Assembly: GCA_001244265.2 (NCBI GenBank)
Contig: CDLV01000005.1
Span: forward strand, 558,001-622,000
Reading direction: 5' to 3'
DNA from: Microbotryum violaceum
Taxonomy: Eukaryota
Length of the DNA: 64,000 bases
The position numbers and the translations under genes were made by a program. Shown piece by piece: positions 1 to 64,000 of this stretch (the first letter of the stretch is position 1; each line of letters starts with the position of its first letter). The notes beneath the pieces were generated by a model. The model was not told the DNA's origin. It made no database searches and worked only from the letters and a program-made list of their open reading frames with translations.

Positions 1-348
1 CTTTCGTGCTGTACCCCCTCCTGTCAAGCAACGTCTAGGACATCCCGCGAGAGGTTCTCGGCGATTGTAGCTATCTGAGACATTCCGAGTTCAGAGTCGG
101 ACTGCAAACCTGTGATCGGCGCGCGTCTTAACTCGATCTCCCGGGCCACAAGCCACTTTCGACTCGTCGGCCTCCGTGACGTTTCAACCTAGGACAGGGT
201 CCCAACCACCACCATGGCGGCTACCGCAAATTATTCCACGTCCAGTGGTTCGACCAGTCGTACTTCTATGTTCAAGAGCAAGGTCAGTGCTCGTACGGTC
301 GCTGTGGTTAAGAGGCCTTGCCGAGAGCCGGAGTTGCGCTGACATCAT

Positions 349-2967
349 TTGGTCTCCGGCTGCTCCGGTACACGTTGTATGCAGATCACCAAAGCAGCGC
401 AGGCCGTTCGCAATTTGTCGCAGCAACCCGTAACCACCTCCGTACCCGAGGTGTTAAGATCCAAACCGCATGACACCCCGCCTTCGTACACGACCTCGCC
501 CGAAAGCCCAGCCGGTTTGGCCTTCCGCAGGGCACGCTCGGCACTCGCGGGCGTGACCTCGACGGTGACGCCCAAGTCGCCTCGAGCCGAGACTCGAACC
601 TCTCCGCGACCGAATGATGAAGCACGACAGAACAGCTTTCGTAGGGCGAAGGCCAATTCGGCTTCGTTCCGATTAGCGATTGCAGGAAATGGTATTCCTC
701 CTTCCCCACCCATGCCCGAGCCTGTCTTCAACGTGCTCTCGATTCAGGGCCTCAAGGACTATGCGCCGGGTCCAGGCCTGGATAACACGGGTTTCACTGC
801 ACGGGCTCAGACCCCGGATGAAGACGTACCCATGACCCGCGAATGGCGGTACAAGGACAGCTACCTGCCCCGCACATCACTTGGACCCTCATTCACGGTC
901 CCCGCACTCGATGGACTTGGATTGGTCGGCTTCGGAGAGGAGGACATTGTCATGTCGGACACCACCGCGCAGGCGCACACAGCACGCATGGCAAGATCGT
1001 CCTCCGCCGGCACCCCGACTCAGCAAGGTGACAGCCTCAGCAATAAGTCCGTCACTTCCGAGTCAAAGAACGTAGCTGGACTCACCCGACCGCGTGCAAG
1101 ACTCGATCGGACTAGCTCATCGTCATTGCATACGCTCGAAATCAAGCTAGCATCCGCAAGCTTTAGGCTATCCGCAGCCGATGCGGTAGCACTGGCCGCG
1201 TCGCAACCGCTCGCCGAGTCTGCTTCTCCTCGCAAAACCTCGGTACCGGATTTTCATTCCAAGGTCGCAGAATATCGAAGAAGGGAAACCAACCAGCTCA
1301 ACCCGACTTCGCGACTCGGGGCCATGGGACCGGCGCTCGTTGCTGAGAGGCGGAGAACGGTCGCTGGCGATCCACGATCATTGAGGTTGAGTATGAATCG
1401 AGCTTCCCTGCGCGAGTCTCTGTACAAGCCTCTACCGAGAAAGCCCACGATGCAAGCACCTTCTTTGCGCGGCGCTCCGTCGGGCTATTGTATTCGACCG
1501 AGCGTGTCAACTTCGACCCAAACTCCCTCTTGGTGGCCATCATCAACGTATGCCCCCTCGGCATCGAGCTCGGCCAAGTCTGTTAACACGGACAATACGG
1601 TTCCCTCCACATCTTTGATGCCTAGGAGTGCAGTGCACAAGTGGAGCAACACCCCTCCACAAGCCTATTCGTCTTTCCCCATCAGCGATCTCGCATTGCT
1701 CGCCACGCCTGCCAACCTCGAGGCGTTCCCTTCGCCAAGCCTCTATTCAGTCGCTGACACCGCCGCGTCACCGCCCTTACCGCGACTTCCCGTCGAAGCG
1801 TGGAACTCTTTGACGCTGCAGTACGAGCCCGAGCCCCAACCTGTCCAGATGTCCTCATCGGGCCCCCGCAACATGTCCCGCCGGACGTCGACAAGCTCAA
1901 ACTCGCCGACTCTTCACTCGCCATCGCTCATGTCTTCTGCCCGGCTCGTGTCCCCTGCGATAGTCACCCCGAACGTGAAGGCCGAGTTTGTACCGGCCCC
2001 ATCATCCAGCGCGGAACCTCGTCTCACCCCAAATCAAGCCGAGCATACCAGCTCTGCTGAGAAGGACAATGAGGTGCCGATTCCCGCAGCCGTGCCCCGT
2101 CCCGAAGCCCGACATTCGTTGCGCTCGACTCGAGCCACCTCAATGTATGCTTCTCAGGGCACACGATCGTCCATGGCTAGCAACGGGAAGCGTGGGTCTT
2201 TGCCTTCCGAGTCTCTATCCTGGAGCGAATCACGACCCTACGTTCGAGCGCGGCCCGTAAGCGTCTTCAATCCGCTGTACCAACCCTCGGTGCCTTTCCA
2301 ACCGCAGAAGAAACTGGCGCCCATCGACCACGACACGTTGGCCTCGGGTGATCGTCTGCGTGAGAGACGATTGAGCTCTGTCTCTAGGCTGAGCTCCGCG
2401 TCGTTGAACAAACCAGAACGTCGGCTTTCTGGTATGGATGGCTCGGACGAGTATTCGACGGCCCACAATTGGTCGCCACTCGGTGACTCGGGTGGATCGC
2501 TTATGAGGATCAGTGCCTCGTTCGCTGCGGCTCCGATTGCGCAGCCAACCGAGAGTGGCCCAGAGGACAACATCGGTCCCAAGACCTTGGCGCCGCCATC
2601 GGCCAGGGTGACTTCGCCGCCTGTTTTCAGCTCGCCCATCATCATCCCTGCCACCCCAATTCCCGCATCCACAAGTAGAATTCCCTCCGTTCCCCACGAT
2701 GACGATGATGCCGACGACGGCGAGCTTCTGTTGGTAGCCCCCATCGCTCGTCGTGCGTCGAGCCTCTCGGTCGACAGCGCTGCGACCCGTCGTTACTCAT
2801 CTTCGACGACGCCTCCACCTGGCCCAACCCCATCGCCGCTTAGGATATCGAGTTTGTCCGCGTCACCTGATACCCTAACAGTGCGCAGGAAGAGCTTCGG
2901 TCCCCCGGTCAACCCGCCTTCGCCGATGAGGAGGAGTCCTTCACCCGCCGTAGGGGTGGACGCTTGA
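349..2967 (+). CDS. Uncharacterised Ser/Pro-rich, probably disordered protein (~860 aa); first ATG near 378
   Basis: Uninterrupted 872-codon ORF with low-complexity S/P/A/R composition; no domain recognised. Confidence 0.75.
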   Translation: MVSGCSGTRCMQITKAAQAVRNLSQQPVTTSVPEVLRSKPHDTPPSYTTSPESPAGLAFRRARSALAGVTSTVTPKSPRAETRTSPRPNDEARQNSFRRAKANSASFRLAIAGNGIPPSPPMPEPVFNVLSIQGLKDYAPGPGLDNTGFTARAQTPDEDVPMTREWRYKDSYLPRTSLGPSFTVPALDGLGLVGFGEEDIVMSDTTAQAHTARMARSSSAGTPTQQGDSLSNKSVTSESKNVAGLTRPRARLDRTSSSSLHTLEIKLASASFRLSAADAVALAASQPLAESASPRKTSVPDFHSKVAEYRRRETNQLNPTSRLGAMGPALVAERRRTVAGDPRSLRLSMNRASLRESLYKPLPRKPTMQAPSLRGAPSGYCIRPSVSTSTQTPSWWPSSTYAPSASSSAKSVNTDNTVPSTSLMPRSAVHKWSNTPPQAYSSFPISDLALLATPANLEAFPSPSLYSVADTAASPPLPRLPVEAWNSLTLQYEPEPQPVQMSSSGPRNMSRRTSTSSNSPTLHSPSLMSSARLVSPAIVTPNVKAEFVPAPSSSAEPRLTPNQAEHTSSAEKDNEVPIPAAVPRPEARHSLRSTRATSMYASQGTRSSMASNGKRGSLPSESLSWSESRPYVRARPVSVFNPLYQPSVPFQPQKKLAPIDHDTLASGDRLRERRLSSVSRLSSASLNKPERRLSGMDGSDEYSTAHNWSPLGDSGGSLMRISASFAAAPIAQPTESGPEDNIGPKTLAPPSARVTSPPVFSSPIIIPATPIPASTSRIPSVPHDDDDADDGELLLVAPIARRASSLSVDSAATRRYSSSTTPPPGPTPSPLRISSLSASPDTLTVRRKSFGPPVNPPSPMRRSPSPAVGVDA

Positions 2968-3296
2968 GCTTGATCGGGCCCAGATCCTAATCTTCCGCCT
3001 CTGCATGACTTGACTATGATGCCACTTTACTCAACTAACTGCGTACCTCATAACGACACTGTTCGTGTTTCTTTATAAACCGAAGTAATGACAATTACAA
3101 GCAAAGCAAGAGAAATTTCAAAAAGCCAAGGAGGAAGACTTCATCCGATCCGTGATTGGTGCATCAGCGAGAGGAGATTAATCCGAAAGTATAACGGTGA
3201 CACTAGCCAGGTGGCAAAGGGGTATAACAGTGTGCTGTACGGCGGTAAATCAAGACACAAGGGCGCAAAATTGCGGGCCGACTCTTTTCAGTTGAT

Positions 3297-5996
3297 TTAG
3301 ACGACACCTTCCCTCATCCTGCCGTGCCCTTGGCTCGTGGTGAATCGACTGCGAAAGAAGAACGCAGCCATGACGATCAGAACCCACCGAACAATATGCG
3401 ACTCCTGGGAAGGGAGAGATCACTCACTGAAAGCAAGCATCGAATTTCTGAATTTCCTCGGCCATGGTCTCGAGCACGTCGATGCTGTCCTTGAGGTGGG
3501 TCGCCAACATCCTTCGACGCCCGTCCGAGACGCGTGAATCCATGGCTCGATATTGCTCCGATAACTCGATGTACAATCTGAAGGGCGCGAAAGAATTGGC
3601 AAGATAAGATGTCTGAATCGATGAAACGAGCTTTTGGAGAAACGCTTACTGTTTCTGCACCGCGAACGCCTGTTCCATTTTTTCCAACGTAGACCTCAAT
3701 TCCAGCTTGTGGTCGACCGCCGGCGCTGCTGCAGGAGCAGCATTTTGCACGTTCGGACCCGCACCTCCCAAGTCCTTCTCATTCGCATTCCCTCCAACAT
3801 CCAGATTCCCACGCCTCCTCGGTCCCTGTGCCTTCTTCTTCTTCAGCCCGTTCCCACAGAGCTTGCAAATGTTCTTCCTCCTCTTGGACGGGTCTTGCAT
3901 CGACATGGATTCGAATAAGGCTTCGGCGCGGCGGAAGTCGGGTTCGAGCATCGGGGAGGAAGCAGCGGTGGAAGCGGAATCGTTGGCGGCGATTGAGGAA
4001 TCCGCTGTAGAAGCGTAGGACTCGTCGTATGCTGCTTCGTTGTGCGTGGGTTGGGGAGCTGCGCACGCGCGCACAGGAGCTGCGTTGGGGGCCGGGGCAG
4101 AAGCGGGTGCGGCACGTGCATGAACGGGTTGACGTGGGGGCGCCGTCGCGGGTCGGATGATGGGTTGCGGTGGTGGGATCGTCGTCGGTTCAGCGGCCCA
4201 ACGATGCGTCGTCCTCTGAGCACGAGGAGTACGATCCGGATCGACATTGGCCGTGGCCGCCATTTGACCCGGCGGTGGCGTAGATCCTCCAGTCCTCAAA
4301 TGATGTCCCTCCATCTCTCTCTTCCGACTCATTTCCTCCCGTTCCCACTGTTCCTTTACCAGCTTGTCGTGCAACAACTCTTCTACGGCATTCTTGACCA
4401 CGTTCGTCTCGGTCAACATCGTCTTGAGCCTTTCATTCAACTCGCTCACGCGTTGTCGATCATGCTCATTGACACGGGGAAGAGCACGAAGTTGAGCGAT
4501 CGCGATCTCATGAGAAGCGACTTGGCGTTCGAGTTGGGTCAAACGGGCTCGAAAGGTCGATTCCTGATCACGGCGCAGGAACATGTCCTCGACTTCTCGG
4601 CGAGTCAATCCGGGCGAACTTTGCGCTGGTGCTTGGACGAAAGCGGGCGAGGCGCGTCGAACTCCGACGGCGGGGGGTTGGTCTTTCTCCGCCAAGGCTC
4701 GCATGAGTTGAGCGTTCACCGCTTCGGCGTCTTGCAATCGAGAACGCAGATCGTCGATGGCGTTCGCGACGGCGGTAGCTGTAGGGTCCAGGATTCCAGT
4801 TTCGACGGCAAGATCAGTCGCTGGACACTCGTAAACTGCAAGGCTAGCCAAGCTGACGTTCTCTTACCTTCACTTCCGACAGCTTGAGCAGAGTTTGGCC
4901 TTCTGGGAACAGGAGCAGCCATATGCTGATTCCTCGACCTAGCCGGGCTCGTCAGACCATCAGTCAGACCCGTCACATCAGGCAAGCGATGCGATGGCTC
5001 GCCAAAGTGAGGCGTCGAAGAAGGAACTCTCGAGCGATTGCTGTAGGTCGGACCCATCTTGGGCGAGAAGGAATGGATCGCACTGGCTCGAGATGCGGCG
5101 TTGTTGATATTGGAAGGCGACCGCAACGGGAAAGTCTTGGACGCAGCGGGCATGAAGGAGGAAGAAGGCCCAGCAGCGGTGACAGGGGGTCGATTCTCAT
5201 CGGTCGGAGGAGGGCGTGCCGCGGCAGCCGCTGGAGCGAAAGGAGGTGAAGCAGCAGGTGACCTCTGCATGCCCGTGAAGGTGAGATCCTCCTGGTCAAG
5301 TGCGCGGGCCGCTGCGCGGATGGCAGACCCGGTTGGCATTGCAGAATGAGCCGCTGCTGAGCTGGCTCGATTCCCTGCCAGTCCGATCCTGAGCGAGAAA
5401 TCGTCGCCGATGGTAGGATCGGACGACTCGCCGTTGTCTTCTGCGCCGGAAGATTCGTCCTCAATCCTCGCTCGCAACCCCTGGTGCTGTTGGTGGTGAC
5501 GTTGACGAGGCAAAGTCGACGTTTGCTGTCGGAGACCGCCACGGGCTTGCTCGAGATCATCCGAGAGATCACCATAGCCGATCGAATCCCCCGATGAGGA
5601 TGCACCAGATCGGAGACCACCAGCCTGACGGTTGAGCTCGCCCATACCGAGCCTGATTTCGTTCTCGAGGTCGAGACGTTCACGCTCGGTGTTGTCGGTG
5701 AGGATGCCGCCCTCTTCCTCGATCACACGAGGGACCGAGGCGTAGGCCGGACTGGACGAAGGGGGCGGCGCAGCGGCGAATCGACCGTTGAGGTTTCCGA
5801 AAGCGGTGCGGCTCACGGGTGGTTGGGCATGCTGGAATATGGCACGCTTGATCTCGGACGAGAGGTTGGAGCGGGACCTGGATGGCTTGAGGGAGGTGAT
5901 GAGGGTCGAGTGATGACCCGAGGAGGACGCCGGGGTGGGAGTGTCGAGCGGGTAGCGTTGTTGACGCATCTGCGACGGCGTATGAGCGACCGACAT
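3297..5996 (-). CDS. Cep57-like centrosome/SPB microtubule-binding coiled-coil protein (spliced)
   Basis: ORFs 4716-6005 and 3646-4851 joined by a GT-AG intron. Contains an LPDVTGLT motif, a coiled coil, and C-terminal LEKMEQAFAVQKQ...ELSEQYRAMDSRVSDGRRRMLATHLKDSIDVLE resembling the fungal Cep57 MT-binding domain. Confidence 0.7.
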
Positions 5997-6350
5997 GAAA
6001 AGCAATCCAAAGCGTATGTGGGCCTATTCTTTCGCACGTCTATGGTGTACGTCTGCACAAATGAAGTAGCCCGGCGATGTGGGCTAAGTCCAAGTCGAGC
6101 CAAGGCAGGCGACGGATCGTTCAACTCGTTCCGGATGGGTGCGCAGCGAGCCCAGGCAACTGTCACGGCGGCAAGGAGCGGGATCCAAGAATCAAGAGCC
6201 GTGCTAGTGTCTTCTTGAAAGTAGGTGATAGGCAGACAGCTGTTGAACAGGGTCTCGTATGCACTCGCTGCCAGGTGAATGAGATGGGAAAGGAGAGCCG
6301 AAAAGGCAAGGGCGCGCCGGCTCGATTGTTTGTTGCTCATTTGGCGGCAC

Positions 6351-6362
6351 GGTCACGTGACC
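6351..6362. promoter_or_regulatory. Perfect palindromic E-box GGTCACGTGACC (bHLH/Cbf1-type site) in a divergent promoter
   Basis: 12-bp palindrome between the divergent starts of the Cep57-like gene and SFM1. Confidence 0.4.
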
Positions 6363-6629
6363 TCCGTAGGCATGCATGTCATACTTGGCCTTTCGTTGCC
6401 GGTCTCGAGATGCAGTTGCTTTCCCACACATCGTTCAAGAGAATTTCATCATCGATGTGAGTGCTGACCACTCTGTCACAGAACGCCGAGTCGCCGACTT
6501 GGCGGCTACCGCGCATTTCAGGCCGCTCAGGCCACCCTTCGCACGCTGCGTCCTAACCCAGCCCTCAGCCTCAGCTTCCGGATCTCTTCCTCAGCTCTTG
6601 CCTTCGATCCCTCATAATCTCTCGACATC

Positions 6630-7770
6630 ATGCCTACCTATGTAATCGGTTAGTATCTCTTCCACTCCTGGTCTAGTCAGAGGTCGCTTCATCGCCAGTC
6701 ACTCGTACGCTTCCTCACCCCCCTATATCCTTCCTCCTCCCCTGTCGCCTGCACAGAACACATGGAATCCGACGAATCCGACGGATCCTTCCCCCCCTGG
6801 GTCTCGCTCGAATACTCGCAAATGCTGCACCTCGCCTCCCCCTCCCAGGTGATATTCTCGTCCCTCTCCCCGCAGTCCGTCTCTTCCCTCGGAGGTCTGC
6901 TCGAATCGCGAAGAGCGTCGAAAGCTTCGTACCGGGCTGAAACCAGAAGCATTCTCGAATTGATGAAGGCAGAAGGGGTGGATTTGAGCAAGGTGTGCCT
7001 GTTGGATCCCAAGGCGCAGAAGGAGGTCTCGGTCGAGGATCGGGAAGAGTTTGACTGGTTCTTGTGGGTCGGGAATGATGGCAGGCCTGCTTGGGAGAGA
7101 CAGAACTGACAAATACGCCTCTTTTGATTCGAAAGGTTTGGTGGTATCTTGGGAGACGACCCCCCTCGAGGTGAGCCTCCCGACCTGGGAAAGACCAAGT
7201 TTTCGGCTCAGCCAATGCCAATCTTACCCTTCCGCCCATCCTTCCCCAGACCGAACCGGTGAACTTCGCAAACTCGGTTTCCCGACCCGCCATCTCGGTC
7301 CCGTACAAATGACGACCGACACCGCGCTCGGAGTCACCAAGATCGTCGTGCAAGATCAAAGTCAGTTCCAAATTGCTTCTTTAACAAATGCGTCGAAGGA
7401 TTGACACTGTTCCTTTTTGATCTAACCAGTCCCATTGGACAAGATTCCTTTCGTCAACCACCCTACAATCCGATTCGACGAGATTGAATCCGTAGAGGTT
7501 AGTCCTAGAGCTTTGACTCTGAAGCATCCCGATGATATTTTGCGGAGTTGACTTCCAGCTCTCTTGATCGCAGATGCCCTTCCGCTACGTTGCCGATGCT
7601 CAAGGCGAACCGATCTTGCCGAAAGGGATGCGAGAATTGCTTAGGTAGGTCTAAAATATCCTCGCATAGCTCTAATGCTCGCTGACCACTTGTTCTCCTT
7701 TCACTTGCGCAGGGAGGACATGGACAAAGGATTCGACAACTTTGATGATGACGAGGAACCGAGCAAGTAA
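6630..7770 (+). CDS. SFM1: SPOUT-family SAM-dependent methyltransferase Sfm1 (multi-exon)
   Basis: Spliced translation MPTYVIEHME...WVSLEY...VCLLDP...FLFGGILGDDPPRDRTGELRKLGFPTRHLGPVQMTTDTA...ESVEMPFRYV, characteristic of Sfm1/DUF431. Confidence 0.9.
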
Positions 7771-7977
7771 GGATGATGGACCATGTTGCAATATTACGTT
7801 CGAGAAGGGGAACTGCTCTCTCGACAATCACCACCACTATGACGCTGTATTCCAACAGACTTATGTGCGGTCCAGCGCGGAAAGTACTTCTCGAGATTAC
7901 AACTCGGACGCCAAAGGCGCCAGATTACAAATTTGAGCTTTTCCCGCTTCACTCGCCGTTACTAGGGAATCCTTGTT

Positions 7978-8010
<33 letters not shown>

Positions 8011-8250
8011 GTTCAGTGGGTAATCCTGCCTGATCTGAGGTCTAATCTTAAATTGATTGGACTAATAGTCGGGAATTTGAAAGCTTCCACTTTTCCCAGG
8101 CCAGCCATTACACCCCCGTGAAGGGATGCCATGTCCTCAGCGAATAGTCTATTACGCCGAGTCAATCTGATCTCGAGGGGTAGGATGCTATGCTCTCTCG
8201 AAAACGGATGAAGTCTATCGAAAACACACCATACATCCTCGACCACCTAC

Positions 8251-10163
8251 TCAAACCCCGGACCTCTGACCGCCCCAAACGGTCTCCTCCTCCCCCGAGT
8301 CATAACCCCCTCCCGTCCCATTCATCACCGGGCTCAAACTCTTCCCGTAAATTGGTGCCCCCCAATCACCGGACATGGGGTCAGGTGGGGCATCTGCTTC
8401 GGTGACGCAGGAAAGTTCACCATGCCTTCTTCCTCCTTGGTGGTTTGAGTGGCGTGCTTTGCGAGGGGAAGTTAGAGGTGTGTGGGTGGTGTGCTTGGAT
8501 TTGTTTGGGTCCCCTCCTGTTAAAGAAGAGCTTTGGGAACTCGTTCGTTGGTGATGGTGCGCCGAAGAGATGTCGTTCGATGTGCCTGTTAGTGGTGACG
8601 AGTCGTGAGGTGAAGAGTCGTGATCTTCTTCCTCCTCCTCGTCTTCCTCCTCGTTGTTAACCCTCCCATTAGAAACAGGTCTCAACGACGACAAAGGCTT
8701 AGGCGAGGCCCCATCACTCGAATCTCTCGAATGCGACGACTTGTTCCTTCGGAACGTCCCTCGTCGAGGCGTCAAATTCTTCTCCCGTGGTCCCTCCGAC
8801 GAATCCTCCCCTCTCCCCCCACCCCTTGGTGACGCCTTGGTCGGCGTTTCATCCAAACCCAACGCATCAGAAACCGAAACACTCGTTGAAGTAGTCGTCT
8901 TCCAACTCCCCGCTTTGGGCGTCGTCGTACTATCCTCCCTCGACGTCGCTCGACTTGACCCGGGTCTCGGTAGATCGTTCTGCGTTCGGTTGTCATCCTC
9001 GTCATCGATCGAGATGCTACTCCTCTTGCTCCCTCCCAAACCAAGGTTCATGCCCAATGGTGGCAAGACGGTAAATATATCCCTGGGCGGTTCATCGTGC
9101 GCTTTGTAGACATTGAAAGGGTCCGGATGCTCATTCATCATCGCCTCAAGCACCGGATCACTCGTGCCCTTCGTCGCGAGCCGATCCGAAAGATCAACGG
9201 TCGAACGTAGCACAAGCGCAATCTTGACCGAAATGGAATGCCACGTCTCCGTTTCGTGCTCCAAAACTTCGCCGTAATAGCTCCGCTTGCACACCTCGAC
9301 TTGCATCACTTGTTCTTGCAACCTCTCGAGCGCTTTCCGGAATTGCGCCAGATCACGGTTCTGTGGGAGGAGTTCGTAAAAGCTATCAGCGTACCTCTCC
9401 AAAGAGGGTAGCTGGGATTATACGCCTCCCCACCTTTTTCCTGCCCTGCTTCATGTTCTCCATCTCGGTCTGGCGGATCGCGGCGGTCTTTTCGGCCAAG
9501 AGGGCTTCGTATTCGCTGTGACGCGCCGAGACGGTCGCGACGTACGTGTCGTACGCGTGGAGCAATGGGATCTCGAACGATCGGTACAAGGTGTCGCTCT
9601 GTAACAGTCACCCAAACGAGCATCAGCTCGACCTCCAAAGTTTGAACTCGCGCACGCGTTCGAACCAATCGAGAAAACCGAAACTGACGAGAATCTGCCC
9701 CGAACTAGCGACGAGGTATTGCATCCCACTCGCAGCAAGGAGTTGTTCGCCACTCGTTCCAGCACCTTTGACTCGTGCGCATTCCTCCAAAGCATGTGCG
9801 AAGCCGGTCGAGGCTGCATGCATAGTCATGTCCCACGTTGTCGACCAATGAACGACCGTCGAGATCAGCTCGGTATACCACGGAAAACAATAGCGCGTCT
9901 TAAAAGTCGCTGGGCAACTGACCCGCACTAAGCGCCAACATGGCATTCCTATACGCCTTGGCAGCAGCCAACAGGTTCTCATACGCCGCGACCGAAGCCC
10001 GCAAATCGGCTCGATTGATGATCAACGCTGGTCCTGCGGCGCCGAGATCGAGGAACGAAGCGGAGGTTGTCGCTGTCAGAGTTGGGGAGGCATCGCCTCT
10101 TCGGTTGGACTGATGCGTGGCTTGTTGAGTGGCGGAGCGGAAGGAGCGGATTGATGGAGCCAT
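8251..10163 (-). CDS. IVY1: Ivy1-like I-BAR/IMD domain phospholipid-binding protein (spliced)
   Basis: IINRADLRASVAAYENLLAAAKAYRNAM...FAHALEECARVKG...LYRSFEIPLL helical domain followed by a disordered tail. Confidence 0.7.
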
Positions 10164-10598
10164 GGTTGATCGACTTGTGATGGAGGATGGGGAACAGGGA
10201 CAGCGGGGAACAGACTCGAGTTGAGACGGAGGACAGCTTCCGCGAGCCGACTAGAAGCTACCGAGCGGTTCGAGTGGGCAGACGAGAGCCAAGCCTTGAA
10301 GACAGTCGCGGGAGAGACGTCGTGTCGAGTACGCAGGTGGAGGGTGGGAGCGAAACAGAGGCACATCCTCATCGCGTCGCGCGCTTCCACAGCCCGAGCG
10401 CCCTAACGTACTTTCACGTGCACCGCTAATCTAATCAAGTCGAGCGGAGCCATAGGCTGAGTGTATGCACCTCTCGAGAAGCCAAGGCCAAATAGATCTT
10501 GAAACCTGTGCGATGGCATGCGCATCTCATGAAATGCTAGATGTCAAAACCAAGGCAACAGTCTGTGCCACATCTGACATGCCACAACACATCCGCTC

Positions 10599-12486
10599 TC
10601 AAACGATCATCAAATTCGCCACATCCACGACGACCGTCTCGCCCAAATTGACGATCCCAAATTTGCCCTTGTCATGCTCGACCCCACCCAATTCCGACTC
10701 GAATGCAACGCCTTCCTCATCACATGCATCTTGCAACTCGATGATGGCTTCGAGCGATTCCTCCTCCGCGCCGATAAAGGTACCGAAATGAACGCCGATC
10801 GAAGTACGCGACCGAACGTCCAAGTGAATCGCCACGGCGTCGGCGGGGGAACCATGCAAAGCAGCGGGTATATTCTCGTGCGCAAGCTGTGAGCTTAAGG
10901 CAAACGCTACTCTAGCTCGGCTTACGCTCGCGAGAAGCTGTCGATCCCGTACTCACTCGTAGTCCAATCCAAGAAACAAATCCTAGTGAGCCACCTCGCC
11001 AGATTGGGATAAAGGAGAGGTCGAACGGGCCGTACTTCTGGCCAATTTCTGCGTCGTAGAATTGGGATTAGCCCATACCCGTCAAAGCATGTTGACGAAC
11101 AATCGACTGACCCTCAAAGACGGGACAGACAACCTTGGAGTTCTTATGCCGCCGGTACCCCGTATCGCTGCAAGACTCGGATAACTTTGAATAAGTCTGG
11201 GAAGGGCGGTCGCCGGTCACACAACCAGATAACCGACTTACCCAGCATGATAGATGGCGCCTTTCCTCGTGATATGCTCCGTCGACTGGTCCCCATCTTT
11301 GGTAGCCAGCGAGTGGACGAAGTGCTCCACAACCCACCCACACCACAGCGTAGAGCCTTGGTCCAATGCGGCTCGGCCTGATATGAACCCATCCTCCCTA
11401 TAAGCACAATTTACCAAGCTCTCGCTCATACCATCCTTCTCAGCAGCACAGGACTGACCCGAATTGTGCTGACTCGGGACGCAAGTGAACCTCAACCTCG
11501 ATGTCTCCTGGGCGCCAGAAGGATCGGCTTCGTACCCAATCTCTTCGGGGCAAAACTCCTTCTTGTCCCACCAATCCATCTCGTGAATCCTGTCTTGCGG
11601 TGCGCCCGTGTCCAGGAACCATTTGCGATTACCTGCAGTTTAAATCGGGATTAGGAGCAGGAACTTCCGACTTTACGGAAAAGAGGTCAAGGTGGACTGA
11701 CCCAGGGGTATAAAGTAATGGGATTTGGGGTATTGCTCAATAACTGCTTGAATAGACGATAAATCCAAATGATCATAACTGCCGGCGTGAAAGGGAACCA
11801 GAACGAAACGAGCATCAGCTCACATCCCCAAGTGGCGAGTAAGAATGTTCGGCCGCTCGGACTGACTGGTTATGCGAGATAAACACGGCATCGCACCCCG
11901 GCAGCTCGTCGACCTGACAAGGACTATCCTTCAACCTCGTCGGACCCGTATAAGCCGTCGGCCCCGCCCTACCCGAAAAGATCGGATCGAACGACAGCTT
12001 GACACTCCTCGGTTCGGCTTTTCCTCTTTCCCCATCGACCAAAGGCACTTCGCACCATGCCGAAGCATGGCCCAACCATGTGCCTAGCAGCTTGCCTTGT
12101 TTGTTCATGCCCTCGCACGGTGTATGGGTCTGCGAGGAACCGTGGGATAGTTTCGCGGCGCCCCAGTCGGGTTTGAGGACTTGCAAGGCCCGTGCTCTGG
12201 GGTGCTCGTGGAGATGCCGATGAGGAAATCCGATCGGTAATCCGCCCGATAACATCTCGGACAACGAGGGGGCACTGGCGGATGGCCAGGGGTTCTTGAA
12301 GGAGGACTTGCTGTCGTTGGCATGGTGCGCAGGTCGGGAGCGAGAGGTGGACGTGGTTTGGTTGGTGGTGGATGACGACGATGAGGATGATGAGCTCGGC
12401 GAGGCGTCGGCGGTGGTGGCACGTGTGTCCTGAGCCTGATCATCGTTGCCCTGCTTGCCCTGCTTGGTTTTGATCATGCCCCACAT
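10599..12486 (-). CDS. NAPE-specific phospholipase D-like metallo-beta-lactamase (multi-exon)
   Basis: FKNPWPS, TWLGHAS, DPIFSGRAGP, spliced ISHNHYDHLD, PSQHNSGR, LWCGWVV and SIGVHFGTF motifs. Confidence 0.9.
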
Positions 12487-13303
12487 CGTTGGCGGTGGCT
12501 TCAGAGGAGTCTGTGGAGTGTATTATGAGGGTAGTAGCGCTGCCTCGATCCAAGAGCGGAGGCGCGAATGCAAGAGACGATGACGAGGGCGATCCAAAGA
12601 TGAGCGAAATGAATGAGCGCGCCCGGAGCCCATCCAAATGAAGCCAGCCCTATAGCCTGCCAAGCCTGGCCAACCAGAGGTAGCCATCGCGGTCAATCAG
12701 TATCAAATGACGTTCGTCCGCGTTCGAGCCAAGCCTTTCTCAAAACGTGCGCCAGTGCGCACCTCACCGGCCTCACACTCGGCGGTCACTTAGTGCGCGA
12801 ACAGCCCACTCTGCAAGCCAGCTTCAACATGTTTGTTTTGCTTCAGTTACACATGGTTGGACGTTGGGAGTAGGAGGCTCGGACGCATTTTGGGAGCCCG
12901 CTAGGGACAGTAAAAGAAGAAGAAAACGGGGGGTTTAAAAAGGTGAAGCGGGATAGGGACGAAAACACACTCAGCCACACATGTACAATCGCTTCACCCG
13001 GGGTAACCTCCGATGAGGTCGTCGAGAGAGGATCAGGAAGAAGGTCAAGAGCGGGCGGCCGAGCGATGGAAGAGGAAGAGGAGGCCTTGCTTGAGAGAAG
13101 ATGCTGACGACGGAAAGCGAGAGGCGACACGACGGGGGGTGAGGGAACGTTGTTGACAGAAAGAATCAAACACGGGGGAGGGAGAGACGCGCAACAGATG
13201 GGGATCCTGATACTCGACGAGATACACACATATGATCGATAAATGTCAAAAGCGAAGGCTGGTAGGCTAGATGGACGGGGGTTGGAGCCCAAGAGTCTCG
13301 CGA

Positions 13304-16300
13304 TCACTAATGCGACAAGGAGAGGAAGGGTCAGATCTAACATCCACATTAATTTGTACAGAGAGTACACTTACATCCAACGTGATGCGCATGTCGGCGA
13401 GTGGAATCGGCTCAAAGTTGTTGATGTCGATACCTCGCGACTGCAGCTCGGCCTCACAGTGCGGTGGCACGAGTCGGTGGATCAGATCCGGTCGAATCGA
13501 CAGCTCCTCGCGTGTAAAGTTGAACAAGGGCGGCATGTCTTTTCCCGTGGCCATCTTGCAGTCGGGCTGTCTCAGATCGTCAAAGAAGGGGTGGCACATG
13601 GCCTCGACCGCGGTCAAACGCGCCGAAGGGGTATATTCGAGCAACTTCGAGATGAGGTCGATCGCTTCAGGCGGGGTGCGGGGTCGGAACACCTTCACGA
13701 ACGGGTGCGGCTTGATCTGAGGGAACTTGTGTTCCATGTAGTTCGGGTTCATCGTCTTGATCTGCTCACGGCTCGGTGTGCCGAGCACTTTGATGATTTC
13801 AACCAATTGATCAATGCTGTGATTGAGGGTAGGGTTCATCAGTTAGTGGTCATTGTAAAAGCAGATGAGTCATTGAGATCAGAACGTACCCCGATTCTCC
13901 TGGGAACAAAGGCTGGCCCAGCATCAACTCGGCCATAACGCAACCCGAAGACCACACATCTGCACGCCAAGTCGACAGATGGGTCAGTCCGAGAGATGTC
14001 CGAGAGACGGCACTCAACGCTCCGAGGAATCTGATGACTAACCAATGTTGGTGGTGTAGTTCGTTGCGCCGAAAATGAGCTCGGGTGCTCGGTAGTACCG
14101 CGAACAAATGTAAGACACGTTGGGCTCGCCCTCGATCAGGATCTTTGCCGAGCCAAAGTCGCACAGCTTGAGTACACCCGTCGGCGGGTTCAACAGCAGA
14201 TTTTGAGGTTTGATGTCGCGGTGGCAGATGCCCACCGAATGGATGTACGCGAGTGACCGCAAGAGTTGGTACATGTACAGCTTGATGTAATGCATCGGCA
14301 TCGTTTGCTTCAGCTTGGCGTAGTGACGCGAAGCGCGGTAGACGGTCTCGGGGACGTATTCGAGCACGAGGTTCAAGTAGACTTCATCCTTCTTTGGCTG
14401 TGTAGAGCAAGCAAAGGTGACATATCCATTTAGCGCCCAAACAGTGACGGCCGTGTCTTGGTGGCCCCGTCAGACACTAGTACACACCTTGTCGCCATTC
14501 GAGTAGAAAAAGGCACGCAGGTCAACAACGTTCGGGTGTTTGACCAGTCTCATAATTTGCAACTCTCGGTTCTGTGTAGCAGCAAGCGTTTCGTCAGTAT
14601 CGGCTTTCGGAAGTCGGTTTTATAAGATTACGCTCGAAAGTGGTTGTGGGTTCGAGCCCTCTCGGAGCCCCACGTGGTGCCCGTCCGTCGACGCGCTCAT
14701 GTGACCCTCCGCCCCTCGCCACGGGATTGCCGCGCGTGACTTGCGCGCCCGGGCGAGATCCCGCATTGGCAATGGGGGACATCGCGCCCAGCCAAATGCC
14801 GGCTCGCGTAACATGTCTTGGCACAGGGGCATGCAACTCGGAAAACTCTGTTCGAAGTGACGACAGGAAAACTGACCTTGAACCGCTTGTCCTGCAACAC
14901 CTTCTTGATGGCAACATCATCGTCGCCGCCGTCGCCCTCTAGCGAGCCGTTGACGAGTTTCGCCTGAAAGACAACGCCGAACGAGCCATTGCCGACAACC
15001 TTGCAGTTGGTGTAGCTCAGCTCGCACTGTTCACCCGTCTTGCCGTTCGAAGCAATGACTTTGACGACCTTTTGTGAGTCGTCGGCTGTTGGTTTCGGAT
15101 ACAAAGATGTAGCATCGTCGTCATCGACATCGTCGTTATCGTCGTCGTCGTTGTCGAACGTGGCCGCATAACGCAGAAGCGCACCGTCGTGAGCGGAGAA
15201 GTCGTAACATGCGTCATCGGGCGAGGTTCCACCGGACGAGGAAGAGTGTCGTCGTCGTACGGCATCAAGAAGGGAAGACGCCGACGTCGATGTTGAAGAT
15301 GCCGCGGAGAAGCAACATGGTGTGGGCAGCACAACGTCGCGGTCGACGGGAATCGGAGTCGCCGGAGCGGTTTCGAGCCGAGCAAGCGCAATCGAGTCGA
15401 GCGAGGGCAAGGGTGCCGATGGCGGATCGAGTGATATCCGAGACGGACACGACGCCGACGACGAAGGATTGAGGTTGAGGGGGTAGTCGATGAGGGGAGG
15501 GAGGAGAGGATAGAACATGGTCAGCTACACTCGAATCACTCGCAAGTGGGATCAGAGCATGGCTGGACAGCTATAGCGAACAACCGCACGAGTGCAGTGG
15601 GGGCCAGACGGGAGGCAAGCCAGTGCCGACGGGATCGTCGACCCCAGCCCGCCAGTTCCAGCCAGCGCCAGGCACACACGCGTGCTGGCCCCGGCGCAAA
15701 TAGACGGCGGACGGCTGGGGCAGCATCAGCATGCAAGCCCCCGTCGGGAGCGCGTCACCGCGCCAAAAATCCTGTGTCTTCGGAGATGATGCGTGTCGCT
15801 CGAGCCACCCCAGACCATCACAACCGTCGAACAAAAAGGTGGCCCATGACTAGCCTGTATGACGACGAGCCTGCTGACAGACTGAACCCGTACGGCGGGC
15901 GGCTGAGAAGAGAAGAGAGTACACGCGCGCAGGGGCAACCAGCGTCGGGAGTTTCCGAATGCGAGATCGGCAGCAGTGCAGCGAAGATGAGATCTCATCG
16001 TCATACAGATGATGGCCATCGTCACCGCATAGCAGCTCGTGTCACTGTACCCTCGACGGCCCACTAGAGAACGCGCGAGGCCAGTGTGCTCCCCACATCA
16101 GCCGCCCTGCGCCAACAGCCTTTGTCGCGGACCACCTGACCTGCACTCGAGGCGCGCATGCGTATACGCGCCCAAACACCGAGCTAACCTCTCCCGAAGC
16201 GCGAATCCGCCCCCACATGCGAACGCGGCTGCTCATCACAACATCGTAGAGTACTCGACGATGGGCCCGTTTGGAGATTCGCTCCGCCGAGTGAGGCTGG

Positions 16301-16576
16301 AGGTAGGCGGCGGTCGACCATCTCGACAGCGAATGGAGCGGGCGGAAGAGGCAACAGCCATCACGCCGGGCTTGGGATAGCTGCTACGCCTCGGCATGCG
16401 AATGCCAGCCCCTCCTACTCGCTACCTCGCATATTCGATCTCCACCGTTTCCCATGTTGCGCTGGGCCCGGAAACCGAATCGAGTCGAGTCGTCGAGCGG
16501 TGGACGGAGAGAGGATAGAGGAAAAGGAGGAGCAGCTGAGCCGAGACAACTCACGTGAGATGCGAACGCCGTTCAT
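13304..16576 (-). CDS. GSK3: Glycogen synthase kinase 3, canonical copy (Rim11/Gsk3 family)
   Basis: Exon 1 MNGVRIS (16576-16555) splices in phase 1 to [10 protein letters not shown]. Contains [27 protein letters not shown] and [14 protein letters not shown]; terminal TGA at 13306-13304 follows the last intron. Confidence 0.95.
15086..16554 (-). other. 1,469-nt first intron of GSK3 with candidate distal branch point (GCTGAC, 15525-15520)
   Basis: GTGAGT donor at 16554, CAG acceptor at 15086, phases compatible; no AG on the transcribed strand from 15524 to 15088. Confidence 0.8.
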
Positions 16577-17719
16577 TATGTGAAAAGTCGGTGAATCCCG
16601 TCTAGCCCGACAAGGTTTGCGATGCTAAGGGTGTCCAACTTCTGTTGGAGGATGAAGCTCGAAGTGGGTGTCAGCCGAGGCTGCGCTTGGGCTCGGGTTT
16701 GGGCCTTTGGGCTTTGGGGCTGGCACACACGCGCGCGCGCTCTCTCGGTCGTCTGAGGGCTCCGTCTCAGCTGACCTCGACCTCCACGCCAGCAGCCACA
16801 GGCCAGCCATAGCACTGCAGCCCATTGCCAGGGCCAGCGGAGCCGACCGCCAACCGTCAGCTATTTGACGACCAGCGTGAACCCCACTCTGTAGCGTAGC
16901 CGTACTTGCTGGTGCCGCGGCGAATTGGTGTGCGCGTCCCAAGCTCGAGGAGGTGGACAACATACAGATGGTTTCGTAAAGAGGAAAGAGAAAGGAGCTC
17001 GATTCCCGGCGAACGGCGGCGAGAGGGAACAAGGGCCCGTCGAGTACAGCTGGCGGCAGTGGGAGGGGTGGTGGGCTGCACGGCACCGGCGGGGTTACGC
17101 TGGGGCAATGTGAGGGCTGGGTTTCGTGCACTGTTACGTAGCAGGGTCGGTTCGTCCAAACAGGGAAAATAAAACACGGTTCAAGTCTGGCTAGCAGACG
17201 AGGATTCGGAGGGCGAGCGTGAGGTGTCGAGGAAAGAGCGGCACGCAAGAGTTGGCAGTGCCTGGCCTGTGTGGACCCCCCGATCTTTACGTCTGGACCT
17301 GGACCTTTTTCTCGACGGCTGCTCACCTGATCTGTGCCGCCGTCGTCCCGTTTTCCGGTCCAGAACCACTGGTATGATCCCACCCATGTCCATGAACGAC
17401 ATGTGAGATCCTTTCAGTCCGCTTCTTTGAAATAAATAAAAAGTACGCTCAACTTTCATTTTCTGTCGAGCCGAACAAAATTGATTGACGACCCCACTTG
17501 CTGGCAGCGTCAGCGGCAGCATGGCAGCAGGTGATCGAACCGACGTGGGCGACTCGGTTCAAGGCATCAGCATATTTCTTGAAAGCGTCTACACCAGACT
17601 ACAGCAGAAGAAAACTCAAGCTGACCGACCTGATCCCGAGCGATCCAGCGATATGTTTTTTCCCCGGTTCATGCTTCTGTACTGTTGAAGGTGTTAGTAG
17701 ACCTTGCACTGATATCAGG

Positions 17720-17792
17720 GGCCGGATAGCTTAGTTGGTCAAAGCTTTTCCAATGAATGGAAGCGACCCAGATTCGACTCCTGGTCCAGCCG
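17720..17792 (+). pseudogene. Degenerate tRNA-like element (pseudo-tRNA or tRNA-derived SINE head)
   Basis: 72-nt cloverleaf: acceptor GGCCGGA/TCCAGCC, D arm GCTT/AAGC, anticodon stem TTTCC/GGAAG, T arm CCAGA-TTCGACT-CCTGG. Intact A box, one B-box mismatch, TTTT downstream, non-canonical anticodon loop AATGAAT. Confidence 0.7.
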
Positions 17793-17887
17793 TTCTTATT
17801 CTTTTGTTGATCATTTCGGGATCATCGTTGATTCCAACATGTACCACCGCGTCCAGGCGAGAGGATCATTCGGCGTTGATACGGCCT

Positions 17888-18059
17888 CAAGCTTAAGGCA
17901 GCTGACGTACACCGGAAACAACTCGTGGCGAATCCCTACGACCGGGAACCGCTAGCCTCTTCGTGAGGAGTATTTGACGGTTTTTTCTGATATTCCCTTT
18001 GGCTGCCCTTTGGTAAGCTCGAACGTTCCTTCTTCTGCGTTTTTGCAGCCTTAAGCTTG
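17888..18059. repeat. 172-bp segment bounded by 15-bp inverted repeats (MITE-like or RNA stem)
   Basis: CAAGCTTAAGGCAGC at 17888-17902 versus GCAGCCTTAAGCTTG at 18045-18059 (14/15 complementary); no TSD seen. Confidence 0.45.
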
Positions 18060-18313
18060 CAGCCGGTGCACGACGAGAAAGCTACCGCAAGCTACCGCAA
18101 GCTAGCCATCATCGTGAATTCGCCGGGATGATCAAGCTTGGTGCGGAGTTATACCCACAAAATTCGATAGTATTACACTCGTCATCCAGGTATGTCGCTC
18201 TCCTCCTTTCCGACCTATGTACCCATCTTCGCCCCAAGAGATCGTCCCCACACGATACCCCTCGATCCTCGGATCGAGAGCAAGAAAAATCGTGGTAGTC
18301 CACCGCTGCGAGT

Positions 18314-20982
18314 CTAATCGATGATATCGTCGACTCGTACCGTGCGCAAGTCGATGGGTTGCCAAGATTTGGACAGATCGATCCCGTGTTGGATGTAGAT
18401 CTCTCGTCTTGCATAGGAAGGGATGATGCGATTGACGAGGTCGGGCCGGATGGAAAGTTCTGCGCGCCGAGGTAGTAGTAGGGGAACGGTGCCAGATGAT
18501 GGGATCAATGTTGAGGTTGAAGGAGGTGGAGGTGAAGGAGGTGAAGGATAGAAGAGATATTACCACGGAGTGAAGTGTGGGTTAGTTGTTGCTTTCACAA
18601 TATCGTACACGAAAACGATTCCGCGAATTGGTCTGGTCCTCCGAAGGCCAAGAGCAGTGGCGCCTAATTGCCATCTCGCGCTTCCGAGCGGACGAGATGG
18701 GACGGTCATGTGACACCGCGCCGCGCGAGTGAGACATCGAGCCGTTCTTACCCCGCATCGATCTGACGAGGGAAAGGAAGATCGATCACCGGCGCCCCGT
18801 CATCGTGCTTCATATCTTTTACGACCTGGAGGAAGCCGGTTCGGTCCTCGCGTTCCTCGACAGAATGAGGAGCACTCACCGTGATGAGAAAAGTTGAACA
18901 TCGGCGGCATGCGTTCGCCCCCTGGAAGCACGGGCCCTGTGCCGCTCGGACCCGGGTGCTTGATCTCGTCGAAGAAGGCGTGTGCCAGTAGTTCTGCAGC
19001 GCTCAATCGCTGGGACGGATCAAACACAATCAGGTTCTGCAGCAAGTCAATTGCTTCTGGTGAAGCTCGGGGTAGGAGCTGGGGAAAAGGGTGGCAAGTC
19101 AGAGAGCCGGCGTCAGCAACCTGTGATTGACAGGGGGCGCAGGTACCAATAGCGACGCGCGTGCAAACTCGCGCTCACCTTGCTGAATGGTGTAGGCTTG
19201 ATGTGGGGCAACCCTCGATCGTGGTAGTTGGGAACCATGGCTTTGATTTGGTCGGGTGACGGGGTCCCGAGGACCTTGATGATCTCGACCAGCTGATCAA
19301 CACCTGTGCTTCTCCACCGTCGAATAGGTCAGCTCCAAAGGAAAACCGACTGTAGGGCGATCAGACAACGCACCGGACGAGCCCGGAAAGAAGACGGAGC
19401 CTTGAAGAAGTTCCGCGAAGATGCATCCAATCGACCACATATCAATGGTATCTGGGTAAGACGTCGATCCGAGCTGGTCTGTTGGTACAAAGAAACGAAA
19501 AACAACGTCCCCGATCGGCAAAATGTTGAAATTACTCACGCGTGTACATCGTAGCCCCAAAGATCAACTCCGCAGCTCGATAGTAGCGACTACATGTATA
19601 AGATACGTTGGCTTCCCCTTCCCTCAACACTTTGGCGCTGCCAAAATCCTGTCGAGGAAAATTCCCAAGGCGTCAGCGCACATTCCGACTGAGTTCAACT
19701 TCTTACCTCGGCCCCGACTCACGATAAGGGTGGTCTTGCATGTTCGAGGACTGGATAATACCAATATTAAGCCATTTAATACACTTTAAAAGCGGGTGAG
19801 GGCCACGAACCGAGCTGTTGCTCACTCGACAAGAATGTTATGCGGTTTGAGGTCTCGATGACAAATTCCCATGGAGTGCAGGTACGACACCGCTCGACAG
19901 AGCTGTGAATAGCCAAGAGTAGTTGAGTGAGTTAATGATTGGGCGATATATGATCCATCCATAATGTACCTGAAACACTGTGAGGCCAATCCCGCGCGCA
20001 CACCGTTTCGTAAGCGCACAGTCGCTATAAAATCAGGTTTACCTTGAACAATGCAGACTCACTGTGCACTTTGATGAGGAACTCGGGGAACCGGAGTTGC
20101 TGTTTCGTCCAAATGCGGTACGTCCGAAATATTGTCTCGGGCTGATGAAACAGCAAAGAAGAGATGCTCAGATTCAATGCCCGAAGTCCAGGCGTGCGTA
20201 GTGCTGACCTCATAGTCCAGCACGAGGTTGAGGTACACCTCTTCGGGCTTGCCCGATGGCTCGTAGTACCAATAAAGTAGGCGGATGATGTTGGGGTGCC
20301 GGGTGATCTTCATAATCTGAAGTTCTCGGTTCTGTGTGGGATGAAGACCGTGTCAGTGACAAAGGTTCGGCGTCACCGAGTCGGCGTAAGACGAACGGTA
20401 AAGCCAGTAACCCACCTTGAATCTCCGATCCTGTGGCGTGGGAACCAAGCAGTGAGCATGAAGTTAGACGAAAATCCCATTCCACCGTGCTGCTCACCTG
20501 CTTGGTCCGCTTGAGCGCAACTCGGCCCACGTCGCCGTCTATCAACCGAGCCGCCACGACGACGCCGAACGAACCATGACCCGAGATCTTGCAATCAGTA
20601 TACTGTAACCGCGTCTTTTGTCCTGTTTGGACGCTTGTTGCTTCAATGGTATAGACACGGGTTGGATCAACTGTATTGGGGTAGGAAAGTGGGGACGTCA
20701 CGGAGCGTGAGCGATCGCGCGATTGACGATGTCGGAGGGATCAACCAAGGCGTTGCCAGGGGAGTGTGCAACCGTATCAGCGAACCCATGCACCTGTCAC
20801 CCGGCCAGCGCAATATAACATGCCTGTCCATTTGGCCGGGTGTAAGAACCTCCAAAGCAGTAGCCCAGCGATGACGACGAAGCCGCGGCAGAGGGCAGAG
20901 TACAAGCGCGGGGAATGAGCCACCACTCACTCTTCTGACCAGGAATCGCAGTCACCGGTGAATGCACCGAAGGTTCGCTCAT
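18314..20982 (-). CDS. Divergent GSK3-family kinase paralog (tandem copy, many introns and microexons)
   Basis: Spliced translation with [67 protein letters not shown] and ELSIRPDL; reading frame intact across all junctions checked. Confidence 0.9.
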
Positions 20983-21458
20983 GTCGGTAGGTTTGGAAAG
21001 TGTAGTCTCGAAACTTGGTCCCGGTAAGGTGGGAGCGAGAGCCGGCCTTGCCCGCGCCAGAGACGTCGTCTGCGTCGATCGAACGCGCGGCCGTTTGCAT
21101 TTCAGACAGGAGGTCCAACGACGAGTCACCGCTCGGACGCGGGCAAAGACGGCCTGCAGAAAGGAGGCTTTGCGGGGAGCCGTAACCGTGGAAATGGTGG
21201 ATACGTAGGTTCGGAAAGACGGTACAAAACATGCGCTCCCTAGGTGGATTTGGGATCAATTGTTCGCCTGACCGGAGAGACATTGCCACGACGGAAAGGA
21301 GACATTTGCGCACGGCCACGGCTGATCAGCAGTGTCAAGTCACGTGTGGTTCCATCAGCATTATTCCTCTCTAAGGGACTCGATCACATTGGGCTGTGGT
21401 CTTCCACATCAAAATTACAACAACATGCAACTACTTTCCTCGACGGACTGAGAAAGGT

Positions 21459-24400
21459 CTAAGAGCCGCCCAAAGTCTGGGCCCGAGCGGCCGCAGCAGC
21501 GGCGCGTAATCTCGCTCTCGCACCACCTCCATCGGTCGCAGACCTCGAGCCTTGCTCAGAACTTTTGGATTGACCGCGGGATCCATTCGTCCGATTCAGA
21601 TACGGTGGAGGCAAGGGTGTTGGCGATGCTGGTGAGGGTGATGCAGGCTCGGGCGTTCTTTCGAGGACATCATAGCTCAGGGGCTGAGGTCGCGTCGGCG
21701 TGGTTTCAGGCGAAGACGTCAGTCCGAAATGGGCACGGATGGGGGAGGGCGAAGGAGAGGATCGGAAGGAGACGAAGGAGGCGTAGGCCGACGAGGAAGT
21801 GGTCGACGATCCAAGGATGCGATTGCGGCTGCTGCATGACATGCAAGGTGGGTCAGCACTCGTCCGTCGGCAATAGGCATGGAACCACACTCCTCGTCTC
21901 ACCTGACGGAGCGGAGCTTCTTCTTGGCCATCGCTTTAATCTGCCATATCTGGAAGGCGCGAGATTGCGTACCTATATGGTCCAACTCGACGGCCATCGC
22001 AACAAGCTCGACAGGAGTAGTCTTGGCCCGCCAGATCTCGAGCACCTGAGCGCGCGTTCGGGCTCGACGGTTGCTGATCACTCGCAAAGCCATGGTCCGT
22101 TCGACCCATCGACTCCATGCATCGACGAGAATGTGGTCCCCGATCGAGTGGACGACGTGCATCTCGCGCGAGCGCATCGATCTTTCGCGCCAATGATCGA
22201 AACACGACTCGAGCATCGAAGATCGTCTTTTGGCGAGTGCGATGTGCAGCGCTTGCGACGACCTAGCGCGGGTGGACCATTTGATCAAGGCCACCTTGCT
22301 CTTTTCTGAGATCACAGAAACCCGAAACGGGCTCATTAGGTCATGTTGAGCATCGCAGCCCCGAAGTTGACCTCATAGACCCACCTCTTTCCTTCATCTC
22401 TCGATGAGTTGTTGCGAGTTCCTCAAACTGACGAATCTTGCTCGACCGCTGGCGCCAGCGAAAAAGGACCAGACTTTGCTCATTTGATACGTCCACCGTT
22501 AGAATTCAATCGGAAGGGCGTCTGGTTCGGGTCCCCTGCTCACCGTTTCATCTTGAGCTCAAAGTCTTGACCTGCTCGGTCTTCTCGGTCGCGCAGGTCC
22601 ACGACGCGGCCGATGAATGTTTCCATGCACCGCTTCAACAACACGTGATTAAATATCTTGCCGATGGTCTCCACTTTTAGTCGGTCGGACTGAGCGCGCA
22701 AAGTCATGTCGATCCAGCCTATTGATAGAAACAGAGGGAGGGTCAGACGAGGGTGCAACGCCAGCGCGTCGCACGAACCGTACCACTGAGAGCTGCACGC
22801 TTGAGATTGATCTCTCGGGTAGTCAAAAATTGTGCAATCCTTGCAACCGCTCGTTCCCTTTCCCGCTCTGCAATCGCGTCCCACCACCGATTCCACGCCA
22901 TGCGCTGCAGCAAGAAGTCCCTCGCGACGTCGGCTTGCCTCTCTCTCACGACGGACTTATCGAGTCGTCGCCTCCACTTGGCCATCGCTCGCTTGACGAG
23001 AGACCCTTCATGAATGCAAACAGCAAACTCGGAAGCCTCTCGTCGTTGCTTTATCACCTCGCACCACTGTTGCCATGCACCGCCGAGTAAATTCTGACCT
23101 GACTGAGCGAGCACCGTGTCGGCTTTGGCTTCGAGTTCGATGCAGACGAGGCGCGCGCGTGTGTACCACTTAACGAGCGAGGCGTGGCCAAGCTTGGTGT
23201 TCCGATCCGCAAGGTACTTGCGCCCGGCGTATTCGACCAGCCATAGCGTATAGACTCGATTAACCAGTCGGATTTGGTAGTGTCTCCGTGCGAGAGCTGC
23301 GCACTGCTTGCGACGGTGAACTTGCTCGCGCCAGATCGACAGCAGCTCGTGCCTGCGCTGCCTTCGTTGAAAGTCATTGGCGACCTCCTCGAGTTCCTGG
23401 ACGTACTGTCTCTGATTTCTGTGGCAGTCAGTGTGAAGGGTCAGCGAAGCTCTACGAGCAAAGGGAGGTATGATGCTGACTTACGTATTCATCCTCCAAT
23501 AATCCCACACTTTTGCAACCAGGTCGAGGTCCCGGGCATCGGATACCGCCACCTCGGATGACCTTAACCGCAACCGCTCGCGCCAGATGTGCATGGCTGA
23601 AGACATTGTCGAAGTACCAATCTGCTTTAACACATTGTCCGCCATATCTTGCATCGATCGCAGTCTTTCGTATCGCCAGCGCCAGATCGTGAACGCGAGA
23701 TTAACGAGTCTGCTCTCTTGAAACCGACGCGCGCGACGCTCTAGAATCGTTCGATGCCAAAACTGAACAGCGAGTGAGAGTTGTCAGCAATCGCGGTGGC
23801 CACACAAACCACAGTACCAGCTTCCACTCACCTTGATAACGCTCTTTACGAGCCGCTGCTTCCGGTTGTGAACGACCTCCTCCCAGGCCGAACGCAGCCG
23901 ACCCTCCCACTCAGCCCTTTGCTTGTACCTCCTCCGAATTTGCCACCGGCCCAAAACGTCTCGTTGCAGCCTCGTGTCCTGTCGCAAGCGCCACTGGCTT
24001 TCAGCGCGCTCCAAATCGGCTCGCCGGACCATGACCTCCACAAAATTGTGCTTCCACCTGTCGAGGGCCCACGACTTGATGTTCGCCTGGCGCGCCACTT
24101 CGATGCCGTGAGCGCGATCTAATAGCCATGCAGTTTTGGCACGCCAGTGTGAGAAGAGCGGATTGAGGGCACGCAATCGATCAAAGGCTACACCTGTTGC
24201 GGTCATCTCGGGGTCCTCTCGATCGAGATAGGATTTCGTGGCGACGTCGGCTTTCGATGAGAGGGCCGAGGCAATTCGGGACGACAGGATCGGATGGGCC
24301 GAGCTCGAGTGGGAACGGGTCCTATTCGACATAAGCGGATGACCTGGGAACGACGCGATGATCGGAATGTCTGATGTCGACACCCTCTTGACATGTTTCG

Positions 24401-25139
24401 AAGTGGTTGGTGCCTCTTCTGCGGCTTGAGCAAGCTTGACGAGCGAAGGAGAGCTAAACGCCGATCGCGGCAAAGCGGCCGATCCGCCCGAACGGTGATT
24501 CGGCGGCGATGGCACGCCGACGTAGTCGTCCGAAGACGAGTAGCCACCCTCACCGCGTCGCTTGAGGAAGACACGCTTTGCTTTGGGCGTGAGTCCGGTC
24601 TCGCGATGGTTGGCAGGCGTGAGATCGGCGTCGCTTGGAGATTGACGGCGGGGATCACGTCGGAGCTGGGTCGAGGACGATCGTGCGGGTATGTTCGAGG
24701 GTGTGACTTGGTCGAGCTTGGCCTTGAGTACATCGATGTTCCCTACCCCTGCCCTCCTTCCCTTCTGGTCGTTCGACGGAGTCCGTGGGTCCTTTTGCCG
24801 GTGCAACACGGAGGCAAACGCGTAGCCGCGATCCTTCAACGACGAGTTCGCGCTGCTCCACTTCTCCACCCAGTTCAACCCTTTCTCCCACATCAGCCTC
24901 AGCAGCAAGTTGTAGGTCTCATCGTCATTCTCCGGAAGACCTAATCTGGCGTAGGCTTGTTGCAGCGAGTTGAAGTCGTTTGCTTCGGGAGGAGAGACCG
25001 CCGCGACGACGCGTTCGAGGATCGCGTGTTGTTGACGCGTCACGACGGGAAACGGTCCCGTAAGAGACGAGGTCGAAGTCGTTTGTGACGAGCCGGCGAT
25101 GCTGCCACCATGGTCGTAGCCATTTTGCGAGGCCACCAT
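21459..25139 (-). CDS. SFI1: Sfi1-like centrin-binding spindle pole body protein (spliced)
   Basis: Regularly spaced F/L-x-x-W-R/K repeats (FSHWR, LDRWK, LGRWQ, WQQW, MAKWR, WNRW, FDHWR, FQIWQ) in a long helical region. Confidence 0.8.
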
Positions 25140-25581
25140 CGGCCGTCGCAGGAGGCCCTTGTTCTCCGCTCGGACAACTCGGCGATCGGTCGGATGAGTC
25201 GGAGAGGAGAGCTGAGACGTTCGGGCAAAGCCCACAAAATAGGACTAAATTATACAGATTCTCCTGGAACCTGACCAAATGGAGACAGGATCTTGCTGAG
25301 CCTACTTCGAAGATATCACCTGGAGAGAAAGCGAATGAGACCCTCATCTTGACGCTAGCTGCTCTTTCATCGCCATGGCTCCTATATATCCTCAATCGAT
25401 CTGCATCCACCCCAAAAGTGAAATCCTTTCCACCATTTGGGTCGGGAAGCGCAGCTGCCGCGGGTGGACTTCCAATTCCATACGACTTTGTTGCAGCACG
25501 ATCAGGTTTAACAAAATTACGCGGCTCTCTCCGAGCTATCTGCGTCGTTGACGTCGACACAATAATGGCAGCACGATGCCT

Positions 25582-25587
25582 AAAAAA

Positions 25588-25665
<78 letters not shown>

Positions 25666-25669
25666 AAAA
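25582..25669 (+). repeat. 88-nt poly(A) tract (57 uninterrupted A at 25590-25646)
   Basis: Directly visible. Confidence 0.95.
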
Positions 25670-27749
25670 GGTGGCGTGACGAGCAGGGTTGGATGAGTTA
25701 TCGCCGTGGATGGAACTCAGCCGGGACGCGCATGTCGACGGCATTGATTCCTGCAGGCTTGAACTAGGTAGCAGATATCGCTGATAGTCTGACGATTGCT
25801 TTGTGAAAGATAGGCTCTGCTGGCGACGAGCTCGGTGACGCCGCAACTTTTGGCGGGTTTGGGTTGTTGGGCACGACGCGTGTAAAACCTGCATTTTTGG
25901 CTTCGCTCGGACGGGTGAAAACGTCTGAAAAATGTATTATTTTTCCAGTTCCGTCCATGGGCTATCACGAGGCACCCCTGGTTAGCTAGGAGCGCTATTG
26001 GGTTAACCTGGGCGACGATTTTTGGGGCCCCTGACTTGTTCAAGATCCAAGATCCGATCCTTCAGAGCGCCTTCCGTGCGAATTCCGAGCCAACCTAGAG
26101 GGCTTCTTCGGCATTCCGCGTGCTAGGTCGGTCTGTTGTTACAGTCCATGGCAGATTTGTTAGCCCGACATGGCATGCGAATCTAGTAAGAGGGCGAACC
26201 CACAATTAGCAGACATTTCTTCGGAGCAGGCCATATCTTAGTTCGCAGCACTTCCGGCGTTCCATCAATTGTGGGTTCGGCAAGCTCCTCTGAAGGTTAT
26301 ACGGACCCAGCCAAAACGGTTGCGCGGCGCAACGAGTGACTCCAGGCCGTGCCACCCTATTTGAGGCTCTTGCGGGCTTAGTGGTGAGTCGCCGTCGATT
26401 CTGCAGCGGATACAGATCATAACACTCGCACCTCACCAGGCCTCACGCGCCTCACGGCCTCACGCCTGAGTTGGCAGTGCGAGCAGCCTCTTGGCGTGCA
26501 CCTCACTTTCGCGCCACGAAGATAAAGTATTACGGGGTGATCTTCTCACTCCAGGAAATACTCCCAGAGTGTCTTTATTCGCTTGATCACCTCGGCAAGA
26601 AGCTGAGGGGATTGTTTCATCGTCACGTCCTGACGGAAGCTTGTAATTAAAACACGCGGTGTCCGGCTGCGGCAGGCGCGTTGCCGCCCTTCGCCCAAGC
26701 GCCCAAGCTCTCCGCGCGCCCATTCCATTATCGTGCGCCCGCCTCCCTGGTATGAGGAGCGAGCAGCGCAGTGAGCAAACGAAGATGCCGAGTAGAAGAG
26801 GATAGGGAACGTTAAGGGAAAAGAGAGGGAGAGCCGCGCTAGTCGCTGCCTCGGGTAATCTAAGTCAGAATCTAAAGAGGTCCGAGCGCGCCCGAGTTCC
26901 CATCCCCCAATCTCCGTATGCTGGAGTTGAGAGCGCCCCTGCAATGTAGTGTACACGATGACACCTGGCAGGCTGTGTGGTTCAATAATGACACACCGAT
27001 GGCTTCCGGCGCCCGCGCGCTGTGCCGGTCGGCCACTCCAAGCTCGGCTTCGGCCATGACTGCATGACTGCTTAACTAATCCGAACTGCTCCAATTCGGA
27101 AGGTGCGGTCGCCGCCGCTGTCTGTCGCCACGCAGTTCATGTCGAACCGAGGAGTTGGGGCGCTTCTTAGTACCATCCCAGAGAGGCAAGTATGGGGTAC
27201 TGCTTAATTGACGACACGGCCCCAGGGACCTGTCACTGTGGGGACAGCTTTTTCAAACGCAAGGCCACCCTGCATTGTACCACCCCGCTGCCCAGGGCAA
27301 ATCGCTCGGAGTCGGAGCAACGAGAAGGTTGAAGCTTGTGAGCTCACTTTCATCCGACTCGGTAGTTCCGGCACCGTAGGAGCCTCGCCAGTCCCAAACA
27401 GTACAAGTTCTCCTTGAACTATGTCGAGGCAGTCGGGTAGAAGATCGTACCTTGAAAAGAAGAACTCCTCCATTCGGTATCCCCTTCGAAAATGTAGCGT
27501 TAGTAGCTCTTTTACTGGGCTAAGTTGCAAGTTTCCCGGCACACAATATGATCCTGGCCAGCTCCGACGGCGGGTATTTCACACACTTCACAAGTCCCGA
27601 GCCTCTCTGCTTCCTCTTTCATCCTCAAATTCACTTCACTTTTCTTTTCTTTTCTGTTATTGTGCTTCAGCACCTCCAGCCTCCCACAGGCATTACCACC
27701 AACGCTCGCTAAAACTCACCCCGCACACCGCCAAGACGCTTCGCCTACG

Positions 27750-29459
27750 ATGCGCTCCGCAAACTTACTTTTGACCACTTATACGTTTTTCGGTGCGACG
27801 GCAACATTCGCCAACGCCCACGCCGACCCTGGCCTACTTGGAAAGCTTCTGGGTGGACTCGGCCTCACCCCTCAGTCCCAAGGCCTTCGTACCGACTTGC
27901 AAAAGGGGATCGGGTAATTTCAGCCTTTGCTTTCGGCGAAGGCTTTTGCCACCGTGTCGGGGACGCTGAGCACGCTTCTTTCGACCCTCCCCGGCGGCAA
28001 CGCAATTGCATCGCCCATAATCTCGGCTCTTGCCGCAGCCCAATTGGTATGTGAAGATCAATTCAAATAAGTCCGCTTTCGAGACTGAATCCGAGGTCGC
28101 TGTCGATAATATCCTAGGCTTCAAGCCAGTCCGACGCCGCTGCCTTGGATGCCGCACAAAAGGTAAGACATCGCTTGCTCTCGAGAAGCTCCCCAGCACT
28201 GACATACGTTAAAGTAATTCAATAGTGCCTCAACGATATCGTCTCCAAGAAAGGCATCCCGTCGGGATACCTCTGCTTTGACTCCGTGAGTCGGCAGTGG
28301 TCCCTCTCAGCCTCGAGTGGTAGTGCTCGGCTAACTCCTTCCCTTGCTCGCCGTCCCCTCCAGGCCAAGAACACCCTCGCCACCTATCGAACGGCGTTCA
28401 ACACCTACTTAGAGCAGTTCGTCGGCATTGTTCCTCCCAACGTCGTCACTGCAATTCAAAATCGTGAGTTCCTGGGCCGCTACGAACGTTTTCATGTCAT
28501 GATCCTATCTCAACTCTTTTCGCATCTGCAGAGGAGAAGACGATCTTCGACAACCTTGGGCTCATACCCCCCGCAAACGATCTCAACGATCACATCAACA
28601 ATGCGATCGCCTCGGTCGTAGCCAGCACCTCGGGCGAGACCGTGACCGCAATCGAGCGCTTCGAGGACTGCTTCGCGCAGGCGACGAAGGATAAGAATCT
28701 GCAGACGACGAGGCGCTGTTTGACGGGTCCTCAGTCGGGTGTCTCATCTCTCTTCGCCCTTCTTTCCGGAGTGTGAGTATTTCCAAGCTCTCTCCCCGTC
28801 GACCGGAATTCTGACCCCGATTTCTTGGTTTCGACAGTACGCAGCAATTCGTGGGCTACCTTCCCCCGAACGTCGTCAACGACCTCATCAACAGTAAGTC
28901 GCGCCTTTGCAAAGATTAGTCAGTCGCCGGTGCTTTGTGCTGACCAACAGGAACTCTCGCAGTCAACAATTATTACCTCTCGCAAGCCGGTGTCACAGCT
29001 GGTCTGCCGCTCCAACGAAGCGTGCAAGCAGCGATCAAGTCCATCGCCGCTTCGACCTCGGGTAACTCCGCAACGCTCCTCATGCAAGCGTCCAACTGTC
29101 TCTCGGATCTAATCATGTCCCCCGATCCGTCCAACTTGAAAGACTGTATCGCCAAACAAGGTGGGCCCATTTTCACCTTTCAAGTCTTGGTCAATTCCAT
29201 CATCCAACAAGCATTCGGGTACCTCCCGCCAACACTCGTGATCCAACTCGAACAAGAACTGGCCCCTGCCATCGCGAAGGCGGACGAGAACCCCGAAGGA
29301 GTCGATCAAGTCTTTGAGGCTTTGTTCAAGACCGCTTCGTTGGGCCCCAAGTTTGTCACTTGTGTTCAAGCATTGGAGGATTGCATCAACAACGCCGTGC
29401 TCGGTACTAGCAACACGTGCGACCTTTCGGGCAAATGCGCCCCATTCCCCTCGCCTTGA
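27750..29459 (+). pseudogene. Secreted ~430-aa four-repeat Cys-containing protein gene with a single in-frame TAA at codon 56
   Basis: Signal peptide MRSANLLLTTYTFFGATATFANA; 7 exons with canonical sites stay in frame; repeat core QF(V/A)G(Y/I)(L/V)PP with paired Cys; TAA at 27915-27917. Confidence 0.65.
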
Positions 29460-29658
29460 GCTCCCATCTTCTCAGCGCGCCAACTTCTGAGCGCGCCAAC
29501 TTTGATTGAAACCAGATCTGTGCATAGCTTATACCATCATACCCTTTGAAATGTAGTCTTATCTCGAAATTTATGATTCTCTCCAAGACTGACCCAGGCA
29601 CCATCGCCGTAAAGGGGCCCGGACCGCTATAATGACGACTTATTCTATTCGAGGTCTG

Positions 29659-32179
29659 CTACCTCTTGGCAATCTTAGCGCCCTCCTCAACCTTAGCCTG
29701 CTCTTTATCCACTGCCAGTATATTGGCCCATTCCACCATCAAGCGATAGACATAACACTCCATATCCTCCTTCCTCACATGTCGAGTCCTCCATTGGCTC
29801 CCCTGCATCGCGATCTCCTTCAACGCGGCATCGCCTTCGAAAGGCACTCCACTTGACAAGGGAGAGATGTCAGGGTTGGAGGAGGGTTTGGTGAGGTGTG
29901 TCATGGGTCGAGGGACCAAGGTGTCGTTTTCGAGTTTGGTCATTAAGAGGGGTTCCGGTATCCCGGAAAAGAAGGATTGAATGTTATACAACTCCGAGTA
30001 GGATGAAGAAAGAGGGATATAGTGGTACCTGGTGTCCGCAAGGGATTCATCGTCAGCGACAAGGAGACTAGATTTGCACGGACAGAAGACTGACCAAGGT
30101 TGGATCCACCCTCGCCAAAATTCTCGCTGAATCGAACTCTTGACCACTGCGGACTTGGACTCCATCAACGCCAAGAATTTGGGCGAGAAACCGATCTCAT
30201 CCAGATCAAGGACGTATTTGTGGTTCCACGTCTGACTGAGCGGGGCGGGGGCTTCGACTCGGTAGCCCAACTCGCGGAGGGCGGCGCATTCGCCCAAGGT
30301 GGGGTCGCAGGCCATGGCGATGTCAGTCATCTGCTTGTTCGATTCGGCGACGGTCGCTCGGATCGATGAAAGTGCACCATTCGTCGCGTTGAATTGGACC
30401 AGGACCGTTTCTTGCCCCAACGAGATGGGTTGATACGCGAGTTTGACGAGACGCTGTTTTTGGAACGAGGCGCTATGACCAGGTGGCGTATCAGCCCCTT
30501 TGGTCACTTTGCCCCTCCAATACGCAGTTGGCGTTTTTTTATCCCAATCCAAATCGGTCGGCACCTTGGTTCGACCTCGCTTGAGCTCCCATTCGTACGT
30601 AAACTCGCTCGACGGTTGCCAGTAATGATGCGAAGGGATCAAGATGTCGGCGTATCCCGAAGGCTTGGACGCAGAGAAGACAGGGAAGAGCTGCTCGATT
30701 GAACGCTGGTCCGAGTAGAAAGCCGAATGCAAGGTGTGCATCGAAGGCATCGAACAGATTTCCGCTTGGGCATCAACATCGGCTGCGAAGGATAACTCCC
30801 GTCCGGCAGGGATCGCCTCGCCGCCACCTCGTCGACGGGAGACCGTCACTTCGCCGGCGCTGGGTCGTCCTTGGATCTGCAAGCCTGATTCAGCGGATCG
30901 AAGGGACTCGAACGAGCGACGAGAAGCCGATCCGTCGGGGCACGATTCTCGGTACGCATCCCATGTGGATCCGTCCCGCTTCCATTCGTTGGTAAAATTC
31001 TTCAGACTCGGCTTTAACGATGGATCCAGAGTCCCTGTTGGTTCAAGAAGAAAACATCAGCTTCATTACTCACACGTTACCTGTTGTGGTCTTGAGCACT
31101 ATCAACGTACCGCCCAAAGCTAGCTGTTCTTCGAGACCGAAATCTGCCCAAGAGATTTCCTTCCGTCGCCGAGGCAGCACCCTGCCCTCAGGCTTCTCAT
31201 TGATTGCAATATCCATATCAGGCAATTCCTTGACATAGGGACTGAGCATCTGCTGGAACGCCGACGCCGGTGCCCACTTGCCACTCTTGGAGTGCACCTG
31301 AGCGACACCATTTCGGATCGAGACGATACTGATCCCTGGGACGGAAGCGAGTTCGGCGGTACGACGACGCAACTCTTGCGGTGTCAGAGAGCGGAAGGAT
31401 AGGAGATCTTGCATCAAAGTGTCATACTCGTTGACGAGTGAATGGTTACGCCCTTGAGTGGCGAAGGCGAACCACTTGTCCATCCCTGGTGGGACCGGTC
31501 GGTTATAGCGAGCGATGTAGGTTTTCGAGAACTCGTCAAACGTCGTCGACTGTGCACCCAGTTTTTTGGACCATGCGAGTCGTGACGATTTTATAAGAGT
31601 AAGAATTGGATGTAGTCTGACGGCCGCGGTCGGGGAAGTCTTTAACAATCGTGTGAGGAGGCTTGGCACGAGGGGCTTGAGTTTGGCGGCGACTCTTTTC
31701 GTCGGCTCCGAAACTCGGGTGCCCATCGCGGAGAGTAAGAGGAAGAAGGCAATCATGCCCAATAAGACTATGACGATTAGCACAAGAGTTGAAGGTCCTG
31801 CGGCATCCCGATCGGGTGAAGTCACCATCCTGGGCGGACTGCGCCTCTTCTTCGGCGATACCGAAGTCGACAAGAGCAGGTCCTCATCCGGCCTCAAGGA
31901 TCGGTTACTGTCGGACCGTGGAAGACCGTAGCCACCGTATTTGTCGGTGAATTCGGGGAGGGGACTCGATGTTCGGGATGAGAGTGGACGAGGTGAGGGT
32001 GGCGGCGAGCCGATCGGGGTCGTCGTTAAAGGGAGCACGAGGGTCGAGTGATCGGGCCTCAGGTGTCGCGCTGGGCTTGAAGGGCTCGAGGGGAGGTTGA
32101 ACCCCGGGGAGAAACCGGGAGAGCGTGGCGAGATGTTAAATTCCCTTCGGGGAGGGGTCGAAGGTGGTGGTGCAGACAT
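29659..32179 (-). CDS. Glycosyltransferase family 90 (Cap10/Cxt1-like xylosyltransferase), type II membrane protein
   Basis: TM helix, YIARYNRPVPPGMDKWFAFA, LPDMDIAINEKPEGRV, WDKKTPTAYWRG, HKYVLDLD, HYIPLS and EDMECYVYRLMVEW. Confidence 0.9.
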
Positions 32180-32844
32180 CTTGGCCTCGAGATCAACGTG
32201 TAGAGATCGGTGGACGACCTCAGCTCTCGGCAGCGTCGGAGAGGCTGACTCACAGCTTGCAGCGAATGGGCTCCCGAATCACTATTGGTGATAACGGCGA
32301 ACCTTTTACAGTGCTGTGCCCCTGCGCACTCCGAGTGAGGTAGCTGCGAGAGGGAGGCAGATGAGAGCGCGAAGGCAAACCCAAGTCTAGACTCACCGAG
32401 CGCGCCGAAGCGGCCGGTCTCGCTTTCACGGATTTTTTCGGAGTCCGCTCAAGCTCTCTCGGAGTCCAGCGATGCCTAATCGCGCTTGGCGACACCTTGG
32501 CATCTTTGTAGTCTCTCCAAAAATATGAGTGTATTAAAAAGCACAATGGAAGCTCAGTTCTGTTGTGAATCGGAGTCTCGGCCCTGAAGGAAATCCACCG
32601 TCGCCGGGCCCAGTCGCGATTCCGACCCGAGGCGTTTTCCCCGACTCGAGGTGCCCGTCGCCGAACCCCACTTTGACCTTCCCCTTCGCACCCACTGCGC
32701 TGCTGCATTTTTGGACCTGTTCGCTAGGCCAGCAGCTGGATCTGGATTAATCAAAACACCTTCGCACTCCTCGCAATTATCTAGACCTCACCCGACTAAG
32801 AGCTCAGGCCTGTTGAGTGACGTATCACGTTCCCGGCGAGTTCG

Positions 32845-34506
32845 ATGCCTCTTCGACTCCGCCTTCGAGCCCTACAGCCGTCATGTTGGCCCCACACCTG
32901 GACAGTATCACCGCCACCCACGATCGGGCTTAGAGTCCGAGCACGCAGTTACGAGCATTCCTCCCTACACGCCCCGGGGACACTTCATGCTCAATCGGGT
33001 GCCCCAACCTCCCTTGCTCCGACTGCGAGTCCATACTCTCGACATGAGTTCATGGCATGTTGGCACAAGGCTTCGAGGGAGGTTTCACCTGCTGATCTAA
33101 GGTACGAAGGAAGGGATGAGATTGATGCAAAGTGTAAGTGATCTTCAGTGACTTTTGAATTTTGGAAGGAAGGAATGGCTTTTGGCGATGACGACATGGA
33201 CGCTTGGCTCGGCCCTGCAGATGTCATCATCACCCAAGACCTCAAGGTTGAAAAGCCTACACACAAGCTTCGGAAGAACGACATCATATCTCGTTATGGA
33301 CTGTGCGTCTTTTGTCACACACCGGGATATTGCTTGGCTTGGGGAGCTGAAGTGAAATTTTCATGGACACGTGCGAACAAGTCTTCCACGCGATCTCAAG
33401 GCTCTCGATTCCCATATCCTGGACGTTCAGCCCTCACTAGTAGTTGGACGGAGAAGCATCGTTTTATGTACACCTATAGCTAGGGCCGTCATCACCCACG
33501 ACAGGATGGTCGTAGTCACCGCGGATCGGACAAACCCGACTTGCTCGAACGAAGGAATGGCAGAGGTGCGTCGCAGACAAGAAATTACTTCAATAATTTA
33601 ACCTGTTTGTTCGTGTTTCTTTCTCCCAAAGATAATTTCCACGATCGTGGAGGTGATGCGTTATTTGGAAATGGAGGCAACCGCAAATCTTGACGGGAAT
33701 GACCCGCGATCACCTCGGGACTCACCCTTTGAACTTCGGTGAGCTGTCGAACGACATAGCGACTCTCATCCGACTTAAACCAAGTACTTTATATTGAACG
33801 TAATCCACCCCACAGAGCTCTCGAGGCGATCCTCTTGATGACCGAACGAGGGTTCAAAAGTATCTCGTCCGAGCTCCACGCACGCGTCTACTCGACGATC
33901 CCCCAACTACGCTTCAGCGTCGACGCATTACAACTCCACGACCTCTTGGAAGCCAAGCGGATGTGTGAAGATACTCTCTTCGCCGGCCGAGCATTACAAT
34001 CGGCGCTCTCGACCGTTTTGTCCGAGGATGAGGATTTGGCGGCCATGTACATCACCGAAAAGATCGAAGGTCATACCCGGGCGACCGAGGATCATCAAAG
34101 CGCTGAGCTATTGTTGGAATACTACGAACGACGACTGGACGAGACGAACGAAGCTGCCTCGCGGTTGTCCAAGATGCTCGTCGATATCGATTCCGGTATT
34201 GCGCTATCCCTCGCCTCTTCACGTCTGAGAATGGGCGAATTGGACGTGCAAACCGCGATTTTCATGTCCGCCCTAACAGCAGGAGCCGTAGTGGCCGGTT
34301 TATTCGGGATGAATCTTGAGAACGGGTGGGAACAGGATCCAGTGATGTTTAGGACGGTGACGGCGAGCATTTGCGCGATCATGTCGGTCATCTTTGCGTT
34401 GGGGTGGACGAGGTTCAATAGAGCGAGAAAGTCGCAGTTGATGTTGAGGCACAGGACAAATGGGCTGTATAGCATAGCGGGAATCAAGTGGGGCGAACCT
34501 CGATGA
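32845..34506 (+). CDS. MRS2: Mitochondrial CorA/Mrs2-family Mg2+ transporter (spliced)
   Basis: Arg-rich presequence, YGLLPRDLKALD, PFELRALEAIL, EDEDLAAMYIT, ELLLEYY, GLFGMN motif and two C-terminal TM helices. Confidence 0.9.
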
Positions 34507-34855
34507 TAGGTAGGGATACATCGCAGGTCATGGGGAAGTCGTAGCACAGTGGGCGTTTTGGTGTGGAGGGTGTTTTCGGCGCAGATTTTGAAGGCCCGGG
34601 GTGATCAAGTAGACGCCTGCTGCATTGATATTCGCCATGAAATAGATGAGCAGGATTTCTGAATGTTATAGACTCACTTGTCTTGTGTGGTATTGATTTG
34701 GTGATAGCGACCAATTCTTCACATGAAAATTGAGTAGAAGCCCGGTCTGCCCGTTCACGACAGATCAGTCGGTCCAAATCACCGCCGCCGCCGCCCGCGC
34801 GTATGTTTCGCACCGCCCACCTCGACACCTCGATTAACGACCACTCAAGTCAACC

Positions 34856-35411
34856 ATGAACGCCGGTCAACAAGGTGCTCCCCAAGGCGGACCAGGCTAC
34901 AGGCCTTACGCGCAAGGTGGCCCCGTAGCAGTCGAATATCTCTGTGCAGGTTGAGTCATCTCCCTCTATGACCTTCTACAGCAGACGCGAAGCGGGGCGA
35001 GGGATGAAGCTGACTGGGCTAGTGCGCTCGACACGATGGGAACAGATTGCGCTTCGACGAACGAGATCAAGGCGAGGGAGCCTATTCGGTGTCGCGAGTG
35101 TGGCTGTAGGATGATGTACAAGAAGAGGATCAAGCGAAGTGAGTACCGAGTGATTGGGCGCGGTTGCGAAAGGTCTCCCTGAGGGCGCTTGGGGTGGTGC
35201 AGGATGGGCGTGAGAGGTGTGCGACTGCGATAGGACTGCACTGACGATGTCGCTTCTTCCTTGCATCTTCGTAACGTGAATCGTCTCTACCACGTATCGG
35301 CTCGATTATCAGTGGTAAGTCGCCTGCGTGTGAACCGTCGGCATCAAGAGTCGAGCAGCTGACCATCCGACCATACCATCCACACTACAGGTGCAATTCG
35401 AGGCACGGTGA
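34856..35411 (+). CDS. RPC10: RNA polymerase I/II/III shared subunit RPABC4 (Rpb12)
   Basis: [43 protein letters not shown], four exons including a 2-nt exon. Confidence 0.95.
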
Positions 35412-36199
35412 ACGGTCGAACCACACTACTACGCTCCGCACCAGCATCAGATGGAACAGCCTCGTCACGCGTCAATTCGGAGACTCGAGCGAAAGCAGAG
35501 AGACGACCGTTGAGGCTGCAACAGGCGTAGGACATGGATTTTTCGACGATTGTTTGTAACATTTCCTTTTATTTGTACCCTTCTACGATGCAACATGACC
35601 TGCGGTACACCACCTCACGAGAAGCTTGGCTCCTGATCGGGATGAGTTTGACGACGAAGCGCCAGCGGATGTGAGGGCCCCCTCAAACATTGGCGATGCA
35701 GAACCCCAATTTTTTGCAAGATAGGACGGATCCAAGTGCCTTTCCACGTTAATGTCGGCTAACGATCTAGTCAGCCTTGCCCCTGGACGGCACGCTTGTC
35801 TCAATTGGGAATTTGGGAAGCAAGCTCCTCGCGAACCCACAGTGATGCCAGTTTGAGAGAACCGGAAATAAACCCCGGTCCTTGTCAGGGACTAGTGGGA
35901 GTGATGTTGCGGTTTATGATTGGATCAAAGTGTGACGAGTTGGATGATGTGATTCTGAGCATGTTCCGCATCGGGATCGGGCGCGGGTTGTGTGGTCGGT
36001 CATATTCGGGCGCCAGCCACGTTGACGGCAGTGAGGTAAGTGAGGCCGCAGGCTCTCTCTCACGCTTGTGTGAGAACCCCGAACTCGAGCCAACGCTCTG
36101 TCGCCGGACTCTCATCGTGTTTCTTTGTTTCGCTACACCCTTCGATCGATACTATTCTCTTCTCTGAACGTAGAGTAAACCGCGTAAGGACATTTTGTG

Positions 36200-39100
36200 A
36201 TGGCCTCCCTCCGGCTTAATGCAGTCGTCGCAGCATCCCTCTCATCGCCGAACCCACCGCTGCTGCACACCGGCACTGCAACTACGAGAGTCGTCGTCGT
36301 CGCGCATGGTCGTTCAGCCCGAAAGCTCACAGGTTCGCGCAGCCAGCTGGCCCCGCGCACTGTTTGGAGGGCTTTATTTGGAGGGTCTAATACAGGTGAG
36401 TTGTTTTCGCTCTACTTGCCTTGTGCTTCAGACTTTGACTCCGACGATGACTGCGTCGCGACCACGGCGAAGTGGATTTCGAGCGGCGCTGCAACTTTGG
36501 GCAATTGCGACTGCGACACGATCTGATCGGTGCTAGCCTCGAGTGTCTGGATTGCGCAAATACAGAGCCAGTATCACCCACGCAGAATCTGCAGAACGAT
36601 GCTCCGCAGCTAGGATCCCCCCGGAATGACCTGCATAGGTTCGCACAGGAGGCTCGTCGCCTCCGGCCCGGGGAGGTCGCGCCTCGGGGAAAGCTCAGGG
36701 GGTCGGTCTGTGCATACATCCAGGTTCAGCACTGCACTCGCTCTAGCTACCCCGCGCTTGGGATCCACTTCATACTGGTGGCATGTGTAGGAGCAGGTCG
36801 AGCATGGGGTAGAAAACTGCCGGATCGTGTACGGCGGACTCCGGTGCAGCGAGAGTGTTTCATGCATACCGATTTATCCTCAGTCTTGGCCTTGGCAGTG
36901 GTGTCTCAGTAGTCTCTGATCGGCGTCGTTATGAAAGCATGCGCACGACTCGATTCCGAAAGCCCCCCTTTGGGCCGCCGCGCGCGTGGGCTGAGCTGAT
37001 GCTGAAGTGACGCTCACCACTTTCGCTCTTTCTCGCTCCGACTTCTTCCCTCACCCATCGAACCCTTCACCCACTCCTCGGTCACGCATCTCAGCCTCGT
37101 ATCTGAACCCAAGATCAAGCTCCGCATTCGAGTCGGCCACTCGGAAAGCTCGCCCGCTGTTGGCGCCGGCAGCGGTCCAGACGTCGACCGTCTGCCGAGC
37201 GATGGCCGATACCTCCCCATCCTGTTGGGGAGCGAGTCTCTCTCAATCCGAGGTGGAAGTCACCACACGGGCTCAGGTGAGTCGGGGTTCTGGCCCTGCT
37301 GAGCCGTCCAGATTGTGTTTCTGTGTGCCAACAACTTGCCTCAATCCGCAGGCCACCTCGACCTCGCGGGCCATTAGAAGCGCTAGCCCGGTCGAGGATC
37401 CATCGCACACCCCCAGACAACGCTCACGCACCGAGTTCGACAACAGACCCTATGCGGAGGCTGAGAATTGGACACTGTCGCACGATTGCGTAGCTCCCAA
37501 GCTCGTACCGCGCTTGGACTCGATCATGACATCGACAAGGTCGTCTTCGCTCGCCACGGCTGTTTCGCATGTGTCCGACCAGCAGTACCACGAAGGTTCC
37601 GCGGGACATGGTGCAGGAGATTCAGCAGAAGGAAGCTATGCTCTACTCGTGACTGGGATGTTGGGGCTGGCTGTAGTCGGGAGTACGGTCGTTGAAGCTC
37701 AAGGGCACGATGTTCAGACGACGATACCGATCGGGCTTCCTCCTCATGGACGGTCACCGATACTGATGGACGAGCCGTTCGACCATGCTGGGTTTGGGAG
37801 TGGGGACAGTGGCTTTTTGTCGACTGAAAACGCGGACGAGAGTATGCGGAGAGGCCGAGGGCGGACAAGTCGCAGCACAAGCATCATCGGGCGATTCAGT
37901 CGTTCGGCATCACCAGACTGGAGCTCGCCGTCATCGTTGCGAGAGGTCCCGTCGAGCACCAACGTCAGCTCTTGGACACCAGATCGGTCACCGTCTTCTA
38001 CTTTGTTTCACAACGTACCCCTTTTTGGCAAGTCTCCTGCCCGATCGACACATACTACTTCCTCGCGACGCCCCTCGACGAGCGACGCGATCACCTCGAG
38101 ATGGAGGCAGCAGAACCTGCTCGCGCACGTCGAAAATTCCTCCGAGAAGCTGAGCACTTCGCTCTTGCCGTCATCTAAGGAAACCAAGGACGATCAAGCT
38201 ACTGTCACATCCGTGAAGCAACTCGTGCTGCAAACCAGAAGATCATCCATACCAGCCGTTCGCGAGTTCACCGTCGCCGACGAAAAGCGGTCCTCAGTTC
38301 GCAGTATAGATCGCGCTCGCGACGGACTCGGGTTGAACCTTGAATTGTTTGACATCGCACAAGACTCGCCTGCGCACTTGTCAACTGCCAGTCCCGTTCC
38401 GACTGTCAATGTTGCACGCCTTCGGACGCCTAGCGTCGACCAGTCTGACCAGTTCGATCCAGAGTGCAGTTTTTCAATCCTTGCTGATGGTCTCGACCCG
38501 TCACCTCGATCTGCTGCGAGTACAAGCTCCAATACCGAGAGCGTCTCGCCGTCTTTCCTCATCACCGATGACTCGCCCGTCTTGTCAACTTCCACCTACT
38601 CTTCCGCACGTCCAGTCCGGTACAACACCAGCCCGTCAGCCGAGTCGCCGCAATCCTTTCTCGCTCGAACGACAGAAAGTCCAATGCTACCCCCCAGTTC
38701 ATCGAATCAGAGGACGTCGAGCGCACCTCAGGTCGATACGTGGGCAGGTGGTGTACCTATGCCCACTCCTCGTGAGAATCATGCTCTGCCCACTCCCGAT
38801 ACGAGCCTCTCGGTACCCGAGGCTCTGGCGCCCTTGGAGAAGCGCGCCACGACGAGCCCTCCACTGGCTGTGCGGACCACACCCGGGGTGGACCAGACCT
38901 CTCAGCGCGGCACGGGTCGATCACGCCAGACGTCAAGTGGTTCGGACACACCCGGCTCAAAGATTTCACGACGACTCTCCAGTTTCTTCTCCAAGCTGAC
39001 GCCTTCCACATCGCCGGCGAGTCTTTCACGTCCGACTACGCCTACACTGAATAGATCGCCGATCGAAGATGGTGGAAGCAAACGAAACCGGGCCGGCTCG

Positions 39101-41305
39101 CATTCTAAGTCTCCGAGCCCGGCGACATTGGGCCCGCCCGCATCGATCCACCAAAACTCGCAGAGCTCCACGCCGTCCTCGACGCTCAAGAAGGGCACAA
39201 TTCGTGGCAGCATTTCCATGCCGAGCCCGGCTATCACCGACCCAGCCTCCGCAGCTTCGTCCGAATCGAACAAAGTGCTCAACTCGTCACCCTTGCCAAG
39301 TCGAACTCTGAGGTCGATTATGGGTGCTCAGGATTACAACGATGCGATCGCTCGACATGGTATGCTTGAGATGAAGCGCCAAGAAGTCATTTTTGAGTTG
39401 TGCGAAACGGAGCGGTCGTTCGTCGAAGCACTCAAGGGCGTTATGGAGGTGTTTGCGTTGCCATTGCGGGATCGTCAAGGGGGATGGATCAGAGGAGTAC
39501 CGATTGTCGTTGCCCGGTTGTTTGATTGGGCCGCTGATATGGTCTATGTGAGTCGGGTGGGAACGCTAATCTAGGGCCTTTGGGAGATCGTCTCGCTGAC
39601 GCTTGCACGTGGTTTTCAGCTCCACGCCCAAATTGCCGAAGCACTGCTATACGCACGTGGCCGGAAACCGCAAGACATAGTCACTCGGATTGCCACCGTC
39701 TTCATGCCCTTCGTCCCCCAGCTCGAGATTCATCAACCTTACCTCGTTCGCTTCGAGAGTGTAACGCGCCTCATCGAAAGGATGGCGGCCGATCAGAACT
39801 CCGACTTCGGCGCCTTCGTTCGCATGCAGACTCGGTCGTTCTTGGGTGGCATGACGCTTTCGAGTTTTTTGCTCAAGCCTGTTCAAAGACTAATGAAGTA
39901 TCCGCTGTTCTTCAAGGTGAGCTAGAACTGAAGCCGGAGTCCATTTGGGCGCGACACGAATGTTGATGATATCTTCCATGCTCTGTAGCAACTCTGTGAG
40001 CTGACACCCAAAGACCACGTCGACTATCGAGCCACGATCTCGCTTCTCCGCGACACCGATCTCATCATTCGTGTCATGCAAGAGGTCAAGTCGCGTGAGG
40101 ACGAATACGAGGAGCTCAAGCGGATCGAGGCGAAGATGAGGGGCTTGCCCCAGGGGTTCCGGCTTGCTCAGCGGGATCGCCGTCTCCTCGCCCAAGGGTC
40201 GATGAAACGGATCCATGCCAGCGAGAAGGGCCGAAGTGCGTTGCTTGTAGCCGAGGCTTCAGGTGTCAGACGCAGGTCCTCGATTCCAGCGATACCCGAG
40301 AAAGCTCTCATCGCCTCGTCACTGCCCGTCAAGTTGCCATTGCTTGTCGAATCGAGGCGATCTCTTTCCGGGACATCAGATTCTGGATCCGATGACCCTT
40401 CCATTCTGACAGAGCATGATCAAACAAGCTGGCCTGCCCAGTGCGCCACGCTCGATACTAAGGCATCGTATCCAAAGGCATCTTCGCTCCTTCCGAAGAC
40501 GTTGCCCGGGCTACCGAATGAAGGTCCGGGTGTCTTCTCATCGTCGCCAGTATCGATGTGGCTCGGCGAAGGGGTAACGGGAGGCGACTCGCCCAACGTG
40601 TTTGCGCTGTCTCTCCCAAAGAGGCCGGGCTCATCAATGTCGCTTGACTCGATCTCGGGTCGACGTACGAAGCCTCTGAAGCTGCGAGCAAAGGAATCAT
40701 ACGTGCAGGTCTTCATCTTCTCCGACCTTGTGGTCTTCGCGCAACGGATGACCGAAAATGGAAGCAAGATGAGCTCAAAAGGAGCCTCGCTCGGTCCGGA
40801 TCGACCTGGAACCGCGTATGAGATTATCGAGTCGATCGGAGTTTCCAAAGTCGACAGCGTCATGGATCTCTCCGGGCAGACGGAGCATGACCATTTGTTG
40901 GCAGTCGCGTTGACCCCTCTCGCCTCGGAGCCAGTGACCGTCTTCTTGACCGTTCCGCCCCAGACCACCTCCGGGTCCTCCGGATCTTCGAACCTGCCTT
41001 CCTCCACCAAGATTCACGCACGATGGAACAACGCCTTCGAGCGCAGTCGGATCAAGTCCGCAAAGTTATCGAATATCCTCCCCGGTCCCTTGAGAACCCT
41101 CGACATCCCCGTAACGACGGACGAGCGAACCCTCGCCGCGTCGTTCCTCAAAAGCCCTGGTGAAGGTTACACCGCGCCAATCGAGCCTTTGGATGAACGT
41201 GTTGATTTGACTTCCGAACGAGCGGAATGCGATTGGTGGAGATTGAGGTTCAACAAGATGAGGTCCGAGCTCGAGACGGAGTCGTCGCACTACTTGGCAC
41301 GTTGA
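36200..41305 (+). CDS. Dbl-homology RhoGEF (DH-PH) with long disordered N-terminus; 5' end uncertain (36200 or 37202)
   Basis: KRQEVIFELCETERSFV, LSSFLLKPVQRLMKYPLFFK, PH-like VQVFIFSDLVVFA; candidate exon 36200-36395 splices in phase to the acceptor at 37094. Confidence 0.85.
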
Positions 41306-41795
41306 ATTTGTCCTCGGGTGGAAGGAGGTTAGGGCTTGGTGGAGAGGTGGTGACGTTTGACAGTCGTTTATCCTAGTGGAGGAAACCATCATGTCGTAAT
41401 TCTACATCGCTTGAACGAACAGAAAGTGCTCAACAAAGGAGGGGAGGGCTGCAGGTGCGAGTTCGACCCCCTGTGTTAAAGCGCACGTCGTTTTGTTCGG
41501 CCTTCACTCTGGCTCAACAGTGGCTAGTGGCTAATCAATCTCCTCCCCAGAGTATCCAGCAACAAGTCAAATCATCGGTGAGCTTTGTTCTACGATTTTG
41601 CTCCGCTGATGGGCTGTCAAATTCGCGGCGCTCATAAGGCCAGGGATCGGATCCTGTGTATGTGGCCGGTCTTCCAGTCAACCCGGGCAGTAGTTTGTGA
41701 GCCCCGGTGATTAAGAAATAAAAATTGTACCTAGCTTGTTGTTACATAACATACAAAACCTAGAGCTCGTACTAACGCCCTACGTCACACCAACT

Positions 41796-44099
41796 CTACT
41801 TGCCCTTGCGCAGACTCAACTCCTTATCCACCCCTTCGAACCTCCCATGTAGCGTCATCACGCTCCCCAAACCCTGATGACACTCGACCTGGAAAGTCCT
41901 ATACTCCGCTTTCTCCCCATCAACCGATATGGATCCTTGAGGGTTCAACATCGTCAGTCTGTATGCTTTGACCTTATAGTACCTCAACTCGGGGTTCCAA
42001 TAGACCCCACCGGTCGAGGCGTCGTCCATAAATTGGAGACCCTGGAGAGCGCTTAGAGGGGGCACGATCGCCACGTCGATGGTGCCCGAGTTCGAAAAGG
42101 GTTCGGCTATGGATAGAAGTTTGACCTGAACGATGGGGGTTCGATCAGTGGCGGTAGAATCGAATCACGTCCGTGGGAAACTCACATCTGCCGAGATGAA
42201 CGGCCATTTGCCACCGTAGATCCACATGCAGTCGGAACGGATCGTGTGCCACCCTTTTCCCAACGCCGTCGTGGCCGAAGGGATCTCGTTGTGCACCCTT
42301 GCCTGTGCTTGAGTGGGCAGAGGATCTAGATCCGTCCCATACGCAAGTGGCGGTAATCCCTGATCCCCTCCATCTTCCTCTTTTGTCGTTGACGTTGCCG
42401 ATGCTGTCGCGGAACTACTCGACGCAGCTTGGAGCTCGTTGTGCCTTTTGACCAGGTCGGCCTTGTCCAGCGATTCGGCAATCTCAAAGCTGAGCTCAAA
42501 GGCGTACGTCTTTCTTTGCAGGCAACCCTGGATGTAGCCGAGCGTGAAACGAGCGTCGCCGATCCATCTCAGATGCTCCGTTCCCAAATCTACGGGAAGC
42601 CCCCGGGGCCCCAAACGTCAGCACCAGTCTAGAGGACGCTTGAGGGGAGGTACCAAATCCTTACCGATATCAGCCATCAATCCCGTCGCCTGTGTTAGAA
42701 AGCTAATACTCCTCTTTCCGCCAGAGACGAACGAACACAGATCCATCTTGGTACTTCTCCCCTTGATCGCGACCAAACTCGACCACACTGGATCTTTGAC
42801 GTGGTCCTTCCCCACTGCATTGATGTTTAATGCGTTGCCTGATCCAGCAGGCACAGTAACTAGGGTCGTGGATTCGAGAGCCGTCCGGGCGTCATCACGA
42901 GTTGAAAGTCCGTTGAGGATTTGGTAAGGTATGCCGTCGCCGGAGACGGTGATGAGGGCGTCATAGGCTCTGTAGTCGTGGTTGTGGCCCAGGACAGTGG
43001 CGTCCGTAGGTGATCCTGGAGGTCCGGTGTCTTAGTTGGAAGAGAAGAGTCCGTTGAGTCTCGATCCATAAAAGCTCAACAAGGTTTACGATCTTGACTG
43101 ACATTCAACATCGACGTGAGCGCTCGCTGCTTCCAGTACAGGCAAGACCTGCTCGTGGCAGATCGTCTTGGCCTTGGCTTTGCCCCCATGAGGATTGACG
43201 ATGACTCTGAATCGGCGATGACGCTTGGTGCCCTCTGTGAGGCAAACCAGACCTCTTTAGTCTTCGGATTGCACGAGGTACTAAATTGGTTCGGATGCTC
43301 ACCTGGATAAGCCCTCTTGATGAGTTCGTTCTGGAAAGCGTCGAGGGAATTCTGGGTCCCCAAGCCTCGTTCAAGATGATCGTCGTCACTGAACGAGTCA
43401 TGCACGGTGCCTTGGAAAGACCAGAGCACGAACTTGCTCCCCTTCTGCCGTGGTTTCGGATTATGGATCGCCTTTATCATCAGCGTCTTGATCTGTGTGG
43501 TGGAAGAAGGCGTGATCTCGACGCTAAGGATGTGGAGGAAGGGGATTTTGAGGGTCGTGCTCGAGGATGCTGTTGCAGTGAGGGTTTGAAAAGATCGCCG
43601 ATTCGCCGATGCTCCGTCAATTTGAGCAGAATGCAGGCGGATCACATTAAAACAAAAGCAGAACTTACTTTTGAGTATGTTCAAAGAGGAAAAGTTGCTG
43701 GTTGGTCCTGTACAGAGTAGGATGCCGGACAACTTGGCTCAGAGACGGTTTTCTCGCCTGCGCGTCGCGTCGCGAGTCCGCACCACGCGGCTTACCCGTT
43801 CTCGTCTGCACGACACTGAGATACCCTCGTCCAGCCGCTGGATCACCCTCGACAGTGTCATGTATGACAAGGTTGACGGGATGCTTGTCACTGCCCGAGT
43901 TGACGAGTAGTTCATGGCCAAAGGGGAGGCTCGAAGTAGTCGTCGTGCCCGAAGCCGACGCCGAGGTGGAGCTTGTGGGGGTGCCCGTCATCGCCACCAT
44001 TACCGGTGAAGGAGGCTGTGAGCCCAATCTTCGATACAGTATCGACTCTTCGCCCTGTGGGACCCCACTCTGTGTGCAACAACACAAGCATGACCACAT
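41796..44099 (-). CDS. LCB4: Sphingosine (long-chain base) kinase, DAGK-like catalytic domain
   Basis: VIVNPHGG, VSGDGIPYQILNG, PAGSGNA, DLGTEHLRWIGDARFTLG and ISVDGE; N-terminal CLCCC. Confidence 0.85.
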
Positions 44100-44350
44100 G
44101 ATGGACCGGGGATGGGTACGAACGATGACGAGCTTGGCCAGAGCGCAAGAGGGGTCCTCTACGGCCAAAAGCGACGTACGTCAGTCTCACCCAGTGAGCG
44201 CGCGCCACAGAACTGCCACGGATCATTAGTAACCAGATCCGTCTTACAGAGAAAGGAAGGTTTCCGATTCGCTTTCATTTCTGGTCGGTCGGTCCTCGCG
44301 TCATTGTTCACCACACCACCACCCTGACCCTGCAGCGTCTACATACCACC

Positions 44351-44960
44351 ATGTCTCGACTCGCTACAACAATATCCCAATCCTTCCGACTCAATCTCCT
44401 CGCTCGATCAACACCTACGGCGCGCTTCGTATCGCGCGCAACACGGCCTTACTCGACCTCGTCCGAATCGACGGAGACAAGCGAAGGTGAACTGGCGCTC
44501 AAGAGCAAGCTACAGCAGGCACTGCAGGGGTCGACAGTGCAAGTACAGGATGTGTCAGGTAATTCAGCTGGGACGGGCTGGTCCTGTTTTGGTGAACGAG
44601 ATCCAACTTGCTCATTGGTCTGGCTTCAACCCCACTCACCCATCACCAATCACTCACTACGCGGCACTCGCGCCCCGGTCACGATCGGCGTTGTTGCAAA
44701 CAGGGGGCTGCGGCACCTTCTACGCTATCTCGATACAACACGCCTCCTTCAAAGGCCTGTCAACGATCAAGCAACACCGTATCGTTAATGACCTTTTGGC
44801 GGATGAGATCAAGGGGATGCATGGACTGCAGGTAAGTCTCTTTAACCGAGTCGTTCCCGAGGAAAATGATCGGCTTTGCACCGCTTGTGCTTGAAGCTGA
44901 TTAATCGACTCGCTCGTCTCTATTTTTTAGTTAAAGACATCACCGCCGCAAGAACTTTGA
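44351..44960 (+). CDS. BOL3: Mitochondrial BolA-family protein (Bol3/Aim1-like)
   Basis: Presequence, VQDVSGGCGTFYAISI, FKGLSTIKQHRIVN and GMHGLQLKT. Confidence 0.9.
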
Positions 44961-45605
44961 AGAGGGGGCTTACAAGTTCAGCGATCGGTGTAGATATGAT
45001 GTCCACTGTAATCACAGGAAGATGGGTTAACGTACTCGGTCAGGGTGAGCATGACCCAGAAATGGTGCGACGCTCATCATCGCTTCAGTACCAAGGCGAC
45101 AAGATCTGGAAGTGGTGAGGCTCTGAGCCAGAGCTTAGTTATCCACGTGTGACTGCAAGTGGGACTTCACTTACCCTCTCTCTCAAGAAAAAACTAGCGC
45201 TCGCTCAGAGTTCAGAAGAATTCGCCAGCTAGAAATCGCGCCAAACTAGTGCGATGCACGGGCTCGACTGATGTTCAGCTGGTTTCGATCACTGTGCAGA
45301 TAGGCAAGAATATCACACTGATCGACACCTACACATTACACACCAGACCCCGGCTTCATAAGCTTTGATCGGCCGATCGCCGGCTGGAAGGACGGCGGTT
45401 GACTTCGCGGCTGCGAGCGGGTTAACAGGAGGTACTTCAAAACGAACGTCGGCCGCTTCGGTGGGCGCAGCCGAAGCCTCGAGTTGGCTGAAAAGTAGCA
45501 CGCTCGGTGGTTAGTCTTGATCCGGAGCAGTTTGCTCTTTCGTCTCTTTCCTTCGTTCCTCACCCTTTTGTCACCACCTCACCTCACTCCAAAGCACTCA
45601 TCATC

Positions 45606-46108
45606 ATGCGCACTTGCTCGATTGTCTTTGCCCTGGGCACTTTGCTCACTTTGAGCTTGACCCAAGTCGTCGTCGCTGCCCCTAAAGCTGCCGATTCGAC
45701 TGATTTCACTAAAGGGTGCGTTCTCCGAGGCTCGCTTTTATCAGCAGCTACCTCAGAGCTGACGACCTCCCCTGCCCTCATCACCGCAGAATGTCGTGCA
45801 AGTAAGTTGCCTAGCCGGCGATCAGCTATCGGCCTCTACCTCCCGAGCAACCCCTTTCTCAGCCAGAATATATCATACTGATCCCCGACCTCCTCTTCCT
45901 CAGTTCATGCGTCAAGACGTGCAACCAAAAGCACTTAGCGACTGGATCCGCGGATATGGAGGCGTAAGTCAGCTCTGCCATCGCACCCCTACACCCCTCC
46001 TCTGAGCATAGCTCATGTTCCGATCACTCGCTCCCGCTGTCTCGCAGTGGCACGTCGTTGGTCGATTGCATGGACAGTTGCATCTCTGTGTACAACTGCG
46101 AGTCGTAG
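45606..46108 (+). CDS. Small secreted Cys-rich protein (~80 aa), candidate effector
   Basis: Four exons give MRTCSIVFALGTLLTLSLTQVVVA-APKAADSTDFTKGMSCNSCVKTCNQKHLATGSADMEAGTSLVDCMDSCISVYNCES*. Confidence 0.85.
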
Positions 46109-46389
46109 GAAGGGACGTGATTCGATCGGCAATGACACTTAGATGTCTTGACATCGCAAGCCTCAAGATGAGATTCTTGTTGGAGACATCTCGACTCGGA
46201 GCACATCATTCATCCATTCATCATCGACCGGACCTGACCAAGCAAAATGTACTTTTACTTTCATCCGTTGATTCCGTTCGTACAACAAAGACCAGTCCCA
46301 TCTGCCTATAAAGAATAGAAGAAGAAGAAAAAACCTGGAAAATAGAGCCTGCCCCATGCGTTCCACAATAAAAACCCCTTTATCATCCT

Positions 46390-48939
46390 TTACGACTTGA
46401 TCTCATGCACGATCATCAAATTCGTGCTCGTGCCGTCCCAACCTCGATTCCCCGACGTGGTGATCATGTATCGTTCTAAAGGGTCGATCCCTTTCCGAAA
46501 GAACCGCGTGGGCAAACACCAGTAAGTCATCCACTTCAAAACCCTCGGGTTATAAAGCACACGAACGTACAAAGGTTCGAAACGACCCCCCCATAATGCC
46601 CCAACACAAGCCGACTCTTCACCTTCCCCTCCCCCCTTCCTCTCCCAAATCCCACATCCTCACATTATCGAAACTCGCCGTGATTAACTTCCTCCCCGAT
46701 GTCCCCAAAGCCTTGATAGCCGTGACAGGTCCTGAAGCGAGGGGTAAACGAAGAGTTTGGAGAGTTGGAGAACGCGGAGAACATTGGCGTAGATCGTAAA
46801 TGTCTACTAGGGGGTCGTGGCGTCCGACGTAGATTTGGTTCCCGTCGGGGGACCAGGTTGCCTAAAGGTTTCGGAAATACAGCAAGTCAGTACTGTGCAC
46901 TCGCCTCATATGAACCCCGACCGACTCACCGAAGCGCACCACATCCCATACCTCCCACTACTCGGCAACCTCACCACATTCGCGTCCTTGACCCTCGTGT
47001 CCCAAATCAACACCTGGCCATCCAAACTGGTGGACATGAACACATCGTCACTCTTCTTGCCCCGCATGGACGATGAAGCATCAGGTTGTGTTCCCCAGAT
47101 GGGAATTGAGGTTGTCTTCTTGAGTTTAGGGACGAGCAAGGAGGATCCTGTGGATTTGGGCTTGATGGGGATGGTGATTTTGGTTGAAGAAGACGAGGAA
47201 GGATTCGTCGCTGACGTCGTATTGGCGTTACTGGATACGCCCAACAAAGCTTCTTCGTCGAAATCCTCCCCATCGGCATCGAGGTCGCCTTCAGCATCGA
47301 CGTCGTCCTTTTTGGCTGTCGCTTCCTCCTTCGCTTGCGTTGTCGTCGACGCCCTGTCCTCTTCTTCTTCCTCTCCATCGGTTGTGGGGGTCTCTTTCGT
47401 CCCATTACCATTCCCGTTCGTTTTCCTCTGATCACCATTCCCTGTTTTCCTCTTCTTCCTCTGCTTCTCCTCCTCCTCCTCCTCACTATCATCCACCTCC
47501 ATAGCCCCCTCATCCTCATCCTCATCCTCGTCCCCGTCCCCTCCCCCTCTCCCTCCCCCAGTCTCCACCGGTCTCGCCTGCACCGAACTAACCTGCGCAT
47601 CATGCCCCTGGCCGAACCTCCTCACCGCCTTGCCCAAATCCATATCCCATTCCAAAACTTGCCCATCCCATCCCCCACTCCATAACCTCCTCTCGTCCTG
47701 GGTCAGATTAAGGACGGAGATCGGGGAAGAAGGGGAGTGACCTAGTGTTGTAGAGGAGGTGGAAGAGGGGAACACGTGCCGTATCTGCCCTTGATCATGT
47801 CGGATCGTGAAGAGGTTGATCGTACCGAACTGAAAACCAACTCCCCTCCCTCAAAAACACGTCAGCATCGACACCACGAGCTCGGAGAAGAACCTTTCCC
47901 CCCCCTCCCCCCGGCTCCCCCTCCCCAGAAAAATCCAACTCACCGCCGTGCCCGAAAGGCCCCATAGATCCTCTTTGTTGACTTGCAAACTATACACGAC
48001 CGAAGATTTGTTCCATGCTTTACTTTTGGGACCGAATTCGATTTGTCTCGATTGTCCGCCTTGAGTTCGACTGGACCAGAGACGGTCTTGGATCCAATTC
48101 GGTGGGGATGCTGGATCGGGTGCTGAGGAGGTGGAGGGATTCGGTGGTACGGGTGGAGGTGCTATGGAGGAAGAGGAGGAGGAGGAAAGAGAAGGAGGTG
48201 CTTCGTTTTCCCAATAGCCTCTGAGGACGGGATACCTCCCCATCGTATTCAACAGCGGTGTATGCGCCGCGCCGAAAGCCACTCCCATTCCATCCACGGA
48301 AGAGCCAAGCTCAACTCCCAGCGTGGTATGCAACACCGACGAAGACGCATGAGCCGGAGACGAGACTGACGAAGAAGAGGTATAGTTGGGACCTAGATGG
48401 GCCGATTCGGAAGGGTTCAACGAAGCGGGGAGGGAATAGCGTCGGATGTAGCCGTCGGCTGAACCGGTGTAGAGATGCGAACAATCGAGCGAGGACGAGA
48501 AGGCGTGAATGGGCGTAGAGTGAGGGACGTAGAGCAGGCTTTCGATCGCGTAGGATTGGTTGTCGGAAGTCGAGGGGGCGGTATAGTGTCGTCGGCGTTT
48601 GTGGATCTGCTCGAGGTAGGCAGAGTTCGGAGCGCCGAGGTCGATCGGGGTCGGTTCGCGAGGCGGTGGTGGTGGAGGGGGTGGTGTAGGCGTTGGTGCG
48701 ATGACTGTCGGCGCTATTCCTTCTCCACCTTTTTCGTTCGCTCCGGAACCCATCTTGACATGCTCACTGTCCACATCGATCGGTGCCGAGCCTTCGGGCC
48801 CGGCGCTCGTCGTCGGCTTGTCGTCGAGAGGCAGCACCGGCTTGTCCCCGTCAACTTGCTCGGCTACTTCAGTCGTGTTGTTGACGTTGATCGGCGTGGA
48901 CAGGTTGGATCCATTTTGTGGTGTCGTATCCACGGCCAT
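46390..48939 (-). CDS. SPT8: SAGA complex WD40 subunit Spt8
   Basis: LYTGSADGYIRRY, GYWENE, VYSLQV..LWGLSGT, GTINLFTIRHDQG, WSGGWDG, WCAS and YMITTSGNRGWDGTST. Confidence 0.85.
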
Positions 48940-49515
48940 TCGACGGGGTTTAGACGGATGGGCTGACAAGGAGGAGAGAAAGAAGGGACCGCGGCGAAGG
49001 ATCACGGAACGCGCCCGCGACTGACCGACTTTCTCCCCACACAAAGTCAGTCAGTCAGTCACACACAGTCTGGCTGGCGCGGTTTTGGGCCGGTCGCCTG
49101 AGTCGAGACAGGGGGGGCCCGGGGCCGAAAGGTCCACTTTTTACATTAGATTCTGTCTTTGAATAAGACTAGCTAGAATTTATGACTTTAACCATTTAAA
49201 CACTTTCACTGAGCCTAGCGGTCAGTTCTTGTATCATCCCAAAAGATAGTATTACCTTCAGTCTAGCCCGGATCGAAACACGGCCTTCCATCCCTTCTAA
49301 GCAAAACCGCCAAAAATCGGCCATACTATGAAATGACCCGGGCAGGTATCACCGACATTGAAGCCCCCAAATCCAGCATATATACCAAGCGCGAATTGCA
49401 GCGCCTACTCGCGCGCGCGCCTGTACGGCAGACGACCGCGCGCCCTTAATACTAAACCGTCTCCTGCCTACACCCCTCTACGCACATCACTCCACCCCCT
49501 TCAACACCACCTTAT

Positions 49516-50038
49516 GTAAGCCATTCATCGCCCTTTTACAACACCCTCGACCATGGACGAGAGCGTTGCCACCGCCTGGCTGGATGGGATAGGGAGTGTG
49601 GGTTTCGACGATGGGCGCCTCCGCCGTATTAGGCCCCGGTAAAAAAGCGTCGGCGGCGTGGAGGGATCAGACCCGTGGGGCGGTGGAGCTGGAACGGCAT
49701 TTTCGGAGAGGCCAGAATCACGCGAGGGAAGGAGGATGGAATTCTCGTTGTGATTGGGATCATCGTGGATTCGCCAGGAGGGAATGGGGATGCTCCGTAG
49801 AGTGTGGGAATGGCGTGGGCCGGGCTGGGCGTGTGAGCAAGGCGGGCTGGGCTGGCTGGCCCGAATTGCGGAATTGCGAAGTCAGGCCCAGGCCGGGGCG
49901 GTGGTCGTGATGGCGGCTTGACGGGACGAACATGCGTCGTCCTGGCCGATTGGATCATGTGCAGCGCCTACTTGCCGATCACCGACATACCAAAATTACT
50001 GCTGTGTACTGACCACTTGCCCCGCTTCCCCTCCACAG
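49516..50038 (+). other. 523-nt 5'-UTR intron of RPS21
   Basis: GTAAGC donor, TACTGAC branch site, pyrimidine tract and CAG acceptor 11 nt before the ATG. Confidence 0.75.
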
Positions 50039-50049
50039 ATCCCTCCATC

Positions 50050-50467
50050 ATGCAAAACGATCTTGTACGTCCTCACACCCACTACACCATCAGAACCTTA
50101 CACCCAAGAACCCACTCACCCCGCATTCTCTCACCTTCTACAGGGCCATGTCGTCGACCTCTACGTCCCGCGCAAGTGCAGCGCGACGAACCGTCTCATC
50201 ACCGCCAAGGATCACGCCTCGGTCCAAATCGCCATCGCCGAAGTCGACGACGAGGGCAAGATGACCGGTTCGAGCGTCACCTACGCGTTCCAGGGTTCGT
50301 TGCGCGAGACGGGCGATTCCGATGATGCGCTCAACAGGTACGTCCCGCATGAGCTTTGGCTGGTGGTGGAGAGGATTATGGTGCTGATTTCATTTGATTC
50401 ATTCGTCGCGGTTAGGCTCGCAACGGGGGACGGTCTCTTGAAGCAAACCTGGTCGTACCAGCAATAA
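50050..50467 (+). CDS. RPS21: 40S ribosomal protein S21 (eS21)
   Basis: [34 protein letters not shown]...[25 protein letters not shown]. Confidence 0.97.
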
Positions 50468-50694
50468 ATGCCCTCGCAGACTTCCGGTCCTTATCACTTT
50501 TTTTCGTTCACCTCGAACCAATTCAAAGAACAACGTTTGCGCGTCGTAGCAGGAAGGACTCGTAACGAAAGTAGGGAACAAGAGAGGGATGGGGTTTCCT
50601 GTTTGTGTGTGTGCCAGCAATTGTTTTTTTGGTAGGGGGAGACATAGCATTACCAGTTCGTTTTCACACCATACTGGAAATCCCGATGGCAGCC

Positions 50695-50719
<25 letters not shown>
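50695..50719. repeat. (GA)n microsatellite
   Basis: Directly visible between the convergent RPS21 and TOM40 3' ends. Confidence 0.9.
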
Positions 50720-50726
<7 letters not shown>

Positions 50727-51003
50727 TGCGAGTTGAGGTGGGTTGGTGGGATTTCATTCTGACACGAGAGAGGAAAGAGCATACAAAGCGTCTAGGAGGG
50801 AGCAGCGGGGCAAAATGAGAGTGAAGAAGAAACGACACGCACGAGAATAATGGTGACATAAAAGGTGTTGAATAGACATCCCGCGGACGGGCTTAAGGCC
50901 CTCCTCTCGTCCCTCTCGCTCCTCACCAACGTCCAACATACCCTCCTCCTTTCCTCCATTCTCCGATGCTTCATGATCACGTGTCTTTTCGGGTTTGATT
51001 CGG

Positions 51004-52734
51004 CTACATGGGTCGACTCTGAGCTTGGGCGGCGGCCTGTGCGGCGGCTTCGGCCGCTGCGATCGCTTCCTCCGATGCAGACTCGACCATGATACCGAGA
51101 CCGAACTTGGACTTGTTCGTCTTGTGATCTGGCAGGCGGACCATGTGGGAAGATAAATTCGGTCAGGCACAACGTCCCAATGTGACACTTGCTCCCACCA
51201 GAAGCGAGAAATTCGAGCCAAACGGCACGGGCCGAAGATGGCGAAAGTGCTTACCCATCTCTCCCGAAATCAAGAAAGCAAACAACGGGCTGAGCCTCTG
51301 CTCCAACAACGCGCAGACCTTGCCATCCGAATCGACCTGCCCTCGGAACGTCGCCATCCTGAAATCGTACTTGACACCGGCCGTGGCAAGCGCTTTCCTC
51401 TGCGACGGGTCCGCGGCGGGAAGGACGGTCAGATCGACGGCGGCGTCGACGCGTTCGGCCAACTGTTTCCAGTACGTCGCTTGCAACACGCCTTGGCTCA
51501 TCAATTGCGCCGAAGCGATCCATGATCCGGCGAGAGGTTGTCCGGAGAGGTCCTTCTTGACGTCATGCAGTTTGGCCATGTACCCGAGCGCGACCTCTTC
51601 GATCTGGGGTGTCGGTCGTTGGTACAGCGCTTCGGCACCGAGCGCGAAATGGGGTGTGAGGGACTGCAGGTACTGCGCGATGTAGGTGCCCGTCAGATCG
51701 GCGGGCGAAGGGTTGTAGGCCTTGAGGCCGAGGGTGAAGTCTTTGCCGGTGTGGTCGTGCTCGATCGTGAACATGGATGGCGTCGTCGGCGATCGTTGAA
51801 GCTGTACACCGTGGGTTTGGGGTGTGGGTCAGTCACTCGCTATTGGAGTGCCAATGATGAACGGGGTATGAAAAACTGACGTTGATGCCGATTTTTGTGA
51901 GTGCGGCGGGTGACCAAGTGTGGTTCAGTCGGCCGTTGACGGAACCTTCGTTATCGATCGAGCCTTGCATCAGGTTCTGTGGTGGCCGTTCGTGTATCCG
52001 ATCAGTGTACTGGTTCCTCGTGGATGGGGGTAATCTCGCTCGCTCGGTCTCGCTCCTGGCGCTGCTGCTCGCTCAGTCGGCGATCCCGAACGCTCCACTC
52101 CCCGAACGCACCTCATTGGTCGCATACACGGCCCTGAACGAGTACGTTCCGGGTGAAGGCCCCATCTGCCCCTGTGCTCCGGTCGTGAACGAGTGCGTGA
52201 CCTGGAAGGCGGGCATCTGGGACAGCGTCTTGGACAGGTCCGCTCGCGCGCCGTCAAAGGCAAAGTTGGTGTAGTGCACATCTAGGCCGGGGAACAAGCG
52301 CAGAAAAGGTCAGTTGGATTGTACTTTTCTTCTGGGGGGTGTGGATCTGCGATATATGGAATGGGAGACGTGGGGGACGGAGGTGGATGGCAAGCGCTCG
52401 GAGGCTCCCTCCCGTCATTCGCAAGCGTCCTTTCTCCCCATTCGGTCCCGTTAAGCCGTCCAACAACTCATTCTCAAGACGACCCATATGGACTACCCCT
52501 CCCGTGTGTCGAATTTGACCATTCGTACTCGCTTAACTCACTCTTGACCTCACGCGCCAAGTCCTCGGCCATGCCAGGATCGGGCAACTTGAGCGCATCG
52601 CGGGCAGTGTTGAACCGATCCAACAGGCCGCCGACGGGCGCGAGGAAACTGGGGAAGCTCGAGGCGTACGAAGAGAGTTCGGCTTCGAGCGGGAAGGGGG
52701 CGGAGAAGGCGGGCGCGGCGGACGGGGTGGCCAT
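51004..52734 (-). CDS. TOM40: Mitochondrial outer membrane translocase Tom40
   Basis: LKLPDPGMAEDLAREVK, NFAFDGARADLSK, FQVTHSF, LKAYNPSP, YLQSLTP and ATAGVKYDFRMATFRGQVDS. Confidence 0.95.
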
Positions 52735-53165
52735 CGTTGAGATCGGGGTTGGGTGAGGGATGAGACCGGTGAGGGGTGGTGGTGGTGATTGAGTGGGAAG
52801 GAGGTCGCGGTGCGCGGTGGGTGCGACCGAGAGAGCAAGCCAGCGACTGCGGTGGCCGGCGCTGCGAGGGGCTAATAATCAAACGATTCGAAAGGCAAAC
52901 TCAAGTTTGCTTACTAATGCCTTTTGCCTCGGTGAACTCCGAGTTGGACCACAATGCGTGCGCCGACAGATGTCTCAACGCAACTTGAAAGAACAGATTG
53001 ATTGCAACACAGCTAAATGCAAGATGAACGGCAAGATAAGAAGGAAAATCATCTACAACATGCACACACCTGAACTAATAAACAGGGCTCCCGCGCCACC
53101 TAGAAACTCCCACTCGACACTTCCCCTCAAGAAAAGCCAAGTTCCCACGCACTCCTCCCCTCTCA

Positions 53166-56077
53166 TTACATGTCCATCGAAGTCGGGTTATCGTCGTCGC
53201 GGTACAAAACACGAGCGTACTATGACGAAGCACAGGTTTGAATTCAGCAAGGTCAGCCTAGAACCTTCCTCACAGCAGAAAGATTCTCGCAACAACGCAG
53301 CACTCACCTCGAGCAACAATCGATAAGTATCTGCGGACAAGAGTATCAGTACTTTTTTTCCCACGCGCACACTCATTTTACCTACTCACAGATCCTCATA
53401 TCCTCCATCCTCCAACATGTCTTGGCGAACTCTTTACCGGCCATCGCAATCTCCTTTGCCAACGCATCGTGTTCGCCCCTACCGTTTTCATCGCCTTTGA
53501 AAAAGGCCATCACTTCCCATAGGTCCTTATAGTCTGGTGAGATGGGGACGTAGCTATGAGGAAAAGTGAAAGCCGGGTCAGTTGAGAGGCCTTGGAAGGT
53601 GCGGTAGAGAGAAATCTTGCGGCGTACTGTAGCCAAGGTTGAATATGGTCGCGATACCACTCGGGAAAGATGGTACTCTTGAACACGAGCGAGTTGGTCG
53701 AAAGCAAGCGATGGAAACGTCCCGACCACTGTGAGCTCGCTCAGACATCGGAAATCGTCATCACACCCTCGCGCACCGCCATCCATAGATGTCGCCCAGT
53801 CAAACTCACCCCATTCCCATCCACGTCCATCACATACTTGTACTCATTCTGTTCGTCCTGGCCCATATATTCAGACCATGTAAACTCTTTGGCGAATTCG
53901 GCGCACGCGACCGAATCGCTGCATTGTTCAGGTTTGCCGAGAAACTGAAAGTCGAACCATTCTTTCGCGAGGGTGCGCTTGTCCGCGGTGAATTCTTGCG
54001 TGGGACCGAGTTGGCCGAATTTGTCATTCGGGGCGTAGGTCAGGGCGATCGGGCCTGTCTGAGTGGGTACTGCGCGAGGGTAAGATGGAAAGCGGGGGGG
54101 GGGTTAGCATCACAAAAAGTCGTTCCGCCGATCTCGGCATAACTCACATCGACACAACCTCGGTCTCTGCGAGTAATCCCTCATCCAAGCCAGATTCAAA
54201 TCCGCGCCCGTCGTAGACCCCCTCCACACAATTTTATCCCTCTTCTTCTCCTCCCACCTCAGATCATTGCCCACAGGTCGATCGTACTGATCGATAGGAG
54301 GGACCAACAAATCGGAATGCATCGACGTCGACGTCATCGCGAACAAAGGGTAGACCAGACCGCAGCGAGGACCGTCCCACAACGTGAAGCCGTGAAGGGT
54401 TTGCCGTTCGGGGTGGGAGCATACGTCCATCGCTTGGACGTGATCGTGTATGAGGCTTTTCTGGGCCGGCGGTGCCATTTTGGCTTGGTCTCTGAGTCGG
54501 TCCGAGAAGCGAGCGGCTTTGCGCATGGGTGAGTTTGGGGGACAGCTTTGCGTCCACCCGTCGTACTTCCAGTCATCGATTGGGTCCGTTAAGAATTTCT
54601 CAGGTACGTCTTGGGAGAGGAGCAAGGAAAGAGTCAGCCCTTGCCCTTGACCGACTTCTGTCTTGGAGAAGCGTCCACTCACATTCTCCCGCCTTCGCAC
54701 TCCGTATGTGCTGTTCTCTTGCTTCCCCACTCATCACGATCCCTTTGAGAGAAATTCACTTCAACTCGATCAGCCCCAATCTGCTCAAACGAACATCAGC
54801 CACGCAGACTCACAAGGATTATCGTGGCCCGTAAAGGTCAAATTCATGTCCGGCAAGTACTTTGCGATCGGTTGAATAAGCTGCTTCATCTGATTCGGTC
54901 GATCGACATGGATCGACATTGGACCCGAAGCATCCACGCCCTTGCCGCCTCCAGACAATTGCAACGTAAACGTCTTGTCCTGTATCCAAAAGTCTGCATC
55001 GTGTTGAATCGTTTCGGCTCGTTTTCGCATGACGCTCGAAGGTATCGCGAGGAGGGGTAGTATCTTCTCGTCGAGGGAATCAAATTCGTCGACGAGGAGA
55101 AAGTTGTGCCCTTTGGCGTACCACCACCAGTCGGCGAACCCTTTCGGTGGCCGTCGGTTGTAGCGTCTTTCATATTCCTGCCAAGTCGTGAGAGTTTGGT
55201 CAACATTTCTGGATTGCCTTCCGGTCAAGCTCTGGTTACCTCCACAAGAGTGACTCACCTCGACGGCCTCCCTCAAGGTCTTGCTCTGTCGTTCGACCTT
55301 CCTCGTCCACATCCGCTTGGCCGAATCCATCAATAAATGAATCGGATGAGGTTGGGAAGGTGCAGCAACGTGCTCTTCCCTGTTGCCTGTAAGCTTCTTC
55401 CTCGACCCCAAATACCTCGCTTCGGTTCCAGACCCCGAATCGTCCGAAGTCCCCTCGGTCAATTTCCTCGCCTCGTGAGCCGGGTACATCAAGTAGCCCA
55501 ACTCCCTTTCGAAATGGAGGTAGTCAAAGGGTGAATGTACGCCTAGACAATCCCGCTTCCAAGGAAAGATGCGACATGCCGTTTCGAGTGCCTTGAGTGT
55601 GACGAGCTCGTTCGTCGTCGATGGTCGCGAGAGGAGGAACCAGCTCGTCAGGAGGAGCAGCAGCAGATAGAGCAACGTGCGGCGCGAGGAACGGGCTCGT
55701 TTGGCGACGAAGGAGAAGGGTGATCGGAAATAGCGGTCGAGCGAGGTCGGATGGGAATGGAGCATCATGGATGGGGTACGGATCGAGAGACGAGGGGTCA
55801 GGGAAGGGGATCGACTTCCATTCATACTGTTGCCGTTGCCGGGGGCATTGTTGTGGCTATTGCTGCCCGATGCGCCCGAGGCATTGATCACGGGAGAGGT
55901 GATGTGCGAATTGCTATGCCCGATGATGGGGATCCGGTACGACTGTTGCTGCGCGGTCGAGACGGAGCTGGAACTGACCCCCGTCGTCGGCGAGCGGAGG
56001 CTGGATCCGGCGCCGTGATGGGGCTTGGAGGGGGAGCCAGAGACGGAGCTCGACCGCGACCGAGTGCGCGTGTGCAT
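53166..56077 (-). CDS. Second glycosyltransferase family 90 (Cap10/Cxt1-like) protein
   Basis: TM helix, SKTLREAVEEYERRYNRRPPKGFADWW, LPDMNLTF, WEEKKRDKIVWRGSTTG, YKYVMDVDGNG, STIFPEWY and WRMEDMRIYTYRLLLEY. Confidence 0.92.
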
Positions 56078-57073
56078 GGCCGCCGTAGGGCGTGAGGGTG
56101 GGTGGATCGTCCACAAAGGTGAAGTGTGAACGAGTGGGTAAGCCACGAACGGTCCAACCCTTGCGGCGAGCGGCCAAGGGCTAAAGCGTATAGAGCACGA
56201 GAACGAGACGAGGCAAGAGCACAATCGGACCGAGACTTTCGCGCCGGCGACGGGCCCCCGTCCTGCAGACTTTCTGCAGCACCGCCTCCACGAGCCTCCA
56301 CGCTCCTCGACATGAAATCCACGCGTGACTGCCCGGTATTCAACCGAATCGCAATCCGAGTGAACAGCTTGTACCGACTGCCAGAGATTTGCCCCTTGTT
56401 TTAAATGACTGGAAAAAATCTAAAACGAGCATCGTCCCGTCGCTGGGTAATAGTAGTGCAGCTGCACGGCTCCGAACATATAAACTCACGCCGGTCCTTG
56501 AAGTGAGCACAAAAACTCGTCACGTGCGCGGCAAAGAGACCGTTGATCCGACTTGTGTGCATTGCAAGAAGGTCTCGGGCTTGAGGCAAGGATTACAAGA
56601 TCTTTTGGTAACAGTAATGGGTACACTTTCATGTAATTACTGGTTGCGCGAGTTTCATGCAGGAGATCCCAAGTGGCGTAAACTAAGCGTTGATCAAAGG
56701 CTCTCCCGAGTCAAAGCCACCCGAACGATGAATTACCACCACGGCAGTGATGCGTTCCTGCCACACTATCCGCTCCACCATTCATATCTTACACGTTCAT
56801 CTCGGTCAATCAAGGTGTCCCATTGGCCTGATCAAACCGACTTTCCGACTTCCTTTGCCCCTTTGCCGCTACAAGTGGCCCCTGAAAGTCCACCGCAATC
56901 GAAGTTGCCCTAATAGGGTACGACGACGAAATGACTGTATAGCACATGTATGATGGCTGGCACTTCCAGAGAAAACACAAGCATAACAGAGTAAACCATT
57001 AAACGTCCAACGAAATGTAGGGTGGTAAAAAAAAAACAGGGGCGCAACCAAAAGATCTAGTGACTACCTCGCC

Positions 57074-58903
<1,830 letters not shown>

Positions 58904-59368
58904 GGTAGTGGGTGTGGTGCTGAAAGGGGGGAGGTGTAGGATGAAAAGGGGTGATCCTGACTAGACAAGCCGAGTCTGTAAATGAATTGGAACGCCAGCG
59001 CACACGGGGACAGAGGGTGGGAGGGGCGGAATTGAAACCCCGAATCGACTTTCGCAGACAGCACCCCACGCCAGACCGGGCATTTGTGCCCGCGGAAGGA
59101 GCAGCGGAGTAGAGCTGAGTTCTCTCTACTCTAGGCCTCGGGCGAATCGATCAACGGATCGGGAGACGCGGGCCAGCCGGGGCCAGCCAGGCGCTCCATT
59201 CGCATTTCGCAATTACAGACCGGTGCGGTGTGCGGCTTGGGTGATTGCTAAGCGCGTGGAAGCTGGGCCATGGCACGCGTCACTGGCGCGATGGGCCCCC
59301 TGTTGGGCTGGCTCAACATCACCACCACCACAGCGACACTAGACAACCCATTACCGCTGGACGAGGCC

Positions 59369-62300
59369 ATGGCTCTGTCGGAGATTGAGCCTTTGCTCGA
59401 GTTGGCAGGTAAGCTTGCCACGTTCACTTTCGACCTGACTCCAAGGCATGTACTGACTTGGTCGATCTCCTGTGCGATGTTGCCCCACTCGTCTCCTCTC
59501 GTCGAATGCTCGTGCCACGCGTCGCACCCCAATCTTGTATTTGCGTTCATAGACACTGACAAGCGAATACAGGGTTTTCACTTATTGCATCAGTGCTTGC
59601 AAGGGCAAAACAACGACAACGAGGTGAGACAAACGAGCCATGTCTGAGAGGCGATCGAGCCCCAAAGAGGCACTGACCTGTCACTCGGCTCTCATCTCAG
59701 ACATCCCATTCCATCTCAATCGATGACCTTGAACGGCTGATACCATCCATTAAAGCGTCGCTCAAGCATGCCAACTCGTTCCTCTCGACCGCGGCACTGA
59801 CATGTCTGCCCGACTACTTTGCTCGTTTCGACAACCTCGCCTCGGACCAGCATCCCGCCGCATCGACCTCGACCTCGACTCCGAGCGCTGCAATGACCAA
59901 TCACCTGGCCCATGTACTCAAACAAGCCTTTTTCAATCTGCTGCCCTTCGACAAGCTCGCCGACTCCAAGGTTCAGGTGCGCGACCTGGCCAAGGCGGCA
60001 ATCGTCAGCGCCGCTAGGACCTCGTTGAAGCTGGGGGTCAATGCTGGCACAGGGCCGAGTAAGGACAAGGAGGGACCGTGGCAGCTGTGGGAGGCGAGGA
60101 TACAAGAATTGGGGTTCCATTCCAAGAGCCCCAAAGCTCGTGAACAGGTAAGCACCTCTCTGCGTCGTCCACACAGACCGGGTTCGCAGACTTAGCCTCT
60201 CGTCCCCCGATCGCAGGCCCTGCACGCGCTCGCTACTCTGCGAGACCCAGCACATCCTCCTCTGGCTCCTCTGAGACCTTTCACAACCTTCCTCTTGCCT
60301 TTGTTGTCAGACTCGGATCCGACCGTCCGGACGTTGGCGCTGTCGACGACGATAAAAATCTTCGCCTCCGACTCGGTCACGCCCGCCGCGCGCGCTGACC
60401 TTAAGAAGGCCATGATCAAGTTGGACGTGGGGAAGAAGACGCAAGAGACCGTCTTGGCGGCTGTGCTGGGTGGAGCATCTGCCGCCGAGATGGAGAGGAG
60501 GTCGAGTGGGACAAATCTGGGCCAGGCTCGACCGTCGGGCCCCAGCGAGGGAGCCAAGAGCGAACGATCGGGATCGGCCCATTCCGTAGCGAGCAGATCG
60601 CCTTCGACTTCGGCCTCGACAATGCCTCCGGGGGCATTGCGAAGACCAAGCGGAGGTCCTCCTACAGGCGCATCCCTCGCTGCATCGCTACCGTCCGCGG
60701 CCTTCCCCTCTGATCCTTCCTCTGTACACGCCCCGCTGGCCGAAATACAACCGGTCTACATGGCGAGTGATCGGGACGTCCTGCGCGAGTTAGAAGGGAT
60801 GAAGGGTTGCTTCGAAGGGAAAGAGACCGAGTTCAATTGGATCGAGCGGGACAAGTCGGTCGCTCGGATCCGAGGGATGATCAAAGGCAACGCTCCGAGG
60901 GAATTCCTCGAGAGCTTGCTTGTCGGTCTCAAGGTAGTTTTGGAGGGGATCATGAAGACGGCTTCGTCGTTGAGGACGACTGTCGCGGTTTCGGCGCTTT
61001 CCTTGATCTCGGAACTCGCTTCGACGCTAAGACATTCACTCGACGTCTATTTTCTCGATCATCTCATGTCGCACTGCCTGTCCATGGCCGGAGGGACGAA
61101 GAAGCTCGTCGCTTCAGCATCCCAAGCCTCGGTGACCTCACTTCTCACGCATCTGGCCTACCATCACAAGATGCTGCAACTCCTCTGGATCGCGATGAAT
61201 GATAAGATCGTCTCGGCCCGCAACTTTACCGCCACTCACGTCATGACCTTCATCGAAATGCATGCGGTAAGATCGAAGCAAGCGATCGAACATACGAACG
61301 GACTGGACGAGCTGGAAAAATGTGTCAAGAAGGGCTTGCAGGATTCGAGTTTGGTCGTCAAGGAGATGATGCGTAAGGTGTTCTGGAAACTCAAGGAGAT
61401 TTGGCCGCGACTAGGGGACAAGATCCTGGCTGGGCTTGACGGGACAACAAGGAAGCAGTTGGAGAAGAGCGATCCTAGTAAGGTTACGACGGCAGGTTCG
61501 AGTGCAGGAGCGAGGTCGGTCAGTGGGCCGGCTTTGGGAAGGGCGGCGGGACGGCCCAGTATAAGGGATATGGTCAAGCAAGCCAAGTTGGCGAAGGAGG
61601 CGCTAGCGGACAGTGATCCCGTCGATGACCTCTTCGTTCCTTTATCGTCGCTCGATACGACGAAGACTCAGTCGACGTCTTTACCAAGCACCCCTTCGGC
61701 TGCTCCCGCTGCTCCGTCACCCTCAACCCCACCTTTGGTTGCGACAACGCCGTCTAGACCTCCGCCGGTCCACGCACCTTCCTCAACGGGGTCCAGACGG
61801 CAATCCCGGATCCCCATCCACTCTCCTCTCGGTTCGCCTACCCATCTCCCCGTCGATCAAGGCTCGCGATCGCCACCGAGTCGACGCAAGATGAGCAGCG
61901 TCGACGGTTCTGAAGCGACGAATAAAACCTACAACATCGACGAGGTCGTCAAGGCCAACGGTGGTGGTGATTCCGAATCGTCACCGGTGACGGCTGCGGC
62001 GGTCGGGAAGAAGGGGACGAATGGAAGTCTAGTCTTGCCTGTGCCGGAACCCATCGTCGACGACGCGTTGAGGGACCAGGCTTTTCAGGCCGAGCAGGCT
62101 GCCGAACGCTTGTTGGAGTTGGCGGATGAGGATGAACCGCAGAGTCAGGGAGAACGTGCGCCCCCCATGGACGACAAGAAGACTCCTCATGTGCCTCGGC
62201 AAGTCGATGTGTTTGCTGATAGTCCGGATTTGAGGAATGGGGATGGAGCGGTGGCGAGTGCGACGAATGGGCTCAGGAATTGGTGGATGAAGAAGGTCGA

Positions 62301-63318
62301 TCGTGAGCCATGGGTGTCAGCGAGATCTATCTAGAACGTTGTCGACTCACTTTTTTTTTCTACTTGACGCACAGAGCCAGCACCGCCCAAAGCAACTTCC
62401 ACGCCGGCCGACACACCGCAAAAGATCCAGGAGATCGACTCGCTGATCTCGAGTTTCACATCTGACCAAGCATCGACGTCAGACCTGCTCAAACTCGTTG
62501 AGGTATCCAAGGAGCGTCCCATCGTCGAGACGGATTCGAGTGGTGACTCGCCCTTTTCTTCCCCGTCCCATCGACCGTCTCCTTCAACAACAACATCGTC
62601 GAGCACGTTTTGGACGACTCGCTTCACCCTGATGTGGGAGGCCCTAACATTCCAGCTTTCGCGACCTCCAACGTCTGAACAAGCTACAACAACAAAGGAG
62701 GTGCTGCTGGTCTTGTTCAAATCACTTGTCGAACACCAACTCGTTTCCTTTGCCGGATCCGAACAAGACGTCTTTTCGACCTTGCTCCACGTACGATCGA
62801 GTGATCCGACGCGGTCAACGATCGGTGCGATCGAAGGAATCGCCTCTTGCTTCTGCACGACGAGCGAGCCTCTCTTCTCTCTCTCGTCCCTCAACCAGGC
62901 GATGAAACACTTCCTTTCCTCATCTTCGACGCACAACACCGCACTGGACAAATCCCTTGGCTTCTCCCTCGGTCTTCGATGCTTGGGAACGCTCTTCGAA
63001 CGCCTTCCCCCAGAAGTCCTTGACGACGTTGTACCCGCGTCCCTGCCCTTAATCAAGAAGGCATTGGAGGATCCTTCGGGGGAAGTTAGGAGGTCGAGCA
63101 TCAATGCCTTGACAAGCGTATACAAGGTCTATCGCGATGAGAATCGGCTGTGGGACGTGATCGGGGACATGCCTCAGGATCGGAAGAATCTGTTGACGTA
63201 CTGTGAGTGTCGCGTGCTCACTACAAGAACACCGGGTTTTTCTGCTTCGAAGAGTGCCGAGACTGACGCTCCCCGAGGTTCATTGTGCGTAGACATTGCC
63301 AAACTCCCTCCGGCTTGA
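59369..63318 (+). CDS. STU1: CLASP/Stu1 microtubule-associated HEAT/TOG protein (spliced)
   Basis: FEGKETEFNWIERDKSVARIRGMIKG, SSLRTTVA, GTKKLVASAS (CLASP_N); C-terminal LPLIKKALEDPSGEVRRS. Confidence 0.9.
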
Positions 63319-63637
63319 GATGTTCAGCCCATCCCTCGTCCTCTCGTAGCATTCAGTAGGATCCTTTAAGGTGATCACTTGCTGTCGATCTGTCACCTTG
63401 CAAAAAACGCATCCACATTGCAATAATAACCATATCAGAAGAGCACTGATGAAGATAGTTCGCGGAGTTCTCCGCCGAGCGCCAAGGCTTGCTCGTCGCC
63501 CTCGTCACAACTTCATGACTGATCCAATAGCAAAAAAAGCGCCGAATAAATAGTTTTTAATGTCGTCCACTTGGTCACCCTTGACCAGATACATATGACC
63601 AGAATTGTGACTTTAATTCCGAGAAAAGACCGACGGA

Positions 63638-64000
63638 TTACTCTCTCCACTTGAGGCCCATTGCCTGCGAGACGAATCCATACCGATCCACCGCTTCGAT
63701 GATCTTCTTGTCGGTCGATTTGCCCGCGCCGTGGCCCGATTTGGTATCGACTCGAAGGAGCAAAGGATTAGGATTGGTAGGGAGCGAGTGCTGAAGCTCA
63801 GCCGCGAGCTTGAAGGAATGCAAGGGAACGACACGGTCATCATGGTCCGCCGTGAGAAGCATTAGCGGCGGGTATGTCTTGGTCGCATCGACCGTGTGCA
63901 AAGGCGAGTACCTGTCGATTTGTCCAAGAAAGTGGCTTAGTCTTAGTAAGCAGACGCGCAGAGCATAGCCATTGCTCACTTGATCAGGTAGTCGAAATCC
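63638..64000 (-). CDS. Prolyl oligopeptidase (S9A), 3' part only; gene continues beyond the window
   Basis: YSPLH, YPPLMLLTADHDDRVVPLHSFK and SGHGAGKS carrying the catalytic Asp/His motifs. Confidence 0.93.
   Translation of the reverse strand, partial: GFRLPDQVSNGYALRVCLLRLSHFLGQIDRYSPLHTVDATKTYPPLMLLTADHDDRVVPLHSFKLAAELQHSLPTNPNPLLLRVDTKSGHGAGKSTDKKIIEAVDRYGFVSQAMGLKWRE

What the first reader, a model, noticed from the sequence alone, without database searches (positions are those of the whole stretch)
15086..15525. 437-nt AG-free zone starting exactly at a branch-point consensus: extreme distal branch point in GSK3 intron 1
Seen: on the transcribed (-) strand there is no AG from 15524 to 15088. 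The zone starts at GCTGAC (15525-15520), is followed by a long pyrimidine tract, and ends at the CAG acceptor (15086) that joins exon 1 in frame. Surrounding DNA has AG roughly every 15-20 nt, so chance is very unlikely. Established: AG-exclusion zones mark distal branch points in mammals, whereas fungal branch-to-acceptor distances are usually tens of nt or less. Inference: the spliceosome branches ~435 nt upstream and scans to the first AG, an unusual and possibly regulated splicing mode for a fungal kinase gene.
Basis: partly seen in the sequence, partly recalled or inferred. Interest (0 to 1): 0.85.

Follow-up and report, generated by a model that had tools for sequence, protein, structure and literature searches.

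The report
AG-free coding exon inside GSK3 intron
A 437-base stretch with no AG in a fungal GSK3 kinase gene is removed as the tail of intron 1, apparently from a branch point about 435 bases upstream, yet it also encodes a conserved alternative start of the protein, so the splicing rule seems to have shaped the protein's make-up.

Summary
On the minus strand there is no AG from 15524 to 15088. About 16 are expected from base composition, and this is the longest run lacking any dinucleotide in the window.

The intron is real. RNA-type contigs of a sister species join 16555 to 15085 (GT..AG, 1469 nt skipped).

Five further Microbotryomycetes lineages from metagenome contigs share the layout. 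Each has a conserved mini-exon and donor, then an intron whose last 141-438 nt hold no AG. Each zone opens just 5' of a CTGAC or CTGAT, which is the only CTRAY in the intron in 4 of 6 lineages. A lineage without the zone has CTGAC 24 nt from its acceptor.

An ORF starting at ATG 15518 runs in frame into exon 2. It encodes the N-terminal extension (MxxLLPPLDxPLxLNP...) with which 12 of 14 fetched annotated GSK3 proteins of this class begin. Between two lineages, substitutions fall 7/4/32 by codon position and all indels are multiples of 3.

AG avoidance also acts on synonymous choices (P about 9e-7 given the protein; 13 of 13 K/E/Q codons end in A).

Best reading: a dual-use exon/intron segment with a distal branch point. 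The branch site, and the transcript and protein of the long form, are not shown.

The parts
16555..16576 (-). Exon 1a coding part (mini-exon): ATG AAC GGC GTT CGC ATC TCA C = MNGVRIS plus 1 nt
   Evidence: Sequence. Joint 15085/16555 in X5 contigs. MNGVRI(S) plus a GTGAGT/GTAAGT donor is conserved in L001, L002 and L013; ATGT|GTRAGT or GTACGT in L005, L007, L009 and L010.
16549..16554 (-). 5' splice site GTGAGT of intron 1
15086..16554 (-). Intron 1 of the short-isoform mRNA, 1469 nt
   Evidence: X5 joint 'skips 1469, CT..AC' at depth 745. An unspliced contig, 15056-16584, has depth 37.6.
15520..15525 (-). GCTGAC, candidate distal branch site (branch A at 15521, 435 nt from the acceptor G)
   Evidence: It is the last CTRAC in the intron. 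The orthologous CTGAC/CTGAT sits 1-14 nt before the conserved ATG in 5 of 5 other lineages and is the only CTRAY of the intron in 4 of 6. The branch has not been mapped.
15088..15524 (-). AG-free zone, 437 nt
15516..15518 (-). ATG of the long-isoform ORF, preceded by an in-frame TAG at 15527-15525
   Evidence: The Met is conserved at the same place in relatives.
15459..15518 (-). Pyrimidine-rich tract (78% C+T) just 3' of the CTGAC. It encodes the conserved N-terminal motif [20 protein letters not shown].
   Evidence: 73-83% pyrimidine in all six lineages. Motif seen.
15087..15518 (-). N-terminal-extension ORF (144 codons), contiguous and in frame with exon 2. Proposed alternative first coding exon (1b).
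   Evidence: Stop-to-stop ORF 14697..15524. Of 8 isolated differences to the sister species, 7 are synonymous third-position changes. In L007 vs L009, substitutions fall 7/4/32 by codon position and gaps are 3, 6 and 6 nt. 12 of 14 fetched annotated homologues start with this motif.
15086..15087 (-). 3' splice site AG (CAG|CC), formed by codons ACA GCC of the long ORF
   Evidence: joint. NNA|GCC GAC GA is conserved in L001, L002, L005-L011 and L013.
14877..15085 (-). Exon 2, start of the kinase domain (…[38 protein letters not shown]…VLQDKRFK)
13304..14876 (-). Rest of the GSK3 gene: introns 14572-14876, 14398-14487, 13960-14042, 13817-13889 and 13307-13374, the exons between them, and stop TGA at 13306-13304
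   Evidence: Joints. Branch motifs.

Best explanation
The zone is a dual-use segment of the GSK3 gene of a Microbotryum-type fungus (class Microbotryomycetes).

(1) In the main mRNA, a 22-nt mini-exon coding part (MNGVRIS) is spliced from donor 16554 to acceptor 15086. The zone is then the last 437 nt of that 1469-nt intron. The spliceosome most likely branches at the CTGAC at the zone's 5' edge (A at 15521), which is followed directly by a pyrimidine tract, and uses the first AG downstream. That is the arrangement of mammalian distant-branch-point exons with an AG exclusion zone.

(2) The same DNA is an ORF (ATG 15518) that runs in frame into exon 2. It encodes a 144-residue N-terminal extension of GSK3 that is conserved across the class and under purifying selection. 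It is presumably translated from transcripts that start inside intron 1.

Any AG in this ORF would become a premature 3' splice site in the main transcript. Selection has therefore removed AG at two levels. At the amino-acid level, K, E and Q are almost absent, with D far above E and R above K. At the synonymous level, Ser is only TCN, Arg is only CGN, and K/E/Q use only AAA/GAA/CAA.

Shown: the AG-free zone, the splice junction (in a sister species), conservation of the layout in 6 lineages, and coding-type evolution of the ORF. Inferred: the branch site, first-AG selection, a separate transcript, and translation of the long form.
For: - **Zone statistics:** 0 AG against about 15.7 expected. 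It is the longest dinucleotide-free run in the window.
- **Junction:** 15085/16555 with GT..AG ends at depth 745 in X5. Spliced joints are seen at 6 of 6 introns of the gene in that run.
- **Branch motifs in the same gene:** 4 of 5 other introns have CTRAY 22-26 nt from the acceptor. Intron 1 has none nearer than TTGAT (179) and CTGAC (435).
- **Relatives:** of 15 metagenome loci, 10 carry the architecture (L001, L002, L005-L011, L013). Where the contig reaches far enough, the AG-free run is 141, 141, 376, 376, 438, 433, 438 and 161 nt; it is at least 279/280 nt to the contig start in L008/L011.
- **AG density and branch motif in relatives:** the upstream part of the same introns has 4.8-8.7 AG per 100 nt. 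Each zone opens 1-14 nt 5' of a CTGAC/CTGAT that lies 1-14 nt before the ATG. That motif is the only CTRAY in the whole intron in L001, L005, L007 and L013.
- **Mini-exon:** it is conserved together with its donor.
- **Natural control:** L003/L004 lack the ORF, have CTGAC 24 nt before the acceptor, and have normal AG density.
- **Coding, comparative:** L007 vs L009 extension is 86.4% identical, with gaps of 3, 6 and 6 nt and substitutions 7/4/32 by codon position. The upstream intron is 66.7% identical with 18 gaps of mixed length. Exon 2 shows 1/0/12.
- **Coding, sister species:** in window vs X5, 7 of 8 isolated differences in 15088-15383 are synonymous third-position changes. None creates an AG or a stop, and no indel is listed in the zone.
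- **Coding, annotation:** 12 of 14 annotated GSK3 proteins fetched start with the motif.
- **Synonymous AG avoidance:** P(no AG | protein, window codon usage) = 8.9e-7. 13 of 13 K/E/Q codons in the six zones end in A.
- **Precedent:** distant branch points 100-400 nt upstream, with an adjacent pyrimidine tract and an AG exclusion zone (PMC1431707, passages read).
Against: - No branch point is mapped. Only contigs could be laid, so there are no lariat reads.
- The junction was seen in one run of a sister species (90-96% alike), not in the window's own organism. Its contigs (X1, X2) do not bridge intron 1.
- The start of the zone coincides with both the CTGAC and the ATG. 'Zone starts at the branch site' and 'zone equals the ORF' therefore cannot be told apart by position.
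- 4-of-5 matches to the branch consensus exist nearer the acceptor in the window (ATAAC at 50, ATGAC at 35).
- Stops are rare in all three frames of these pyrimidine-rich zones, so an open frame alone is weak evidence.
- No transcript start, peptide or ribosome data exist for the long form.
- The upstream intron is not depleted of ATG (19 seen, 11 expected in the window). Retained-intron mRNA would therefore translate the ORF poorly, and a separate start site has to be assumed.
- 435 nt is far beyond what S. cerevisiae tolerates without a bridging structure (PMC3239191, passages read), and no such structure was supported here.
Confidence: 0.7

Rival explanations
1. Coding extension only. The zone is simply the N-terminal coding region. 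AG is absent because of a peculiar residue make-up or some unknown constraint on the mRNA or protein. Intron 1 uses a non-consensus branch site close to 15086.
For: The ORF evolves as coding sequence and is annotated as protein in relatives. Near-consensus ATAAC and ATGAC lie 50 and 35 nt from the window's acceptor. The zone boundary coincides with the ATG as well as with the CTGAC.
Against: Given the protein and the window's codon usage, P(no AG) = 8.9e-7. All 23 Ser and 7 Arg codons avoid AGN, and 13 of 13 K/E/Q codons in six lineages end in A. L005, L007 and L009 have not even a relaxed branch motif in the last 80 nt. A proximal branch site would give no reason to purge AG 140-440 nt upstream. 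I know of no non-splicing cause of AG-specific avoidance that spares GA, AA and GG.
Confidence: 0.12
2. Intron only. There is a distal branch point and an AG exclusion zone, but the ORF is never translated. Its conservation reflects RNA-level needs (pyrimidine tract, binding sites for splicing regulators).
For: The conserved 'peptide motif' is also a 73-83% pyrimidine tract next to the branch motif. Stops are rare in all frames of such sequence. The spliced form dominates in X5, 745 against 37.6. There is no direct evidence of the protein.
Against: Third-position bias of 7/4/32 and gaps only in multiples of 3 run across the whole 420-nt extension, not only the tract, whereas the upstream intron shows mixed gaps. 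Synonymous differences in 15126-15300 lie far from the tract. An in-frame Met is conserved 7-9 codons before the motif in the window, P0002-P0005, P0013, P0020, P0023 and 12 annotated proteins.
Confidence: 0.1
3. A DNA-level or chance feature unrelated to splicing, for example a CT-free + strand arising from repeat expansion ((GAC)n, (TCG)n) or strand-biased mutation.
For: The zone holds short triplet runs, and GC and AT skews are raised at 15200-15600.
Against: The same AG-free property recurs in five other lineages with unrelated zone sequence and length. It ends exactly at the shared acceptor each time. The upstream intron and the exons have normal AG density.
Confidence: 0.03

Closest known systems
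Mammalian distant-branch-point exons with AG dinucleotide exclusion zones (Gooding et al. 2006, Genome Biol 7:R1, PMC1431707; passages read)
   Same: The branch motif and an adjacent pyrimidine tract lie 100-400+ nt upstream of the acceptor. There is no AG in between and no good branch motif near the acceptor. The zone is conserved in orthologues. The size is similar (nPTB AGEZ 438; PTB exon 11, 381). There is a link to alternative mRNA forms.
   Different: This case is in a basidiomycete fungus whose other introns have branch sites at 22-26 nt. The excluded zone is itself a conserved protein-coding ORF in frame with the downstream exon, so the rule constrains residue and codon choice. I found no case of that kind in the passages read or in four literature searches. 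The branch is not mapped here.
Distant-branch-point introns of Saccharomycotina yeasts (COF1, UBC13; Gahura et al. 2011, NAR 39:9759, PMC3239191; passages read)
   Same: These are fungal introns with long branch-to-acceptor distances (up to 166, 471 and 185 nt in Saccharomyces, C. glabrata and K. lactis, according to that paper).
   Different: Those introns depend on a stem that shortens the distance and hides silent AGs. Here there are no AGs to hide, and folding gave no support for a bridging structure (z = -0.77; graph distance no shorter than in shuffles).
Alternative first exons and N-terminal isoforms of GSK3 (mammalian GSK3 alpha/beta N-terminal regulatory segments; recalled, not from any call)
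   Same: A kinase core preceded by a variable, disordered N-terminal segment. The window's extension holds RRRHSS (15257-15240) and Sporidiobolales relatives hold RRPRSRSRS. Both resemble basophilic-kinase sites like the inhibitory N-terminal serine of animal GSK3.
   Different: There is no sequence homology to the animal N-termini, and no Pfam family matches the extension. The regulatory role is speculation.

Membership tests
AG-exclusion-zone / distant-branch-point 3' splice sites | AG-free stretch of 100 nt or more directly upstream of a used 3' splice site | tested here: met
   437 nt. The acceptor is used in X5.
AG-exclusion-zone / distant-branch-point 3' splice sites | Consensus branch sequence at the 5' end of the zone with an adjacent pyrimidine tract | tested here: met
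   GCTGAC at 15525-15520. The next 60 nt are 78% pyrimidine. The same holds in 5 of 5 other lineages.
AG-exclusion-zone / distant-branch-point 3' splice sites | No good branch sequence near the 3' splice site | tested here: met
   No YTRAY lies within 179 nt of the acceptor in the window, only the 4-of-5 matches ATAAC (50) and ATGAC (35). L005, L007 and L009 have none, even relaxed, in the last 80 nt.
AG-exclusion-zone / distant-branch-point 3' splice sites | Zone conserved in orthologues despite sequence divergence | tested here: met
   141-438 nt AG-free in L001/2, L005/6, L007/10, L009 and L013. The control lineage L003/4 has a proximal branch motif and no zone.
AG-exclusion-zone / distant-branch-point 3' splice sites | Branch nucleotide mapped experimentally at the distal site | not testable with these tools
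   Only contigs could be laid, so there are no lariat reads.
Structure-dependent distant-branch-point introns of yeasts | Stable stem between branch site and acceptor that shortens the distance and masks silent AGs | tested here: not met
   z = -0.77, with 19 of 100 shuffles folding as well. The branch-to-acceptor graph distance is not shorter than in shuffles in 6 of 6 zones. There are no AGs to mask.
GSK3 family protein kinase | Kinase domain with close identity to annotated GSK3 proteins | tested here: met
   Exon 2 is 97% identical to a Microbotryum intermedium protein and 80-87% to Rhodotorula and Rhodosporidiobolus GSK3. Pkinase PF00069 scores E = 3e-60 on P0166. The spliced 394-aa product reads as full-length GSK3.
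Alternative first coding exon (N-terminal isoform) | ORF in frame with the downstream exon and evolving under purifying selection | tested here: met
Alternative first coding exon (N-terminal isoform) | Own transcript start and a detectable protein product | not testable with these tools
   Contigs cannot show transcript starts. No proteomic or ribosome data were on hand.

The most novel reading that the evidence does not exclude
A whole protein-coding exon (141-438 nt, depending on lineage) has been kept free of AG across the class Microbotryomycetes because it doubles as the spacer between a distal branch point and the 3' splice site of the upstream intron. The spliceosome's first-AG rule would then have shaped a protein segment: almost no Lys, Glu or Gln, and Ser/Arg restricted to four-fold codons. 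The choice between promoter use and splicing would switch GSK3 between a short form and a long form with a possibly regulatory N-terminus.
Probability: 0.6. Interest if true: 0.85.

Novelty: new variant of a known kind. Interest (0 to 1): 0.8.

Why it matters
This would be a clear natural case of first-AG-after-the-branch selection acting over hundreds of nucleotides in a fungus, conserved across a whole class.

It would also show a splicing rule dictating the amino-acid and codon content of a translated segment. It gives a directly testable system: one silent Ser codon change (TCG to AGC) is predicted to move the splice site.

It bears on genome annotation too. GSK3 models in these fungi disagree: some are long, some short, some fused. 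Both forms may be real.

GSK3 is a central signalling kinase, so two N-terminal isoforms could matter for its regulation.

Tried and rejected
- **Whole genome:** none is held for this window, so no genome-wide survey of AG-free zones or branch distances was possible.
- **The search of earlier findings:** No earlier findings were seen.
- **Sequencing runs:** no RNA holder is listed on record. All 'RNA?' labels are guesses. X5 is taken as cDNA only because its contigs carry GT..AG joints at 6 of 6 introns.
- **Own-organism runs:** X1 and X2 (99%+ alike) do not bridge intron 1. X2 record 10 stops at 15084. X9 is thin and covers intron and exon alike, so it is uninformative.
- **Truncated table:** the read laying difference table was cut (99 more rows not shown), so differences in 15384-15524 are unknown.
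- **Bridging RNA structure:** the minimum-free-energy fold pairs (TCG)n at 15464-15448 with (CGA)n at 15150-15128. The overall z-score is -0.77, and the branch-to-acceptor graph distance is not shorter than in shuffles for any of 6 zones. Not supported.
- **Open reading frame as evidence:** stops are rare in all three frames of the zones, so I dropped this as an argument on its own.
- **ATG depletion of the upstream intron,** which would allow translation from retained-intron mRNA: not found.
- **Pfam on the extension:** nothing above threshold (NOA36, E = 0.067).
- **Literature:** four searches found no paper on an AG exclusion zone or distal branch point in basidiomycetes, on an AG-free coding exon, or on GSK3 isoforms in Microbotryomycetes. 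PMC11913375 (passages read) gave no branch-distance figures. Supplements were not consulted.
- **Technical repeats:** timed out and was redone. Searches were rejected for term format and resent.
- **Bad comparison:** L001 vs L013 is too diverged, and its exon-2 stretch runs into another intron. I ignored it.
Full report
**1. The observation.**
Read on the minus strand, the AG at 15526/15525 is the last one before the AG at 15087/15086. The AG-free stretch is 437 nt. AG occurs on average every 16.2-16.5 nt in the window. The next-longest AG-free gaps are 210 and 164 nt.

The zone is C/T-rich (A 73, G 94, C 164, T 106), but composition does not explain the gap. In 20,000 mononucleotide shuffles the mean was 15.7 AG, the minimum was 5, and none had 0. 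The window's own P(G|A) gives 5.8e-11. GA (33), AA (11) and GG (11) are all present. No other dinucleotide has so long a free run anywhere in the window.

**2. The gene and the intron.**
The surrounding gene is a GSK3-family kinase. Exon 2 is 97% identical to a Microbotryum intermedium protein and 80-87% identical to GSK3 of Rhodotorula and Rhodosporidiobolus. The organism is therefore a Microbotryum-type member of the class Microbotryomycetes.

No run is on record as RNA. However, contigs of run X5, from a sister organism 90-96% alike, carry GT..AG joints at all six introns of the gene. Among them is 15085/16555, which skips 1469 nt at depth 745.

The spliced product is a 394-aa GSK3 beginning [17 protein letters not shown]. 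A second X5 contig covers the whole intron unspliced (15056-16584) at depth 37.6, while intron 2 has no cover at all. Intron-1-containing RNA is thus present at roughly a twentieth of the spliced level. Contig depths are rough.

Contigs of the window's own organism (X1, X2) show three of the other joints but do not bridge intron 1.

**3.
The frame containing ATG 15518-15516 is open from the TAG at 15527-15525 through the entire zone. It runs without interruption into exon 2 (stop-to-stop ORF 14697..15524; frames).

By itself this is weak evidence, because stops are rare in all three frames of such pyrimidine-rich, AG-free sequence. Three further lines of evidence show it is coding.

- **(a) Homologues start here.**
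  - Of 21 ORF fragments fetched from the 1.8-billion-protein search, 10 extend upstream of the exon. They carry the same motif near their start ([LF][IF]D[YF]PL.LNP[ST]...), mostly with a Met 7-9 residues before it.
  - Of 14 annotated full-length homologues fetched, 12 begin with M-x(6-8)-LPPLDxPLxLNP. These come from Rhodotorula, Rhodosporidiobolus, Sporobolomyces, Meredithblackwellia, Phenoliferia, Microbotryomycetes sp. and M. intermedium. The other two are fused gene models.
- **(b) Two Sporobolomyces-like metagenome loci (L007, L009).** The extension is 86.4% identical, has gaps of 3, 6 and 6 nt only, and has substitutions 7/4/32 by codon position. The upstream part of the same intron is 66.7% identical with 18 gaps of mixed length. 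Exon 2 shows 1/0/12.
- **(c) Window versus X5.** The 15 differences listed in 15088-15383 include 8 isolated ones. Seven of these are synonymous third-position changes (binomial P about 0.003, my arithmetic). No indel is listed in the zone, although many are listed just upstream. The difference table was truncated, so 15384-15524 is unknown.

**4. The AG-free property is conserved and is tied to a branch motif.**
A scan of metagenome contigs with a clade-specific peptide alignment gave 15 loci.

- **Shared acceptor and AG-free run.**
  - Ten loci share the acceptor NNA|GCC GAC GA, with an AG-free run upstream of 141 (L001, L002), 376 (L005, L006), 438 (L007, L010), 433 (L009) and 161 nt (L013).
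  - The run is at least 279/280 nt, reaching the contig start, in L008/L011.
  - These represent five lineages besides the window.
- **Upstream mini-exon.**
  - In all of them an upstream mini-exon with a donor is conserved.
  - It reads MNGVRI(S)|GTGAGT or GTAAGT in L001, L002 and L013.
  - It reads ATGT|GTGAGT or GTACGT in L005, L007, L009 and L010.
  - The introns are 500-808 nt.
- **AG density.** The upstream part of each intron has 4.8-8.7 AG per 100 nt, and the 3' part has none.
- **Branch motif at the zone's edge.**
  - Each zone opens a few nt 5' of a CTGAC (CTGAT in L013) that sits 1-14 nt before the conserved ATG.
  - Branch-A to acceptor distances are 435, 132, 372, 428, 420 and 148 nt.
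  - In L001, L005, L007 and L013 this is the only CTRAY in the entire intron.
- **Pyrimidine tract.** The first 60 nt after the ATG are 73-83% pyrimidine in all six. The layout is therefore branch motif, then pyrimidine tract, then AG-free spacer, then AG.
- **Other introns of the window's gene.** 4 of 5 have CTRAY 22-26 nt from the acceptor.
- **Natural control.** L003/L004 (83% identical in the exon) lack the ORF and the motif. They have CTGAC 24 nt before a TAG acceptor and normal AG density.

**5. AG avoidance acts inside the coding sequence.**
Given the window's extension protein and a codon table from 16 long ORFs plus the GSK3 coding sequence, the exact probability of no AG is 8.9e-7.

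The residue content is skewed in the direction expected:

| Residue | Zone | Background |
|---|---|---|
| E | 0.7% | 5.3% |
| K | 0.7% | 4.1% |
| Q | 0% | 3.3% |
| D | 14.6% | 5.1% |

All 23 Ser codons are TCN and all 7 Arg codons are CGN. Across the six zones, 13 of 13 K/E/Q codons are AAA, GAA or CAA.

**6. Mechanism proposed.**
In the main transcript the spliceosome pairs the donor at 16554 with the CTGAC at 15521 and uses the first AG downstream, at 15086. An AG anywhere in between would be taken instead, so it is selected against.

This matches the logic and layout of mammalian distant-branch-point exons. In those, branch sites lie 100-400 nt upstream with an adjacent pyrimidine tract and an AG exclusion zone. 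Inserted AGs are disruptive, and such exons tend to be alternatively spliced (PMC1431707, passages read).

It differs from the long branch-to-acceptor introns of budding yeasts. Those depend on a stem that shortens the distance and hides silent AGs (PMC3239191, passages read; distances up to 166, 471 and 185 nt are quoted there). Folding of the six zones gave no support for such a stem.

The long protein form most likely comes from transcripts that start inside intron 1 and so have no donor upstream. The upstream intron is not depleted of ATG, which argues against efficient translation from retained-intron RNA. Neither the branch site nor the long transcript or protein is shown.

**7. Caveats.**
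- The CTGAC and the ATG are adjacent, so the zone's 5' edge cannot say which of the two it tracks. The argument for the distal branch rests on a different point: with a proximal branch there would be no reason to purge AG hundreds of nt upstream.
- Near-consensus ATAAC and ATGAC lie 50 and 35 nt from the window's acceptor.
- The RNA evidence comes from one run of a sister species, and only as contigs.
- The conserved N-terminal 'peptide motif' may be conserved partly as a pyrimidine tract.

**8. Novelty and verdict.**
AG exclusion zones and distal branch points are known, as are long branch distances in some yeasts. Three things look new:
- a mammalian-type exclusion zone in a basidiomycete;
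- its conservation across a class;
- its complete overlap with a translated, selected ORF, so that a splicing rule shapes a protein.

Four literature searches found nothing like it. I rate it a new variant of a known kind, interest 0.8. Confidence is 0.7 in the dual-use model as a whole. It is higher for the coding half and for the intron as such, and lower for the exact branch site.

Noticed in passing
window 15240-15257 (-): The extension holds RRRHSS. Relatives of the Sporidiobolales hold RRPRSRSRS(F/L)R at a comparable place. From recall, these resemble basophilic-kinase sites like the inhibitory N-terminal serine of animal GSK3. The short extensions of L001 and L013 lack such a run.
   Followed up: no
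window 15448-15464 and 15128-15150 (-): A (TCG)n run coding Ser and a (CGA)n/(GAC)n run coding Asp are complementary. They form a helix of about 17 bp in both the minimum-free-energy and centroid folds, which would bring the CTGAC nearer the acceptor. The fold is not better than shuffles, and relatives show nothing similar.
   Followed up: partly
window 15088-15430 (-) compared with L001, L013: The Microbotryum lineage has roughly 290 nt (about 95 codons) more between the conserved NPSS..CPS motif and the acceptor than the lineages with 43-44-codon extensions. The extra part is still AG-free and shows synonymous-type differences to the sister species.
   Followed up: partly
P0151 (Microbotryum intermedium, 1013 aa): This annotated model starts at the same ATG and motif, then jumps from ...NPSSLA to PSDDSQR, which implies a predicted intron inside the zone. 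It is also fused to a downstream gene (PF12706). It is probably an annotation artefact. No such joint was listed.
   Followed up: no
P0158 (Rhodotorula toruloides, 666 aa): This model joins upstream exons ending in ...HHVQYM directly to ADESQKVVKV. It therefore uses the same acceptor with an upstream exon ending at a Met, consistent with the ATGT|GT mini-exon seen in L005.
   Followed up: no
window 13304-13374 (-): The last intron (13307-13374) sits immediately before the stop codon. The coding sequence ends ...RITLD, then the intron, then TGA at 13306-13304.
   Followed up: no
window 47261-47705 (+): A cluster of long dinucleotide-free runs on the + strand. AA-free for 324 nt (47261-47585), AG-free for 210 nt (47293-47503) and 145 nt (47560-47705), and the window's longest CG-free and GA-free runs also lie here. 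This is a strongly biased, low-complexity stretch that I did not examine.
   Followed up: no
window 4383-4775 (+): A TA-free run of 392 nt. TA is generally rare in the window (odds ratio 0.53), so this may be ordinary.
   Followed up: no
P0001 (Operophtera brumata 'Shaggy', 485 aa): The top-scoring hit of the representative search carries seven tandem copies of the GSK3 exon-2 segment. This looks like an assembly or annotation artefact in an insect genome.
   Followed up: no
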